DNA from: Vermamoeba vermiformis
Lineage: Eukaryota
NCBI GenBank assembly: GCA_045837725.1
Contig: JBEWZL010000115.1
Location: forward strand, 1-64,000
Reading direction: 5' to 3'
DNA length: 64,000 nucleotides
This document shows positions 1 through 64,000 of this stretch, in pieces. The stretch's first letter is position 1. The number at the start of each line of letters is the position of its first letter. A model generated the notes under the pieces. It was not told the origin of the DNA. It did not search any database and worked only from the letters and a program-made list of their open reading frames with translations. A program made the position numbers and the translations under genes.

Positions 1-1582
1 GCTTCCCCTGAGGGGAGTGTTTGGCAGAGGCTCTTCTGTTGGATTGCTTGCAGGTGTGGGAGGTGAGGGTGGTGTCAAATAAACTCCCAATTGATATGTA
101 GTGTTGCTGCCACTCACCCAAGTCCATTCATTAGAAGAAGTGTTGAATCTCCACAGGTCATTAAGATAAGCTAAATGACTGGCATAAGCAAAATTGCTTC
201 AAAAACTTCTTACACTCACCAGACACATAGGTTGGATCATAAAAAGAACCTCCAAACAACCAAACTGTTCCATCTGTGCCTGTCTGTGAGGTAGAACCCA
301 TTCGTGCAGTTGGTATGTTTGCCACTGAGGGTACTCCTTGAGTTCCATACTTTCCAAGTTGGTTTGTTGACGTTGAGCCTCCCATCCATGTCCATTGATT
401 GGTGGAGGGAGTGTACCTCCAGAGGTCATTCAAATAGCCAATGTCTAATGAAAATCAGGCTAAGAATGTTTGAAATTGACTTACTAGTAGCATTAACCAA
501 GCCATAACCTCCAAACAACCAAAATGTTCCGTTAAGGTCAATCCAAGCCTGGCTAGACCGTCGTTCACCAGGCCTTGCAGTGTCTGATGGCACTCCTAGA
601 CTACCATACTCTGCAAATTGATATTGGGTATTGTTTCCACTCATCCAAGTCCATTCATTTGTTGCAGGATTGTACTTCCATAAGTCAACATACTCCCCTG
701 AAATGTAACCTGCAACATAGCCATAACCTCCAAATAACCAAAATGTGCCATTGTGATCTGCACTTGAGCCAAAGCCTTGTCTTGAGCCAGGATTGCTGTC
801 CAATGAGGGGACTCCTTGTGTGCCATAACTTGCCACTTCAGCAGATGTATTGTTGCCACTGACCCACACCCACAACTGAGTGGAGGGGTTGTACTGCCAG
901 ATGTCATTTAAGAACTGGTTAACTAAATGTATTGTAAGAAATTGCAATGGAGACAAACGAAATCATACCCCCCCCACTTCCTCCAAACAACCAAAATGTT
1001 CCATTAGAGGCAGTCCATGACCCTGAATTTGATCTAGCACCAGGAAAATTGGATGATGAGGGTACTCCTTGAGTTCCGTAGTTTCCAAGTTGGTTTGTTA
1101 AGGATGAGCCTCCCATCCATGTCCATTGATTAGTGGAGGGAGTGTACTTCCAGAGGTCATTTAAACCACCCACTGAAGGTGGAAAAGGATCATTTGCAGC
1201 TGTGAGACCATAACCACCAAAGAGCCAGAGTGATCCATCAGCACTTGTCCACGAGATAGCACTCCCTCGTCCACCAGGAATATTGCTATCTGCTGGTACT
1301 CCTTGTGAGCCAAACTGTGCTGGTTCGTTCACAAGATAGGTGCCTTTCATCCAAGTCCACTCGTCCAGCAACGGATCATATCGCCAGAGATCATTGAAAT
1401 ATCCTAAAGCATAGGTCAATAATAATAATAACAATTATTAAGAGTGGGTATTTAACTAGCGTACCATTGCCGTTGGAACTGTATCGCGTAGTAGTGTTGC
1501 TGTAGCCCTTGCCTCCGAAAATCCAAAATTTGCCGTTGAGATCCAACCACGAAACTGGATCGGTACGAGCGCCAGGGACTGC
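1..1582 (-). CDS. Kelch/galactose-oxidase-like beta-propeller repeat protein (partial; 5' end not resolved, 3' end runs off the window)
   Basis: At least 6 repeats of NDLW(K/R)YxPxTNxWTWMxG...YGTQGVP...PGAR...GxFWLFGGYG, separated by GT-AG introns at about 172-219, 440-483, 923-968 and 1404-1463. Confidence 0.85.
327..1161. repeat. Near-identical internal duplication of one Kelch unit (327-430 vs 1058-1161)
   Basis: Direct comparison by eye: about 104 nt with 7 mismatches. Confidence 0.85.
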
Positions 1583-3128
1583 TTTTAATACTTGACACAA
1601 GTACGGAGCGATGTAAATTGCGAGCAATAATATCCGAAATAAACCTAAATAAATAAATTATTAACCTTCGTGGATAACTTGCATCTTGAATCCGCAAAAA
1701 AAGAATTAGTTGGGTATAGTAAATTTCATTAAGTAAGTAATTCTTGGCTTACGTAAGTTCATTGAGTGTGGTTTCGAATTCGAGTTTGTGATAGATAAAT
1801 GATTCATCGAAACATCTTTTTTTGCAGTGTCAACTTGTCAGAACAAACCAACCGACCAATCCAATCAATAGGATCGAATAGTGAATCACAACAAAACGAC
1901 CAAGTAGGGTAAAATACTGTATTTATTGAACGTTAAATAAACAAGGGTTGTAGTTGATAAATATCTGTTTCGGGTGGTGTTGAAAAACACCGACCAATCG
2001 CAACCAAGTTTTCCACAACACATGCATTTAACGTCAATAATCTCGTCATTATTAGTACTTTGTATAGCCACGTACTCGTGAGGATACTTGTTAAACTTAA
2101 ACATACCCAAATAATTTCCGTCCGCGACAGATCTCCGCTTTAAAATCGAGATTATGTGACATACCAACGTAAAATTAAGTTCTCATTGCTTTACTTTAAA
2201 GTATGGACAAGGTAATTTATCTGTAGGAAAAAAGCCGACAAGATCTAACGTATTTTTTATCAGCGCTACTATGTTACCATATAGTGCAATAATAGTATGT
2301 CCGCATCAGCCAAGCATATGGTCGCTTACGTATACACGACATGACATCCCTGTCACCGTTTGCGCGAAGAAAATCTCGTGGTAAGTCTACTACCGTCAAA
2401 TGTCAGCGGCGATTTGCCGACACGTTATGTAATGTGTTATTTTGACAAGAAAGCTCTGTAACAGAGACAATAATAACCGGTTCTTTGAGACGCTTCAATA
2501 CAAAGAGACTTTTGTTGCTGTTGGCTAGCCAGGAGGCATGATAAGTACCAATTCAAAGAACAAATCTTTTAACCTTTCCAAGGCAGAATAATAACCGTAA
2601 TTCGAATTAGTAGTTTTTTATCGGGCAGGTATCTCACTATGTGCAGAATTTGTTTGCAAGAAATACCGTGTTGTCTACTGGTTCAGCGAATCTACATCTA
2701 GAAAAACACCGTTCACTTATGATTGTCTTGCTAAGTTTGAGGTTTGACTTGGTACGTCAGTTCTGACTACAACGAATGGTTTAGAGTCTGAGAGCGGTAG
2801 TGCAGATTAACAGGAGTATTCTTTGGAAGTCCCTATATTTCTTAGTAGTGTAAGTCCAATTACTGCATGTTATTGGTATAGCGACAAACAATAATGCTCT
2901 AACTACGATCAGAATCGCTCGTTCAATCGCGGTGTTGAAATGGTCAGTGGATCGCGATTCATGCGAATTAATCATGACTGACTATTTTAAAACAGCCGCT
3001 TTAATACATAGTCGATATCCCAGTTGAATTTGAATTCTTTCTTTGTTTTTTGGCTGCCGATATTTTTTGAATCACTTTGACAGGCTTAAATACTGCCGAT
3101 AAATCCTGATTGTTTATTCAGATTCGCT

Positions 3129-3636
3129 ATGGCAGCCACAAGAGAATGCAAAATAATAATCTTTTTGATTATTATGCTCTTCGGAGCAGGCGCGTTCATC
3201 GCGGGCATATTTATAGCCGCAATAGGCATTAGCAGCGATGTTCTAAGTGCCGATGGTAATTACAGCGAAAAATATTTAAATTTTACTAATTATAATCAGT
3301 CATCAAAATTGCTGGCTACGTATTGATAGGCGTAGGCGGTGCTATATTCATCGTAGGCGGAATATTATTCGCTATTAACGTGTACAGTAAGTTCCGATCG
3401 TAATTCCAAATTCGCGCCTAATCATTACAGAAAAACGGCGTGACGAAACATATGAAAAACGAACGGTAAAAAAGCGAGAAAAAGAGGAAAAGAAAAGGCG
3501 GAAGGAAATTGAAGCGAATAAGAAGAACACAATGATCGCATCCTTTTCCACATCCAGCACTGCTTCAACGACTAGCGGCATGTCGACATCACGGTCGAGT
3601 GTATTATTGCTGAATACCTATCCCGAGGAGGTATAA
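3129..3636 (+). CDS. Small two-TM membrane protein with basic/charged C-terminal tail
   Basis: 3 exons: MAATRECKIIIFLIIMLFGAGAFIAGIFIAAIG / IAGYVLIGVGGAIFIVGGILFAINVY / KKRRDETYEK...YPEEV*. Confidence 0.6.
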
Positions 3637-4022
3637 GCTCATTTTTGTTGTTGTTTATAATGTACAGCTGGTTTTATACCAGAAATTAAAATCTCGAAAA
3701 CCTATCTCGACAGAAATTTCGAATCACAACCGATAATCAGGTACCTGGCGTCATATAATTATCAATATTATGTTATACGACATAAAACATCGCACGAATT
3801 CGTCAATTGGGTAGATTTAATTTCTTTTCATCGTTTGCGGATCTGGATCCAGCCCTCAATCAATGGTTTTTATCCAACAATTTCATATTCTATATGTCAA
3901 ACAAGAATAACGACCGTGGATTATGCAAAATTTTAATTGAGATATATAATAAACAATTTTACGTTGTGCGCAAAGTAGAACTTTGACGCCCACGTGACTT
4001 GACATCACCGTTCACTGAACGA

Positions 4023-7000
4023 CTAATTCTTTTTGAGAATGCTATTCACGTATTGGTCTCTATTCTTGCTGTTGTAGAGCAATTGGCTGTATTCGCCCAT
4101 CATCAGATTGTTAAATGTATAGTCGCCCGTTTTCTTGCTTCCACCGCTGAATAATTGCAATGATTAGCACGCTTGTTTTTCCCTTATATGGTAATAAATA
4201 GTACTTACTCGTAATTGAAATAATCGTAGTCTCTGTTGCAAGTGTAGCACGTGGTATTGTACAAAATGGAACTGAACAAAATGTTGTCCAATGTTCCGCG
4301 AGGACTGCCAGTCAAACCTTAAAATGATAATAAAATTAATAAAACTAGCACTAAGTTTGTACAAAAATATCGGAAATTATATTGCTAATGTTTTCACGGC
4401 TGTGAAAAATATCATTTTTTCACGGATTAGATCTTGTTCATGAACGGTGTTTCCAAATAAGGCAATACTTACGATTGATGCTCCAACAGTCCCTATTGTT
4501 CGCGCAGTCACTCAACGGACCAATCACTTGATGCTGCACAATGCTGCCGCTGATGTGTCCGAACAGATCCAGCGAACAGAGCGGTTTCCACTGATAGTCC
4601 ACTGACTGCATATTAAAGTTGTCCTTATAATACTGTTGCGTAGTTGAACTGTTGTAATCCACGCCTGCAAACAGATTTCCACCAATCGTTGGCGAGAACA
4701 CTCCGTCGCGCCATAATAGGAACAAGAGGCCTTCGAGCTTGTTCACGACGGAATAACTCGTCGACAAGAAAATAATTGTTCCGTACTCCTCGAGGGCTTC
4801 CTAATTTGGTAAAAGCAATTAATCATAAAGATCTTGGTAAAATAAAAATTGCACGTGAAAAAATTGAGATCACGGCAATTTCGATTATTTCCTTATTTGG
4901 CAAGTGTCAAGAGCATACCTTGATGACGAGAGGTCTCCACGCGTTGTTATTGATGTCAGTCACGTGCCCATTGTACTTTGAAAAGTCAAAAGTTTTCAAC
5001 GTAACTCCGCGCCACGTGTCCACTTCTTTGCGCTGCGAGTCACTGAGACCCAAGTCGTAAATCACCACGGCAATACTTGGCTCGTGCGAGTGCATCGATC
5101 CGACCTAAATGAAAATCCCATAATTAGGAAAGAGCTGCGGATCCTAAAATTATGTTCTTTTTTCACGTACGAGATTTTTGAGGTCGTTGAAGTGGCTGCT
5201 GGCGGCACCAGTGATGAATTTAATCTCGCCCTTGAGATCTTTTTCAATCTGCAAATATTTGCTGTGCGTGACAGTGTTCATGAACGACGAGGCCGTGCCT
5301 TGCGCGGGCAATGACGAGACACCCGCAGTGCAGTGCTTGGTGTAGCGGTCAGGATTGAAATACTTCGAGTACGTCGAGGACGTGCAGCGACACGATTGGT
5401 GGTCTAAAAATAGAACGTGAGGATAAATTATTGCAATGTTTTCGAGTAAAGTTTTTTCCTAACGAGAGCACGAAGTTTATGCATATCCTTTCCAAATAAG
5501 GCAATAATGCGTGAGTACGTACCGTGGAAGTCAGCCTTGACACGTGCTTTGATCGTGTTCCACTGCGCAAAGTTCTTGCTCACGCCGTCCCAGTCCTCAC
5601 ACGTGCGCACTTCGCCTGCACAATAACAAAAATAAACTATTAGCAAACCAATAGATAACAATAGCAAATATAGCACTGCAGCATAATGTCAAACAGACAT
5701 ATTATAAGTAACGGCATTAAAGATTTGTGTCGTGGGAATGTCTCGTGCTATAAATATTCAAATTTGATCATGTGCGCAAGTTCGAGAGTGTTTCCAAATA
5801 AGGAAATATCGCGTCATTGGTGTCACGTACCGTTGTAAGGTCCACTGCCGCGTCTGTGATGCAACACTTCAGTGCCAATCTTCTTCGGGTCCTCGCCACC
5901 AGCCACGTGATTGGTGAATGCCGAGTCCATGGCGCACTGCACACAGACCGTGCGATAGACTTGCATCGAGAACAGCGGCTGATCTTTGCCGTACGACCGC
6001 GTCTCGGTCAGTTCTGCCACTAAAAATAGCACAACCCGTTAGAGCAATATTACTATATTAGGAAATGAGTTGATCGAGAGCAAATTATTTGGTTCAGTGA
6101 AAATACGATTCAGTGAAAATTAATTGAATTACCTGCAGGAGGTGTCAAACACAATTCATCGAGCGCACATTCAACGGCTGGTCTGAAAATGAAATATTAG
6201 CAAAGATTACTATTTTTAGCTAAAAGTATTCTCGTTCACTGAAAATGAAAGATAGATCCGTACTTGATCACGCCGTTAAAAGCACCGCCCCAATAGGTGC
6301 CACCGTGCACGCCACCAGCAGTCATTGGTCGACCCAAAAATGACTCGAGTGTCGTGTTGAAGTGCTCGAACATGCCTGGTCTGCCACCACGTGTCAAACT
6401 GTCACCCATGCCCGTGCAGAAATAGCCTTCTTTGTTGACACGTTGACGGATGTAATTGATTGGCTGACGAATTTCATAGCCGCTGTCCACGTACAAGATC
6501 TGCACCGAAAAATTTTAGCAAAGATTTAATTTTTCCGGATCTGGTCTAATTGTAATTACCTTGCCATATTCTTCGAGTGCTTGTTGCACTACGAGAGCTT
6601 TCCACGCGAAATTTCGCAAACTTTTAACGTGTGGTGGATACTTGTCGAAATCAAAGGGCCGGATCTGTTCCGATAAATAAAAAAATCGTTAGCATTCGAT
6701 TTATCATGTTTTATAATATATTATAGTCATAATTTTATATAATAGAAATAATTAAAGTATTATCTTACCGTTACTTTACACCACTTTGAAATTTGAGCCC
6801 TATTTTCCGCTGACAGACCCAGATCATAAACAGCAATCTAATTAGAGTTGAAATAAGTACGTATATTATTAGAGCTATACCATTATACTATATTTATGCT
6901 ATTATTGCTTATTTACCTCTAAATCGGGCTCCCAGTAGTGAACAGATCCGACGATATTGCCTAAATGACCCACAAACCCAGAACTTGCAGCTGTTACGAG

Positions 7001-7610
7001 TGTAAGTGGCAAATTGAGTAATTCGGGGTCTGTAGTCGGCTTGGGCTTGCAGGGATCGTGACTGTAGCGCTAAATGGAAAAATAATTATTTAAAAATCTA
7101 TAATTGGATCAAAGAATCGAAATTGCAAAAAAATAGTTAAATAGCGCTATAATAACAGAAAAATATTTTATAAGATTTTTGCGTTGAAATTGAGGCAAAA
7201 TTAAGGCGAAGAAAGAGTGTTATTCAGAAAACGGTAAAAAAATATTTGAATAAATCGAATTTACAGCAATAATACTATCTTGATATAATTCGTACCTTAA
7301 TATCCTCATCCGATAAATGATCATTAAAATCGACACGTGGTTTGGCGACGTCATCTTGATGTTGCTGATGCGTTTGAGAGCTTTGAGGTGGCGTAACAGC
7401 TGTTGGTACTCGCGTTACAACATTAGGAACAGTATGTACATTAGGTTTGGTTGGTAAATACACAGCTTCGTAAATATGATCGTTAGATCTAGTGTTGGGC
7501 GTGATAATCCAGATCGTAAACAAAGAACAGCCGATAATCGTTGCTACGAAGGTCTTAAATAATAATTCTGACCTCCGTCGTTCGGCAACACGAGACCGTC
7601 CTCTATGCAT
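4023..7610 (-). CDS. Type II membrane protein with two tandem DUF1647-like (putative glycosyltransferase) domains
   Basis: N-terminal TM, then a Pro/Thr stem. Domain 1: LVTAASS...VYDLGL...FDFDKYP...FAWKALVV...ILYVDSG. Domain 2: FITGAASSHF...IYDLGL...FDFSKY...AWRPLVIK...IIFLSTS. Confidence 0.75.
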
Positions 7611-8014
7611 TCAATTAATAGGCGCGCGTGTTGGTCTGTTGGACAAATCTGAAAAATAAAGGCAGCAAAATTCATTGTGTTATTGATAAATACCACAAAC
7701 AACAGAAATTTATGCTAATAATCGAGAGGTGATATTATAATTAGCCTAGGGAGTTCCAGATTGCCTCTGTTTATAGATCTTTCCCTCCATCGAATGGATC
7801 CGAAATAATTTGAGGTAAACATTATTTTTTTACGTAGGTTGGGTACCAATACTTATGCAATTACAAAATATAGCCCGGTTATGTTATTAAATTCCTCAGG
7901 TGGTTTTAAATAGAAATTTTCTTGCGCATCTCGTTCCAAATTGGCCAATAATAAGCCAAGAAAGTAATAATGATACAATAATAATATATTGTATAATATA
8001 ATTTATCTTACTTG

Positions 8015-8500
8015 ATTAGAATTTACGTACAAATTTAATGAATTTAACGAACAAATACTCGCCGCCGATCAACAGACAGAGACTGGTCTTGCCATGAGCA
8101 AGGACCGTGTAGAGATGAATGCCGGTAAGGAGTGCTACTACAGCTAAAATGATAAAATGAGTAAAATCCAAGTTGATAGATAAATTTCTAATCACATCTG
8201 CAGCAACGGATGTGAATTTATTTTTCGTACAATAAATACTTACGACCTAATAAGAATTTAAATACGTTGCGCATGATAGCAACACCCACATTCTAATAAT
8301 TATACGATTATTTAAATTGAAATTCATTTTTTAATCCCTTTGGATTGACCGAACATCAACTTACATCGCCTGAACGAAGCCTTTTTTTGGCATATATATT
8401 TCCTGCTATAGTAGTGATGGTGCCTGCTATGAGCGCGGCGGTTAGCGAAGTTCGTATCGGTTGATCCTGCAAGCTATGCAGATAATTCGATGCAGAATGC
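8015..8500 (-). CDS. Small spliced hydrophobic protein, weakly Mpv17/PMP22-like at the N-terminus
   Basis: Manual splice: MHSASNYLHSLQDQPIRTSLTAALIAGTITTIAGNIYAKKRLRSGD / NVGVAIMRNVFKFLLG / VIRNLSINLDFTHFIILAVVALLTGIHLY...; GTAAG donors at about 8363 and 8243. Confidence 0.35.
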
Positions 8501-8912
8501 ATAATATTCGACATTTTGTGCTGAGCTAATAATGTAAGCTAGTAAAAATAGCTCATTGAATGAATATTTTTAATTTTAAGATATTTGCGAGATTAATTTA
8601 GAGCTTAGCAGTTTTAACGGTTTTTGGTCGAAGAAATATTAACGTCAGACGCAACCGCAATAATAATTCATCCTCTATACGGTTAAATTAATGCAAGTCA
8701 AAACATAACGAACAGTTCTTTGTCGTTCACCTGGTAACATCCGCGATCTCATTCAACCCCTGAACGGTCTTTTAATGATCTCGGCTAATGCCAGTTTATG
8801 GCTACATTAGTTAAAACTAATAAAGGTGCAACGTTCACGAGAGTAGGACCGAACAATTTTGCAGTCGTGTTGAACCTCATTCGTTCATTACACGCACAAC
8901 AGAGCACCACAA

Positions 8913-10124
8913 ATGCTCCACACAATCATCACACATACGAGTGCAGTAAAGCAAAGAGTATTCACTGCTGCATTGTCCAAGCGCACGATATTCAAGAGTG
9001 CAACGACCCAAAGTAAACCCCCTTGCAGTTCATTTGCAACCGTTGGTTTGTTCGGACTAGCGAAACAATCCTCGGTTAATATGGTACAAAATTATTCTTC
9101 GAAATTATTGTGCGGAGGCAGAAGGTCTTATACAAGTAAGTTAATTAAGCATTAGAAGTATTTGCACATTAAACAAAAAATCAGCTGCAAATGACTCCAA
9201 TCAGCGGCGTAAATTTGAGCACGTGGGTAAGGTCCATATTCCGTGACCTGCTAGCAGTAGGACTTGTGGACATGACGCTTGTTTCAGTTCAACCGACCAA
9301 TCAGTGTTGGGTATATTCGGAGGTAAAAATACATTTAAATTAAATCAGCGTTGTTTTGTTTGCACCAACTTACAACTCTCTTTAGCGACACATGATAAAG
9401 ATAACAAATCTATGCGTAAAGTTGTTGAAAATGCAAAACGAGAAGCGGACAACATTAGTACTACAGATCCGTCAAAGATTATTCAAGCCGCGGTATCTGG
9501 CTTGACCGAAAGTGACTGTCAATGGTATGTTATGATAGCGTAAGTTCAAGTGCGATTAATTACACTGCATTAGCACTGCATGCATTGCCGTATTGAAAGG
9601 CAACACCATTTGCACTGCAAATGTTGGAGGCGCAGGACTGTTGGTGTTCAGACCGTCCAACAAACAAGTAGGCTATTGTAATTCTTCTTATAATATCAGT
9701 CTATTAACATTACTGTAGATTTTGTTCCGCTCGGTAACTCAGAACCAAAACTTAAGAATTCCATCAGATAAGGAAGCTATATCGACTGCAGATGTTCAGT
9801 AGGTCATAGCTTATAGTAGTATAATTAATTTTCATCATGCCGAACAGGATCAAAGTGTCGGAAGGTGACGTCGTTCTACTGGACTCTTACAGCGTGTTCA
9901 ACAACTTGAATGACCAGCTGTTGGTCAGCTTCGCCAGCGAGGTGTTATCAACCGGCACTGGCACTGATGAGAGTTTGGCACAAAATATTGCCAATAGGGT
10001 GGCTTCCCAAGTTCTTAACGAACTAAGCAAAGCTTATGATAGGTTTAAAATTGAAAGGTGGTGTGACGTGACACTAGTGGTCGGCATTGTAGGAAAAACA
10101 GAAAAAGACGATACAAAAAAGTAG
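8913..10124 (+). pseudogene. Degenerate PTC7/PPTC7-like PP2C with presequence-like N-terminus and in-frame TGA at 9244-9246
   Basis: IP*P...CGHDACF...VLGIFG, TACIAVL...ANVGGAG, GDVVLLDSYSVFNNL and DVTLVV are colinear with PTC7 motifs (LPHP...GEDA, GVADGVGG, NLGDSG, TDGLFDN, DDITVVV). Exon phases are otherwise consistent. Confidence 0.65.
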
Positions 10125-10230
10125 AAAGACTACATAATAGTGGCGCGTAACAATTAGTCAGTCCCTTTGAATCCCGTTGAAAGGAAATTAAAATTCATAA
10201 ATAAATTATTATTGAACTTACGGCGCACTT

Positions 10231-12811
10231 TTACTTGACTTGTAATGCAATGGTTTTGTATAAAGCCATATCATTGGAGACAGTATCTAACGTATACATC
10301 ATGCGATAGTCCGCTGGCTCGAAAACAAACTAAAAAAATGGAGTTAGTCAAATCCGTTAAAATAACCCATAATGATGCTCTCTAATTACCTCGGCGGGGT
10401 ATTTGCCGTTAAGATTATCCCAAGGATATTGCTCCCATAATGCCCAACGAAGTACGGCGCTGAAACAAAACGATCAGATCGCGATCCGCCTAAAAAATTG
10501 TACGTACTTTGTAGGGAACTGTTGAGGGGCATAAGGGCTGTCCATAAGATTTAAGAGCTTCATTTCTTCGAGCAAGTATTGCAATTCATAGACCAAGCCA
10601 CCAATAAAACTTGCGACCTGATCACCGATCCGATCAGAAAGGCTTAAGAATGGAAGTGCGCTTACCATTTGTGGTCTATTAGCAATACCACCGACTACTA
10701 CAATGCGTCCTTGATTGGTTTCTTGAATATTTCGAGCCGTCAACGCGCATGCGCTACCGCAAGTTCTGAATTCGAAGAAAACGTTAGTATCCCTACATGA
10801 CCTTATTCTAATTATTAATAATTACCCATCGGTCAGTACTATGACATTAGCGGGGTTGAAGACGAAGCTCGAGTCGAAAGGAGGCACATCCAACATGGAG
10901 CAATCATCTTGCAACTTATTTGAGTACTTTGAAGCTGAATTGCCGCGGAAATAAGTATTTCCAGGTAATATCCAGCCTATTGAATTTTATATTAAGTCAT
11001 TTGCGCTTATTTTTGAAGCTTTGGATCTTACTCAGATCTTGGTATTGAGCTCCAGTGTTGTAGTCGAAGTACTTCCAAGGAGAGAAAATAGAATAGACAT
11101 CTCTAGGTAATTTAGCAGCATTTTGAGCGAGAGCGAGAGTCAAATTCGAGTGAATGACATCGAACACTGGATGTTGCGGGTATTGCAGTGATTCGGGGAA
11201 CATTAAGCGCAAGAATTGCATCGCTAAACATACGTAACCACCACCATTGCCTCTATAGTATTAAATTTATATTAGCTTTTAATTTGAAAGGTTTTGATAG
11301 AATTGAAATATTTGTTGAAATTTAAAAATCGTCTAAGTTACTTGTATATTGAATGGTATATTAAAAGGAACGCATACCTAAAGTCCAAGATGAGCTGCTT
11401 CAATTTCAATTGATTGGCCAAGACTAAAGAGCGTTGCAGATCGAACAAAAATTGAGGCTCGCTTTGCAAATCGTCGTTGGTGTCCAATCCGTATTTCTCG
11501 GGCATAAAGCTGTTGATTTTCATCGCTGCTACGCCATTTCCAACATTAAATAGAGAAATGTTCTCGCCTTGATAGATCGGTTTTTGAGATGCAGATGCGC
11601 GTTTTTGTTTTTGCGGCAAGTGATAGCTCTTGTCATCAAACAATTGTGCCTTAACATATTCAGTCTCTTCTAATATCGTAGCAGGCGAATCAACGTAAGG
11701 AATGCTGCCGTTGCGAATAGATCTGTCGCCAGTAAAACAAGCTTGATAAATGTCTGAGACATTTCTCAGTGCTGTGGCTTGCCACTTAAGAGTGACGGTG
11801 TTACTGTAATGAATATTAACAATATGGTACTCGCGTTGAAGTATTTTGAGCGGATCTTACGTAACGCCAGTTCCATAATCGTAAAGTTCGAAAGTTTCAG
11901 CTTCTTGCGATGGAATTCCATATGTACCTTGAGAACGCGTGGTATAAAGTGATTTGATGGCGTAATTGAATCTATTTAACGAAATTAGAGGAATTGAAAT
12001 CGAGCTTGGGTACTCGATCTAACTTACCTGCTGCCCAAATCAAGCGAGAACGGAGCATTAGTATCCGCAAAATTAATAAGATATGTCACTGCATTTTGAT
12101 TATTGATTTTGTTGATTCTTTTGCCCACAAGAGTCTGATCGTACTTGGCACTAATAATAACGATTTCTTGGCTCGAAGTTGACTCGTTAAATATAGACGC
12201 AATTTGGAACGGCAAGAAGAATGAAAATGAACTGTAACAGCCTGGCTTGCGGTACTGTTAAAGTGACAGCGTCAGATCTACTATCAAAAGTCGAAAGAAC
12301 TTTCAAAATTAATTTCCAGAGCACAATATTGCTTCGTAATAATATTTGCTCGTGTATCAACCATATTTCAATTATTAACTGCTTACTTGAGTGTGCGGAT
12401 CGTTCAGACTAAGAAAGAAAAAAATTATTAAGGATTGACAAGCTTATTTTGAATATCTTACGTGGTTAAAAAGTTGGCCAATGCTTGTTGAAATTCGTAA
12501 TCGGTTTTGAAATCATTTCTAGCGTTGATCTTGCTCAATCCACCGAAAATATCTACGTGCAACGGTAACCACTGTGGATCAGGGCTGTTGGCTGCTATGT
12601 CTCTAAACACGTACATTTGAAGTGCTTTTTGTACGGTGTCCATAGTTTGGGCTTTAATTGAGGCATTGTAAGGAATAGACAACATGCACGTTGCCATCTG
12701 GCCATAAGGAATGATATCTCCCTTGGTAAACGAGCATTTCTGCTGCGCCAGTGATATATTAAATATAGTAAATATAAATAAAGTTACAGAAAGGACTCTT
12801 ATTGACTTCAT
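10231..12811 (-). CDS. Secreted peptidase S41 family protein (fungal/CPAF-like type)
   Basis: Signal peptide MKSIRVLSVTLFIFTIFNISLA; LILDFRGNGGGYVC; LTDGTCGSACA (catalytic Ser); multi-exon. Confidence 0.85.
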
Positions 12812-12930
12812 TTTGAAATCTAACGAATAAAATAAAAAATTTCGTTTGATCGTTTTTTGTCCGCGCAAAAGTTGCATAGGCACCATATTTGGCCTTATAA
12901 ATAGCTTGTATATATTATATAGACGATTAA

Positions 12931-15900
12931 ATGTCGAATTTAATCGTTCCTACATTTATTTGGCACGGGGCTCCAAGTCATCGGATCACCAGCGCTGCTT
13001 TTTCACCGAATAGAACCCGATTATATACTGGATCTGATAACGGGCATATTTGTGTATGGTCCATTGATAGTAAGGTAAGCATCAGAATTTATGGATTATT
13101 TTGAAAATAAAAATTACGTAAATGGAATTTTCTGTAACGGAATCTGCTCGTGTATGCAAAATTTTTCGTGCATATAATATTAAATATAGCCGTCATAATA
13201 TTATTGCTATGTAGAGTCGCTATTACTTCAATTTAAATTTTTTTATTAATTTATTAGCTTGATCTGCTTACGTTGCAATCTCCTGTCAATAAACTTTCCT
13301 ATTTTATGCTTATTTACGATTAAATATTTATTATGATGCTTACATATTTGCAATTATAGGACTCGTCATTAGAGCCGATATTGGTATTGTTTAGCAATGA
13401 AGAGTCGCCAATCACGGGAATTTGCTGCGTAAATTATGAATGGAAAGAATCAATAGTAACAGGTATTATTATAGTCCTATTTGATTTATTACAACGAAGT
13501 TGCAAGTTCGGATCTAAGATCGATTTTTCTATTGAATGTATTATCGCTACGTATTAACGGCCCTATTTTTTTAGTATCGCTCGATGGTACATTATCAATA
13601 TGGTCTCAAACTGATGGTCAATGTCTCGCGAGCAGATCCAGAGGTAAATTTTAATGTTACCAAATTATTTGAAAATAATAAGCCATTAATAATTATGTAT
13701 ATTAATAATTAAATATATAGTCTTTAAATGCTCGCCAAAAATGATCCGATTATTGCCCGATCAAACACACGTGGCAGTGAGTGGATTGAGTGCTGACATT
13801 GAAGTGCTGGATCTCAATTCATTAAAGGTACATCGGTATCATAACCTTATATATATATCATATCATGCTCATAATACCACTCAGATTACACATCGCAGCA
13901 CAGACGCGGAAGATTGGATTAAATGTCTCGACATTGGAAAATTAGGCGGCATTGAAAGTACGTCGTACAATTCCAAAAAAAATTCCAAATGACATCCCAC
14001 CATAATATTATTATAATATAATACGCGTTATATACTACTATCACATTCAGTTACATATAACAATCATGAAAGGACTGCATTAATTATTAATTTTTTACGT
14101 GTTCGCAGTTATGTGGAGTCTGAGTATTCGCGGCACACTGCGCTATTGGCCGATTGAAGACGAATACAAGAACAACACTGCGAGTTTTGACCGCGACAAA
14201 CCAGATTCCATGCCCATTCAAACAATTGTACTTGACATTCCTGACCCCGTGCACGCGTGCATGTCACCGAATAATCAGACGCTAGTCATTGTAACTAATA
14301 GTGAATGGCGGGTACGTGTTATATTTATAATCGTGGTTTTCATGCAATGATATACAACATCACTTATATTGCTTAAACATACGGATCCAGAACCGTAAAA
14401 AATGTGAAATTTTTATTTAAATTTTCTCAACTAAGCCTAAAATTTATATTAACGTATGTGTATTATTAGCTACTGACAGCCAATGGTTCAAATTTGTTGA
14501 TGAAAGTTGCTGCCCCAGATGCGAGTGGTTGCAACTACGCACATTACGTCGACAACACAACGATTGTAGTGTGGACTAAGGTGCGGTTATTTTTACTAAT
14601 ATAATATAGCCGAGTTCTATATTAACTTCCACCTATTAGCGAGGCTACGGCTATGTATATAAATTACCCATCACTGCCAGTACTTCGCTCAACAAAAGCA
14701 CCGAATTGTAAGTGTGAAAAATCCAGCCTTTTCGATTAAATATTAATATAATACGTATTTATGATATACATAGGGTGCCTAGTGAAGATGTTTTGCCTCA
14801 ATCAGTGCTGTCGTTCGATTCAGATCCGGAAGATATTGTCAGCCTGTTATTGAATGACTTTGTGTTCGCTGCAAGTCACCAGTCCATCGCTGTCTGTTCA
14901 GAAGACGGTAAGCGCGGAACAATTTTCCATATTTGGTAACAAGAATAGTTAACCTGACCAATCCGACAGGCTTTGTAAAAATTTGGAAAATCAGTCCAGA
15001 TTCATTGCCGAAGTCTTTGAATCCAGTAATGGGTACGTATTGATTATATATGAATACTTAATATAGTAATTGAGTCCTAATCTATTTTAGAATCGTGTTT
15101 TGAAGACGGATGGGACGTAGTTGATTATGACAAAAAAGTGACTGCTAGTCTCGTGATTGAACAGCCGTTGACTTTGATTACCGGATATGGTAAGGACTTT
15201 CCATATAAGGAAATATTCCTATTTCCTTTATTTCCTTCCAATTATGGATCTGTAGAAAGACTAGCTAATAGTTAACAAAATAGAGGATGGATCGATATCG
15301 ATCAGCAAACTGCCCTATGACACCACGCCTAGTGTGTGGAAGGGTCACGCGGAAAAAATTAATTGTTTGATGGTGATGAAACACGAGGGCGAGGACTTTT
15401 TATTGAGCGGATCTGACGACGGATATATTAAGACGTGGGACATGAAGTACGTAATGATAAATTGATTCATACCGTTACTAGTGCTAATATTGCAATATTT
15501 TCTAGGAAAAAGAAGCTCGTTCATCGATTGAGCAATCAAAGTGGACCTATTTTGCAATTATTTAGGCCACAAGAATTACCAAGTGGGCCTAAATGGAAAA
15601 ATAGATTTATGTCGCTTAGTCTTGACACGACAATAGCTCTATATCGATTTGAATCCGTGCCTCAGTGGTAAGTTGTAGTTTTGTAACGGATCCGCTTTTG
15701 GTCAAACTTTGGTCAAACACCAAAATTATCGCTCCAAAGACGAGAATTTTCTTAAAATAATTTAAAGTGACTTCTATAACATTGTAAATCCTTAATACTA
15801 ATAATGCTATAATTTTCTAATTTTTCTATAATTTTAGTATTCATGTCTTTGGCAAACACTCCGCGCAAATCAAAGAAGTGCGATGGCAACCAGACCAAGA

Positions 15901-18547
15901 CTATTTGTTAGTCCAATCAATGGACGACGCATTTTCAATTTGGGACATGACGAGCGGTGGTCTCGAGAATTGTCTCTATGGCAAGCGAGGCCGCGACATT
16001 TTCTTCGCTGGAAAAATGTTGTCCAAAGAAGACATTCAGTTCCAAATGCGCTCTGTGTCCAAACAACCATTTTCAAGGGTTACTCTGCATATTCCTAAAG
16101 GTACGGCCTAGACTCAAAAAAAGCGGATGCATCCGCTAAAATATTTTTATTATAGAGGCCCCAGTTCAAGCGATTATTTTGAACGTCAAACAATTGTCGT
16201 TCACGCTGTATAATATATTTAAGAATCGACTTGAACAGACTGAAGGTCACTCTGTGTAAGTATTCTTGGTGTTTCGGAACAAACCAATAGACTAACATTG
16301 CCTTTTTAGGAAGGAGATTGACAACGATGAGTTGAAGTGGACTCATCCCGAGTACAAAGTATTTACGTAAGTCAATAAGAAATGAAGTTGAGTGCCTTGG
16401 TTGACATAACTTTGCAAGATATTTTATTCCGTGGGGCATGGACGAAGACTTAGATCGACAAATCAGATCGGAATTGTTCTTGAAACCTCCTTCACCTGAT
16501 GTTTGCTTTGGCATCATGGGGTAAGTTTTAAAAAAAAAATGACACGTGTCAAATTCAATTTTTTCACGGTCTAACTTTGCGTGTCAGTGCCGGTGGCAAA
16601 ATGTCAGTGTTAGTGCCCAAATCAATGCGCGGCGTCATTACAAAAGCTCCGCAATCAGCCAATGACACAATCGCTTCTCAATCGTCCAATCAAATCTTGA
16701 ACTTGTCACGTGCCAGACTTGAACGTGAAAAAATGGCCAAATCGAGTCTAGCGAAGGACACTAAAAAGGCAAACCCTCAATTAGGAAGTTTTGGTACTGT
16801 CCAAGTGCTGAATGCTGTCAGCAGTCGTAAAAACGGACAGTGGACGACGAGTGACACGATGACAGCTATGTTGACACTCGCTTCCGTGTCACTTTCTAAG
16901 AGTCTCTTGTTCTTAGACAGTAAGTCTAAATATGGCAATATGATCTACCCGACACCTACTAACGATCTATTTATAGATAATAAGAATGTGTGCAGTCAGT
17001 TGTTGTCTTATTACTGCGCTTTGTTGCCGGATCGCGTTGAACATTACTTGGATCCGTCACTTTCTTATCTTGCTCGATTCTGGCAGGACCCTATGGGTAA
17101 TATAAACATCATATATAACTATTTTATATTGTATTAACCATTCTTTCAGAGGACATTATGCAGTCAGCCAGATCCATTCTGCTGTCAGTCGTAGATCGAT
17201 TGCCTTTGAGCACGCGAAGAGATCTCGCGCAATCTTGGTCACTGATGCGTAAGTGCTGCAATCAGCCGTTATTTTAAATCAAATAGCTCATCTATTGCCA
17301 TGCAGTCCAATCAGCTGATGCCACGAACAAGTCGAAGCCCTTGGCTATTCTCGTATTGGCCATTCTAGCTTGTGAACGTGCAGATTCGTTAACACCTGAG
17401 TACGCGACATTATAACTGAGCGCATATTGCACAATACTAACGATACGTTGACACAGAATTGCCGCACAAGTCGCATTCGAGTTGGTCGATTTATTGTCGC
17501 AAGACAACGTGCAAGCGAACAAATTGAACGTCACAACTGTTGAATTGCTTGGAAAGGGTTACGAGACATGGGCTCCTCGTAAGTATCACCAAAAAAGTGG
17601 ATCTGATATTTCGAGGAAACATTTGTTATGGGTCTTAATACTTTTATTATAACAGATATTAAGGACGTTGAAGGAGTCATCGAAAAGCTGTTCAAATTGT
17701 CACTGAAAAACGAGCCACAAAATCTGGCAACAACAGCGCACCACACACTGATGCTGATCGGTGCCAAGGACCCCAAGATGTTGATTTCAGTGATTGGTCA
17801 ACGCTTTTCACTCAGCCAGGACTCGTTGAGCTCTGCTACACAACTTGACCCTCGCGAGCACGCGCACGCCTTGCTGACCATTCAAGCACTCATCAAAAAA
17901 GCACCGTACGCGATCTACCCGCACTTGTCGCTGCTCGTCGAGTCATTGGTCCGCTCGCTCGATCCACACGTGCCACACTTGCGCGAGGCCTGTTTGAAGC
18001 CTGCTACAGCCCTGGTCCATGATCTTTGTCGCAGGTAAAATATTCGTGAAAAAATTGTAAATATCTTTTGTGCTGACGGACGCGTAAATTGTTAGATTCC
18101 CGTCAATTACGTTCGATCAAGCGGCGCAGAGGCTGGCCACAGGCACTAACAGCAAAATCTTCGTGTACGATTTGACATCAGCTACACGGTGGCACGTGCT
18201 CGAAGGCCACAAGTCCAATGTCATTGCGATCGCGTTCAGTGAAAACGGAAAAAGTTTGGCAAGTTACTCGCCTGACGACGGCGAGGTCAAGTTGTGGAAG
18301 ATGGGCTCAACTATTTTTGGCATCTTAGGCGGCAATCCTCATTGTTACAAGACGATCAATGTATCGAAATTAGACAGTAAGTACCTGACATTACCATATT
18401 AGGCAATTCAATTTTGACACGTTGAATATAGAACCTTTGACGGTGCAAATGATCGTCGATTTGCAAGTGCGATTACAATGGTCGCAAAAAATGTTCCTAT
18501 TGACGCGAACTTGGGAAAAAGATCCGCACACGAAAATTGAAGCGTAG
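12931..18547 (+). CDS. WDR7: WD repeat protein 7 / rabconnectin-3 beta homologue
   Basis: N-terminus MSNLIVPTFIWHGAPSHRIT...TGSDNGHICVW; VRWQPDQDYLLV...IWD...GGLE; PSLSYLARFWQD; C-terminal WD repeats (LEGHKSNVIAIAFSENGKSLASYS). Confidence 0.88.
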
Positions 18548-18915
18548 TTAGACTGAAAAAAAAGGTCAATAAAGAAAAACTGCAACTTTTAATTGCCGCT
18601 TAAATTCTTGTCTGATTGACGAATGACAGCAGGGGACTTGGTGTCACTTTAAAATTGGAATTATTAAAGAATACGCCCCCATCACCACAATACTTGCGTT
18701 AGTTCTCCTTATTAAACATATTTTAATGCCAGGTAGGTCTATTTTTCAAACAAAGACGAATCCCAAACGGATCGCAAAAACAAATCCAAAATGATTATTG
18801 CTTAGGATTTCAATTGATATCTTTTCTTTTAATCGTGCTTGCTAAAATTAATAAAATTAATGCAACCTTCTAAATAATTAAAATTACGGGTACCTACGCT
18901 TTAATAATATTTAAT

Positions 18916-19696
18916 ATGATTCATTATCAATTCAGTATCTTACCTATGATCTCCCAATCATAATAATAACCAATCAGTTTCAGATCGAGTGACCAAAACG
19001 GTGGCTTTTATTGCTATAACTCTTCTATTATCAACTGCCACATGTCTTGCTCAAACATACGAAGGTGTTTGTGCCGAGCTTGAAATAGACGATACATTTT
19101 GCGCAGGGCTCGCAGCAAACTTTCCGAAAAGGGTTTGTTCATACGCCGGGCTCCCAAGCGTTACTTCTAAGACATATTGCAACCCTTCATTTTACAGATC
19201 TTGGCAAGATCTATGTCCTAATCAAAACGTCAATGCATCCCAATTTTGCGACGGAACCGGGTACTTTGGACCATTCCCTCCGCTCCACCGACCTTGCCTC
19301 CTCGCACCTTGCAAAACCAACTCAGATTGCACTGTCCACAAACTAGCTCCGAATGCACCAGTACCTACCTTCAAACCACTTTGCTACGACTGTTGCCTGT
19401 TTTGCTACAAAGATGCCAAGTGTCAAAAGTTGCCAACGTACACTAACAGTACGGACTGCTTGCCCTGCGTTACGACACCAGAACCCATCACCTCCGACGT
19501 TCCTCGTCAACAAAGTGATAATGATGGCTTCAAAATGAGTCCGTGGCTGTACGTTGCCATTGCCAGTGCAATCGTAGCACCATTAGTGCTGCTATTTGTG
19601 TTGTTGTTCCGACGTAAGTGCGCGAAAGCGTCCCTTCCCGGCTACGACAAACTGAACGGAAAGACCTCCGTCAATATGATAGAAATTGAGGAATAA
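18916..19696 (+). CDS. Cys-rich type I membrane protein
   Basis: Signal peptide, Cys-rich ectodomain, TM WLYVAIASAIVAPLVLLFVLLF followed by RRK, and a cytosolic GYDKL (YxxL). ATG 18916 joins the ORF in frame through a putative intron 18935-18977. Confidence 0.7.
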
Positions 19697-19971
19697 AGAA
19701 CATTATCATATTGTTCAATGATTCGTAGCTATATTCATACGGAGTTGCGAACAATGACAAGTCAACCACAAAGTACAACTTGCAATAATCGCTGAACCGA
19801 GTTCCAAGAACGAACCTAGATCTGACGGATCCCTGGTAGTTTTTTTTACGAGCTCGTAAACCACAAATCTAAGCACACCGTGACTGATGCAAAGGAGTCG
19901 CTGGGCACGTGTAACCTGGCAGACCTCTTCCTTGCTATGTTGCGCTGCTATAAAGTGCACCAAACTTGTTT

Positions 19972-21417
19972 TTATTTTGCGATTTTAGTGAATTTTATCG
20001 TCTTGTCTCTGCTGCCCGTCACAATCAACTTTTCGTTTGCCAATTCTATTATGACCTGTATGAAACATGTTAGATAGATATTACCTTATAATCACCCCCT
20101 TACCATTGAACTGATTGCGTCTTGATGAATTTTCTGTTCGTGCACTAGACTCCAGTTCTGCACGGGTCCTTTTTTGGTATTTTCAGTGCCCGTCAAATTA
20201 AACACGCGCAGTGCTCCGTCACCACCGCCAGAAATAACTTGTTGCGCGTCATTCGACAGCCACAGTGTTTTGACGACACTAATGTTCTGCAGCACGATCA
20301 GCGGTGTTTTGATCGCTTTGTCCGTGTCACTCGACCACAACTTGATCGTCCTGTCTTTGCCACCTGTAGCTATAACTCCGTTCTAATACAACTCTTATCA
20401 GCACGTATAGTATATTAGTTCATATAGTAGCGAACTTACTTTTACGTCGACAGCCAAAACGTCGTTTGAATGTGCTTCGATGGTCTCAGTTGGCACGTCA
20501 TTATCTACACGCCACTGTCGGATAGTGCTATCAATAGATTATAAGTATATACTACTATCCTAGTATTCATATTATATTCACCCGTCATCGGACACTGTGA
20601 CAAAGTTGCGTTGATTCAAAGTGAGTGCGCGCACGTGATCTGAGTGTGACTTGTACGTCGCTCTGTTCGTGACAGCGGCATCAACGACACCACTCTTATC
20701 GTTCTTCTTAATGCCTAGCATATATATATTAATATATAAGAGTATAGTAATGTCTTCGTGTTGCTCACCAACGTTGTATTTGTACACGTTCTTGTCTTGA
20801 CCGGTAAAAAATATCGTCACGTTCCAATGCTGATCGTGTCCTTGCACTCGAATCTCGTCGGCTATCATTTGAATGGCATTGATTGGCTGCGGCACTGGCA
20901 CTGATAATAAGGGAAAATATTGAGGCGAAACGGATGCACCTGAAAAATACTCAGTTAGACTTTCTATTCTCAGTTATTAACATAAGCCATTTAATATTGG
21001 TATTATAATTATAGTTATATAATCCTTACATCTTAATAAGAGTTGAATGTAACGTCCAAGCCCGCCAAGAGCGCATAGTGTCAGATCTTGTTTTTGCACG
21101 AGTGAAATGACGTGTAATGGCAAGTGATCGCGACTAATCTCGAGTGTACTTAATAATTTCGGAGAATTGTTCGTAGGAGATTCGTCTATTTGCATCTGAT
21201 CGGATCTGGATCGCGAGTTAAAAATATGAAATAAATGTATAATTAAATTTTCATTATGAACCAATTTAAAATAACGTTTTTAGCAGAAATTTTCTGTCTA
21301 ATAATTTTCTGAATTTACTTACGCTGTATTTTGATTATTGAACGCGATCTGCGAAGTATTTGCGACTCCAGTAACATCTGTAAACACTACTTCTAATGAA
21401 TCTATCATAATAGACAT
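19972..21417 (-). CDS. WD40 repeat protein
   Basis: SHSDHVRAL...VSDD; AHSNDVLAV...GGKDRTIKLW; SGGGDGALRVFN; TGSRDKTIKF. Confidence 0.8.
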
Positions 21418-21654
21418 TATTAAGCAGTTTAGTAAGAGTATTATAGTATTTGAGTTATACCCGGCGAAATCTGGAGCAGTCGCAGATCAGTTATCTCTTC
21501 AGGATGACTTATGCTAAATATAGTGGTCATAATTATGTTGATATATATACAGTGGTTATAATAAAACTACGAAGAACAAAAAAAACAGATAGCAGAAGAA
21601 TGCTAGCAAAAAAGTCATTTTACTATGAGTAACAATTGTTAGACACCATAGCAA

Positions 21655-22710
21655 ATGAGCAAGCGTAGTATAATTAAGAGTAGACGCGAGGATATAGAGA
21701 AGTACTTCTTAGCACTCATCAAAGAAGGATCTGCACAAGAAATCAAGACTTTTTATTCTTATTTCAAGCGAGACCTTAACCAGCTATTCGAAGAAAAATT
21801 AAGCAAAGAAAATTCAAGTAATCCACTCAAAGCTGCTTTTGTTCGAGCAGATCCCAAGATTTTCAACGTGTTTATATTTTTAGAGCCCAAGTACTATCTA
21901 ATTAATCAAAATAACGATGTTAGTATATTTCTATATGCAATTGTTCTATATTAATACTTTATATTACAGCGGGCTCTTAAGTACGCCATCCAGTTGAACA
22001 GCGTAAAAAGTGGAACACTTTTGCTACTGAATAGGCAAAGTGTACGTATATAAATTAACTTCTATTGATACTAATATCGCTATTGTATTCAGAAGGAGCT
22101 CCCTGTCACGAAAACGTCGGATCCGATCTTCAATCAGCTTTTGAGTGACTTCAAACAGCTTGCCAAAGACGAATTCGCTCGTAAATACGCTACTCTAGAA
22201 GACGTAACATTTCCCTTCATTGAACTGCCTATTGAATTACAATGCCAAGTACTAACGAAGCTTTCGATCGGATGTACTTTGAAAGCACCAGCTGTTTGCA
22301 AACTATGGCGCGACATGGTCCAGCCGGATCCTCTCGTAGACAACGAATTTATTGTTCGCAAGATATTTGAATGCGAGACCACACTTGAAGAGTACTATTT
22401 GAAGATCGAACTACATCCGACGGTACACCACTTTTGCCTGGCAAATCCAAAGAATATTCTGCCAAAAATAGAGGCAAAAGAATATGATGCTAGTTTTTTG
22501 AAGCTCGTAGATAATATTGCTAATAGTGCTGCTGAAGATTGCATTGATCCATCGCAAAAGGAAGATCTAAGAGAACTTATTCTCAATACGGACGTGGAAG
22601 ATATATATTATTGGGAGGATTATGGACGTAGCTCAATATATTTAAAGATAGACGATGACGTAGGAATAGGAATTACAATGCAAGAGCTCGTTGAAGGAAA
22701 TTTTAAATGA
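21655..22710 (+). CDS. F-box protein with helical (ankyrin-like) N-terminal region
   Basis: FPFIELPIELQCQVLTKLS...AVCKLWRDMV F-box; NPLKAAF / ALKYAIQLN ankyrin-like helices; 3 exons. Confidence 0.7.
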
Positions 22711-22856
22711 AGTTAATATATGAAGGGTTACAAATGAAACATATAATTAATTATTAATAAAATTATGCCCGCTGTGACCTATTCCTAGTAATACTATTTT
22801 GCAGTAGAAAGCAGATCAGGATCTCGTTTCAAGTTTTGGTGTTTATTATTTTTTGA

Positions 22857-24952
22857 TTATTTTGCTGTCGACAATGGCAATGTAAATATTTTGACTGCAT
22901 TTTTCGCTTTTTTATCAGCCTTCCATCGTCCAAATCGATGTTCTTGACCAACACCTGCTATCAATAGTCGTCCAGTACGCGAGAAAGCCAATGAATTTAC
23001 AAATCCAGCCTAAAATACGATTAAATAAGCATTATTATTAATTTAGTACTAATATCATCGACTTACGCAAGGAATATTCGTCAAATTAACAATTTTCTTC
23101 GAGTCAGTATCGTACTTCCATAATTTAATTTCTCCGTTGTTGGATCCAGAGGCAAATACATCACTGCATATTAACATAGTGTTAATACAACATATCTAAT
23201 CGCATAATATGTCATAAGAATGTACCTGTACTTGACGGCAGCAACGGATGTGATCCAGTTAGGTACACCAGGTGACTCCAAACCGTGGGCCAGAGGGAAA
23301 ACTGCTGCTGGCTTCTTTTTCGATGCACTCCAGTATTGAATGCCACTGTTAGAGACATGATTAGACTAGTGTCACATCGATCGAGTGTCACAGATCCGGT
23401 CCTTACCCGTCATCACCACCACTGACAAAGAACTCTTCGTTGACTAAGGACAGTGTGTCGAGGCCAGCATCAGCTCTGAAGACCATTTGTGTCTCCTCTA
23501 CGACCTTCCACACGCGCACAGTCTTGTCTGAAGATGACGTCACGCATCGCTCGCGTGTCAAACTGTCAATGCCGGTGATGGGTGATTGATGGCCGTAGAG
23601 TGTGTCCAGGTACGCCATGTCATCGCAGTTCCACACTTTTACTGTTCTGTCATTCGAGCCTGAAAAGAGTTGGTGCGAGCCAAATCTGAACGATAAGCCC
23701 TGACGATGAAACATTTAGCAACATTGCCTAATTTGGAAATAAGGATCGTTAATACTGACCGTGATAAAGTCTCTGTGTCCTGAGAATGTGTCCAATAATT
23801 TGTTGTTTTGAGCGTCCCAAATGCGAATTTTGTTGTCCTTGCCACCCGAGGCCAATAACCGACCGTCAGAGGACACGGCAATGCTGTACACTTGATTCGT
23901 GTGCCCGCCAAACTCGGGCTTGTCACGTCCTCCTTTGAATGTGAACAATCGTGTGTTTGTCTCCACGTCATCTGGCAGTAAAGGGCTCGTAAGTCACGTG
24001 TCAAACACGATCATTTTATACGTAACAATGATTGTATGTCATTCTATTCGAGTCTATATGTATTAATATAGCAGTATAGTACTTACATTTAATAATACAG
24101 CAGTCTTTGCTGCCTGAAAACACTGTCTTTTCGTCGTCAGTAATCGCGACACAAGTCACCGATAATTGATGTCCACGATGTTGTCGCACGGGGTATTCAG
24201 AGCCAGGAGTAATTAATAACTGAGGGATATTAATATTAATATATGCATTGGTATTCATTATCAACAGCGCAAAAAGAATAATAAATCACGTACCTGATCT
24301 GAAGCTTTTCTGTGAGGTCTCTTTCCCGTTGTTGCTTCAACCTAAATCATGAAATCAATATAACGTTTTTAATATACATAAATAAATTATTGTTGAATAG
24401 TTTGTGACAGATCCCAATCTCGATCCCAAATACAGGATCTGGATTTGAAGTAACCGTTGGCCATAAATATTGCCCAATATTGTTATGTATATTATAATCT
24501 ATTAAAATACTTACGGCCTCTTCTCTCAATTTTGTTACAAGTGCTTCCTCGTCAACTTCGTCATCCTCATCGCGATGCAAATCCGCCAACTTTGATAAAT
24601 ATTCCTTTGCTAATCTAGCACGCTTCTCATCAACTGTTTCATTTTCATAAGGGTCTGCTTCACCGTTCTCTTCTGCTACTGATCCAGCGTCTGATGCGTT
24701 TTGAAAAAAATCTTCCTCATCACTGGATAATTCTTGGGCCTTGGCTCTAGCCACTTTTCGCTTTTTAGAGTTCTGTAGTAATATAAATAATTATTATAAT
24801 CGATAAATAATAATTACAATTAATTTTTATGATCAGATCGCGGTTTCGATCTCACCAATTATTATTGTACAATAATATAATGCATATGATCTTACATTAG
24901 GAGATTTTCCGTTATCTAATACTCGTTTTCTACCATTTGCTTTGCTTGACAT
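22857..24952 (-). CDS. RRP9: U3 snoRNP-associated WD40 protein RRP9 (U3-55K)
   Basis: ETVDEKRARLAKEYL; GHQLSVTCV; LFSGSNDRTVKVWN..MAYLDTLYGHQ...RERCVT; GFVNSLAF...GVGQEHRFGRW. Confidence 0.93.
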
Positions 24953-25136
24953 TGTTAAATCTGGATCTAATCTGCGCTTTAATTCAACTGTCACTGCTCT
25001 TCGAAAGTCTATCAATATTAATACTAATAATATAGTATTCGAATGCTCGTCAGTCTACTTCAATTGTCCAAAAGAAAAGAAAAGAAAATGTTCATGCATT
25101 TTTAAGCTTCAATCACACGACGAGCAAACACAACAG

Positions 25137-25589
25137 ATGCAGAAAAGACAACAATTAGAAGAGATGGGACAAAAATATAAGCGAAAGGGGAACCTAGTAA
25201 CCGCAGTTGTAATGAGTGGTAAGCAAGATCCAATGCAAGATAGAACAATTACCACCAAGCAGCCAAAAATTTTCTCCCTATTTACCCCATTAATTATAAA
25301 ATATTGACATGATAAATAATGAATTTTTGTTATTTATTTCTTTAATTGCGACTTGTTTAAAGATAGTTCCGTGACCATGACGTAAATTAATCCTGGGTTC
25401 ATTTTGACAGTGGTGGGCCTTGCTATTTACGGATTAATAGCACCAGTAGTAGCTAAAAAGCGAGAAATGGCGAAACATAATATCGACGGCAATCCAAATT
25501 TTTATCGCCCGCTCAGCCAGCAACACAGTCGCGTGCAACCAAATGAACACGATGAACGAAGCACTAAAGCAGTACCCAAAGCTTATTAA
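25137..25589 (+). CDS. Small single-TM protein, COA3/CCDC56-like (cytochrome c oxidase assembly)
   Basis: Spliced YKRKGNLVTAVVM-VVGLAIYG resembles the COA3 RRNIVTGL...LAIYG motif; start codon uncertain. Confidence 0.5.
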
Positions 25590-25805
25590 TGTCATTATAG
25601 GCTTATTATTGTATATTCATTCGTCCCCAATGTAAATAGATCTTGAAATGATGTGTTCATGAATTCACTCCGCGTTGGTGCAATTGTCGGAATTTTATTA
25701 TAATAGAATTGTAATTGTATCCTTAAAGAAAACTATGCGCATTAGTAATTTTGAGCCAAAGATCTTACAAAGTTTATTCGATGGACAGATTCTAACACGA
25801 CGCTG

Positions 25806-26758
25806 TTAATTGACAATAGCCATAGCGAATCCATCGTGTCCTTTACTGCCTACAGTCTGCACTGCAGTCACTGTAACGCGCTTTTCTTTGGCCAACAGCT
25901 CGTACAAGGCTCGAGTACCGTGCACGCGGTCATCTGCGTGATTCGGCTCGATTATTCCGCCTGCTCGCACCACATTATCGACTATAATTAAGGTGCCGGG
26001 CTTTGATAATTTAACGGCATAGTCAAAATAAGCGGCGTTGTTTTGTTTGTCCGCATCTATGAAAACAAAATCGAAAGGAGCCTGATTTTCTTGAGCTAAC
26101 GCAGCCAAGCTATCAAGTGCCTTGCCTAATCGCAATTCTATAACATTTTCGAGGCCTGCAAGCTTAAAATTGGCGATTGCGACTTCCGCGTGTTTGGGAT
26201 CGAGCTCCAAAGTGATCAATTTGCCTGTTGCTGGCAGTGCACGTGCAAGCCATATAGTACTGTAGCCTCCTAAGGTACCGATTTCGAGAATTCTTTGTGC
26301 TCCTGCAGGCAAAATTTCAATATACCGCCCGATCGAGAATTTCGTTAAACTCACGGTACCTTTCAATCGTGCCAATAATTGCAAAAATTTTCCTTGATTT
26401 GGTGCAACATTAATTGCAGGCAATCCGGCCTTAGTACTGTTCTCTAAGGCAGTTTCAAGGACGGAATCTTTTTCGAGCACATGCTCGCAGATGTAGTTGT
26501 CGACATTGGTCCAAAGTTGTTGCTAAAATTCAATTATCAATTAACAATATATTGTGCCGGATATCAGTCGACTTACTTCGGCAGAAACGGATTTGTTGTC
26601 TGTGAAAATACAAGTTAATTAATAGACAACTCGGCAGACAGATAACGAAATTAATTTTAGTAAAATATGAATTTATAATGCCAATTTGAAGCAATTGTAA
26701 ATGGATAATAAAAACGATGGTTAGTTGTAGAAATATCAAAGGCGTACTTACCAGACAT
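25806..26758 (-). CDS. Class I SAM-dependent O-methyltransferase (Methyltransf_3, CCoAOMT/MdmC-like)
   Basis: LPAINVAPNQGKFL, ILEIGTLGGYST, FDFVFIDADK, IIVDNVV, VGSKGHDGF; two 5' micro-exons (26752-26758 and about 26578-26600). Confidence 0.92.
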
Positions 26759-26944
26759 CTTATTTAGCGGCAATTCCGACTAATGCAATGTAGTCTGTAT
26801 GTCGTGTAATAAAAGAAATGCAGTTCAGTGCCGTGAATTTATGGCGTGAACTCGTCGGCGAAATAAATCTTTGCTCCGAACTGAACTTTCTTGCTGTTCT
26901 TTGCAAGCTCATACAGCAATAATTGTGTTACTAATAGAACACAA

Positions 26945-28689
26945 ATGTCAAAAAAACGAAAGATCAATCAAGAAGATGATCAGCTGGGGAGCAAGCGGAT
27001 CAAGACTTCGAAATCTGAGGCCAGTGCGTGCCCAATCTTCTCTTTACCACCAGAAATTATCAAAGAAGTATTATATTATTTATTGACGCCCGATTGTTCT
27101 CGGTAAGCGCTATTTGACATTTCTTTTTAAGTGGATTAGTATTTATTTTTTTTTGGAAAGTTTTCAAAAAATGCTAAATAATATCAAAATAAAACATGAT
27201 AATAACATGCACCTAATTTCCTATTTTTCAGATTTTCTTTCACATGCAAACGCCTTCGATCAATTATTTGGTCCTCATTGCCCAGGATCGACCTTCCATT
27301 CTTCAGAGAGAAGCATTTGGGAGGATTACTTAAGGGCTGCAAGATGATGACGTCATTAGAAAGTCTTAGTATCAAAATTACACCTAGTCCCGGCAAAACG
27401 ACAGATCCCACCGAATTTTTTGCAACTTGCAACAAAATGACGCGACTAGAATATGATAGCGGAACATTTGATCCATATATAATGATTAGTCATATGACCT
27501 CATTGAGGGCTGTCGTTATTCATTGGAACAAACGACCGCGTCAAGATATTTGGAACTTAGATCTGGCCAAGTTATTTCCAAATCATCCGCACTTGACTTC
27601 ATTTGCTATTACTGAATGTAGCTTGTCTGAATGTAAGTACGATGTATATAATTTAATATTGACTTTCTAATATACATTATTCTGACAAAAATAACGTAAT
27701 CGTAAATTGACGCGCGAAAAAAATTCTTTCAAAAAACATTAATTTTTCACTGAAAATAGAAAATATTTCATATTATAAACAGGTGTAATATCGGAATAAC
27801 TACAAAGCTTTAAGAACAATGAAAATCGTTTTTGTTTACGGGATCTGACGTTGTACTTCAGTGCAAGACTTGAATGTACTGAGCAATCTGAAGTCACTGA
27901 CAATAGAAGACTGCATTAATATGACGAGTGACGAGCACATTCAGCACATCAGCAGCACACTGACAGCGCTCACGGAACTCAATCTGAGATATTTTGAGAG
28001 CAGCGCTGATTTGTCCGTCATAACAAACCTCGCCCAATTAACAGCATTAGACCTCTCTGGCTCATCTTTCGAGGAAAATTTATCGTTCTTACCGCAATTG
28101 ACCAATTTAAAGTCGTTGGATCTGAACAACTACGAAATTTTGACCAAATCCAGCGTGGCAGCAATAGCAAAAATGACGCAGTTGACGAGATTGATTATAG
28201 GAATCGACGAAGATGCATTTCAAAGTGATATTAAGGGCCTCTCAGTATTGACTAACTTGCGCGAGCTTGCCGCGCCCGCCTACATGGATATTTCGCGCTT
28301 TAAATTCTTGGAAAAAGCGACGTTCTTTTACGAACCAAAACTACTCACCCCTGTAGCATGGATGCCTAGTTTGAAAGATTTATCGCTGATAGATATCTCA
28401 CTGCACGAACAAGGAAAGCAGATCCAGTATTGGGTGCACTTGACGAGACTTCAAATCGACCACTTTGAGCCAAAGCAAGTTATTCCGCAGTTGAGCTACC
28501 TTCAAAATCTCCTCGAACTATCCCTTGATGCGTTTTATAATGATTGTCGTAAGTTTATTATTATTATTCCAAATTTAGTAAACGACCTGGATCTAACTTA
28601 ATTTAATTTTATAGAAGAAGCTCTATTTAAAGCATTAAGGCCACTGACGTCATTAAGAACACTTGAAATTCAAAATTTGATCTTGAATC
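26945..28689 (+). CDS. F-box/LRR protein, 5' part (C-terminus displaced by the inversion)
   Basis: Basic NLS-like start, CPIFSLPPEIIKEVLYYL F-box, repeated LTxLxxLxLS LRRs; last exon EALFKALRPLTSLRTLEIQNLILN runs into the inverted block. Confidence 0.82.
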
Positions 28690-29012
28690 AAGCCTCGATA
28701 ATTGTTTCAGGACCACCTTGTACTGCGCTAATTACGACATCAATTCCTTTTACATGCTTGGTAAGAGTATCTTGAGAGTCCTTGCAAATGTCTCCTTTGA
28801 TCAATGTTGCGCCTAAAATCAAGTATTGAAGATCCGAATATCAGAATTTAACATCAGATCTGCAACCTACCTCTCTTTTCTAATTCTGCTATTTTTGATG
28901 GATCTCGCACCATAATTGTGACCCTATCTCCTCGCTTTAGGAGCTCATCCGCGATATGAGAACCGAGCCGACCGGCTCCAACTAGCATTACTGCAAGCTT
29001 GTTTGATGCCAT
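28690..29012 (-). CDS. NmrA/isoflavone-reductase-like oxidoreductase, N-terminal Rossmann half (inverted)
   Basis: MASNKLAVMLVGAGRLGSHIADELLKRG...VRD / GATLIKGD...GIDVVISAVQGGPETIIEA*. Confidence 0.85.
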
Positions 29013-29322
29013 GAGATGTACGTTGTTCGTGTGGGTAATTGTTTCTGAGACTTGAAATGAATGCAATTTCGATTGGTTTTGAGCTTTTCGTACGGAAAAA
29101 CGGCGGTAGGAATTCTCAGAGAACTTATTCCTTTTATGGTCTGTATCGCCGAGTTTACCTTTTTTTGGTAAATAGTCGTTGGAGATTTCAGGATAAATGT
29201 TTGCCCGAAAAAACTAAGTTTACTTGATCGTTGATTTGTAAGCTTACAACAATAAAATATGACACTTTGCTGTAGGGCGTTAATAATACAAGTTAGGACT
29301 TTATTTAGTCAACTAGCATTCA

Positions 29323-29540
29323 TTAGTATTCATCCTCGTCATCGTCGTCAAAATCAAAATCTTCCAACGAATCATCGCCACGATAATCTTTCATAAGCAA
29401 GTTGTGTCTATTTGGTGAGTATTCAACAGCTACACTCGGATGCGTGCCTTCAAATTCGAGATCGGGGCCTGACTTGACTTTGACGAGTTGAAGTTGCGTT
29501 AATTTGTCGAGTCTTGCGGTCAAAAAAGTAAGCCAGATTC
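29323..29540 (-). CDS. C-terminus of the F-box/LRR protein (inverted)
   Basis: RIWLTFLTARLDKLTQLQL...acidic tail EDFDFDDDDEDEY*, followed by AATAAA on the minus strand at about 29302-29307. Confidence 0.75.
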
Positions 29541-29583
29541 GATTGAAGTCTACAAAGTTTGACACTATTTAATATTATTCCAG

Positions 29584-30266
29584 CACTTCTGTCAGCTGCA
29601 AAAATAGCTGGAGTCAAAAGATTCGTTCCGTCTGACAATGCAATGGACATCTTCAAAGTAAAAGATGAGATCTTCGGCAACATGCTTCGACGTCGCTTCT
29701 CTGAAGAAATTTTGTATCCTAGTGGCGTAGGATATACAAATATTTTAAATGGGGCATTTCTGGAGAACGGCACGATTGAGTTTATCCGAATTTTGGATCG
29801 CGCTAACAAAAAAGTAAAAATTTGGTCGAAAATTGACTACTTTTCAATACTGATAACAATTGTAAATAAGGTCAACATATACGGTACCGGCAATGAGAAA
29901 TGGCAATGGACTACTCTTGAAGATACGGCACGCTACACAGTCGAAGCGATCCACGACGAATCTGCTCTAAATCAGGTCGTCAAAGTATGTGGCGATGAGA
30001 TATCCCTAAATGAGTTCGCCAAGGTGCTCTCAGAAGTGACTGGTTCAACTTGGAGCACGAACATTCTTGGAACCGAAGAAGATCTGCGCAACTTGATCGC
30101 TAAGAATTACAAAGAGCAGCCGCAAAATATATACGCTTGGATGCCGCTTCAATACGTGTGGGGCTCAGTCAGCGAAAAGTTTATTCTTCGTCCTCTCTGG
30201 AACAACAAATATCCCAGTGTGCATCCGACGACCGTCCGTGCTTGGGCCGCTTCGCAGAAGTGGTAA
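29584..30266 (+). CDS. NmrA-like oxidoreductase, C-terminal part lacking its own start and GxGxxG motif
   Basis: ALLSAAKIAGVKRFVPSD...YTNILNGAFLE...YGTGNEKWQWTTLEDTARY...NNKYPSVHPTTV; begins after an orphan TTGAC...TTCCAG acceptor. Confidence 0.85.
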
Positions 30267-30434
30267 ATACTCCGTTAACGCAGCGACGAACCGATTATAG
30301 ATGCTTTTTTGGTTGGATCAATGCCGCGCTCAATAAATATTCATAGTCTTTTCGTTAATGATGTACACCGAACAAATGATCACGCATATTACATAAAGGA
30401 CTTCCTAAAGCAAGATTTCATATTTGTTTTTGGT

Positions 30435-32398
30435 TTACAAATCAACCGTGCTGGTGTTCAGTGGTTTATAAAACATTTTCCGCTCTTTGGTATTTTCATC
30501 TATTTCCACCCAGTATCGCAACAGGTCGTAGGTTCTGCTCGTTGGATCTGCCGCTTTCTCAAACGGAAAGAGCGGATCTGGAAAGTATTGCTGGCCGAGC
30601 TCTTTTGCAGCACTGATAAATGTATCTGCTTGCAATGCATCGCTTGTCTCCATAGCCTGAGCCTTGGCAAATACTTTGACGACAAAATCTTCTGCCGCCG
30701 CTTTGATCAATCTGATGGCCCTGGCAGGGATGTAGTCGTTGCAGTCGTGCAGCCACAAAAAGGCGTCGTTGCATTCAGCCAGCCACAACTTAAGTTCGCC
30801 TTCAAAAGGACTCTGTTCGTTGGGATACGCGAATTTTTTGCGAATTTCCTTTGCGTTGACAATGTAATCCGTGAATGTGAAGAATAAAGGCACTCTGATG
30901 TCTTTGTCTATCATGTCACACAACTGCTGCAAATATTCCACGATGGGCAGTGCAAGGGTTTGTGGATAAATCTCCGGGTCAACGGGCATGAGGGCGCCCA
31001 GCACAGGCTCGTAGATCATAACCGTCTCCTCCTCGCGGACAATATACTCGCCCATATGAAGGACTTTGAAGAGTGCTGTCTTGGCATCAGTTGACAAAGT
31101 TTGACCGGAGTCTGAGTCCTCTTGCTCGCTCAGAGAATAACTGGAGCCATCGCTGTCGAGTTCTTGCGGCAAATATGGCACCACTACGCTGGCTGGTTTC
31201 TTGAACAACGATGGTGCAAGTTGTGTCAAGTCACTAAGGGCGGTACTTTCTTCGCCAACAAAATTGCTCCATGTGACTGACCGGACTCTCACCGTGTCTA
31301 ATTTTGGTAAACAGACTGGCGGAGCTCTCGCGCACTCGTGGTCCCACACTTCACCCATCTCGTCTATTGTAGGCAGGAACTTGAATCGTGCACCATTCAT
31401 GGCCTGTCAAAACGGTTAATTTGGACGTTACGGTCACTAAGAATAATGTACACCACTTACTTTATATAGTTCTCGGAAGTCATTGGTCAATTTGAATTCG
31501 TGGAGCTCTTCCCAAGCGTCGAGTTCATCGTCAGTCAGGCCAGGATTGAACATTCTGGCGCGCTTCACTTTTCCACCAGGTTTTCTGCGCTTCGAGTAGG
31601 GTTTGATAGCTTCGGTCAACTTCTTCGATATTTCTTCGACGAGGTGCTTGATTCTTGTGGCGTTAAGGAAATTTCTCTTGCATTCACTGAACCAATCGAC
31701 TTTCTTCTCGTTTATCACAATCTCGCTGTATGTCGGATCGTGTCTCTCGTTGAAATTTCGAATTTCATGAGGCAGTCGCCAGCGTTGGCCATAAAACGCA
31801 CTTTGCCACAATTTGGGCGAGGTTGACAAGAGCATGTCAAAGTATTTAGACACCTGTCGCCAACGCACTAGATCTTGCAAGTCACTATTGAGCAATATAG
31901 GCCAGAAAAAATCATTGGGGAGTGTTGTCGACGTTGCAGTAGAGTAAACAGGTCTGCATCTGCGATCTGAGTCCGTTGGATCTACAATAATTGTGTATTC
32001 GTTCGTCCACGATGCATAATAAAAGTTTCTATTCCAAGGATCTTCTCGCAGCAGTCCTACTTCTTGAGGTTTCAAAACTTGGGAGATCTGCTCCGCATCC
32101 GAGAGTTCTGACGACAGCTCTTCTGATGATGAGTAGTCCGATTCTCTCCTCACTTCCCAATGCCGTGTATGGGAAACCTTTTGCTTCTAGTGGGATAGCG
32201 TGAATTATTAATATATGTCACTGGCCCGCCAATTGTTTTTAAATTTATATAAGCTGAGTTACTATCGTATCTTAATATTTTTAGTAATATAATACTTCTC
32301 CTGGCGTCGCTTAACTAACTGACGCTTTGGAATGTATCTGATTTTTTTCTTACCTTTTGGATTTGACTTTCTAACCTCTCTGATGCTCTTCTTTTCAT
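30435..32398 (-). CDS. F-box + SMI1/KNR4 protein (FBXO3-like N-terminal architecture) with possible C-terminal histone-fold-like helix
   Basis: LPNDFFWPILL...LVRWRQVSKYF F-box; FNPGLTDDELDAWEELHEFKLTNDFRELYKAMNG (SMI1/KNR4); RAIRLIKAAAEDFVVKVFAKA. Confidence 0.75.
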
Positions 32399-32586
32399 TA
32401 CGGTATATCAGATTGCGCGCAAGATTGCGTGCACCAGTTAGGTAACGATTGTTGTGTTGGTTAGTTAATGGGACGGGTCACGAATAGCCAGGTATGGGAC
32501 AGGCTATTTTGTTCACGATTTTTTTGAAAGCTCAAATAAGACAAGAGCCGCTCAAATAAATTAATCCAAGAAGCGCTTATCTTTAA

Positions 32587-33660
32587 TTACTTGAACTCAT
32601 CAAAGTGCTTTTTGAAGTAAGTCCACGAAGACTCGTTAGGCGAAGTGAACTCTGTTGGCGCATGACGGAACACGGGTCGTTTTTCAATCTCGTCTTTGAG
32701 CACTTGCGGCAGTGCGTCGAATGAGCTTTTCTTGCCTCCTTGCCCACTGTAGACGAGATAGCCTGGTCTCGCGCCCATCTTCATCCCTGTCAACGCAATG
32801 ACACGTGTCAAATGAATTCATCTTGCTATGATTATGGACTTACAAGGCAGCCATTGACACTCTCTGTTCCAGGCGATAACTGCCTCGAGTGAGCTCTTGA
32901 CATCTTTCTTGGCCAATTCATCGTTGCTGATGATGAACTTGAAGTGCTCGTTAGCCTAGATCTCCAACGATTAGTTACGCGATGAAATCACTTATTACGT
33001 ATTATTCACCTGATACATAGCATCGGGGCTGTAGTCTTTGAATTGAGGGTCGTTGGCGAGAGGATTGGGATAAAATAGAGGAATGTCCATTGTCACGATC
33101 GTACAGCCCTCAGTTGTAATTACTGGGACTTGAGGAGGCAGCGGAATATTAACTGGATCATTGCAATATGAGCCACTTTCACCTAATGTAATAGATTAAG
33201 GTAAGAAAGACGAAACGGATCCGGCTTTTAAATACAAGTCCGCTGAAATATCAAGATGTTCGAAGCAAAAATAGCAATAATATTACCTGTTCGTTAGTCC
33301 AAGGATTTGTCCACAGATCTACACGCTGTCCAGTTTGAGGATCTAAGTAGATCAAAATCTCTCGTCCAAGCACAGTAATTTTGTTTTCTTCGGCCTTATG
33401 TAAGATACGCGAGACGTTGACCATCTCCCATTTAAATAAGACTTTCTGTCTTTCACCAGGTACCAAACTAAACAAAAAAATTAATAATTAAAAATCTGCA
33501 TGATTATAAAGCTCAATTGGATAATCTATAACTTAAATTAAATATAGAAACAATATTAAAACAGTTCTTACCTTAAAACTACACCAGATGCGTGTTGATA
33601 AGTTTCTTCCTTCGGATCTGACGAGGTGCGCAGTTTAGCAAGAGTCAAAGCGTCCATCAT
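32587..33660 (-). CDS. DUF1838-like protein
   Basis: SLVPGERQKVLF, REILIYLDPQTG...WTNPWT, VAHIANDPVN, PLFYPNPL, WLPWMKMG.RPG.L, NESSWTYFKK; 5 exons. Confidence 0.8.
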
Positions 33661-33723
33661 TGTTAAATATGTTGTATACTTGTATTGGATTTTAATATTA
33701 AGTACGCGTTGCAATTTTCAGCT

Positions 33724-35141
33724 TTAGATTGACAACTCTGCCACGTGATATTTCCAAATATGGACAATAGTATCTTTATTCATCGCAGCGTTATTTGCGA
33801 AAGAATTGAATGTTGTGCCCAATTTCATCGTTTTTGTACCAACTAGCTTCAAATTCTTGTCGCACATCGTCTTGCAACAGCGCCATTTTCCAACCAATTC
33901 TTTTGAACTCGTTGAGCCATCTCTCGTCATTGCCATCGTCTGGTAGCTCCAATAAGGTATTAAATGCCCTGTTGATATCTTTCGAAGAATTTCCAAATGA
34001 TTTTACGGCATACGCTTCAAAACTGCCGCAGATCTCGATCAGGTTCGTCTGGCTGTTATACTACACGATTGGATTAGCTTATTGCACCTATAAATATCAT
34101 ATAATTGTTGCTTACCTTCACAAATATTAACGAGTCGTTGATTTCAAGTGCACTCAACAAGCGCGAGTACATGAATGTCACGGACCTGTGCGCGTCAATA
34201 AAGGCTTTCCACACACTGCATCGAATGTTATCGCCCAAGTCCGTTGACGTGTTGTCTGTACTCAGCACGAGCATTGGACGTATTAGTTTTGACGGCGCGT
34301 AAAAGCCAGGGTAAGATACCAGATCCATGCAGATCCAGCTACTGCTAAGTAGTGATTTGACATTCCTTTGCACCACTTCATGATGAACACTATCTAAATA
34401 CAAACAGTATTATATGCTGCCTCCTTATTAAATAACTCGTACATCTTTTTTCTAGCTCGGTTTGTGAGCACGTGATGCAGTCAATAATTTCACTCAGTCG
34501 CGGCGATATAGCTTGTGATTTTTGCACCATTTTCAACAACAATGTGCACGCTTCGTCGGTTAGTATAGTATTTGTGTAAAACTCCTCGCAGTAGTAGTCA
34601 GGATCCGGCTGTGAGTCACCGATATCGAGATCCAGATACCCGCTATAATTGAAGTGTTACAACCCAAGACACAGCTGTTATTAATAATGCCATAGACTTA
34701 CTAGTCATAATTAGTCAGGGTACTAATCTCAGCTGTGTATTTTTCCATTTTTGAACGAAGGCGTTTGATCCGCAGCTTGTGCAGTATAAATAGCAAATCT
34801 GGCGTGGGAATACGATCATCCTTACATATAGTAGGTGACATTCCTAATCTAACCCACATCGCGCGTGAATGAACTATTTCGTGGTGTCTAAAATTCAAAT
34901 TAGCATTAGAAGAATATTAATAAATCAGAAAATGCAGCGTGTACCTTCTGGATAGCATAGACAATGTGTAGATGGTCTTACTGTAATTAAATAAATAAGA
35001 GATAATTATTTCGACCAGTTCAGGCAGATCAAAAATGCACAAAGAGGCATTTGTTGACGCTGGATCGAGTTTTCTTCGCTTATTGATTTCGTGTTCTTCA
35101 TTTTTCTCCCCGCTAATCGTATCGTGCCTTCGTTTGTGCAT
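33724..35141 (-). CDS. F-box-like protein with helical C-terminal region
   Basis: NLS-like KRRK, then CIFDLPELVEIIISYL...LSMLSR; multi-exon. Confidence 0.6.
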
Positions 35142-35220
35142 GTTCGTTGCCTCAAGTTACATTTATGTCCAAATTTCCCATAAAAAATGAGACAGTTTTA
35201 CATGAAATACAGCACTGCGT

Positions 35221-36244
35221 TCACATGAATGCGAGCACGCACAAAGATAAGAATACAACGCCACTGACTAAGTGAGTCGCATCACTGCTCAAAGATGAAC
35301 CAGGAGTGTTGCCGGTGGTTTTTGAAGGTGAAGTACTGGTAGCGGGAGAGGTCGATGGGTTCGTAGTCTGTGGCACATTAGACGCGGGGCAGTTCGCTTG
35401 AGGGAATGGTCGATCGCAGAACGGATTGCAATTCCAATTGCCAGGCAGACTGGTTTGACACGCGTTAGCTTAGTGGCACAAATCCAATGTTAGACTTACT
35501 AATAGTTGCAAACTACCGTGTACATGCCGTTGCAGAGCTTGATGCCTAAATAACATGTTTTCAGTACTGTTATCGTAATCTTGATTGTCGTACCGCATCC
35601 GATCTGCGTGCTCGAAGACCAAACTATTTGAGTGTAATGGCCGCAATAATACCAAGAACACTTGCCATCCTGACAGCACTTGTTGGCGGCACAGTCCCAA
35701 TATTGTTTCTCTGTTATTAATCAGCGTTTAGATTCCATCACTCAGACGAAAGATTTGACACGCACCACCGGCCCACATAGTGACAGAATCAGTCAGATCA
35801 TCGGAATAGCCCCAAGCCATGTTCTCACCCAAATCAGCTGCGCCACTGTGGCCAGAAGGACAGCCATTGACGTAATTTTGTGCAATCTCTAGGGATGGAT
35901 CGAGCGTGAGTATGTATTTTATCGGTTAAATTATTGCCAATTTAGCAATCGTGATAGACTTACGCTCAATAGAGGTATTATATGTGACTGGTCCGAGACC
36001 AACCAACGCTCTTTCAGAGTTGTGGGCATTAACGACTTGCTGAATTTGCGTCGATCTGCATTATTATTAACATCAAGCATGCCACGAAATAATATTATGA
36101 CATTATTATAACATTATGTATAGGTATTAGAGAATATTCAACTGCATTGAAGTTATTCTCGCGCAATTAATAATTGACTTACGTTAAAGCGTTTGCAACT
36201 GCAACGAGTACAAGAACCAAAGCCACTTTAATAGTTGGATTCAT
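35221..36244 (-). CDS. CAP/SCP (PR-1-like) secreted protein, probably GPI-anchored
   Basis: Signal peptide; VNAHNSERALVG; GENMAW; CGHYTQIVWSSSTQIGCG; Ser/Thr stalk and hydrophobic C-terminus (SDATHLVSGVVFLSLCVLAFM*). Confidence 0.88.
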
Positions 36245-36766
36245 AGTTGTGGTTGTTGGATCAAAAGTTGTGCGTGATTTAACAAAAGATACTGCGCGAC
36301 ATTGTGTTTGACGTGCGTCACGCGTCGTTTTGCAGCGTAAAAGTTATTCTCCGCAGAAAAAACGCGAAGGATAATAAAAATTAGTTGACGTGGAGTCTGG
36401 ACAAGATTTGCCGGCTCCAGTTCGCTTCATTGTACTGCGTTTGAATATTTAATAACGCTGCATCTCGTTAAAAATTCTTCTTTATCTCCTATTAAAGGGA
36501 CTTATGCACAAGATGTCGCCCGCACCAAAGAGATATTGCCAATTTTTAATTGAACAATATTTTATCGTAAAAAATATTACTTTCATAATAATTTTAGTTC
36601 GTGATTACCCGTAGTACGAAAATTGTTAGGCAAAGACATACTGACCGCATCCAAAAGTACGGTTGTATACGCGGTCCGTTAGTGGTGCTTGCTCAGTGGT
36701 GTTTGTATCGAAATAATTTTTCTTTTAACTTTTTGTAACACGCAAACGTCCACGTCTCTCGCAGCC

Positions 36767-37927
36767 ATGTCTTTGCCAAAACAGGTCTTGTTTGTATGTC
36801 TATTAATCTCAATACAAGCTGTGCTGTCCGTGGAGGTATTCAAAATTAATCGATGTTCAACACCTCCTCAGCCTGACGCCTCGTGGAGCGGTAAGCAATT
36901 GATCGTACATTGAGCGTAATAATACTCAGTTAATAATATGGTCTGCTCGACGAATTTAATTTTACACGAGGAAGACACTTAATAATAATTTTATTTGATT
37001 ATTATCAATGTATGAGATTAATCTACGGATCTACAAATCATGATTATAGTACCCTATCGATAGTATTTAATTATCTAGCTAATGTGAATAACAGAAATTG
37101 CTAATGTTACGAATTTCATGCTTGACGATGGATCTGCACCTGCAGTGCAACAAACCATGACATGGATGTGCTATAATGACGACAATGTATATATTAAATT
37201 TTTGTGCAAGGACAGTAAGTGGAACTAGAATGACAAGCATTAAGCGAATGGAGATCTCAAAACTGGTATTAATCTGGCTTATCAATCGTTACAGATAACA
37301 TATTCTCGAAATATAAGAACTGTAACGACCCTCTCTACACGGAAGATGTCGTTGAAGTGTTTTTGACTGCGCCAGGAACAGATCACGACAGCGTGGATCT
37401 GCATCATTATCTCGAAATTGAGTTATCGCCCAACTCCGTATTGTTTGCAGCAAAGGTATGTACCCGAGACCTCCTATGTATCTACGGCATACTAATCGCC
37501 CTGTTCGTCTTTGTAGATCACCAACACGAACTACTTATGCACGGGTATCACCGACCAAAAAATTCCGTGCGATCAATCGGGCATTGAGTGGCAAGCTGAA
37601 CGAATGGACGCGCAGAACCAGTGGTGGGGCTACTTGCAAATTCCTTGGAAACTCATTGATGGTACGGCTGAAAAATATTTGACACGTGTCACAACACAAG
37701 ATACTCGCCTTGAGCTGCCGTCTAATCCTTTATATTCAATAGACAAATCAGTCGATGAACAAGGCAAATTGAATGTTGATTTGGCACATTTTACTTGGCG
37801 CGGTAACTTCTATCGCATTGACGTGCCGAAGAACAGCGACAAAGAGTACAGCTGCTGGTCCCCAACCATGGCGAGTCCTGCTTGCTTTCACAAACCTCTT
37901 TATTTTGGCGCTATTGTGCTCCAATAA
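36767..37927 (+). CDS. Secreted CBM9-like (DOMON-like) carbohydrate-binding protein
   Basis: Signal peptide; NDPLYTEDVVEVF; YLEIELSP; LQIPW; WRGNFYRID; WSPT...FHKP..FG. Confidence 0.8.
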
Positions 37928-38067
37928 ACTTAAGGCGTCACCATCGGGCCCATTTTTTGACAGATCTGTCACAGGCACGTGTCAAACTGGTTTTTGTTTG
38001 TAGGACAATCAGCAGCCAAAAGAACAGCACAACTAATACGATAGATAAATTTCCAAGCTTTTTCACA

Positions 38068-39052
38068 ATGGCTACGACAACTGCAAAATTTTTCGCCCTG
38101 CTTCCTGGATTGGAGCTGGTTGATATTCCAAACAAAGGAAAAGGTATCAATTAATTGTCATCTATATTAAAAAATTATTCGACGCTCTAGCACGAACTCT
38201 GAGCAATAACCATTAGTTTCCTGAATAATAAATAATTTTTTAAAAATAGGTTACACTGTCAATAAACCTATTGAAGTCGGAGAAGTGCTTATCGAAGAGG
38301 ACCCAATTATTAAGTCAAAATCCAACAAGATCATTGATATAGCCGAAGAGCTTATTTTTGACAATCCCGAAGCATTCAAAGAGATCTACTGCCCCAAAGA
38401 ATATCCAATTGTGCCTACTGGCTTCGAAGAGATTAGTGACCAAGACTATTCGCGTGCATGCGCTCAAATTCAAGCAAATATCTTCTCAAACAACGAATAC
38501 TTCTTGCTGAACTACAGAACAAGTTTTATTAATCATAGCTGCCGACCAAACGCTTGTTTTTATTTGGACCAAGCTATGCGCGTCAAGATCTATGCCATAG
38601 AGAAGATTGAGCCCGGTCAAGAGATCACTCTCTGCTACAAACAACAGATCCTGGTACAACCGCTCGAGATGAGACAACAGTGGCTTAAAACGAATTGGTT
38701 CTTCGATTGTACTTGCGTCAAATGTACCGAAGAGCAGCAGAACCCTAAGATCGCTAAAAAGATCGCTGAAGGATGGAAAGATTATGAATTGAGAAAAGAG
38801 GATCTGACCTCGTTACTTGCCGAAGACGAATTGTTTGAAGCAGCCAAGGTAGTGATGGACATTATGGACTACGAACATAACGTATGTCCTCTCTATCATA
38901 ACTTCAAGCTGGTGAACTATCAGCTGTTGATGGGCCTGCTCAAACAATTGAAAAAAGACGACAAACAAGCTGAAGCCAAGATCGTCGAGAATAAGATGAA
39001 AATGCTCGAATTGGATGTCTATGATAGAATAATAAAGATATTCAATAATTAG
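38068..39052 (+). CDS. SET-domain protein (SMYD-like)
   Basis: IPNKGKG; FINHSCRPNA; IEPGQEITLCY; WFFDCTCVKC post-SET. Confidence 0.9.
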
Positions 39053-39161
39053 TTCTTCCTACAATCGTCTTCAGATCGCGATCTACTTTCTGATAAAATT
39101 CGCAAAATGCTCGTCAGGTAGAAAAGCCAACCTGCACACAGCTTTTTTTCATCATTTAACG

Positions 39162-40018
39162 ATGAGTAATACCACACTAGAACAATCTGCCACGGTAAGT
39201 GTCACCTAGTTAGCACTAACTACTGTACTTCCGACTTGACTTACGAATTCTTGACTTTCAGATGGCAGAATCGCAAGACCAAGAAATGATAGAAAATATC
39301 CAAGGCGATATTGAATTTGACCCCACTAAGAAAAAGAGATCTCGCAAGCGAAGAGAACAAAAGCTGGCTGAGGATTTGAATGAAGATCTCCAAATTGAAG
39401 AAAAACTCGAAACTAAACAAGAACCTGCAGAATATTCCTATGAAAATGTAAGTATTTGTTATTTTATATCAACGAGTCTTACCCGTTATTTTCAGCTTGT
39501 CGATCGATTTTACTCCCGATTAGATCAGATGCGTTCAGGCCAAGAAGTCGCCAACAAAATTACTATGGAACCGCCTAAAGTTGGCCGTCAATCGATTAGA
39601 TGTGCTTGGCTCAACTTTGCCAATAACTGCAAGAGCTTGAAGCGCGATCAAAAGCACGTCATGAAGTTCGTATTGAGCGAGCTGGGTGCTAATGGAAATC
39701 TCGGTGGTGACAACAAGCTCGTGATCAATGGGCGATATCAAGCCAAACACATCGAGGCTGTGCTCACTAAATATGCACGTAAGTAGCATGGCTTAAAAAA
39801 GCTGAGTTTTACCGTTAATTGCATCGCGTCGTGGATTTGCCTTCGTTTTTGTTCTGTTGATGAATCTAATATTAACGTTCGTCTCTATTATAGTGATGTA
39901 TGTCCTATGCAAGCACTGCAAGAGTCCCAACACCGAGCTAGTCAAAGAAGAGCGATTACAAATGCTCAAATGCAACAACTGCACGTGCAAATACACCGTG
40001 CCCACTTTAAAGAAATAA
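39162..40018 (+). CDS. Translation initiation factor eIF2-beta-like (short, divergent)
   Basis: FDPTKKKR box; YSYENLVDRFY; WLNF...KRDQKHVMKFVLSELG...LVINGRY; YVLCKHCKSPNT...LKCNNC zinc ribbon. Confidence 0.88.
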
Positions 40019-40280
40019 CGCTTATTTTGATATTATGCTAATTGTAAATATAATCTCATTTTCATATTTAAGGCAATAAACATCAGTAGATTAGAAATAA
40101 CGTTAGAAGTGGATTTGCGCGCCAGAATAACCAAAAATAAATTTGAATATTTCAATACGAATATGATGCTTAAAAGGTTATTACTATTAATATCGCGTAT
40201 ATTTATTACAAAACTATCACGAATAAGAATTGAAGTAACGATAAAAAATTTCAAATCTCATCCGAAAATTGAGGCTTAGC

Positions 40281-41329
40281 TTAGTTACGCTTCTTGGTCT
40301 TGGTGCCTTCGTCAACAGGCCACGAGCCAGGAGGCAAAGGAAGCAATCTTGAGACAGCCTTCTGGTAGTTCTTGTATTGCGGGTACTTGGAGATGGAAAT
40401 CTGCTCGGTGAAGGGAGTAGAGCCCTGGAAGAGCGCAGTCAACAACAAAGCACCATAGCCGGTCCAGTTCCAGTACGAGGGTTGAGAAACAGCCAAAGAG
40501 AAGACAAAGAAGCACCACCACATCGCTTGTTCAGCGAAGAAGTTGGGATGGCGCGAGTAGCGGAAGAGACCGCTGTGAATGAATCCGTGAGCGAATTCGC
40601 CAGTCAAAGGCTTCTTGGCATCGATCAATTTCTTCTTGGCTTGTTGGAAGTTCCATTGTTGTTGATCCGCAACGGTCTCCATCAACAAAAAGAAAGCGAA
40701 TGCACCAGTAGCGGCGTAATCAATGTAGTTCAAGGGAGTTCCGCGCTTGAGCCATGCAAAGTACATTGGGAGCACGAACCAAGTGATGATAACGTTCTGA
40801 ATGACGGCGATAAACGTGACATTCAACAGTTGGAAGCCGATGAAGCCCAACTTCTCGCGGAGGATCTGCCAGCGGTAGTCTTCACCGTGCCAAGTGTATC
40901 CTCCCTTGCGGCCAAAGTTATAAGAAAGACGTGCGCCCCAAAGGGTAGCCAATACAGCCATAATAGCCAAGCGTTGATCGAGTTGGGTCGATTCGCCCGA
41001 CAAGACGGGTTGAGCAACAAAATACCAAGCATAAATTACGGGCATAATAGACCATAATTTATCGACTTGGGAATAGTTATTAAAGATAATTGAGCCAAAA
41101 TAGCAATAGAAAATGAAGATGAGAGTCAAAACCACAACTCCAACGAGAGCGTCAGCGTGAATGAACCAGTTCCATGCTGAGCTAGGAGTAACAGTGCTCC
41201 AGTTGAGGGCGAGCGCTTGTTTGTATGTCTGCAATAACAACGCTATTGCGTGCGCACCTGAAAATTCTAAATTCAAATACAAAAATTAGAATATTTAACT
41301 CTTTTTTAATTAAACACGGACATACCCAT
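40281..41329 (-). CDS. DUF1295 / steroid 5-alpha-reductase-like membrane protein
   Basis: NYSQVDKLWS, WGARLSYN, GEDYRW, ETVADQQQWNF, GLFRYSRHPNFFAEQ; 4-nt first exon ATGG at 41326-41329. Confidence 0.9.
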
Positions 41330-41570
41330 GATGAGGTGTGGTGGTTAACAGCGTCCGTAAATGCAACAAAGATTTATTGCGCAACCGTCACGAGATATTG
41401 ATTTTTTGCCCGGGCCATTTTCCATAAAAGGAAAAACTGTTGTTACGCTTCGAGCGACCGCGTGACCCTAGATCCCGTAATCCGACTCCAGGAACAGCCC
41501 TCTCGGCTGGTGTTGTGAATAGGGACGATAAACTAGCTTTATTTGAGCATCAACAAATCGCAACATGAGG

Positions 41571-44500
41571 CTAGATCTGCGGATCCTCACTCATGCTAGA
41601 GTCGTCCTCTTTATCGTCGCTATTGTACTCCTCGCGCGTTGGCTTCAGACCTTTGAATCGAGTGGAGACCTTCACTAAGGCTTCTTCAGCAATTCCCCAC
41701 TTGAAGAGCGGTTGATCGAGCTGTTCTTCCGTGATCTGGCAAACACGTGCATAACGACCTGATCCTAGTCGCAATTCGATGTCCCACGACTGCGTTAATG
41801 CTATTCCAAGCTCTTTCATCAAATCAGCAATTGTTCCGTCAATGCGCATCCACACTTGTCGAACAATGTGGTGCTCGTTGAGTTTAATGTGAATAACTCT
41901 GAAGTGCATCATGCCCTTGCTCGACGAGGCCATGATCGAGTGCGGCTTCAGACGACCTTCAGAGATGTCGGCCAAGACATTGTTGGGGTTGTGTTCATTC
42001 TTCAATGCGATGTAAATATCCAGATCAATGCCCGTCACACCGCTGTCATCTGGCAGACCCTTCACCACAAATTAATACAAGTGTGTAGGCGAGTAATATA
42101 TTGCCTGGCTAGCTTACCTGAAATATCACTCCCAAGAAGTAGCCAATGGCACTGAGTGTCGCGCACAGTGATAACTTTGACGTCGTGTGCCCACCTCCAC
42201 TAGCCAGTAAAGGCAAGCTGAATTTAAGCCGTTTGTTGCCGTGCTTATCGACTATACTGCCTTGTTCGTAGCACTTGATACCGTGCTTTAAGAACGATTT
42301 GACGGCTTTAAAAATACGACCGGGAGAGCCACCTCCCGTTGCTTCAGTGCCGCACAACAACCACAGTTGGAATCGATTACTTATAGTGCCCATGCCTAAT
42401 TAGTCAGGGTGAGTAATTGAGTAATAATATAGAATTAACACTTACGTTTGACGCCACCATACTTCGGCACGTCAATGCCAAGAGCACCGTTCAAGAGATG
42501 AAGCTCCTCTAATTTCTTGCGATCATTTCGCAGCAGGGAGGCCAATACTTGACTGCCAAATACATTTGCAAGCACGTATCTATCTTGTCGCTTGATCACG
42601 CCAACTGATGCAGCCACTAATTGACGGTAAGTACTCGAGACAACAAGAATGCGAACTCCTTACCGTGTCCGGTGATAGTCTTCGTGTCCATTACCTGATT
42701 CAATATTCGAACTTGTGCAAAGTCGCCAACAGGAATACTATCATCGTGTTAGAGTTGATGAGGCTAAGTGGCTGGCAACTTACACAATCTTTTTGAACGG
42801 CGAGAAATTGACGCCATCGTACACTTTCTTTTCTTCTTTGCTCACATTCAGTTTGTTTTGAAGGAAATATGGCATTTGAGGTGTAGGTGCTACCCAACCG
42901 AGAGCGGCGATTTCCCTGCTCGTAAGTTAGACCTATTAACACATCGAGAAGCTGACTGCTTACTTGAGTGCTTTGTTCGTAAGTTTCACTCGCTGCATGA
43001 ATGGCAAGCTAGGGTCGAAGTGAATAGTCTGAATGTTGAAGTTCATCTGCAGATGTTGCACACGTGTCGGTGATACTTCATCGGGCGTGAGCCAAAAGTG
43101 AGGTCCAATGCCACCACCGAGACCTTCAGACACTTCATCGAGAATGCCTAACAAATCACGATCTCTGAGCGATGTACCAATAAAAAGGAAGCTGTACTCG
43201 GATGAAAGTTGTCTCAACAGCTCGTTCAGTGAAATATCGCGCACCATTACAGCTCTGTAGTCAGCATGTGACAGCACGAGTTCCTTGCGACCACGTTCAG
43301 AGAAATCTCCATGGAGCTTTAGCAACATTGGAGGCCGTCTTTGCGACTTCAGCTCGGCGTAGAACAAGTGCACGTCTTCTCTGAATCTGACCGGCAAGTG
43401 CGTGCCTTCACGCAATGCGAACTTTGAAATCTTAACTTCATTAGCTGAACTCTTGCTTATCCATGGAGCTTGATAGGACTACAAACATCGTTAGTTATTG
43501 CAAATATCAATCACAGAATGGACTCCGTACCTGCTCTAACATCGCGTCCCAGTTCGTGGTCAAAAGTGCAGGCCATGGGCCGCACACTAACGGCTGTAGG
43601 TCTTGCAATGTCATGTCAAACATAGAGTATTTCGAGGGTGTATTTTGGACACTATTGCGTTTCTTTTTTCTTCCACTACCATTATTGTTGTTGCTATTGT
43701 TGTTATTGTTATTGTTGGAATTGCTCGTGGTCGAAGTACTCGTGGTTGAGGTACTCGCAGTACTGTCACCGCTTTCGGACGCATTGTCAACAGCATTGGG
43801 ATTAGCTGAGATGTGTTTCTCTCTGTTTTCAGGGATCTCTGCTGCTTTCCGTTCGAACTCTTTGAACTTCTGTTCGATGCTGCTCCACATGTCTTTGCCT
43901 TGCATTTTCAGATTTGAACAGCCGAATTGAGCCAAGACAGTCAAGTCTTCAGTCTGTCGAGCGCGTTCATAGTCATCTAACTGACCTGCTTCTTCCCACA
44001 GCAACTTCACAACCCCTTCCCACCCACCATAGCTGCACGAGACAAGTTAGTTTGGTCCCTCTCGATATAGTCTCAATAGGCTGTACGTACATATTGTAAG
44101 TGACACCTGCGCCAATCCAAGGCACAACACGACGTCTCGAAAGTCTGTGAATCAACGCTTCAATGATGCTCGGTGACGCCATTGACTGTTCCAATGCACC
44201 TTCTTTTTTAGAACGACGTCTAAATACAGGAGTGGGTGTTGGATTAGGTGATGGCGGTAGCGGCGTTGTTGAGGCTGAATCAGTGAGGCTTTCAGTGGAT
44301 GGGGCTCTGGAGATCTGATCGCTGCTGTCAAGCTCCGGAGCAATCGTGTCGCTGCTCGTTGTTAATAAAACATTCTTCTTAAAAGCTCTTTTAGCCGTCG
44401 AGTCTTTGATTGGCTTTCCTTTCTGTAGCTCGATATATTGCTTCAATGGAGCGATTTTGTTGCTTCCTGTACATGTCGCGATTTAAAATTTATTCTTATA

Positions 44501-44778
44501 TTTTAAAATTATTAATGGGTTGATTTGTAAATATAGAAGTGGTATTATTAGATAATTGGCTATTTTATAAATTAATAATTAATTTTATTCATAGTATTCA
44601 GATCTAGCTGATTACTTACGACTTCGGGGAGTGTATTGAGGCTAAATTTAAATGTTATTATGGCTAGTCACTGTTGAACTGCACGTACCTTTGATTTTGA
44701 AGGAGCAGATCCAACCGCTCCTATCACGGTTATGCCAAATAAGAACAAGAAAACATATAAACAAAAGTATATAAACAT
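41571..44778 (-). CDS. SIR2_2-type (bacterial-defence-like) sirtuin/NADase domain fused to a putative Macro domain and ubiquitin-like domain
   Basis: VVPWIGAGVT..YGGW, LLTTNWDAMLE, LLKLHGD, LVLSHADY, FLFIGTSLRDRDL; downstream KIVIPVGD...FSLPLLASGGG; C-terminal QPLFKWGIAEEALVKV. About 10 exons; phases checked at most junctions, but the last acceptor (~42070) was not resolved. Confidence 0.8.
43682..43722 (-). repeat. (AAY)n microsatellite encoding poly-Asn, next to STSTT repeats, inserted inside the SIR2 domain
   Basis: SNSNNNNNNNSNNNNG directly visible. Confidence 0.9.
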
Positions 44779-44920
44779 ATTTACAATTTACATTTGAGGT
44801 TATCTACGCAAAATAATACGAATGAATGAATCACTGAAAAACGTCAGAACAGCCAATTCCCGTTTCAGTAATTTTCTCAACTTTCAATTTGTCATTTGCA
44901 CTATGACGACCGTATACTAC

Positions 44921-46074
44921 TCAACTTTGCGTATTTTCTTTCGTGCCAATAAACTGATAGTAATCCACAACGATTGGTTTGCGCACCAAGTCATCGCCCT
45001 CATTCACAGGCCAGCGTTCACTCGCTGCATTGACGAGTGTCACATTGTCGATCACTTGAAAGCCATAGCCTTCGTGCACATGGCCTAGGTGATAAAGACA
45101 CGAGTCAGTATTGGTCGTTACAGGACTGAAAGGACACAGCTAGTGCCGGTAGTTAGGTTCGTACCAAACACGTGCAAGTGTGGCTTGATCTCTTCCAACA
45201 CGCGCTTCTTCAATGCTCTGCAGCCCCAATGCCGACCATTGGCCGCGAGGTCCATGATTGAGTGCGGCGGCATGTGGCTACCGAAGGGACCGTGATCAGT
45301 TTACATTTAATAGCTACTTAGTGCCAATATGATCTCTTACGTAATTAATATGTCCACTTCATTAGGAATCAGCGCCCACTTCTCTTTTAAATTGTCTTTG
45401 GAACAACTGAATGCCATGTTTCTACGAGGTGGTAAAATGCGTCAGCAATGAGAGTGCTTATTCACGGTGTGTTAATACATACTGACTGCCTTGCCACGGT
45501 GTACCATATATTTTCAAGCCTTCGATCTCAATAAATGTGTCTTGCAGGTAAACGCCTGAAAATTCTAATGAGATCCGGGTATCTCTTCGTGCGCTGACTT
45601 ACAGTTGTATAATAATCGATCGATTTTTTCTTTTGAATATCTGTTGAACAAGTATTCATGGTTTCTATGCACAGGTGCGTAAGCGAAATTGGATCGAATA
45701 AAAAAATAATTCATCTTCATACCCAGCAATTACAACTCTGTGTTTGAAATTCTGCTTGCCCAACCACTTATTGAAATCTTTATACACTGCTTTCTCCTTG
45801 CTGCGCTTCACAAAGTCGCCTAATAAATTTAAAAATAAAGACCTAACGTATTAATTAACCTACCTGCATGAATCAATACATCGCCCTCTGGAATTTTGAG
45901 CTAATGGATTTGGGGTGTAAATAAAATTATTAAGCATATTGGATGTGGACGTACATGTGGATGCAAGTTGTGCGTGTCGCTTATTAAAACTAACCGCCAT
46001 TTCTTATAATTTTTGCTATTTTTTTGTGCGTCAGTTAAGCCGTATGGTACCTCTAATATAGGCACGTTGTCCAT
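44921..46074 (-). CDS. Calcineurin-like metallophosphoesterase (MPPED1/2, 239FB-like)
   Basis: LISDTH, GDVLIHAGD, IAGNHE, DILITHMPP, HVFGHVHEGYG. Confidence 0.92.
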
Positions 46075-46161
46075 TGTGTTCGCGAGTGAGTCAAAAGAAA
46101 AAACACGAAATTTTCAAAATTATAACATTTTGCAACGACACCAAGCCACGCATGACAAATT

Positions 46162-49100
46162 ATGAGCACGAAAAAGGTGTCTAATAGCAATGAAGAGCAA
46201 ACAGACTTGCCCAAACAACAAAAGATATTCAACAAATTAAGTGCCTCTTTGCAATTCTTCAGGAAAAAGCTTTTCCCAACACAAAATGAGGTAAATTAGC
46301 CAATAATACATCGGATGTAATTTTAGTAATATTTATTTTTTGATTGGCTCAGTTAGAATATTTTGATTAATTTTTTTGTGATTTTAACCAATTTTCCACT
46401 AGATCTTGGACCAGCAATTACGCACTATACTCAAAGCATACAACGCAAACGACAAGCAAGAATTTTTCCGTTTAATATCTCAATTTGAAAAGCGGCGAAA
46501 CGTGCCGTTTGAATTGACGTACTACGTTCTTGACACTCGCAAATTTTTCAGTACTTTGTTGCGCGATATAACAAAACATCCTGCTGACAAAGAGATCGTG
46601 ATTAGAATAGTCGACGCATTGATTAGCAGCTTTGAAAATGTTAGCCGAGAACGTGCACTCAAATTATTGCGATTTTATCAACTGCTCAGCTGCTTTGACG
46701 GTAAGTGTCTCATATTGTTATTAATCAAGCTAAATTTAAGCAATATTATACTCGTATTATCAATACTATTGCTCGACAAGTTGTTTTTTGTTTGACATTC
46801 TGACACGTGACTTTGCAGTGAATTTCGTGCAAGTATTTACAGCAAAAGGAGGCTACGAAGTACTCAATAAGCTGATCTTGAAATGGAATGATGAAGAATT
46901 CTTGACTTCCATCGTTGTAGTGCTCGGATCCACGATCATGTGTACGTGAAATACCAGTGTAAAATTACAAATATTAATTATTTACCGTAGTTATATCAAA
47001 ACCGAAAGTCGAGCAATATCACAGCTTAAAAGAGAATATTATCGATCACGCAGCTCGGAGTTTGGAGTCCAAATCATCGGTCGAATTCATCGTTCAAACA
47101 TTAATTTTGTTGTTCTTCACACCAGGTACGAAACAATGTTGGCGGATTATAGCGTGATGTTTAATATGCTTAATATCTAATACAGACAGTATATTGAACT
47201 ACGAGCGAGCAGTTCATTTGGGCATTCAAGCCATGAACACGTATCCCAACAACCGAATTGTATTGCACGCAGCTTATTTCCTGCTCGCAATTAGAATCAA
47301 AGGTACGTTAACGCTATTATATAACGATGTAAAATATGTATTATTATTAACACTTGCATAGAATTGTTCACAAAGTTCGCACCTAAGTTGAAAGATGTGC
47401 TGCGACCGTTGTTCACGAACGACCTCATCCACGTGACGAAAAATCCACCAGTGCCGAGGACGAGTTACATATTAGATGAAAGTGCGCAATTGTTATTGTC
47501 GCCTGAATACACCAATCGGAGTCAAGTACCTGAGTTACAGACGACAGAGCTGTTCTTCTTGGAAATGGCATTTATGTATTTGCAAAAGCATGGTAATTAC
47601 TTGTACCTCGCTGAATATCTCGTCTAATAACAAACAGATTCACCGGAGGAGTTGAAGTACTTTTTGGACAACAGAATCTTTGCGCTTATTATCAATGAAG
47701 TCAAGAACAGTTATTCTTTCGCTGCATTTCCGTTCAGGGCGTTGAGAGCAGCGACCAAATTTAGTAGGTTAAGAGACTACTTGGATAAAATAGACTAATT
47801 TTATTTAGTGCCGACGGTTTACTACACGGACATTGTGAATTTAACAAAGAAAATCATGTTGTCCGAATCAGCAATACCCGCGCGACATACATGCACGGTC
47901 CTATTCTCCACGCTTCAGTTCATGGACGAAGATGTCATCAGATCCACCGCTGAAGAAACTGTTTCAACAGTATTCGACAAGATTGACAAGAATATCAAAG
48001 ACAAGCGCACAATGCTGGCTGGAGTCACTCTTTTGCGCTTGTATTTCTCAATTTCTAGCTCGCCAATAGGTAAGGAGCGTTTTTTCCTTTTAAGGCAATT
48101 TCTCATGTCGGTCGATTAGTGGAGCAAATAATCCAGGAGACAGGCACGGCTGTGTTCCTGAATATGATCAAACAAGTGATTGCAGACAACGACAGAGATC
48201 GGATAGTGGAAGTGTTAATTATGCTCAAAGAATCCGCTACGTTCAGTCCACGTAAGTGTCACCCATAGTGCGATATATAGAACACCATTCATAACGTGCT
48301 CTTAGGTTGTCGCGAGTTCTTTGTCAGCCAGAAGTTCATTATGAGTGCTATTGACGTCATTAATGCGTTCCTTGGGCACGCGGAGGTATTGAACAAACTG
48401 ATCCGGTTATTCGTCAATTCCGTGTCTCAATATGGTACGTCTTAATCATCTAACTACTACAAATACACATCTTAATTGTATTATAGAGACATTATTCAAC
48501 CAGCTCTTTGAGTCTCCAATCTTCGCGTACATGACATCAATAATGGCGCGTTATCAGAAAGAAGAAAATATCTTGGACGCTGGCTGTAAATTTTTAGCAA
48601 CTTACGGCCTATATGGTAACTAACACAGGCATTATTTTATATTGATACTAACCGGTCTATCACACAGAATTGGGTCGAAAATCAGCACACTCGTTAAACA
48701 TCATTCGACAACTGTACGATATCATCAAAGACATGGACTCGCCTGTAGTTATTGAAAGTGCGCTATTCACTCTTGTACATTTCTTAAGCGGCACTCCAGG
48801 TGAGTGCACAAGAGATTTATTTTTATCATTTTGTTCTAACCTTCACGTTGACAACAGCGAAGTCCGAACATACGTTAGAAGATAGTCAATACGAGTTACT
48901 CAGTAGGCGATTGGCCACTGCCTTGTGCGTTCATCAAGATAGGCCAGAGATGTTCAAAAATGCCTCGAAGGTGTTGTATTTCATGTGCCTTCAAGGCAAG
49001 GGCCACAACATCAAAGAAGAGCACGTGAAAGATATTCTCGAAGGACTAGACGCATATAGAACGCAGCCTATTGACGGCAGTGAGATGTCGCTGTCCCATA

Positions 49101-51281
49101 TCATTGCAATGTTGCTGACAGTGACGTCGTTGCGTAAGTTATTTGACACGTGTCACATCAATTCTAATCACACGACGCAGCCTCGATGAAAGAGAATCCA
49201 CTGAATGACAAGGCTTATGATTTCATTATGGATGTCGTCAAGAATAACTTGGACGAGGCTTTCAGGCTGCGATTCTTCATGGCGTTGTCTGACACTCAAA
49301 TCACCACCAACAGTAAGCGCGAATGAGTACTGATAATGCATTATGCAGATATTGAACTGACTTTGATTTCAGCTGAGAATGTGACGAGGTTGATGGACCG
49401 AGGTGTGCTGCCTATTCTCCTCGAATACATCGAACAGCACCTGAAACACGAGCAGTTAGGATTTGCACATAATGTCATGGCTAAGCTGTGCGCTATTCGT
49501 AAGTGCAACGTGCAGTCTAAGTGGTCGATCTAACAACTCTTATTTAGCTGAAAACATTCCCACGGTTGCTGATCACGGCATGCCGCTAATATTCCGCAGT
49601 TTCCAAGAACAGAAAAACAACGACATGCTTCATCATTATGGTCTGAAGGCACTGGCAATGATGAGTCAATCAGGTACGACAAACCCTCTATTCTGCTCGC
49701 GAGTTAATAACATTTTGACAGATGCCATTAAACGTCGCTTTGGACGTGTTAGCATCGCATTGACACTCGAGACTATGAGCACGTTCATTGACATCCCTGA
49801 GATAGTCATCAACGGCACAGTAGCGCTATTTAATCTTGCCGTCGGATCTTGTAAGTATTGTTTGTCTTGCCCTTATATGGCTAACGCGATCACTATTAAG
49901 CTCCGAGTGTACGCATTGACATGCATACTTTGCACGGCATTCATACGTTGATGAAAATATTGAGGCACAGACTGCCTATGGTCGTCAAAAACAACGTCAT
50001 TTTGTTGTTGCGAGTCCTTTGTTCATATGGTAAATAGCTCTACTTGCCTTCCTATGCACTACTAATCAGTACCTTTAGATGAGAATTGCATTGATTTCTT
50101 GGAAGAGAATGGATTGGAAGAGCTGTTGAATGTAGCCAAGCAATTCCCAGAAGAGAAATCAATGATCGGCGAGATATTAGTGACCATTGGTGTCGTTGTC
50201 GAGGCTGAATACAAGAACAGTCAGTTGTGTAAGTTGATTGAGCCAGCTTTCAAAGTAAAATCTGTCGGATCTAACAATGTTCGCAGTGGATTACCTCAAG
50301 AAGAGCGGCGAGTACATCATTCAATTCGCTAGAAACGCACTAAAAATGTCGTTGGAAATCAAAACACGTGCAGCGAACTTGCTTTCAGATTTGTCATTCC
50401 ACAGTGAGTGTTTGACATGTGTCATTTGAGCTGCTGTCTAATCTTCGAGTAGATTTCCTCGTTAGTTCCATACTTAGCAATGGTGGTCTGGGCGCGGTGC
50501 TCGATTGCTACACAATGCACGCGGACGATGTTGCTTTGGTGGCAAATGTACTGCGCTTGTTGCTCAACTGTTCGCGCACTGACGCATTTTGTAAGTACCT
50601 CCGCTTTAGCTGTCTCGAGGCTAGTATTAATAACATCGTTAGACAACACGGTGTCATTGGCCACAGTCAACACGATTATCATTCCAATGATGATGACGCA
50701 CTTGGACGATCATCTCAACGACGAAGAAACTTCGTTCAATCAAATGTACCCCGCTGGTTTCTTTGCTAATCTTATTCAATTTGGCGGCGATTACAACAAG
50801 TGGCACCTCGACATCCCACAGCTGGCCAGTCGTATTCTCGTGGTCATTGAAAAACACTCGTCACACGCACAGCTGTTATATCACTGCTTCAGATTAATAC
50901 GAGACTTGGCTAAAGGTGCGTTGTGAATCGTCATGACTATGCAAATGAGCTTATGAATAACTGTTTGAACAGAGCCGAGGGTGGTGCCCATCATCGCAGA
51001 GAAGCTGGATGTGTTGATGTCGAAGCTGAAAGATAAGAACTTCAATATAGAAGCATTGCAAGCCGCTGGCATGGAGCTCATGGCACAGGTTTGCAGCTTA
51101 GGTATGTTACGTGTCTATCAGCGCCGAATGACCTACTGATGATTGATTGATAGATGCCGGTTTGAATCAATTCGTCATTCTGAACGGCAGTGAATGGATG
51201 GAGCAAATTAAAACAGAATACAGTTCTAATCAACGAATTGGCACGGCGTACGACAAAATTACGAAGGCTTTGCACAAATAA
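46162..51281 (+). CDS. Large ARM/HEAT-repeat protein
   Basis: More than 20 exons of helical repeats (e.g. ENGLEELLNVAKQF, SNGGLGAVLDCY...VANVLRLL, DRGVLPILLEY); ends ITKALHK*. Confidence 0.75.
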
Positions 51282-51405
51282 AATCTGCTTCAGATTTTGT
51301 AATTGACAGCCTGTCACATTTCGCGGTATCGAATCAGCAATAATTCATTCTCAATTGATTCACTTTGTTAGAGCGCACGCTAATTGTTTTCTCCAATTAT
51401 AAACA

Positions 51406-52816
51406 ATGGAGATCGGTGAATTGGCCCAATTGTTTGAGCTTGGATCGCAGCTGTTTTCATTAGGAAAAGACGACGAAGCATTAAAAACGTTCGAAAAGGC
51501 CCTGAGTTTATCACAACAGCATGGAGATAAGGTAACAATTGAGGTGTCACATATTTAATTAAAATGATTATTTGTCAATTTGAAAAAATCAATATAATTA
51601 GAGCGACTTACCATTCGTAGACAAATATTGTTATATTTACGAACAACAATCCCGTATTTTTTTGCTGTATTAATAACTGAGATCCACTGTAGGAAAGCGA
51701 AGCTAACGTACTCGTCAGCTTAGGCATGCTTCATTATTCGCAAGGAGATTTTGAAAAGAGTCTTCAGCACCATCAGAATTCAGCGAAAGTATTCAAAGAG
51801 GTAAGAGCTCTTCGTTACGATTGAAATGTTGCTGATCCGTTCAATGTCAGTTAAGTAACGAGCAACAGCTGGGGCAAGCACTTAAAACAATAGGCGTGAT
51901 TCAATTAGGACTGGGATTTGTAGACAAAGCAGTGCATGTATTAAACATCGCACAGACTTTGGCGACAAAAACAAACGACCAAGAGACACTAGGCGAAATT
52001 GACGATGCACTCAAAAGAGCCAATCGATTCACAAATATAATGACACAAAAAGTACGTTATTGGTTTGTTTATTACCTCTAACAGCTGCTACAGAAATTAG
52101 AACAGCCAATTAATGGTATAAAACGAAGTCTCGGTTCACCAAGTCAATTGAAGAACAAACGAGCCGTGTCTATTGTCACATCACCAATGAACAATGACGA
52201 GAACAGTGAGCGTAAGTACAGCGACCCTAAATCGAGTGGCCGGTTACATTGTTTAACACGTGTCATCTTCAACTAACGACATTTTCAACGCAGAACGAGC
52301 AGCAATCGAGGAACTTTTTTTAGAAGGAGTTGAGCACTTCGATGAACAGCACTTTGAACAAGCAATCATCTTATTTGAACGGGCCCTAGCATTGGCGCAG
52401 AAGATTAACGATTCTGTCAAACAAGCGGATCTACTCACGAACATTGCCGGGGCTTATTATTGCATGGAACCGTTTGGAACAGTGTAAGTATTGATTACGA
52501 TTCAGGGTTTGTTGCAAAGGATCGAATATGTACATATACTTTCTGAAACAATTTGTAACGTGTTATAATTAGGGAGCCCAAAGTCATGCATTTGTATCAA
52601 CAAGCAATGAACATTTATCACACCGCAAAGAATTTGAAGGGCGAGGCACGCGTGCTGCGGAACTTGGGCAATGTGTTTTTGAACCTCGCAAACAACAAAC
52701 TCGCTGCTGAAGTGCTGTCTACTGCCGTGCAATTAGCTCGCGAGGCAGGTGATAGTAATGCTGAACAATCGGCACTAGAATTGTATAATAGGGCCAATCA
52801 GAGAATGAATTTTTAG
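51406..52816 (+). CDS. TPR protein with two similar TPR modules
   Basis: ALKTFEKALSLSQ..GD..EANVLVSLG; FERALALAQKIND..QADLLTNIA; GEARVLRNLGNVF. Confidence 0.85.
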
Positions 52817-53075
52817 ATAGATCCGAAAAAATTTATTAGAACACACTCTGTCCTGGTCTGTTCTTGGTTCCTGCACGCGTGAATTTGACATTTAAAAGGC
52901 TGATCAAATCTAAGAGAACGTCGCGTGAAATTTAGAAGTCACTTTGCCTAATTTAGTAATTAATAACCAAGGCTCGCGACGGCTCCTCAGTGCTGGTACT
53001 TAAAATGATCGTAATCGATTGGTCATTCTAACAATTACTACAAATTCAACAACACAACTAATACAGCAGCTAGCC

Positions 53076-53715
53076 ATGGGCAATTATTTTTCAAACAAGC
53101 CGATTAAATCTGACTTGAGCGTTGTCGATAATGTCGATTTGACGCGTTATATTGGCAAGTGGTACGAAATTGCACGAGTACCTATTCCGTTCGCAGAGCC
53201 TGAGCACTCAAAGAACGTGATCGAGACTTACACTTGGAACAAAGACGATCCGACTGTTATTGATGTCCGCACTGACATGGACGTCCATGGAAAGCACAAA
53301 GTAATCACTCAGAAGTTGTGGTCTGTTTCCAGCTCGAATTCTAAGCTCAAGGTAAGCGTAATTATTATTGCAACAAATTTGAGTTAATTTTTATGCGCTC
53401 GAACTTGTTTCTGAGTGCTCATAAAATGGTCAATATATTTAAGAAAGTGTGTAATAATTAGTATAATTACAGGTACAATTTTTCTGGCCCACGAAATTGG
53501 ATTACTGGATTTTGGAATTAGATGCCAATTATCAATGGGCTGTAGTGGGTCATCCAAATCGCAAATATGCTTGGATCTTGAATAGACAGCCTAAGATGGA
53601 GCGTGGTACTTACGAGACATTGACCGGCCTGTTAGAACGAAAACACGGATTTAGTGTAAAGGATCTTCAAATGACTCCTCAAGATGAGCGCCTTGATAAT
53701 CCTCAAGAGGCATAA
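53076..53715 (+). CDS. Lipocalin (Blc/ApoD/TIL-like)
   Basis: VDLTRYIGKWYEIAR; KLKVQFFWP..DYWILELDANYQWAVVGHPNRKYAWILNR. Confidence 0.92.
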
Positions 53716-53867
53716 ATATGGTACATTTGTGTTCTTGAGAATCGATGTATATAATTTATGTAAATAAACTGTCGATTTGTGCAGGAAAAAAAATTTTGTT
53801 TCTGGATGCATTTGAAATCAAAATCCTTCGCTGATACCTCAATTAATTCAGCGTATCTTGTATATCA

Positions 53868-56418
53868 ATGAAGTATTTAATTATAGCAAGCTTATTGCTG
53901 TATTGTCTGGCGCGTGCTGCGCGATACCAGCCGAACTGGGATTCGCTAAATTCAAGGACTAATCCTGAATGGTATGACGATGCGAAATTTGGAATATTTA
54001 TTCATTGGGTATGTATAATATACAATTAGTGTTGCTACAAGATTTGTTAGCATTAAATTATGAAAAATTTTGCAAATCTACAACCTGTGTTTGACACGAC
54101 AATATCATCAATCGCATTATTAACATTACTAAAAATTAGGGTGTATATTCCGTACCATCGTGGGGTAATTATCAATTTCGGATCTGATTTTTCAAATTCA
54201 GTAAAATTAAAGTACTTTGAACTACAGCGCCAGTCGGTACTTACGAAGAGTGGTATTGGATGTGGCTCGAACAAGATATTGCAGCTGGTAATGGCTCAGT
54301 ACTACAATTTCATCGCGAGAACTACGGCCTTAATTTTGAGTATCAAGGTACATCCGCCTTAAACGCAAGTACTTCGCTAATTCATATTGCTGCTAGATTT
54401 CGCTCCTATGTTTAGAGCAGAATTATTTGATCCTAATTATTGGGCCTATATTCTTGCCAAATCCGGAGCCAAGTATGTCGTGCCTACATCCAAGCATCAC
54501 GTAAGTACAGCGTCTAATAATACTTCTTTTATATACAACTGATGATTTTACTATAGGAAGGCTTTACTCTTTGGAAATCAGCTCAAAGCTGGAACTGGAA
54601 TGCAGTTGACAACGGACCTCATCGAGATCTGCTCAAGTACGCTTAATGCATTTACAGTGTAATTACAGGCCATTAACACGAGTTACAGGGACATGCTCGA
54701 CGCGGTAGAGGCACAAGGACTGCACCGTGCCTTGTACTTCTCGCTGTACGAGTGGTTCAATCCTCTCTATCGCGGTCCTCGCCCGCACGATTACGTCGAG
54801 CAGGTCATGTTGCCGCAACTGTACGACGTCGTCACTAATTACAGACCTGGTATGATTGCTGCTATAGTGTTGTAGGTATCAAGTAGACTAACTTCCACGA
54901 TCAGACTACATCTTCGCTGATGGTGAATGGGAGCACTCGTCAGGTAAAGACATCGCATTCACAGTGTAAAACAAATGCTTATTGTGAGACAGAGTTCTGG
55001 AACAGCACTGACTTCATCGCGTGGTTGTACAATGTAAGCACATTCGCTGTTGACGGCGCTGCTTTTTTTGGTTGACACTTTGACTCGTAGGACTCGCCTG
55101 TCAAAGATTCAGTCGTGGTGAATGATCGCTGGGGCAATGACTGCAAGTAAGTGTCAACATACTCAGTGATGTCTGTGCTAATGATGACTTTAGGGGCAAG
55201 AACGGTGGTGCATTCACAGCCGAATACGATGGTGAAGTGTGGTGGGATCACAAATGGGAAGAGAACTCGGGTGAGTAACGACAAAATTGGAGTTATTCCT
55301 AAACTAGTCTAGTCGCTCAAATACTAACTGTGGCGAGTAGGTCTCGACGTGTTCTCGTTTGGTCTGAACAGAGCCTCTCAACTGGCCAACTATTCCACGC
55401 CGCGCCAAGCACTTCACTTGCTCGTGCGCACTGTCTCCAACGGCGGCAATTATCTGCTGGACTTTGGCCCCACAGCTGATGGGCGCATGCCACTGTTGGT
55501 GCAAGACCGATTGTTGAGCATTGGTGAGTGGTTGGGCGTCAACGGCGATGCAATTTACCGAACACGACCTTGGGGCGTGAGAAATGAACCAGCGCATAAT
55601 CACACGTGGGTCTATTACACGCGCGACAAGCACTCGACTAGCATTGTCTACGCCACATTTTTGAGCTGGAAGTCGAACAATCTGTTGCTCACCGTGCCTG
55701 AGCCTTCGTCGAACACAGTCATCACTTTGTTAGGCCACAACAAGCCCTTGAGCTACAAATACAACGCTTCTGAAGGACTTCACATTACACTGCCACAGTT
55801 GACGTAAGTATCCCCTCGCACATTATGTCGTGCTAATGGTTGCGTAGCCCCGAAGAAATTCCCAGTCGGCACATGTGGTCCCTCAAGTTGACAGGTGTCA
55901 AAGGCTTGCCTTCACTTGTGCCCGTGCAAAACTTCTACAGTCAAAACTTCTCCGACAACGCACTCTGCAGCAACAGCAGCTGTGTTGCATACGTCAAGTC
56001 ACTGCCCAATGGCTTTTACTCCGTGGAGAATTTCGAGGGCATTTTGATGAAAGATAATATCGACGGCACTGTTCCTTTGCACTTGTTCTATTCGAAGCTG
56101 CGCAAGGACTTTGCCTCAGTGACGAACAAGTCGGTATTCAATGGTGACACGAGCTATCAGTACTTGGGCATTCAGGGCTACGTCTACAAGTACCAGACAC
56201 GACCTGGTCTGATTTCACTCGATCTATATTACAACGCGCAGCTCACTGACTTCTTCCTGTTGGGCACTCCCGTAAGTACTGCACTGGTCATGGTTACAGG
56301 GGAGCTAATCTTTTTTCATCAGGAATCAAAGCAGCAAGCACTACAGAGTGGCTACAAATTCGTTGGCACTCAAGGCTGGGCTTTTGGTGGGCCTTATTAT
56401 GACAACATTTTCTTGTAA
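53868..56418 (+). CDS. GH29 alpha-L-fucosidase, secreted, with extra C-terminal repeat domain
   Basis: RYQPNWDSL...[36 protein letters not shown] (nucleophile); [34 protein letters not shown]. Confidence 0.93.
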
Positions 56419-56472
56419 ATAGCTATTAAAGTACTAGTCCTATCTCTAATGCATGTCAGTTGTCCAAAATAT

Positions 56473-58187
56473 TTACACGAGCATTTCCAATGCAATAGTT
56501 ACAACTACAATGACTGTAGCTAGACACACCATGTACTGAAAGAACAACAATGGTGAAAGAATGCGTGTCTGAATGTCAGTCTTGCTCATCTGACAGATGA
56601 CAATCAGACTCAGATTGGTGGGCATTGCAGGCTGTATTAGCAGCACGAACACGAATATAGGGTCGTCTGGTAATATTCCAAGCTTCATCATGATGGTGGC
56701 AATCAGAAAGCCAACTTTCATACAGTGAGAATATGTTCAACACGTAATTGTTGTGTACTTACTGCCTCCCATGATGACGAGTCTAGCCACGACATTCAAC
56801 GCAATGATGAGCGGTGTTAGCTTCTGATCTGTGTCCCCGAGTGATGTACTCAGCTTGGGGCCATAAGCGAGACTAGCACCTAACAAGAGCAGCACACCGG
56901 GCACATTAATCTCGCCTAGTAAGCATTAGCTCGCGTGTGAATTAACTGGCCCTCGTACCCATCATGCTGAGCGAGTCGATGATGAATGACAGAGGCGCAT
57001 TGGCTCCAAACAACAGTCGTTGAAGTGGTGGAATAACCACAATGAATATCGCGACTAGCACTGCGATGAAATTGGGATTGAAGACCTATGAATGACGTAT
57101 TACAATCACGATGGCGGTGAGAGCACTTAACGGTACTTTTGTTCGCTCACCTGTTTGAACTGAGGGCTCTGCATCGCCGTGAAGAGCTGTTTGTACCACG
57201 TGCGTGCGCCGTAAGTGATGACGCTGCCGTCAGGTAATGTGTTGACATTAGGACTCGTCGCCTCATCGATGTTATTCTCGTCTTGTTCGTTCTCTGAAAT
57301 GACACTGCTGTCATCGAGTGACACGCTGACACTTGTCACACCTGCAGGGGTTTGAGACCCTTCTTCGATGTTGCTCGTGGCTGACACACTGTCATCTAAC
57401 TTCTTGTGCTTCAAATCACTTTCTAATTATGATATTAATGGTAAGCATTGTAGTTGAATGCTAATAGCTTAACGTACCCATTTCAGCGTGGCTTTTGCTA
57501 AGGTAATTGTAGCCCCAAGTCCACATAAATGTCGCCATAATCGACATGTACATGCCTACATAGGCAATACCACGTGTGCCCGCTGTTTTGTCGTCTGAAA
57601 AGGGTGCAATGTCCTTGGCCTGATCGGTGTCAGTGCCCGTTCATTAAAGAGGATTTTATGGACTTACAATTGCAATTACGATGACCAATGGTATGCTAGT
57701 AGTATTGTTAAACACTAGACTGGCTATAAACACCTTCCTAATGTCTTTCTCGATTTTAAAAACTGACGAACGAGTTAGATCTTATCAGCCATTAAACGAG
57801 CCACTTACTTTTGCATATTAAGAAGCCAACAGTGTATGCGAGACCTACAATAATTGGAGGAAAAATAATGATTGGCCAGCTCTGTAGCATGTGATGCAAA
57901 CTAATGCCTCCGATCGACACAAAAATCAAGCACGGCGAAAAGACATTGAATATCAACTGCATGTGAATATTAGCTAATTATAAAATGAATTATTAAACAT
58001 GTATCATGAAGAGGAAATTTAGCCAAATATTTTAACCAAAATGGGATCTGCCCTCTACCTTGCTTAGTGCAGTGCGTATGTGAGGATTGAGCAGGTCAGA
58101 TCTTTCTAAAATTATTCCGGTGGCTGCTACAATAGCTGCTTTAATCACAGCCAATGATGAGTATCTCGCAATCGCCAGTGCGCTCAT
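56473..58187 (-). CDS. Auxin-efflux-carrier family (PILS/Mem_trans) transporter
   Basis: LIFNVFSPCLIF; FNNTTSIPLVI; RGIAYVGMY...WTWG; FNPNFIAV; VPGVLLLLGASL; DPIFVFVLLIQPAMPT. Confidence 0.88.
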
Positions 58188-58404
58188 TTACGCGTTCGCA
58201 CCGCACAAATAAATAAATAAATAATATATATATTACAAATGGTGAACTATGCACATCAGGTGTTGTTATTGTGGCTCGAATGGAAAAAAGATGTCAAATT
58301 AATAATTCCACATTTAAACACACGACAGCACCGTACTACATGCAACGAATTTACTTTGCTATATACAATTAAACATTATGTACACCTAGACTGCATTGAG
58401 CCGA

Positions 58405-59669
58405 TTACCTGCGCGCCACATACATGCGTGCACCAAAAGCCACCAAGGCCAAGAAACCAGCGCCGAGTGCGAGTCTGAACAAGAAGCCAATGATGCCAAA
58501 TATCAGCCACACAAAGAACGCAATGCCTGTGCCCACAATCACGTGATTGCCTCGCAGCCAAGTCGGTGCGTATTGTGACACTTGAATGAAAGTGGGATTG
58601 TTGCGCAGAATGGCCATCAAATTGTCCGTCAGCTGCACGAGCCGAGGATTGCCGAGCATGGAGGGACCAGTGACGAGTGACCAGAACATGGTGAGGTACG
58701 CGAATAGGACGAAGGGCGAGGTGGGATTAACGGCCACTTGCGGCATCACTGGGGCCCCAGTCTGGTCACGTGTTAATATCAAATAATTATAGCGCGGCAC
58801 TAGCTCGTACCTGCATTTGCGTGCTGTGCGGACGAGTTCTGAGCGCGGTATTAGAGCTGGGATACAATGGAGTGCCAGCTGGTTGTGCGGGTGGAAGTGT
58901 CACTGAGGGCTGTGGCTGCACTGGTCTGCCGCTCAGTCTCTCGGCCTCGTGTCGTGCCTTGTGTTCGTAGTAGTGAATGCTCGGCAACTAGAATCAAGTT
59001 AAATGTCAGTTCTATTCTTATTCTTGCAACTAGTCCTAAGAATTGACACGCGTACCTGTGCCCCGCAATATTCACACGTCATTGGATAGAACGGACACGC
59101 GCTAGAGTGCGAGTTCATGTCGCGTTTGATCACTGTTGCGCCACAGCCCCACGGACACGCGACTGGAATCATTGTGCACGTAAGCAAATGAGCCTGCAAT
59201 CGTGGAGTGAGTGGTAAGTAGGCGAGCAATAGGTCGTATTCTTACGTCATATTCGCTGTCTAGCATAGATTGAGAACAGTATTGACACGTGAGGCGTGTT
59301 TGTGGCGGCGCTAGGACCTGATCCAGATCCGGTCTTGCGACGAAAGAGTTCACCGTGTGGAATTGCCCACAATTTTTACAATCTACAAGGAAAATGTTGG
59401 AATTATTTTCAAGATATTTGCGGTTCATGACGATGGATTCGAAATTGAAAATAATTTTAAATTGAAAATTAATTCTAAAAGCGTGTAATAATTTACAATA
59501 ATAATTAGGATTAATCCTAATGTAATTTTTTTAACCATAATTTAATCATGCTTTGCTTACTATGAGCTCCCATGACGAGAACACATTCCCAACAGAAATA
59601 TTGACCACAGGGAGATTGCAGCACTTTGGTAGGTCTTTGATGACAATCATAGCACACAATAGGATCCAT
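58405..59669 (-). CDS. RING-like + TRAF-type zinc finger protein with C-terminal TM segments
   Basis: CYDC...CGQYFCWEC...CKNC; CQYC...HLLTC; CPWGC...HSSAC; CEYC...H...H; C-terminal hydrophobic helices. Confidence 0.75.
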
Positions 59670-60120
59670 TACAGAGAAGTTGACTTGCTGCTTGTGGTCT
59701 ACAACTTAAAGACAAAAAATTTATGTGACGTGTACTTTCCGTCGCTCTCTTTCTGTTTCCAAACTCAACAGTATGCAACAAATGTACATATTATTATTTA
59801 TTGTTATTGAGTTCCAAACAATAAGTGTGTGCCTTCATGGATGAAAGTGCAATACGAGACGCAACGTTGTTTAGCCAGATCGCTCGTCTACAGACTTTTA
59901 GATAGACGGCATCTTCATTAAAAATCATGCAGAAGAATTGTGATTGGTTCTTTTTCTGGAAGATGGTTCCAGTGCCGTGAACTGATCTCTCAGCCCGGAT
60001 TCTGGAAGATTTCAATCCAAAAAATATTTAAACCTTTCACAGACCTAATCTTTCATTCCACTTCATCAATTAAACACAACACAACACAAGCTAATAACTA
60101 CTCGTATTAACAACAAACAC

Positions 60121-60981
60121 ATGGCTGCTCAAATTATTGTTCGCAAATCTGAAGACAGAGGTCACGCCGATCATGGCTGGCTCAACACATATCACACCTT
60201 CTCATTTGCTGGCTATTACAGCCGTAAATTTCCTGGTTATAGAAGTCTGCGTGTCATCAACGAAGATCGAGTAGCACGTAAGTATCACGGCTCTAAGCAA
60301 GCTCCCTTTTATAATGTTGTGCAATGTACATAATTATTAACATATTAATATTTAGCGACCGAAGGTTTTGGTGCTCATCCTCACGAAGACTTTGAAATTT
60401 TCTCGTATGTAGTGAGTGGAGCTCTGGCTCATCAAGACAGCATGAAGAACAAAGAACTGATTAAGAGAGGTGATGTTCAGTTCACTAGTGCAGGCTCGGG
60501 TATCTACCACTCGGAATTCAACGGATCTGACAAAGATTGGGTGCATTTCCTGCAAGTCTGGATCGAGCCTCGCCAAGATGGACTGAAGCCCTCTTATACC
60601 ACCAAACACTTCAGCGACGAAGAAAAGAAGAACAAATTGCGCTTGATAATCTCACCTAACGTAAGTGCACTGGATCCGAAGCAATTGTCAGTGACTAACC
60701 TGCCTATCAATCAGAACGAAGATGAATCCATCAAAGTCAATCAAGACAGCAAAGTATACGCCTCTATATTAGAGAAGGGCAATAAGGTCTCGTACAAGCT
60801 GCCTACTTCTCGCTACGGCTACTTGCACTTGATCCAAACCAAAGCCAACGCCGGTCTGAAGCTCAATGGCGTTGAGTTGAAAGAAGGTGACGGCGCATTC
60901 ATTGAAAAGGCCACTGAAGACCTTGTCATCGAGAGCACTGGCGAAGGACCTGCTGAATTCTTGTTGTTCGATTTGTATTAA
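60121..60981 (+). CDS. Pirin family protein (YhhW-like)
   Basis: [59 protein letters not shown]. Confidence 0.95.
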
Positions 60982-61118
60982 AGAAAAAGCATCTACGAAT
61001 TGCTAGTGTACATTATGTAATAAAACAGTTGAACTCTAATTACTAATTAAATAATTTATTGCATGTCTGTTTTGATCTGTAATGACATATGAAACTCAAT
61101 ATGCGTTATATTTTTGCA

Positions 61119-61698
61119 ATGAGCACCAACAACGAGAACTTTACGAATTATTATAGCTTGTTTGGCCTGTCAGAACACGCTACTTATGACGATATTAAGA
61201 AGAAGTACAACATGCTCGCGCTAACACACCATCCAGATCGCAACCAAGGTAAATATTGGACTATTTAGAATAAATACTCCGAATTTTGAATTGCATTTGA
61301 TTTACCGTTTTGGCATTAAAGGAAATGAGAGCGAAATTTTTCAGCGCATCCAGCAAGCGTGGGAAGTGTTGCGCGATCCCCAACAAAAGAAAGCCTATGA
61401 CGCGCAGCTCAAAGGTACATAGTTAATAATGATAATGCTAATATTCGTACTCATACTGGTTGGCGAAGATTTAAACTACAGATCTACGCTTGCCATCAAT
61501 GCAGAGGTAGACTTGGATGATATGACTTACAACGAGGATGAGAAGACATACTATTGGCTATGTAGGTGTGGCAATTATTATCGCATCAGTGAGCAACAGT
61601 TGGAGAACGAGGTGGATGTTGTTCAGTGCTGTGGTTGTTCGTTGGCGATTCGTGTCCTGTATGAGACACAAACTGAGGACGATAATAGCGATAATTAA
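61119..61698 (+). CDS. DPH4: DPH4/DNAJC24 (J-domain + CSL zinc finger)
   Basis: YY..GL...LALTHHPDR...IQQAWEVLRD...YD; VDLDDM...CRCG...CCGCSL. Confidence 0.92.
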
Positions 61699-61885
61699 TG
61701 AATATGTATAATCGTTGCTACTGCCTAAAAGTTCTTGCTGAGGTAAGCCATCCGAATTCTGAATTTATTTTCCAAAGACCAAAAATAATTTTAGCTGTAA
61801 CATAACTTTCTTTATTAGTGATACACGAAAAAATATTAATAATATACTAACAATATTTTAGGATTAAAAGTTATTTCAAGCGTAT

Positions 61886-62136
61886 TTAGTTCAAGCTGTG
61901 GTAAGGCAAGAAGGGCAAAACAAACTTGGGGACCAAGCGGCCGAACAACTTGGCAACAACCAAGGAGAGAACAGCGCTGCCCAAGATCATACCAGCGTTG
62001 GAAGAAGCAACGGGGCCATCTACATAAAAGTCAGAATTTGTTGAGACCAGCCGAAGTGCGTGGCGAACTACATACCAGCCATGGCAATACCGAAGATGGC
62101 GAACAAGCAGGCCAAGAAGAAAACAACTTTTTGCAT
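61886..62136 (-). CDS. 64-aa spliced secreted/membrane micropeptide
   Basis: MQKVVFFLACLFAIFGIAMA|DGPVASSNAGMILGSAVLSLVVAKLFGRLVPKFVLPFLPYHSLN*; one GTATGT...CTGAC...TAG intron; strongly biased codons. Confidence 0.75.
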
Positions 62137-62487
62137 TGTGTGGTGTTTTGTAGAGGTAGAAAATTTAAATGGAGCCAATAAAAAAATATCACTTTTGTCG
62201 CTCACGACGGTTGGGTTAACCCGACGCTGAACTAACTAACCGCGTGCAAAGTACTGCAACAACTAGTAGGTCCAGCAACCACTCTTACTTAGACAACGTG
62301 AAGCTGTGGGCTAACTGAAGTTGCAATTTTTTTTGATCAGGAACAGTTACGAAAAAATCGCAGAGACGGAGAACACAAACAATACGTCTCTTAGCGATAA
62401 ATACACAGACCATCATATTATACACTGAATAAACGTAAACGAGTGGTTCCAAACGGAGCTAACTTTGGATTCGCAGATCCATAAACC

Positions 62488-64000
62488 ATGTCCAGGTATC
62501 GAGTTAATTTTATTATTTATAGGACGTATAAAATCATTGTTGAACAGTTCATAATGTTTCGTTACTTAAAAAGCCTCGTTGTTTAAATAATAATTATTTT
62601 ATTAATTACACCTTTTCCTATTATAGTAACAACACCCCAGCCAAGCGTTCGGTAAGAAATTGTTTATAATTGCAATTTATCTCATTTCTCGTTTAGAGAT
62701 CCGACAGCAACGGCAAGCCCTCAAAGAAGCAGCGATTATCTACCTCGAACTTAGTCACTGCGCCTAACTTACACGTTTACTCAAAATATATCGATGCTAA
62801 AGAGGGCACAGTAATCGACAATATTGATGAAATCCACGAGGAGGACATCCCCAGTATTATTCTTGCCGCGACAGATGATATTGAATTTTATAAGAAAACC
62901 ATTGCTGAGCTGCAAGAGAAGGTGAGCCAGCGTGCAAAGGTCAATAATATCCATGTGGCACTAATCTCGTTGGCAGTTAACATTTTGCAAGACGCAAGTA
63001 GGCCTGTGCGGTCAATTGCTCGGTCAGCTCATCGCGAGCAATGCCTCGCGTGTAGACCTCAAGAAGCTGTTGTCACCACAGAGCCAAGACACACCGCGCA
63101 AAAAAGACAAGACCTCACCCGTCCCAATACGATCATTCTCACCTATCAACAGTGCCTTGACTGACACTTCTATCTCGTCACAATTGACTCCTTCAAGCAG
63201 TCAAAAGCGTACAACGGTCACACCGCCGAACAAGACCGTGACGCGCTCAGTGTCCGCGGCTGAAAAGAGCCATTCACTCGCGAGTCCACTTGCTACTGAT
63301 AAACCGAAGAAGAGTGCTGTTCACACGCAGATGTCGAGCGACACTTCATCGAGTGAGGACGGTAAGTAAACGATGATAATAACCACTGTGCATATTTAGC
63401 TCATTTGTACTCAGAGCCTCAAACACCAATGGAAATTGAAGCAGCTGCCAAAGGACGCGTTGCAGCGAACAAAACCAGTTTAGAGCCCGGTTTGTTCTTG
63501 ACTGACAACAAAGTGCGCAGCGTGACCATCGAGACATCGACCTACACTCACGCACACGAAATGAAGCCTCGCTCTCTGATCTTCAACCCTCACCGTCGCG
63601 ACCACTTTGTAAGATTGTTGATTGACAACGCTTTCTAGTTATTAATGGTATAATTTACCAGACTACGGCATCGTTTGATGGAAGCGTTAAATTTTGGCAA
63701 TTCAATGAGAACTACACTGGCGACAAAGCTATTGATGACGACGAAGAACCGTGAGTACAAAGACCCTTTGATGATACCGCGGCTAATGGCAAGCAGAATG
63801 GTTCAAACAGGCATTATCACGGGTAAACACATGAAGCACTCGCGTCCACCAACTGACATTTCTTGGAGCAAATGGGTACGTACACATGCACAGCACCACA
63901 TCAACTAAATTAACACCGTTGTGTAGGAGGAGAGATTGGCGATTTTGTTCCCTCAAGCAGTGTCCGACCAGAAGGGCACTAATTGCCAGTTAGTACTCGT
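62488..64000 (+). CDS. Protein with NLS-like N-terminus, coiled coil, Ser/Thr-rich linker and WD40 repeats (truncated at window end)
   Basis: PSKKQRL; IEFYKKTIAELQEK; AHEMKPRSLIFNP...TASFDGSVKFW; HSRPPTDISWSK. Confidence 0.7.

Follow-up and report, generated by a model that had tools for sequence, protein, structure and literature searches.

Bacterial immunity relies on SIR2-type NADases as core effectors, and in eukaryotes only FAM118B/SIRanc has, to our knowledge, been tied to immunity so far among enzymes of this type. In the bacterial protein BcThsA, mutation of N112 and H152 abolishes NAD+ cleavage (Ka et al. 2020). The signal sensor of type II Thoeris is a Macro domain, and the linkage of sirtuins with macrodomains for reversible ADP-ribosylation is likewise established. 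For eukaryotes, Bonhomme et al. (bioRxiv 10.1101/2024.09.18.613514) have described in 83 species a clade of SIRim-Macro proteins, termed clade C, that groups with ThsA-like proteins of bacteria. The available sections of that preprint propose an immune role from architecture alone, report a patchy distribution that suggests transfer from bacteria, and describe no experimental test of any member.

The protein discussed here is encoded in a stretch of 64,000 nucleotides from Vermamoeba vermiformis (hereafter the window), where 44778-41571 of the minus strand form a single 9-exon gene. Its features, all on the minus strand, are as follows.

Start codon, 44778-44776 (minus): ATG.
Putative exon 1, 44689..44778 (minus): begins at ATG 44778; a 23-residue hydrophobic segment (signal anchor), then a short basic stretch.
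Putative intron 1, 44441..44688 (minus): donor GTACGT at 44688, acceptor candidate at 44441, phase 0.
Alternative for intron 1 (minus): acceptor at 44467 with the weaker donor GTGCAG at 44684.
Exon 2, 44091..44440 (minus): low-complexity Ser/Thr/Pro-rich linker and the start of SIR2, including the GAG NAD-binding loop.
Intron 2, 44033..44090 (minus): 58 nt, GTACGT..CAG; joint 44032->44091 in an X1 contig.
Exon 3, 43531..44032 (minus): N-terminal half of SIR2 with a Ser/Thr/Asn-rich insert, ending in TTNWD (catalytic Asn).
Intron 3, 43479..43530 (minus): 52 nt, GTACGG..TAG; joint 43478->43531 in an X1 contig.
Exon 4, 42964..43478 (minus): C-terminal half of SIR2, with KLHGD (catalytic His), FIGTSLRD, and GPHFW.
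Intron 4, 42916..42963 (minus): 48 nt, GTAAGC..CAG; joint 42914->42963 in 6 X15 and 18 X17 reads.
Exon 5, 42784..42915 (minus): linker between SIR2 and Macro.
Intron 5, 42738..42783 (minus): 46 nt, GTAAGT..TAG; joint 42737->42784 in X1 and X2 contigs.
Exon 6, 42664..42737 (minus): first strands of the Macro domain.
Intron 6, 42617..42663 (minus): 47 nt, GTAAGG..TAG; joint 42616->42664 in X1 and X2 contigs.
Exon 7, 42446..42616 (minus): middle of the Macro domain with a eukaryote-specific helical insert.
Intron 7, 42396..42445 (minus): 50 nt, GTAAGT..TAG; joint 42394->42445 in 4 X15 and 7 X17 reads.
Exon 8, 42118..42395 (minus): Macro core (strand with WLLCG, glycine-rich loop with PLLASGGG).
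Intron 8, 42060..42117 (minus): 58 nt, GTAAGC..AAG; joint 42058->42117 in a 715-nt X1 contig.
Exon 9, 41571..42059 (minus): last Macro strand and helices (conserved EGRLKP), ubiquitin-like beta-grasp, acidic tail, and stop.
Stop codon, 41573-41571 (minus): TAG.

Splicing is documented by contigs from two runs (X1 and X2) and by two RNA runs carrying the same species label (X15 and X17). All seven internal introns appear as CT..AC joints, that is, GT..AG on the minus strand, five of them in the X1/X2 spliced contigs and four in the X15/X17 reads. Intron 2 has a related joint in X17 and X15 reads, and a joint equivalent to that of intron 5 occurs in 15 X15 and 37 X17 reads. Every pair of exons from 2 to 9 is joined by observed splice joints in a chain from 44204 to 41615, which bears out the reading of one gene and not two, and all exons are covered by contigs or reads. 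Exon 2 is spanned by X1/X2 contigs over 44166-44434 and aligns with the start of the bacterial homologues. Splicing is confirmed in this way for the seven internal introns, and the junction between exons 1 and 2 stays putative, there being neither a joint nor a loose end for intron 1 among the alignments shown. Contig and read depth over 44425-44666, the region of intron 1, is close to none. An acceptor at 44423 was rejected, since an X1 contig continues without a break as far as 44434. All three in-frame choices for this first junction leave the frame open, and joining the exons gives a single open frame of 860-876 aa depending on which is taken; an alternative start Met at 44182 would give 750 aa. 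The motif strings quoted in the original prediction all lie in minus-strand frames where it had placed them.

Of the differences between the window and the RNA reads of a relative, 40 were listed, with 156 more beyond the listing. Far above what chance would give, 34 of these 40 fall at codon position 3; 36 of 39 changed codons among the differences listed are synonymous against the relative's transcripts. The changes in exon 9 sit at third codon positions, which indicates purifying selection. The locus is a spliced, expressed eukaryotic gene under purifying selection. Its neighbors in the window include DUF1295, SET, F-box, LRR, O-methyltransferase, and pirin genes.

Exon 4 scores 67.9 bits with the Pfam family SIR2_2 (PF13289), whose cut-off is 24.5 (E 1.3e-18), and all five homologues tested match the family as well. 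In the spliced protein the SIR2 motifs lie at residues 140 (GAG), 305 (TTNWD), 368 (KLHGD), 415 (GTSL), and 439 (GPHFW). The best solved relative in a profile search with the family is BcThsA (E 1.8e-18), and membership of SIR2_2, as originally proposed, is upheld by both searches. TTNWD aligns with the TTNYD of BcThsA (N112) and KLHGD with its KMHGD (H152), and these catalytic Asn and His residues are invariant in 10 of 10 bacterial homologues. Proteins of the SIRim class are defined in the legend of a published figure S2 as being without the zinc-binding cysteine tetrad. This tetrad of canonical sirtuins is absent here, as had been claimed; the whole protein contains seven scattered cysteines and no CxxC. 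Structure models are of two homologues, 55% and 29% identical to the window protein, and the best fold matches of the SIR2 domain are KomC (Z 21.4), SeThsA (Z 20.0), and FAM118B (Z 18.5), with DSR2-type SIR2 structures also among them. Classical sirtuins reach Z 9.8-10.9 only, and no canonical deacetylase sirtuin (SIR2, PF02146) is found among 33 sequence matches. Assignment to the canonical deacetylases was rejected on these Z scores and on the sequence matches, in keeping with the expectation that the protein would not cluster with them. The SIR2 part is closest to the defense NADases ThsA, KomC, DSR2, and FAM118B, not to deacetylase sirtuins.

The SIR2 domain is followed by a linker, disordered in the model of the orthologous transcript P0013 (residues 445-474, equivalent to exon 5), and by the Macro region, whose landmarks in the spliced protein are WLLCG at 623, PLLASGGG at 673, and EGRLKP at 738. 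With an E-value of 2.6e-51, a family Macro HMM covers residues 517-750 of the spliced protein, and Pfam Macro (PF01661) gives no match at E<=1 in the window exons or the five homologues. The Macro fold proposed for this region is recovered in the models of both homologues, with Z 17.0, an rmsd of 3.0 Å, and 168 aligned residues in the bacterial model (pLDDT 91.4), and Z 15.7 for residues 478-698 in the eukaryotic one. Foldseek returns 189 matches at E<=1e-3, the top ranks being taken by macro domains or by scaffolds that derive from such domains. The closest macrodomains are of the PARP14 and AF1521 type (Z 15-17), whereas type II Thoeris 8v6q scores 12.4 and 10.6, so that no special closeness of this domain to that of type II ThsA is supported. 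Weak profile matches lead to the macro protein TTHA0132 (E 5.3e-4 and 0.018), whose FPLLGTGVGG aligns with the PLLASGGG loop, and this glycine-rich PLLAxGGG loop is kept in most family members. Where the bacterial Macro domains invariably have Gln and Arg (WLVxGQ....GR), the window protein has Thr and Ser, which means that ligand binding may differ, or be lost, in the eukaryote.

In the C-terminal part, MHFRVI lies at residue 755 of the spliced protein, and a family Ubl HMM covers residues 752-839 with an E-value of 2.1e-28. Residues 209-295 of the bacterial model match eight ubiquitin-family chains, including ubiquitin, ISG15, TINCR, and UBX-like chains, with Z 8.5-9.1, just above the aligner background of 7-8, and an rmsd of 1.9-2.3 Å over 65-74 aligned residues. 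The same order of strands and helices is seen in residues 704-790 of the eukaryotic model, and the ubiquitin-like tail that had been predicted is found in the bacterial homologue at these scores. A C-terminal Gly-Gly is absent: the bacterial proteins end a few residues past the last strand, and in the eukaryotic homologues an acidic tail without a GG end extends beyond the domain. The domain is a non-conjugatable ubiquitin-like beta-grasp. A bacterial Macro-Ubl fragment, P0119, was also modeled as a homodimer without an alignment, and reached a score of 0.42, the best of three controls giving 0.00; this mark is reached by 21 of 30 proteins solved as same-chain pairs and by none of 23 single-chain proteins. 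Across the dimer runs at least 71% of contacts agree and the pLDDT of the partner is at least 81. The predicted interface includes residues 193-211, the most conserved motif of the family.

At the other end of the protein, residues 1-19 have the strongest hydrophobicity of any 19-residue segment (Kyte-Doolittle mean 2.53), and the orthologous 804-aa transcripts P0013 and P0016 likewise have a hydrophobic helix at their start and a disordered linker behind it. The suggested membrane tether is plausible in this light. Reads from the relative's RNA span 44667-44787, the area of exon 1, and may instead belong to the 3' UTR of an upstream gene that ends at 44921. An N-terminal membrane anchor is probable, judging from homology and from these reads of possible 3' UTR origin. 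Basic residues follow the hydrophobic segment in both the window protein and P0013, and by the positive-inside rule they would leave the catalytic part facing the cytosol. The bacterial homologues have no transmembrane segment.

These homologues are rare proteins of about 575 aa from Myxococcota with the same SIR2-Macro-Ubl architecture. A search with a bacteria-only alignment (A3) located three bacterial loci, two in metagenome-assembled genomes and one in a metagenome, and the protein P0004 found no relative among genome contigs when used as the sole query. Two of the three loci are truncated contigs, and a clear defense island is present in one only. There (L003), the homologue adjoins a BREX system: a NUDIX gene stands directly upstream of it on the same strand, and on its other side are MrcB_N, BrxHI, BrxD, PglZ, and BrxC. 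The NUDIX family acts on ADP-ribose-type nucleotides. A second locus (L002) has an IetA-like ATPase upstream of the homologue; the ORF directly upstream, of 228 aa, matches nothing in Pfam or PADLOC and is not similar to the NUDIX gene of L003, and for this reason a conserved two-gene operon is not indicated. No TIR gene occurs among the ORFs scanned beside the homologue in the three loci.

Across 1.84 billion representative sequences the family gives 196 hits at E<=1e-3, and only 11 of the 150 hits listed match in two separate stretches. Such a rare and patchy distribution is typical of conflict genes. Just two proteins came back from a word-indexed search that used the C-terminal 293 residues of P0004. 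A protein atlas also contains a bacterial 'Macro/SIR2-like' cluster (580 aa, score 0.85), which serves as a lead only. For phylogeny, 106 rows covering at least 75% of the SIR2 HMM were the source, seven redundant or truncated rows having been removed first; the tree itself (LG+G4, SH-aLRT support only) has 38 rows, made up of 21 with the Macro HMM, P0030, and 16 hand-picked outgroup sequences. The SIR2-Macro-Ubl family forms a clade with a support of 99, within which the order of eukaryotic and bacterial subclades is not settled, so neither a donor nor a direction of transfer is claimed. Most likely, the gene and its bacterial homologues have a horizontal-transfer history in common.

On balance, we find it somewhat probable that this four-part protein, with its probable membrane anchor, is a latent NAD+ glycohydrolase gated by an ADP-ribose-type signal. 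The chain of about 860-876 aa would comprise the anchor and its disordered basic linker, a SIR2_2 domain of the ThsA type, a Macro domain of divergent sequence, and the Ubl domain, with the catalytic part tethered to the membrane and facing the cytosol. The Macro-Ubl module would hold SIR2 in check as a dimer until an ADP-ribose-containing signal, or an ADP-ribosylated target, binds the Macro domain and switches SIR2 on. Activation would probably proceed by higher-order assembly, as in the filaments of ThsA, KomC, and FAM118B, and the outcome would be a loss of NAD+ from the infected or stressed cell. Both the gating by a ligand and the NAD+ depletion are inferred here from homology. More tentatively, the eukaryote may have kept a complete, single-chain bacterial effector of the Myxococcota SIR2-Macro-Ubl type and tethered it to the membrane as an ADPR-gated, NAD+-depleting suicide switch, with the beta-grasp and the D-x-x-x-G-R-x-x-P motif as the switch for dimerization or assembly. 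If this possibility were true, a Thoeris-like second-messenger immune effector would operate in a eukaryotic cell, and the beta-grasp with its D-x-x-x-G-R-x-x-P motif would be a previously unrecognized dimer/assembly switch.

Instead of a nucleotide, the trigger could be a protein. DSR2 senses the phage tail tube, and DSR2-type structures are among the best fold matches; the Macro-Ubl module would then be a scaffold that senses a pathogen protein or mediates assembly, its Macro pocket being vestigial. The loss of the bacterial pocket invariants in the eukaryotic proteins fits such a scaffold, as does the position of the most conserved motif at a predicted protein-protein interface, and neither TIR nor any other signal-synthase gene neighbors the homologue in the three bacterial loci. 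We nevertheless judge a protein trigger unlikely, as most members keep the PLLAxGGG loop that aligns with the macro loop of TTHA0132, and a NUDIX gene stands directly upstream on the same strand in L003.

A chain in which SIR2 ADP-ribosylates protein or nucleic acid and the Macro domain acts as reader or eraser of this mark, after the manner of SirTM (Fusarium Mfs1), is unlikely as well. The sirtuin-macrodomain precedent speaks for it, and the macrodomain of the Mfs1 SirTM fusion (8rsn) does match the Macro domain, with Z 11.6 and 12.7. This alignment runs through the macro part alone (residues 479-695), and the SIR2 domain falls with SIR2_2 proteins of the NADase type, namely ThsA, KomC, DSR2, and FAM118B. 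Hydrolytic macrodomains carry an Asn and a Gly-Gly-Gly loop; the equivalent region is variable and not glycine-rich in the SIR2-Macro-Ubl family.

Unlikely to much the same degree is a housekeeping or signaling role outside immunity, as a membrane-tethered regulator of local NAD+/ADPR metabolism. The gene has ordinary neighbors in the window and is expressed in samples not known to be infected, but the nearest characterized SIR2 relatives are all defense NADases, one bacterial homologue sits within a BREX island, and the family is rare and patchy. The notion that the locus is an artefact, whether bacterial contamination, a pseudogene, or two separate genes, has almost nothing left to it, being refuted by eight GT..AG introns with seven observed spliced, joints linking each exon pair from exon 2 to exon 9, a frame open across all exons, mostly synonymous substitutions, and eukaryotic flanking genes.

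The locus offers a well-supported gene model, with splicing and expression verified, and a domain map running from anchor through SIR2 and Macro to Ubl. With it come Myxococcota homologues that share the architecture fully and are tractable; BREX and NUDIX genes adjoin one of these. Whether the Macro domain gates the SIR2 NADase, which ligand it binds, and whether the mechanism was carried from bacteria to eukaryotes are questions that become testable.

Set beside the known systems, the protein has much in common with type I Thoeris ThsA (BcThsA, 6lhx/8bto), in which an N-terminal SIR2 domain with the same catalytic Asn and His precedes a C-terminal nucleotide sensor and the enzyme is activated by assembly. 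The sensor of type I ThsA is a SLOG domain, whereas here it is replaced by Macro and Ubl, and PADLOC ThsA1 matches end at or before position 295 of the 478 in the model. Type I Thoeris also pairs ThsA with ThsB/TIR, while no TIR gene is adjacent in the three bacterial loci. Membership of type I was rejected on the C-terminal domains and this lack of an adjacent TIR. With type II Thoeris ThsA (TM-Macro; EcThsA, 8v6q), the protein would share a Macro sensor, presumed to respond to an ADPR-derived signal; a probable membrane segment is present in the eukaryotic protein too, and self-association of the Macro module is predicted here. Type II ThsA kills through a membrane-disrupting two-helix TM domain, whereas the window protein has a SIR2 part of the NADase type. 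The SIR2 effector, the lack of a TM segment in the bacterial homologues, and the lack of a TIR neighbor in the three loci led us to reject membership of type II as well.

Among eukaryotic proteins, FAM118B and FAM118A (SIRanc, 9r0p) are SIR2_2 proteins related to antiphage sirtuins, with the Z of 18.5 given above; they process NAD and form filaments. They make up a clade of their own, restricted to vertebrates, in which Macro and Ubl domains are missing, and their profile E-value is 1e-5 as against 1.8e-18 for ThsA. In the macrodomain-linked SirTM (Mfs1, 8rsn), as here, a single chain holds an enzyme of sirtuin fold together with a macrodomain, but this SirTM belongs to another sirtuin subfamily and its macrodomain differs in order and role.

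The nearest description is that of clade C. The original prediction had called the protein undescribed, and here it was overtaken by the 2024 preprint on the 83-species SIRim-Macro clade (10.1101/2024.09.18.613514). In the available parts of that preprint a C-terminal Ubl domain and an N-terminal anchor go unmentioned for clade C, and in the literature searched for a SIR2-Macro-beta-grasp architecture, including passages of a 2025 preprint on TIR systems, there is likewise no description of Ubl or anchor. The window protein has the SIRim-Macro architecture of the clade, with ThsA as its best characterized relative, and probably belongs to clade C.

The minus strand from 44778 to 41571 is made up of a series of open frames with short GT..AG introns between them. 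Exon borders were drawn from the sequence and then checked against public reads: X1 and X2 contigs with 95-100% identity to the window, and RNA-seq of X15 and X17, two runs from a relative at 90-95% identity. The putative first exon and the internal introns, the latter with exact joints that read CT..AC on the plus strand, are as follows.

44778-44689, minus strand: putative exon 1, with the hydrophobic start quoted in the original prediction, which is the most hydrophobic stretch of the protein
44090-44033, minus strand: internal intron
43530-43479, minus strand: internal intron
42963-42916, minus strand: internal intron
42783-42738, minus strand: internal intron
42663-42617, minus strand: internal intron
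42445-42396, minus strand: internal intron
42117-42060, minus strand: internal intron

Five of these introns are seen as joints in spliced contigs of X1/X2 and four in RNA-seq reads of X15/X17, which together cover 7/7. Since the joints connect all neighbouring exons between exon 2 and exon 9, this is, as originally predicted, one gene and not two. The spliced frame is open for 860-876 aa depending on the choice of first junction, or for 750 aa from the Met at 44182. When the window is compared with the relative's transcripts, 34 of the 40 best-supported differences listed (there are 156 further ones) fall at codon position 3, and 36 of the 39 codons changed among those 40 are synonymous; the locus is thus a genuine, expressed gene that evolves under purifying selection. 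It is single copy within the 64-kb window, and the genes flanking it are ordinary eukaryotic ones (DUF1295, SET, F-box, LRR, O-methyltransferase, NmrA, and pirin). Directly downstream is a DUF1295 ORF, steroid-reductase-like and without introns, that spans 334 codons (40281-41285, minus strand, E 1.9e-46) and is an ordinary neighbour unconnected to the finding. A joint at 43413-43540 that skips 126 nt, with AA..AA ends, occurs in four reads of the relative's RNA runs and disagrees with the confirmed intron at 43530-43479; a rare isoform, or an artefact of aligning a diverged copy, may account for this joint.

The predicted SIR2 domain is confirmed: exon 4 matches Pfam SIR2_2 (E 1.3e-18), and no CxxC pair is present in the window's spliced protein. 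By PADLOC, the homologues are nearest to the SIR2 half of ThsA (up to E 1.6e-17), and the best solved relative of the family profile is BcThsA (E 1.8e-18). In the profile alignment, TTNWD falls on N112 and KLHGD on H152, two residues whose mutation abolishes NAD+ cleavage by BcThsA, according to Ka et al. 2020. The model of P0013, an 804-aa eukaryotic homologue (pTM 0.74), matches the folds of KomC (Z 21.4), SeThsA (Z 20.0), FAM118B (Z 18.5), and the Avs5 SIR2 domain (Z 16.9-18.0), with classical sirtuins reaching only Z 9.8-10.9. Within the SIR2 domain, exon 3 of the window gene encodes a low-complexity insert (43640-43790, minus strand) rich in Ser, Thr, and Asn. This insert includes a poly-Asn tract and the residues KKKR, and it is missing from P0013 and every bacterial homologue.

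Neither Pfam nor PADLOC gives a match in the last ~350 residues of the protein, the region for which a Macro domain and a ubiquitin-like (Ubl), beta-grasp tail had been proposed. Both folds are recovered in models of homologues. The C-terminal fragment of a bacterial homologue, P0119 (295 aa), was folded with an 18-sequence alignment to a pLDDT of 91.4 and a pTM of 0.90. Residues 19-206 of this model adopt a predicted macro fold, for which Foldseek returns 189 matches at E<=1e-3, the top ranks being macro domains or scaffolds derived from them. VIA-align places this region closest to PARP14 (Z 17.0), an Oceanobacillus macrodomain (16.9), and Af1521 (16.3), followed by the Macro domain of type II Thoeris EcThsA (Z 12.4) and Mfs1 (Z 11.6). 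Residues 209-295 match ubiquitin, ISG15, TINCR, and UBX-like chains over 65-74 residues (rmsd 1.9-2.3 Å) at Z 8.5-9.1, barely over the aligner's usual background, and are modelled as a beta-grasp fold. In the model of a eukaryotic homologue, the macro fold lies at about 477-701 (Z 15.7) and is followed by strands and helices in the same order as in the bacterial Ubl. HMMs built from the family alignment carry these assignments to the window's spliced protein, with Macro at residues 517-750 (E 2.6e-51) and Ubl at 752-839 (E 2.1e-28). In TTHA0132, a macro protein, the glycine-rich loop FPLLGTGVGG is the aligned counterpart of PLLAxGGG. The eukaryotic proteins have other residues in place of the invariant Gln and Arg of the bacterial Macro domains, and the Ubl is devoid of a terminal Gly-Gly.

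The most conserved motif of the family in the 18-sequence alignment, D-x-x-x-G-R-x-x-P, lies between Macro and Ubl, and its Gly is the sole column invariant across 18/18 sequences. P0119 passed a homodimer test with a score of 0.42, against 0.00 for the best of three controls; among proteins with solved structures, 21 of 30 that are pairs of one chain attain this mark, against 0 of 23 that are single chains. The runs showed at least 71% contact agreement and a partner pLDDT of at least 81. The first Macro strand (residues 13-27) and residues 193-211, where the conserved motif lies, make up the predicted interface, and the test thus supports a putative self-association of the Macro-Ubl module.

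The tethering of the protein to a membrane is plausible from its hydrophobic start, but no joint between exon 1 and exon 2 was seen in reads or contigs, depth being almost nil over 44425-44666. The exon 1 donor, GTACGT at 44688, agrees with the gene's other donors and is in phase with a candidate acceptor at 44441. A second candidate acceptor, 44467, requires the weaker donor GTGCAG at 44684, and a third, 44423, is contradicted by an X1 contig unbroken as far as 44434. The 804-aa homologues P0013 and P0016, from short contigs resembling transcripts, share 55% identity with the window protein across 759 aa and open with a hydrophobic helix followed by ~100 disordered Pro/Lys-rich residues. They have Leu at the position of the window's internal Met (44182), so their translation cannot start there, and an N-terminal anchor in the window protein is therefore likely. 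Under the well-established positive-inside rule, the enzyme part would lie in the cytosol, since basic residues follow the hydrophobic segment in both the window protein and P0013. The upstream same-strand gene ends at 44921, ~140 nt before the putative ATG, and RNA reads of the relative traverse the gap (44788-44923) with small indels at 44826, 44850, and 44857/8; these reads represent either the 3' UTR of the upstream gene or the 5' UTR of the SIR2-Macro-Ubl gene.

A scan of 1.84 billion representatives with the protein P0001 found 196 proteins at E<=1e-3. Among the 150 matches listed, 11 align in two separate stretches, eight of them 550-604 aa long and the others 517, 659, and 927 aa. Anchor-free homologues with the SIR2-Macro-Ubl chain include two loci in metagenome-assembled genomes (Myxococcota, Nannocystaceae) and one metagenome contig. 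Genes of interest in two of the bacterial loci are as follows.

3138-4907, plus strand, L003 (metagenome contig): SIR2-Macro-Ubl gene, identical to the bacterial homologue P0037
2202-3074, plus strand, L003: NUDIX gene (290 aa, E 4.4e-14), 64 nt upstream of the SIR2-Macro-Ubl gene, N-terminal 150 residues without assignment
147-2121, plus strand, L002: IetA-like AAA ATPase (E 5.1e-42) and a 228-aa ORF without family match, directly upstream of the Nannocystaceae homologue

On the 3' side of the L003 gene lie MrcB_N and then, on the opposite strand, BrxHI, BrxD, PglZ, and BrxC; these surroundings are a BREX defence island. PglZ appears there (9173-12120, minus strand) as two overlapping ORFs, 9173-11068 with a match to the C-terminal part of PglZ models and 10855-12120 with a match to the N-terminal part; a frameshift or misassembly may explain the split. 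The NUDIX gene may encode a partner that acts on nucleotides of the ADPR type, and it is not conserved in L002. L001 has an RNase_T-WYL gene near its homologue, and no TIR gene was seen in L001, L002, or L003. In a quick SIR2-domain tree, all SIR2-Macro proteins group together against other SIR2_2 matches (SH-aLRT 99), and the branching order of eukaryotic and bacterial subclades is unsettled. Closer SIR2 relatives of 581-972 aa (P0042, P0045, P0049, P0050, P0046, and P0060) contain the family Macro domain with no detectable Ubl; the family is wider than its Ubl-bearing core. Three homologues, P0028, P0029, and P0005, are rich in Ala and Gly and seem to come from GC-rich eukaryotes. Fragments of two 50%-identical paralogue groups (P0013 type and P0020 type) are recorded on the same contigs of 420,551 and 444,850 nt (clusters of P0001 and P0002), so relatives may have two copies on a single piece of chromosome.

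The analysis establishes folds, catalytic residues, expression, and the defence-island setting of one homologue. By analogy with ThsA, which has a SLOG sensor and forms filaments, and with type II Thoeris, where a Macro domain is described as the sensor, the protein would most likely be a latent NADase. Its Macro-Ubl module would sense an ADPR-type ligand or mark and would turn the SIR2 domain on via assembly. The lack of a Pfam Macro match and the loss of the bacterial Gln and Arg from the eukaryotic proteins count against this reading. Its rivals are a SirTM-like writer-eraser, an effector that a protein triggers and whose pocket is vestigial, and a role in metabolism outside immunity.

The claim that such a protein was undescribed does not stand. 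Eukaryotic "clade C" sirims, which are SIRim-Macro fusions present in 83 species, were already reported by Bonhomme et al. (bioRxiv 2024, 10.1101/2024.09.18.613514), and a figure legend of the FAM118 paper gives Macro as one of the fusion partners of SIR2_2 proteins, so the SIR2-Macro fusion itself is not new. A protein atlas also holds a bacterial 580-aa "Macro/SIR2-like" cluster (score 0.85), which serves as a lead only. In the main texts searched, no mention was found of the Ubl tail, of an anchor in the membrane, or of the setting in Myxococcota and beside BREX. The window protein belongs to the known kind of SIR2-Macro fusion, as a putative NADase.
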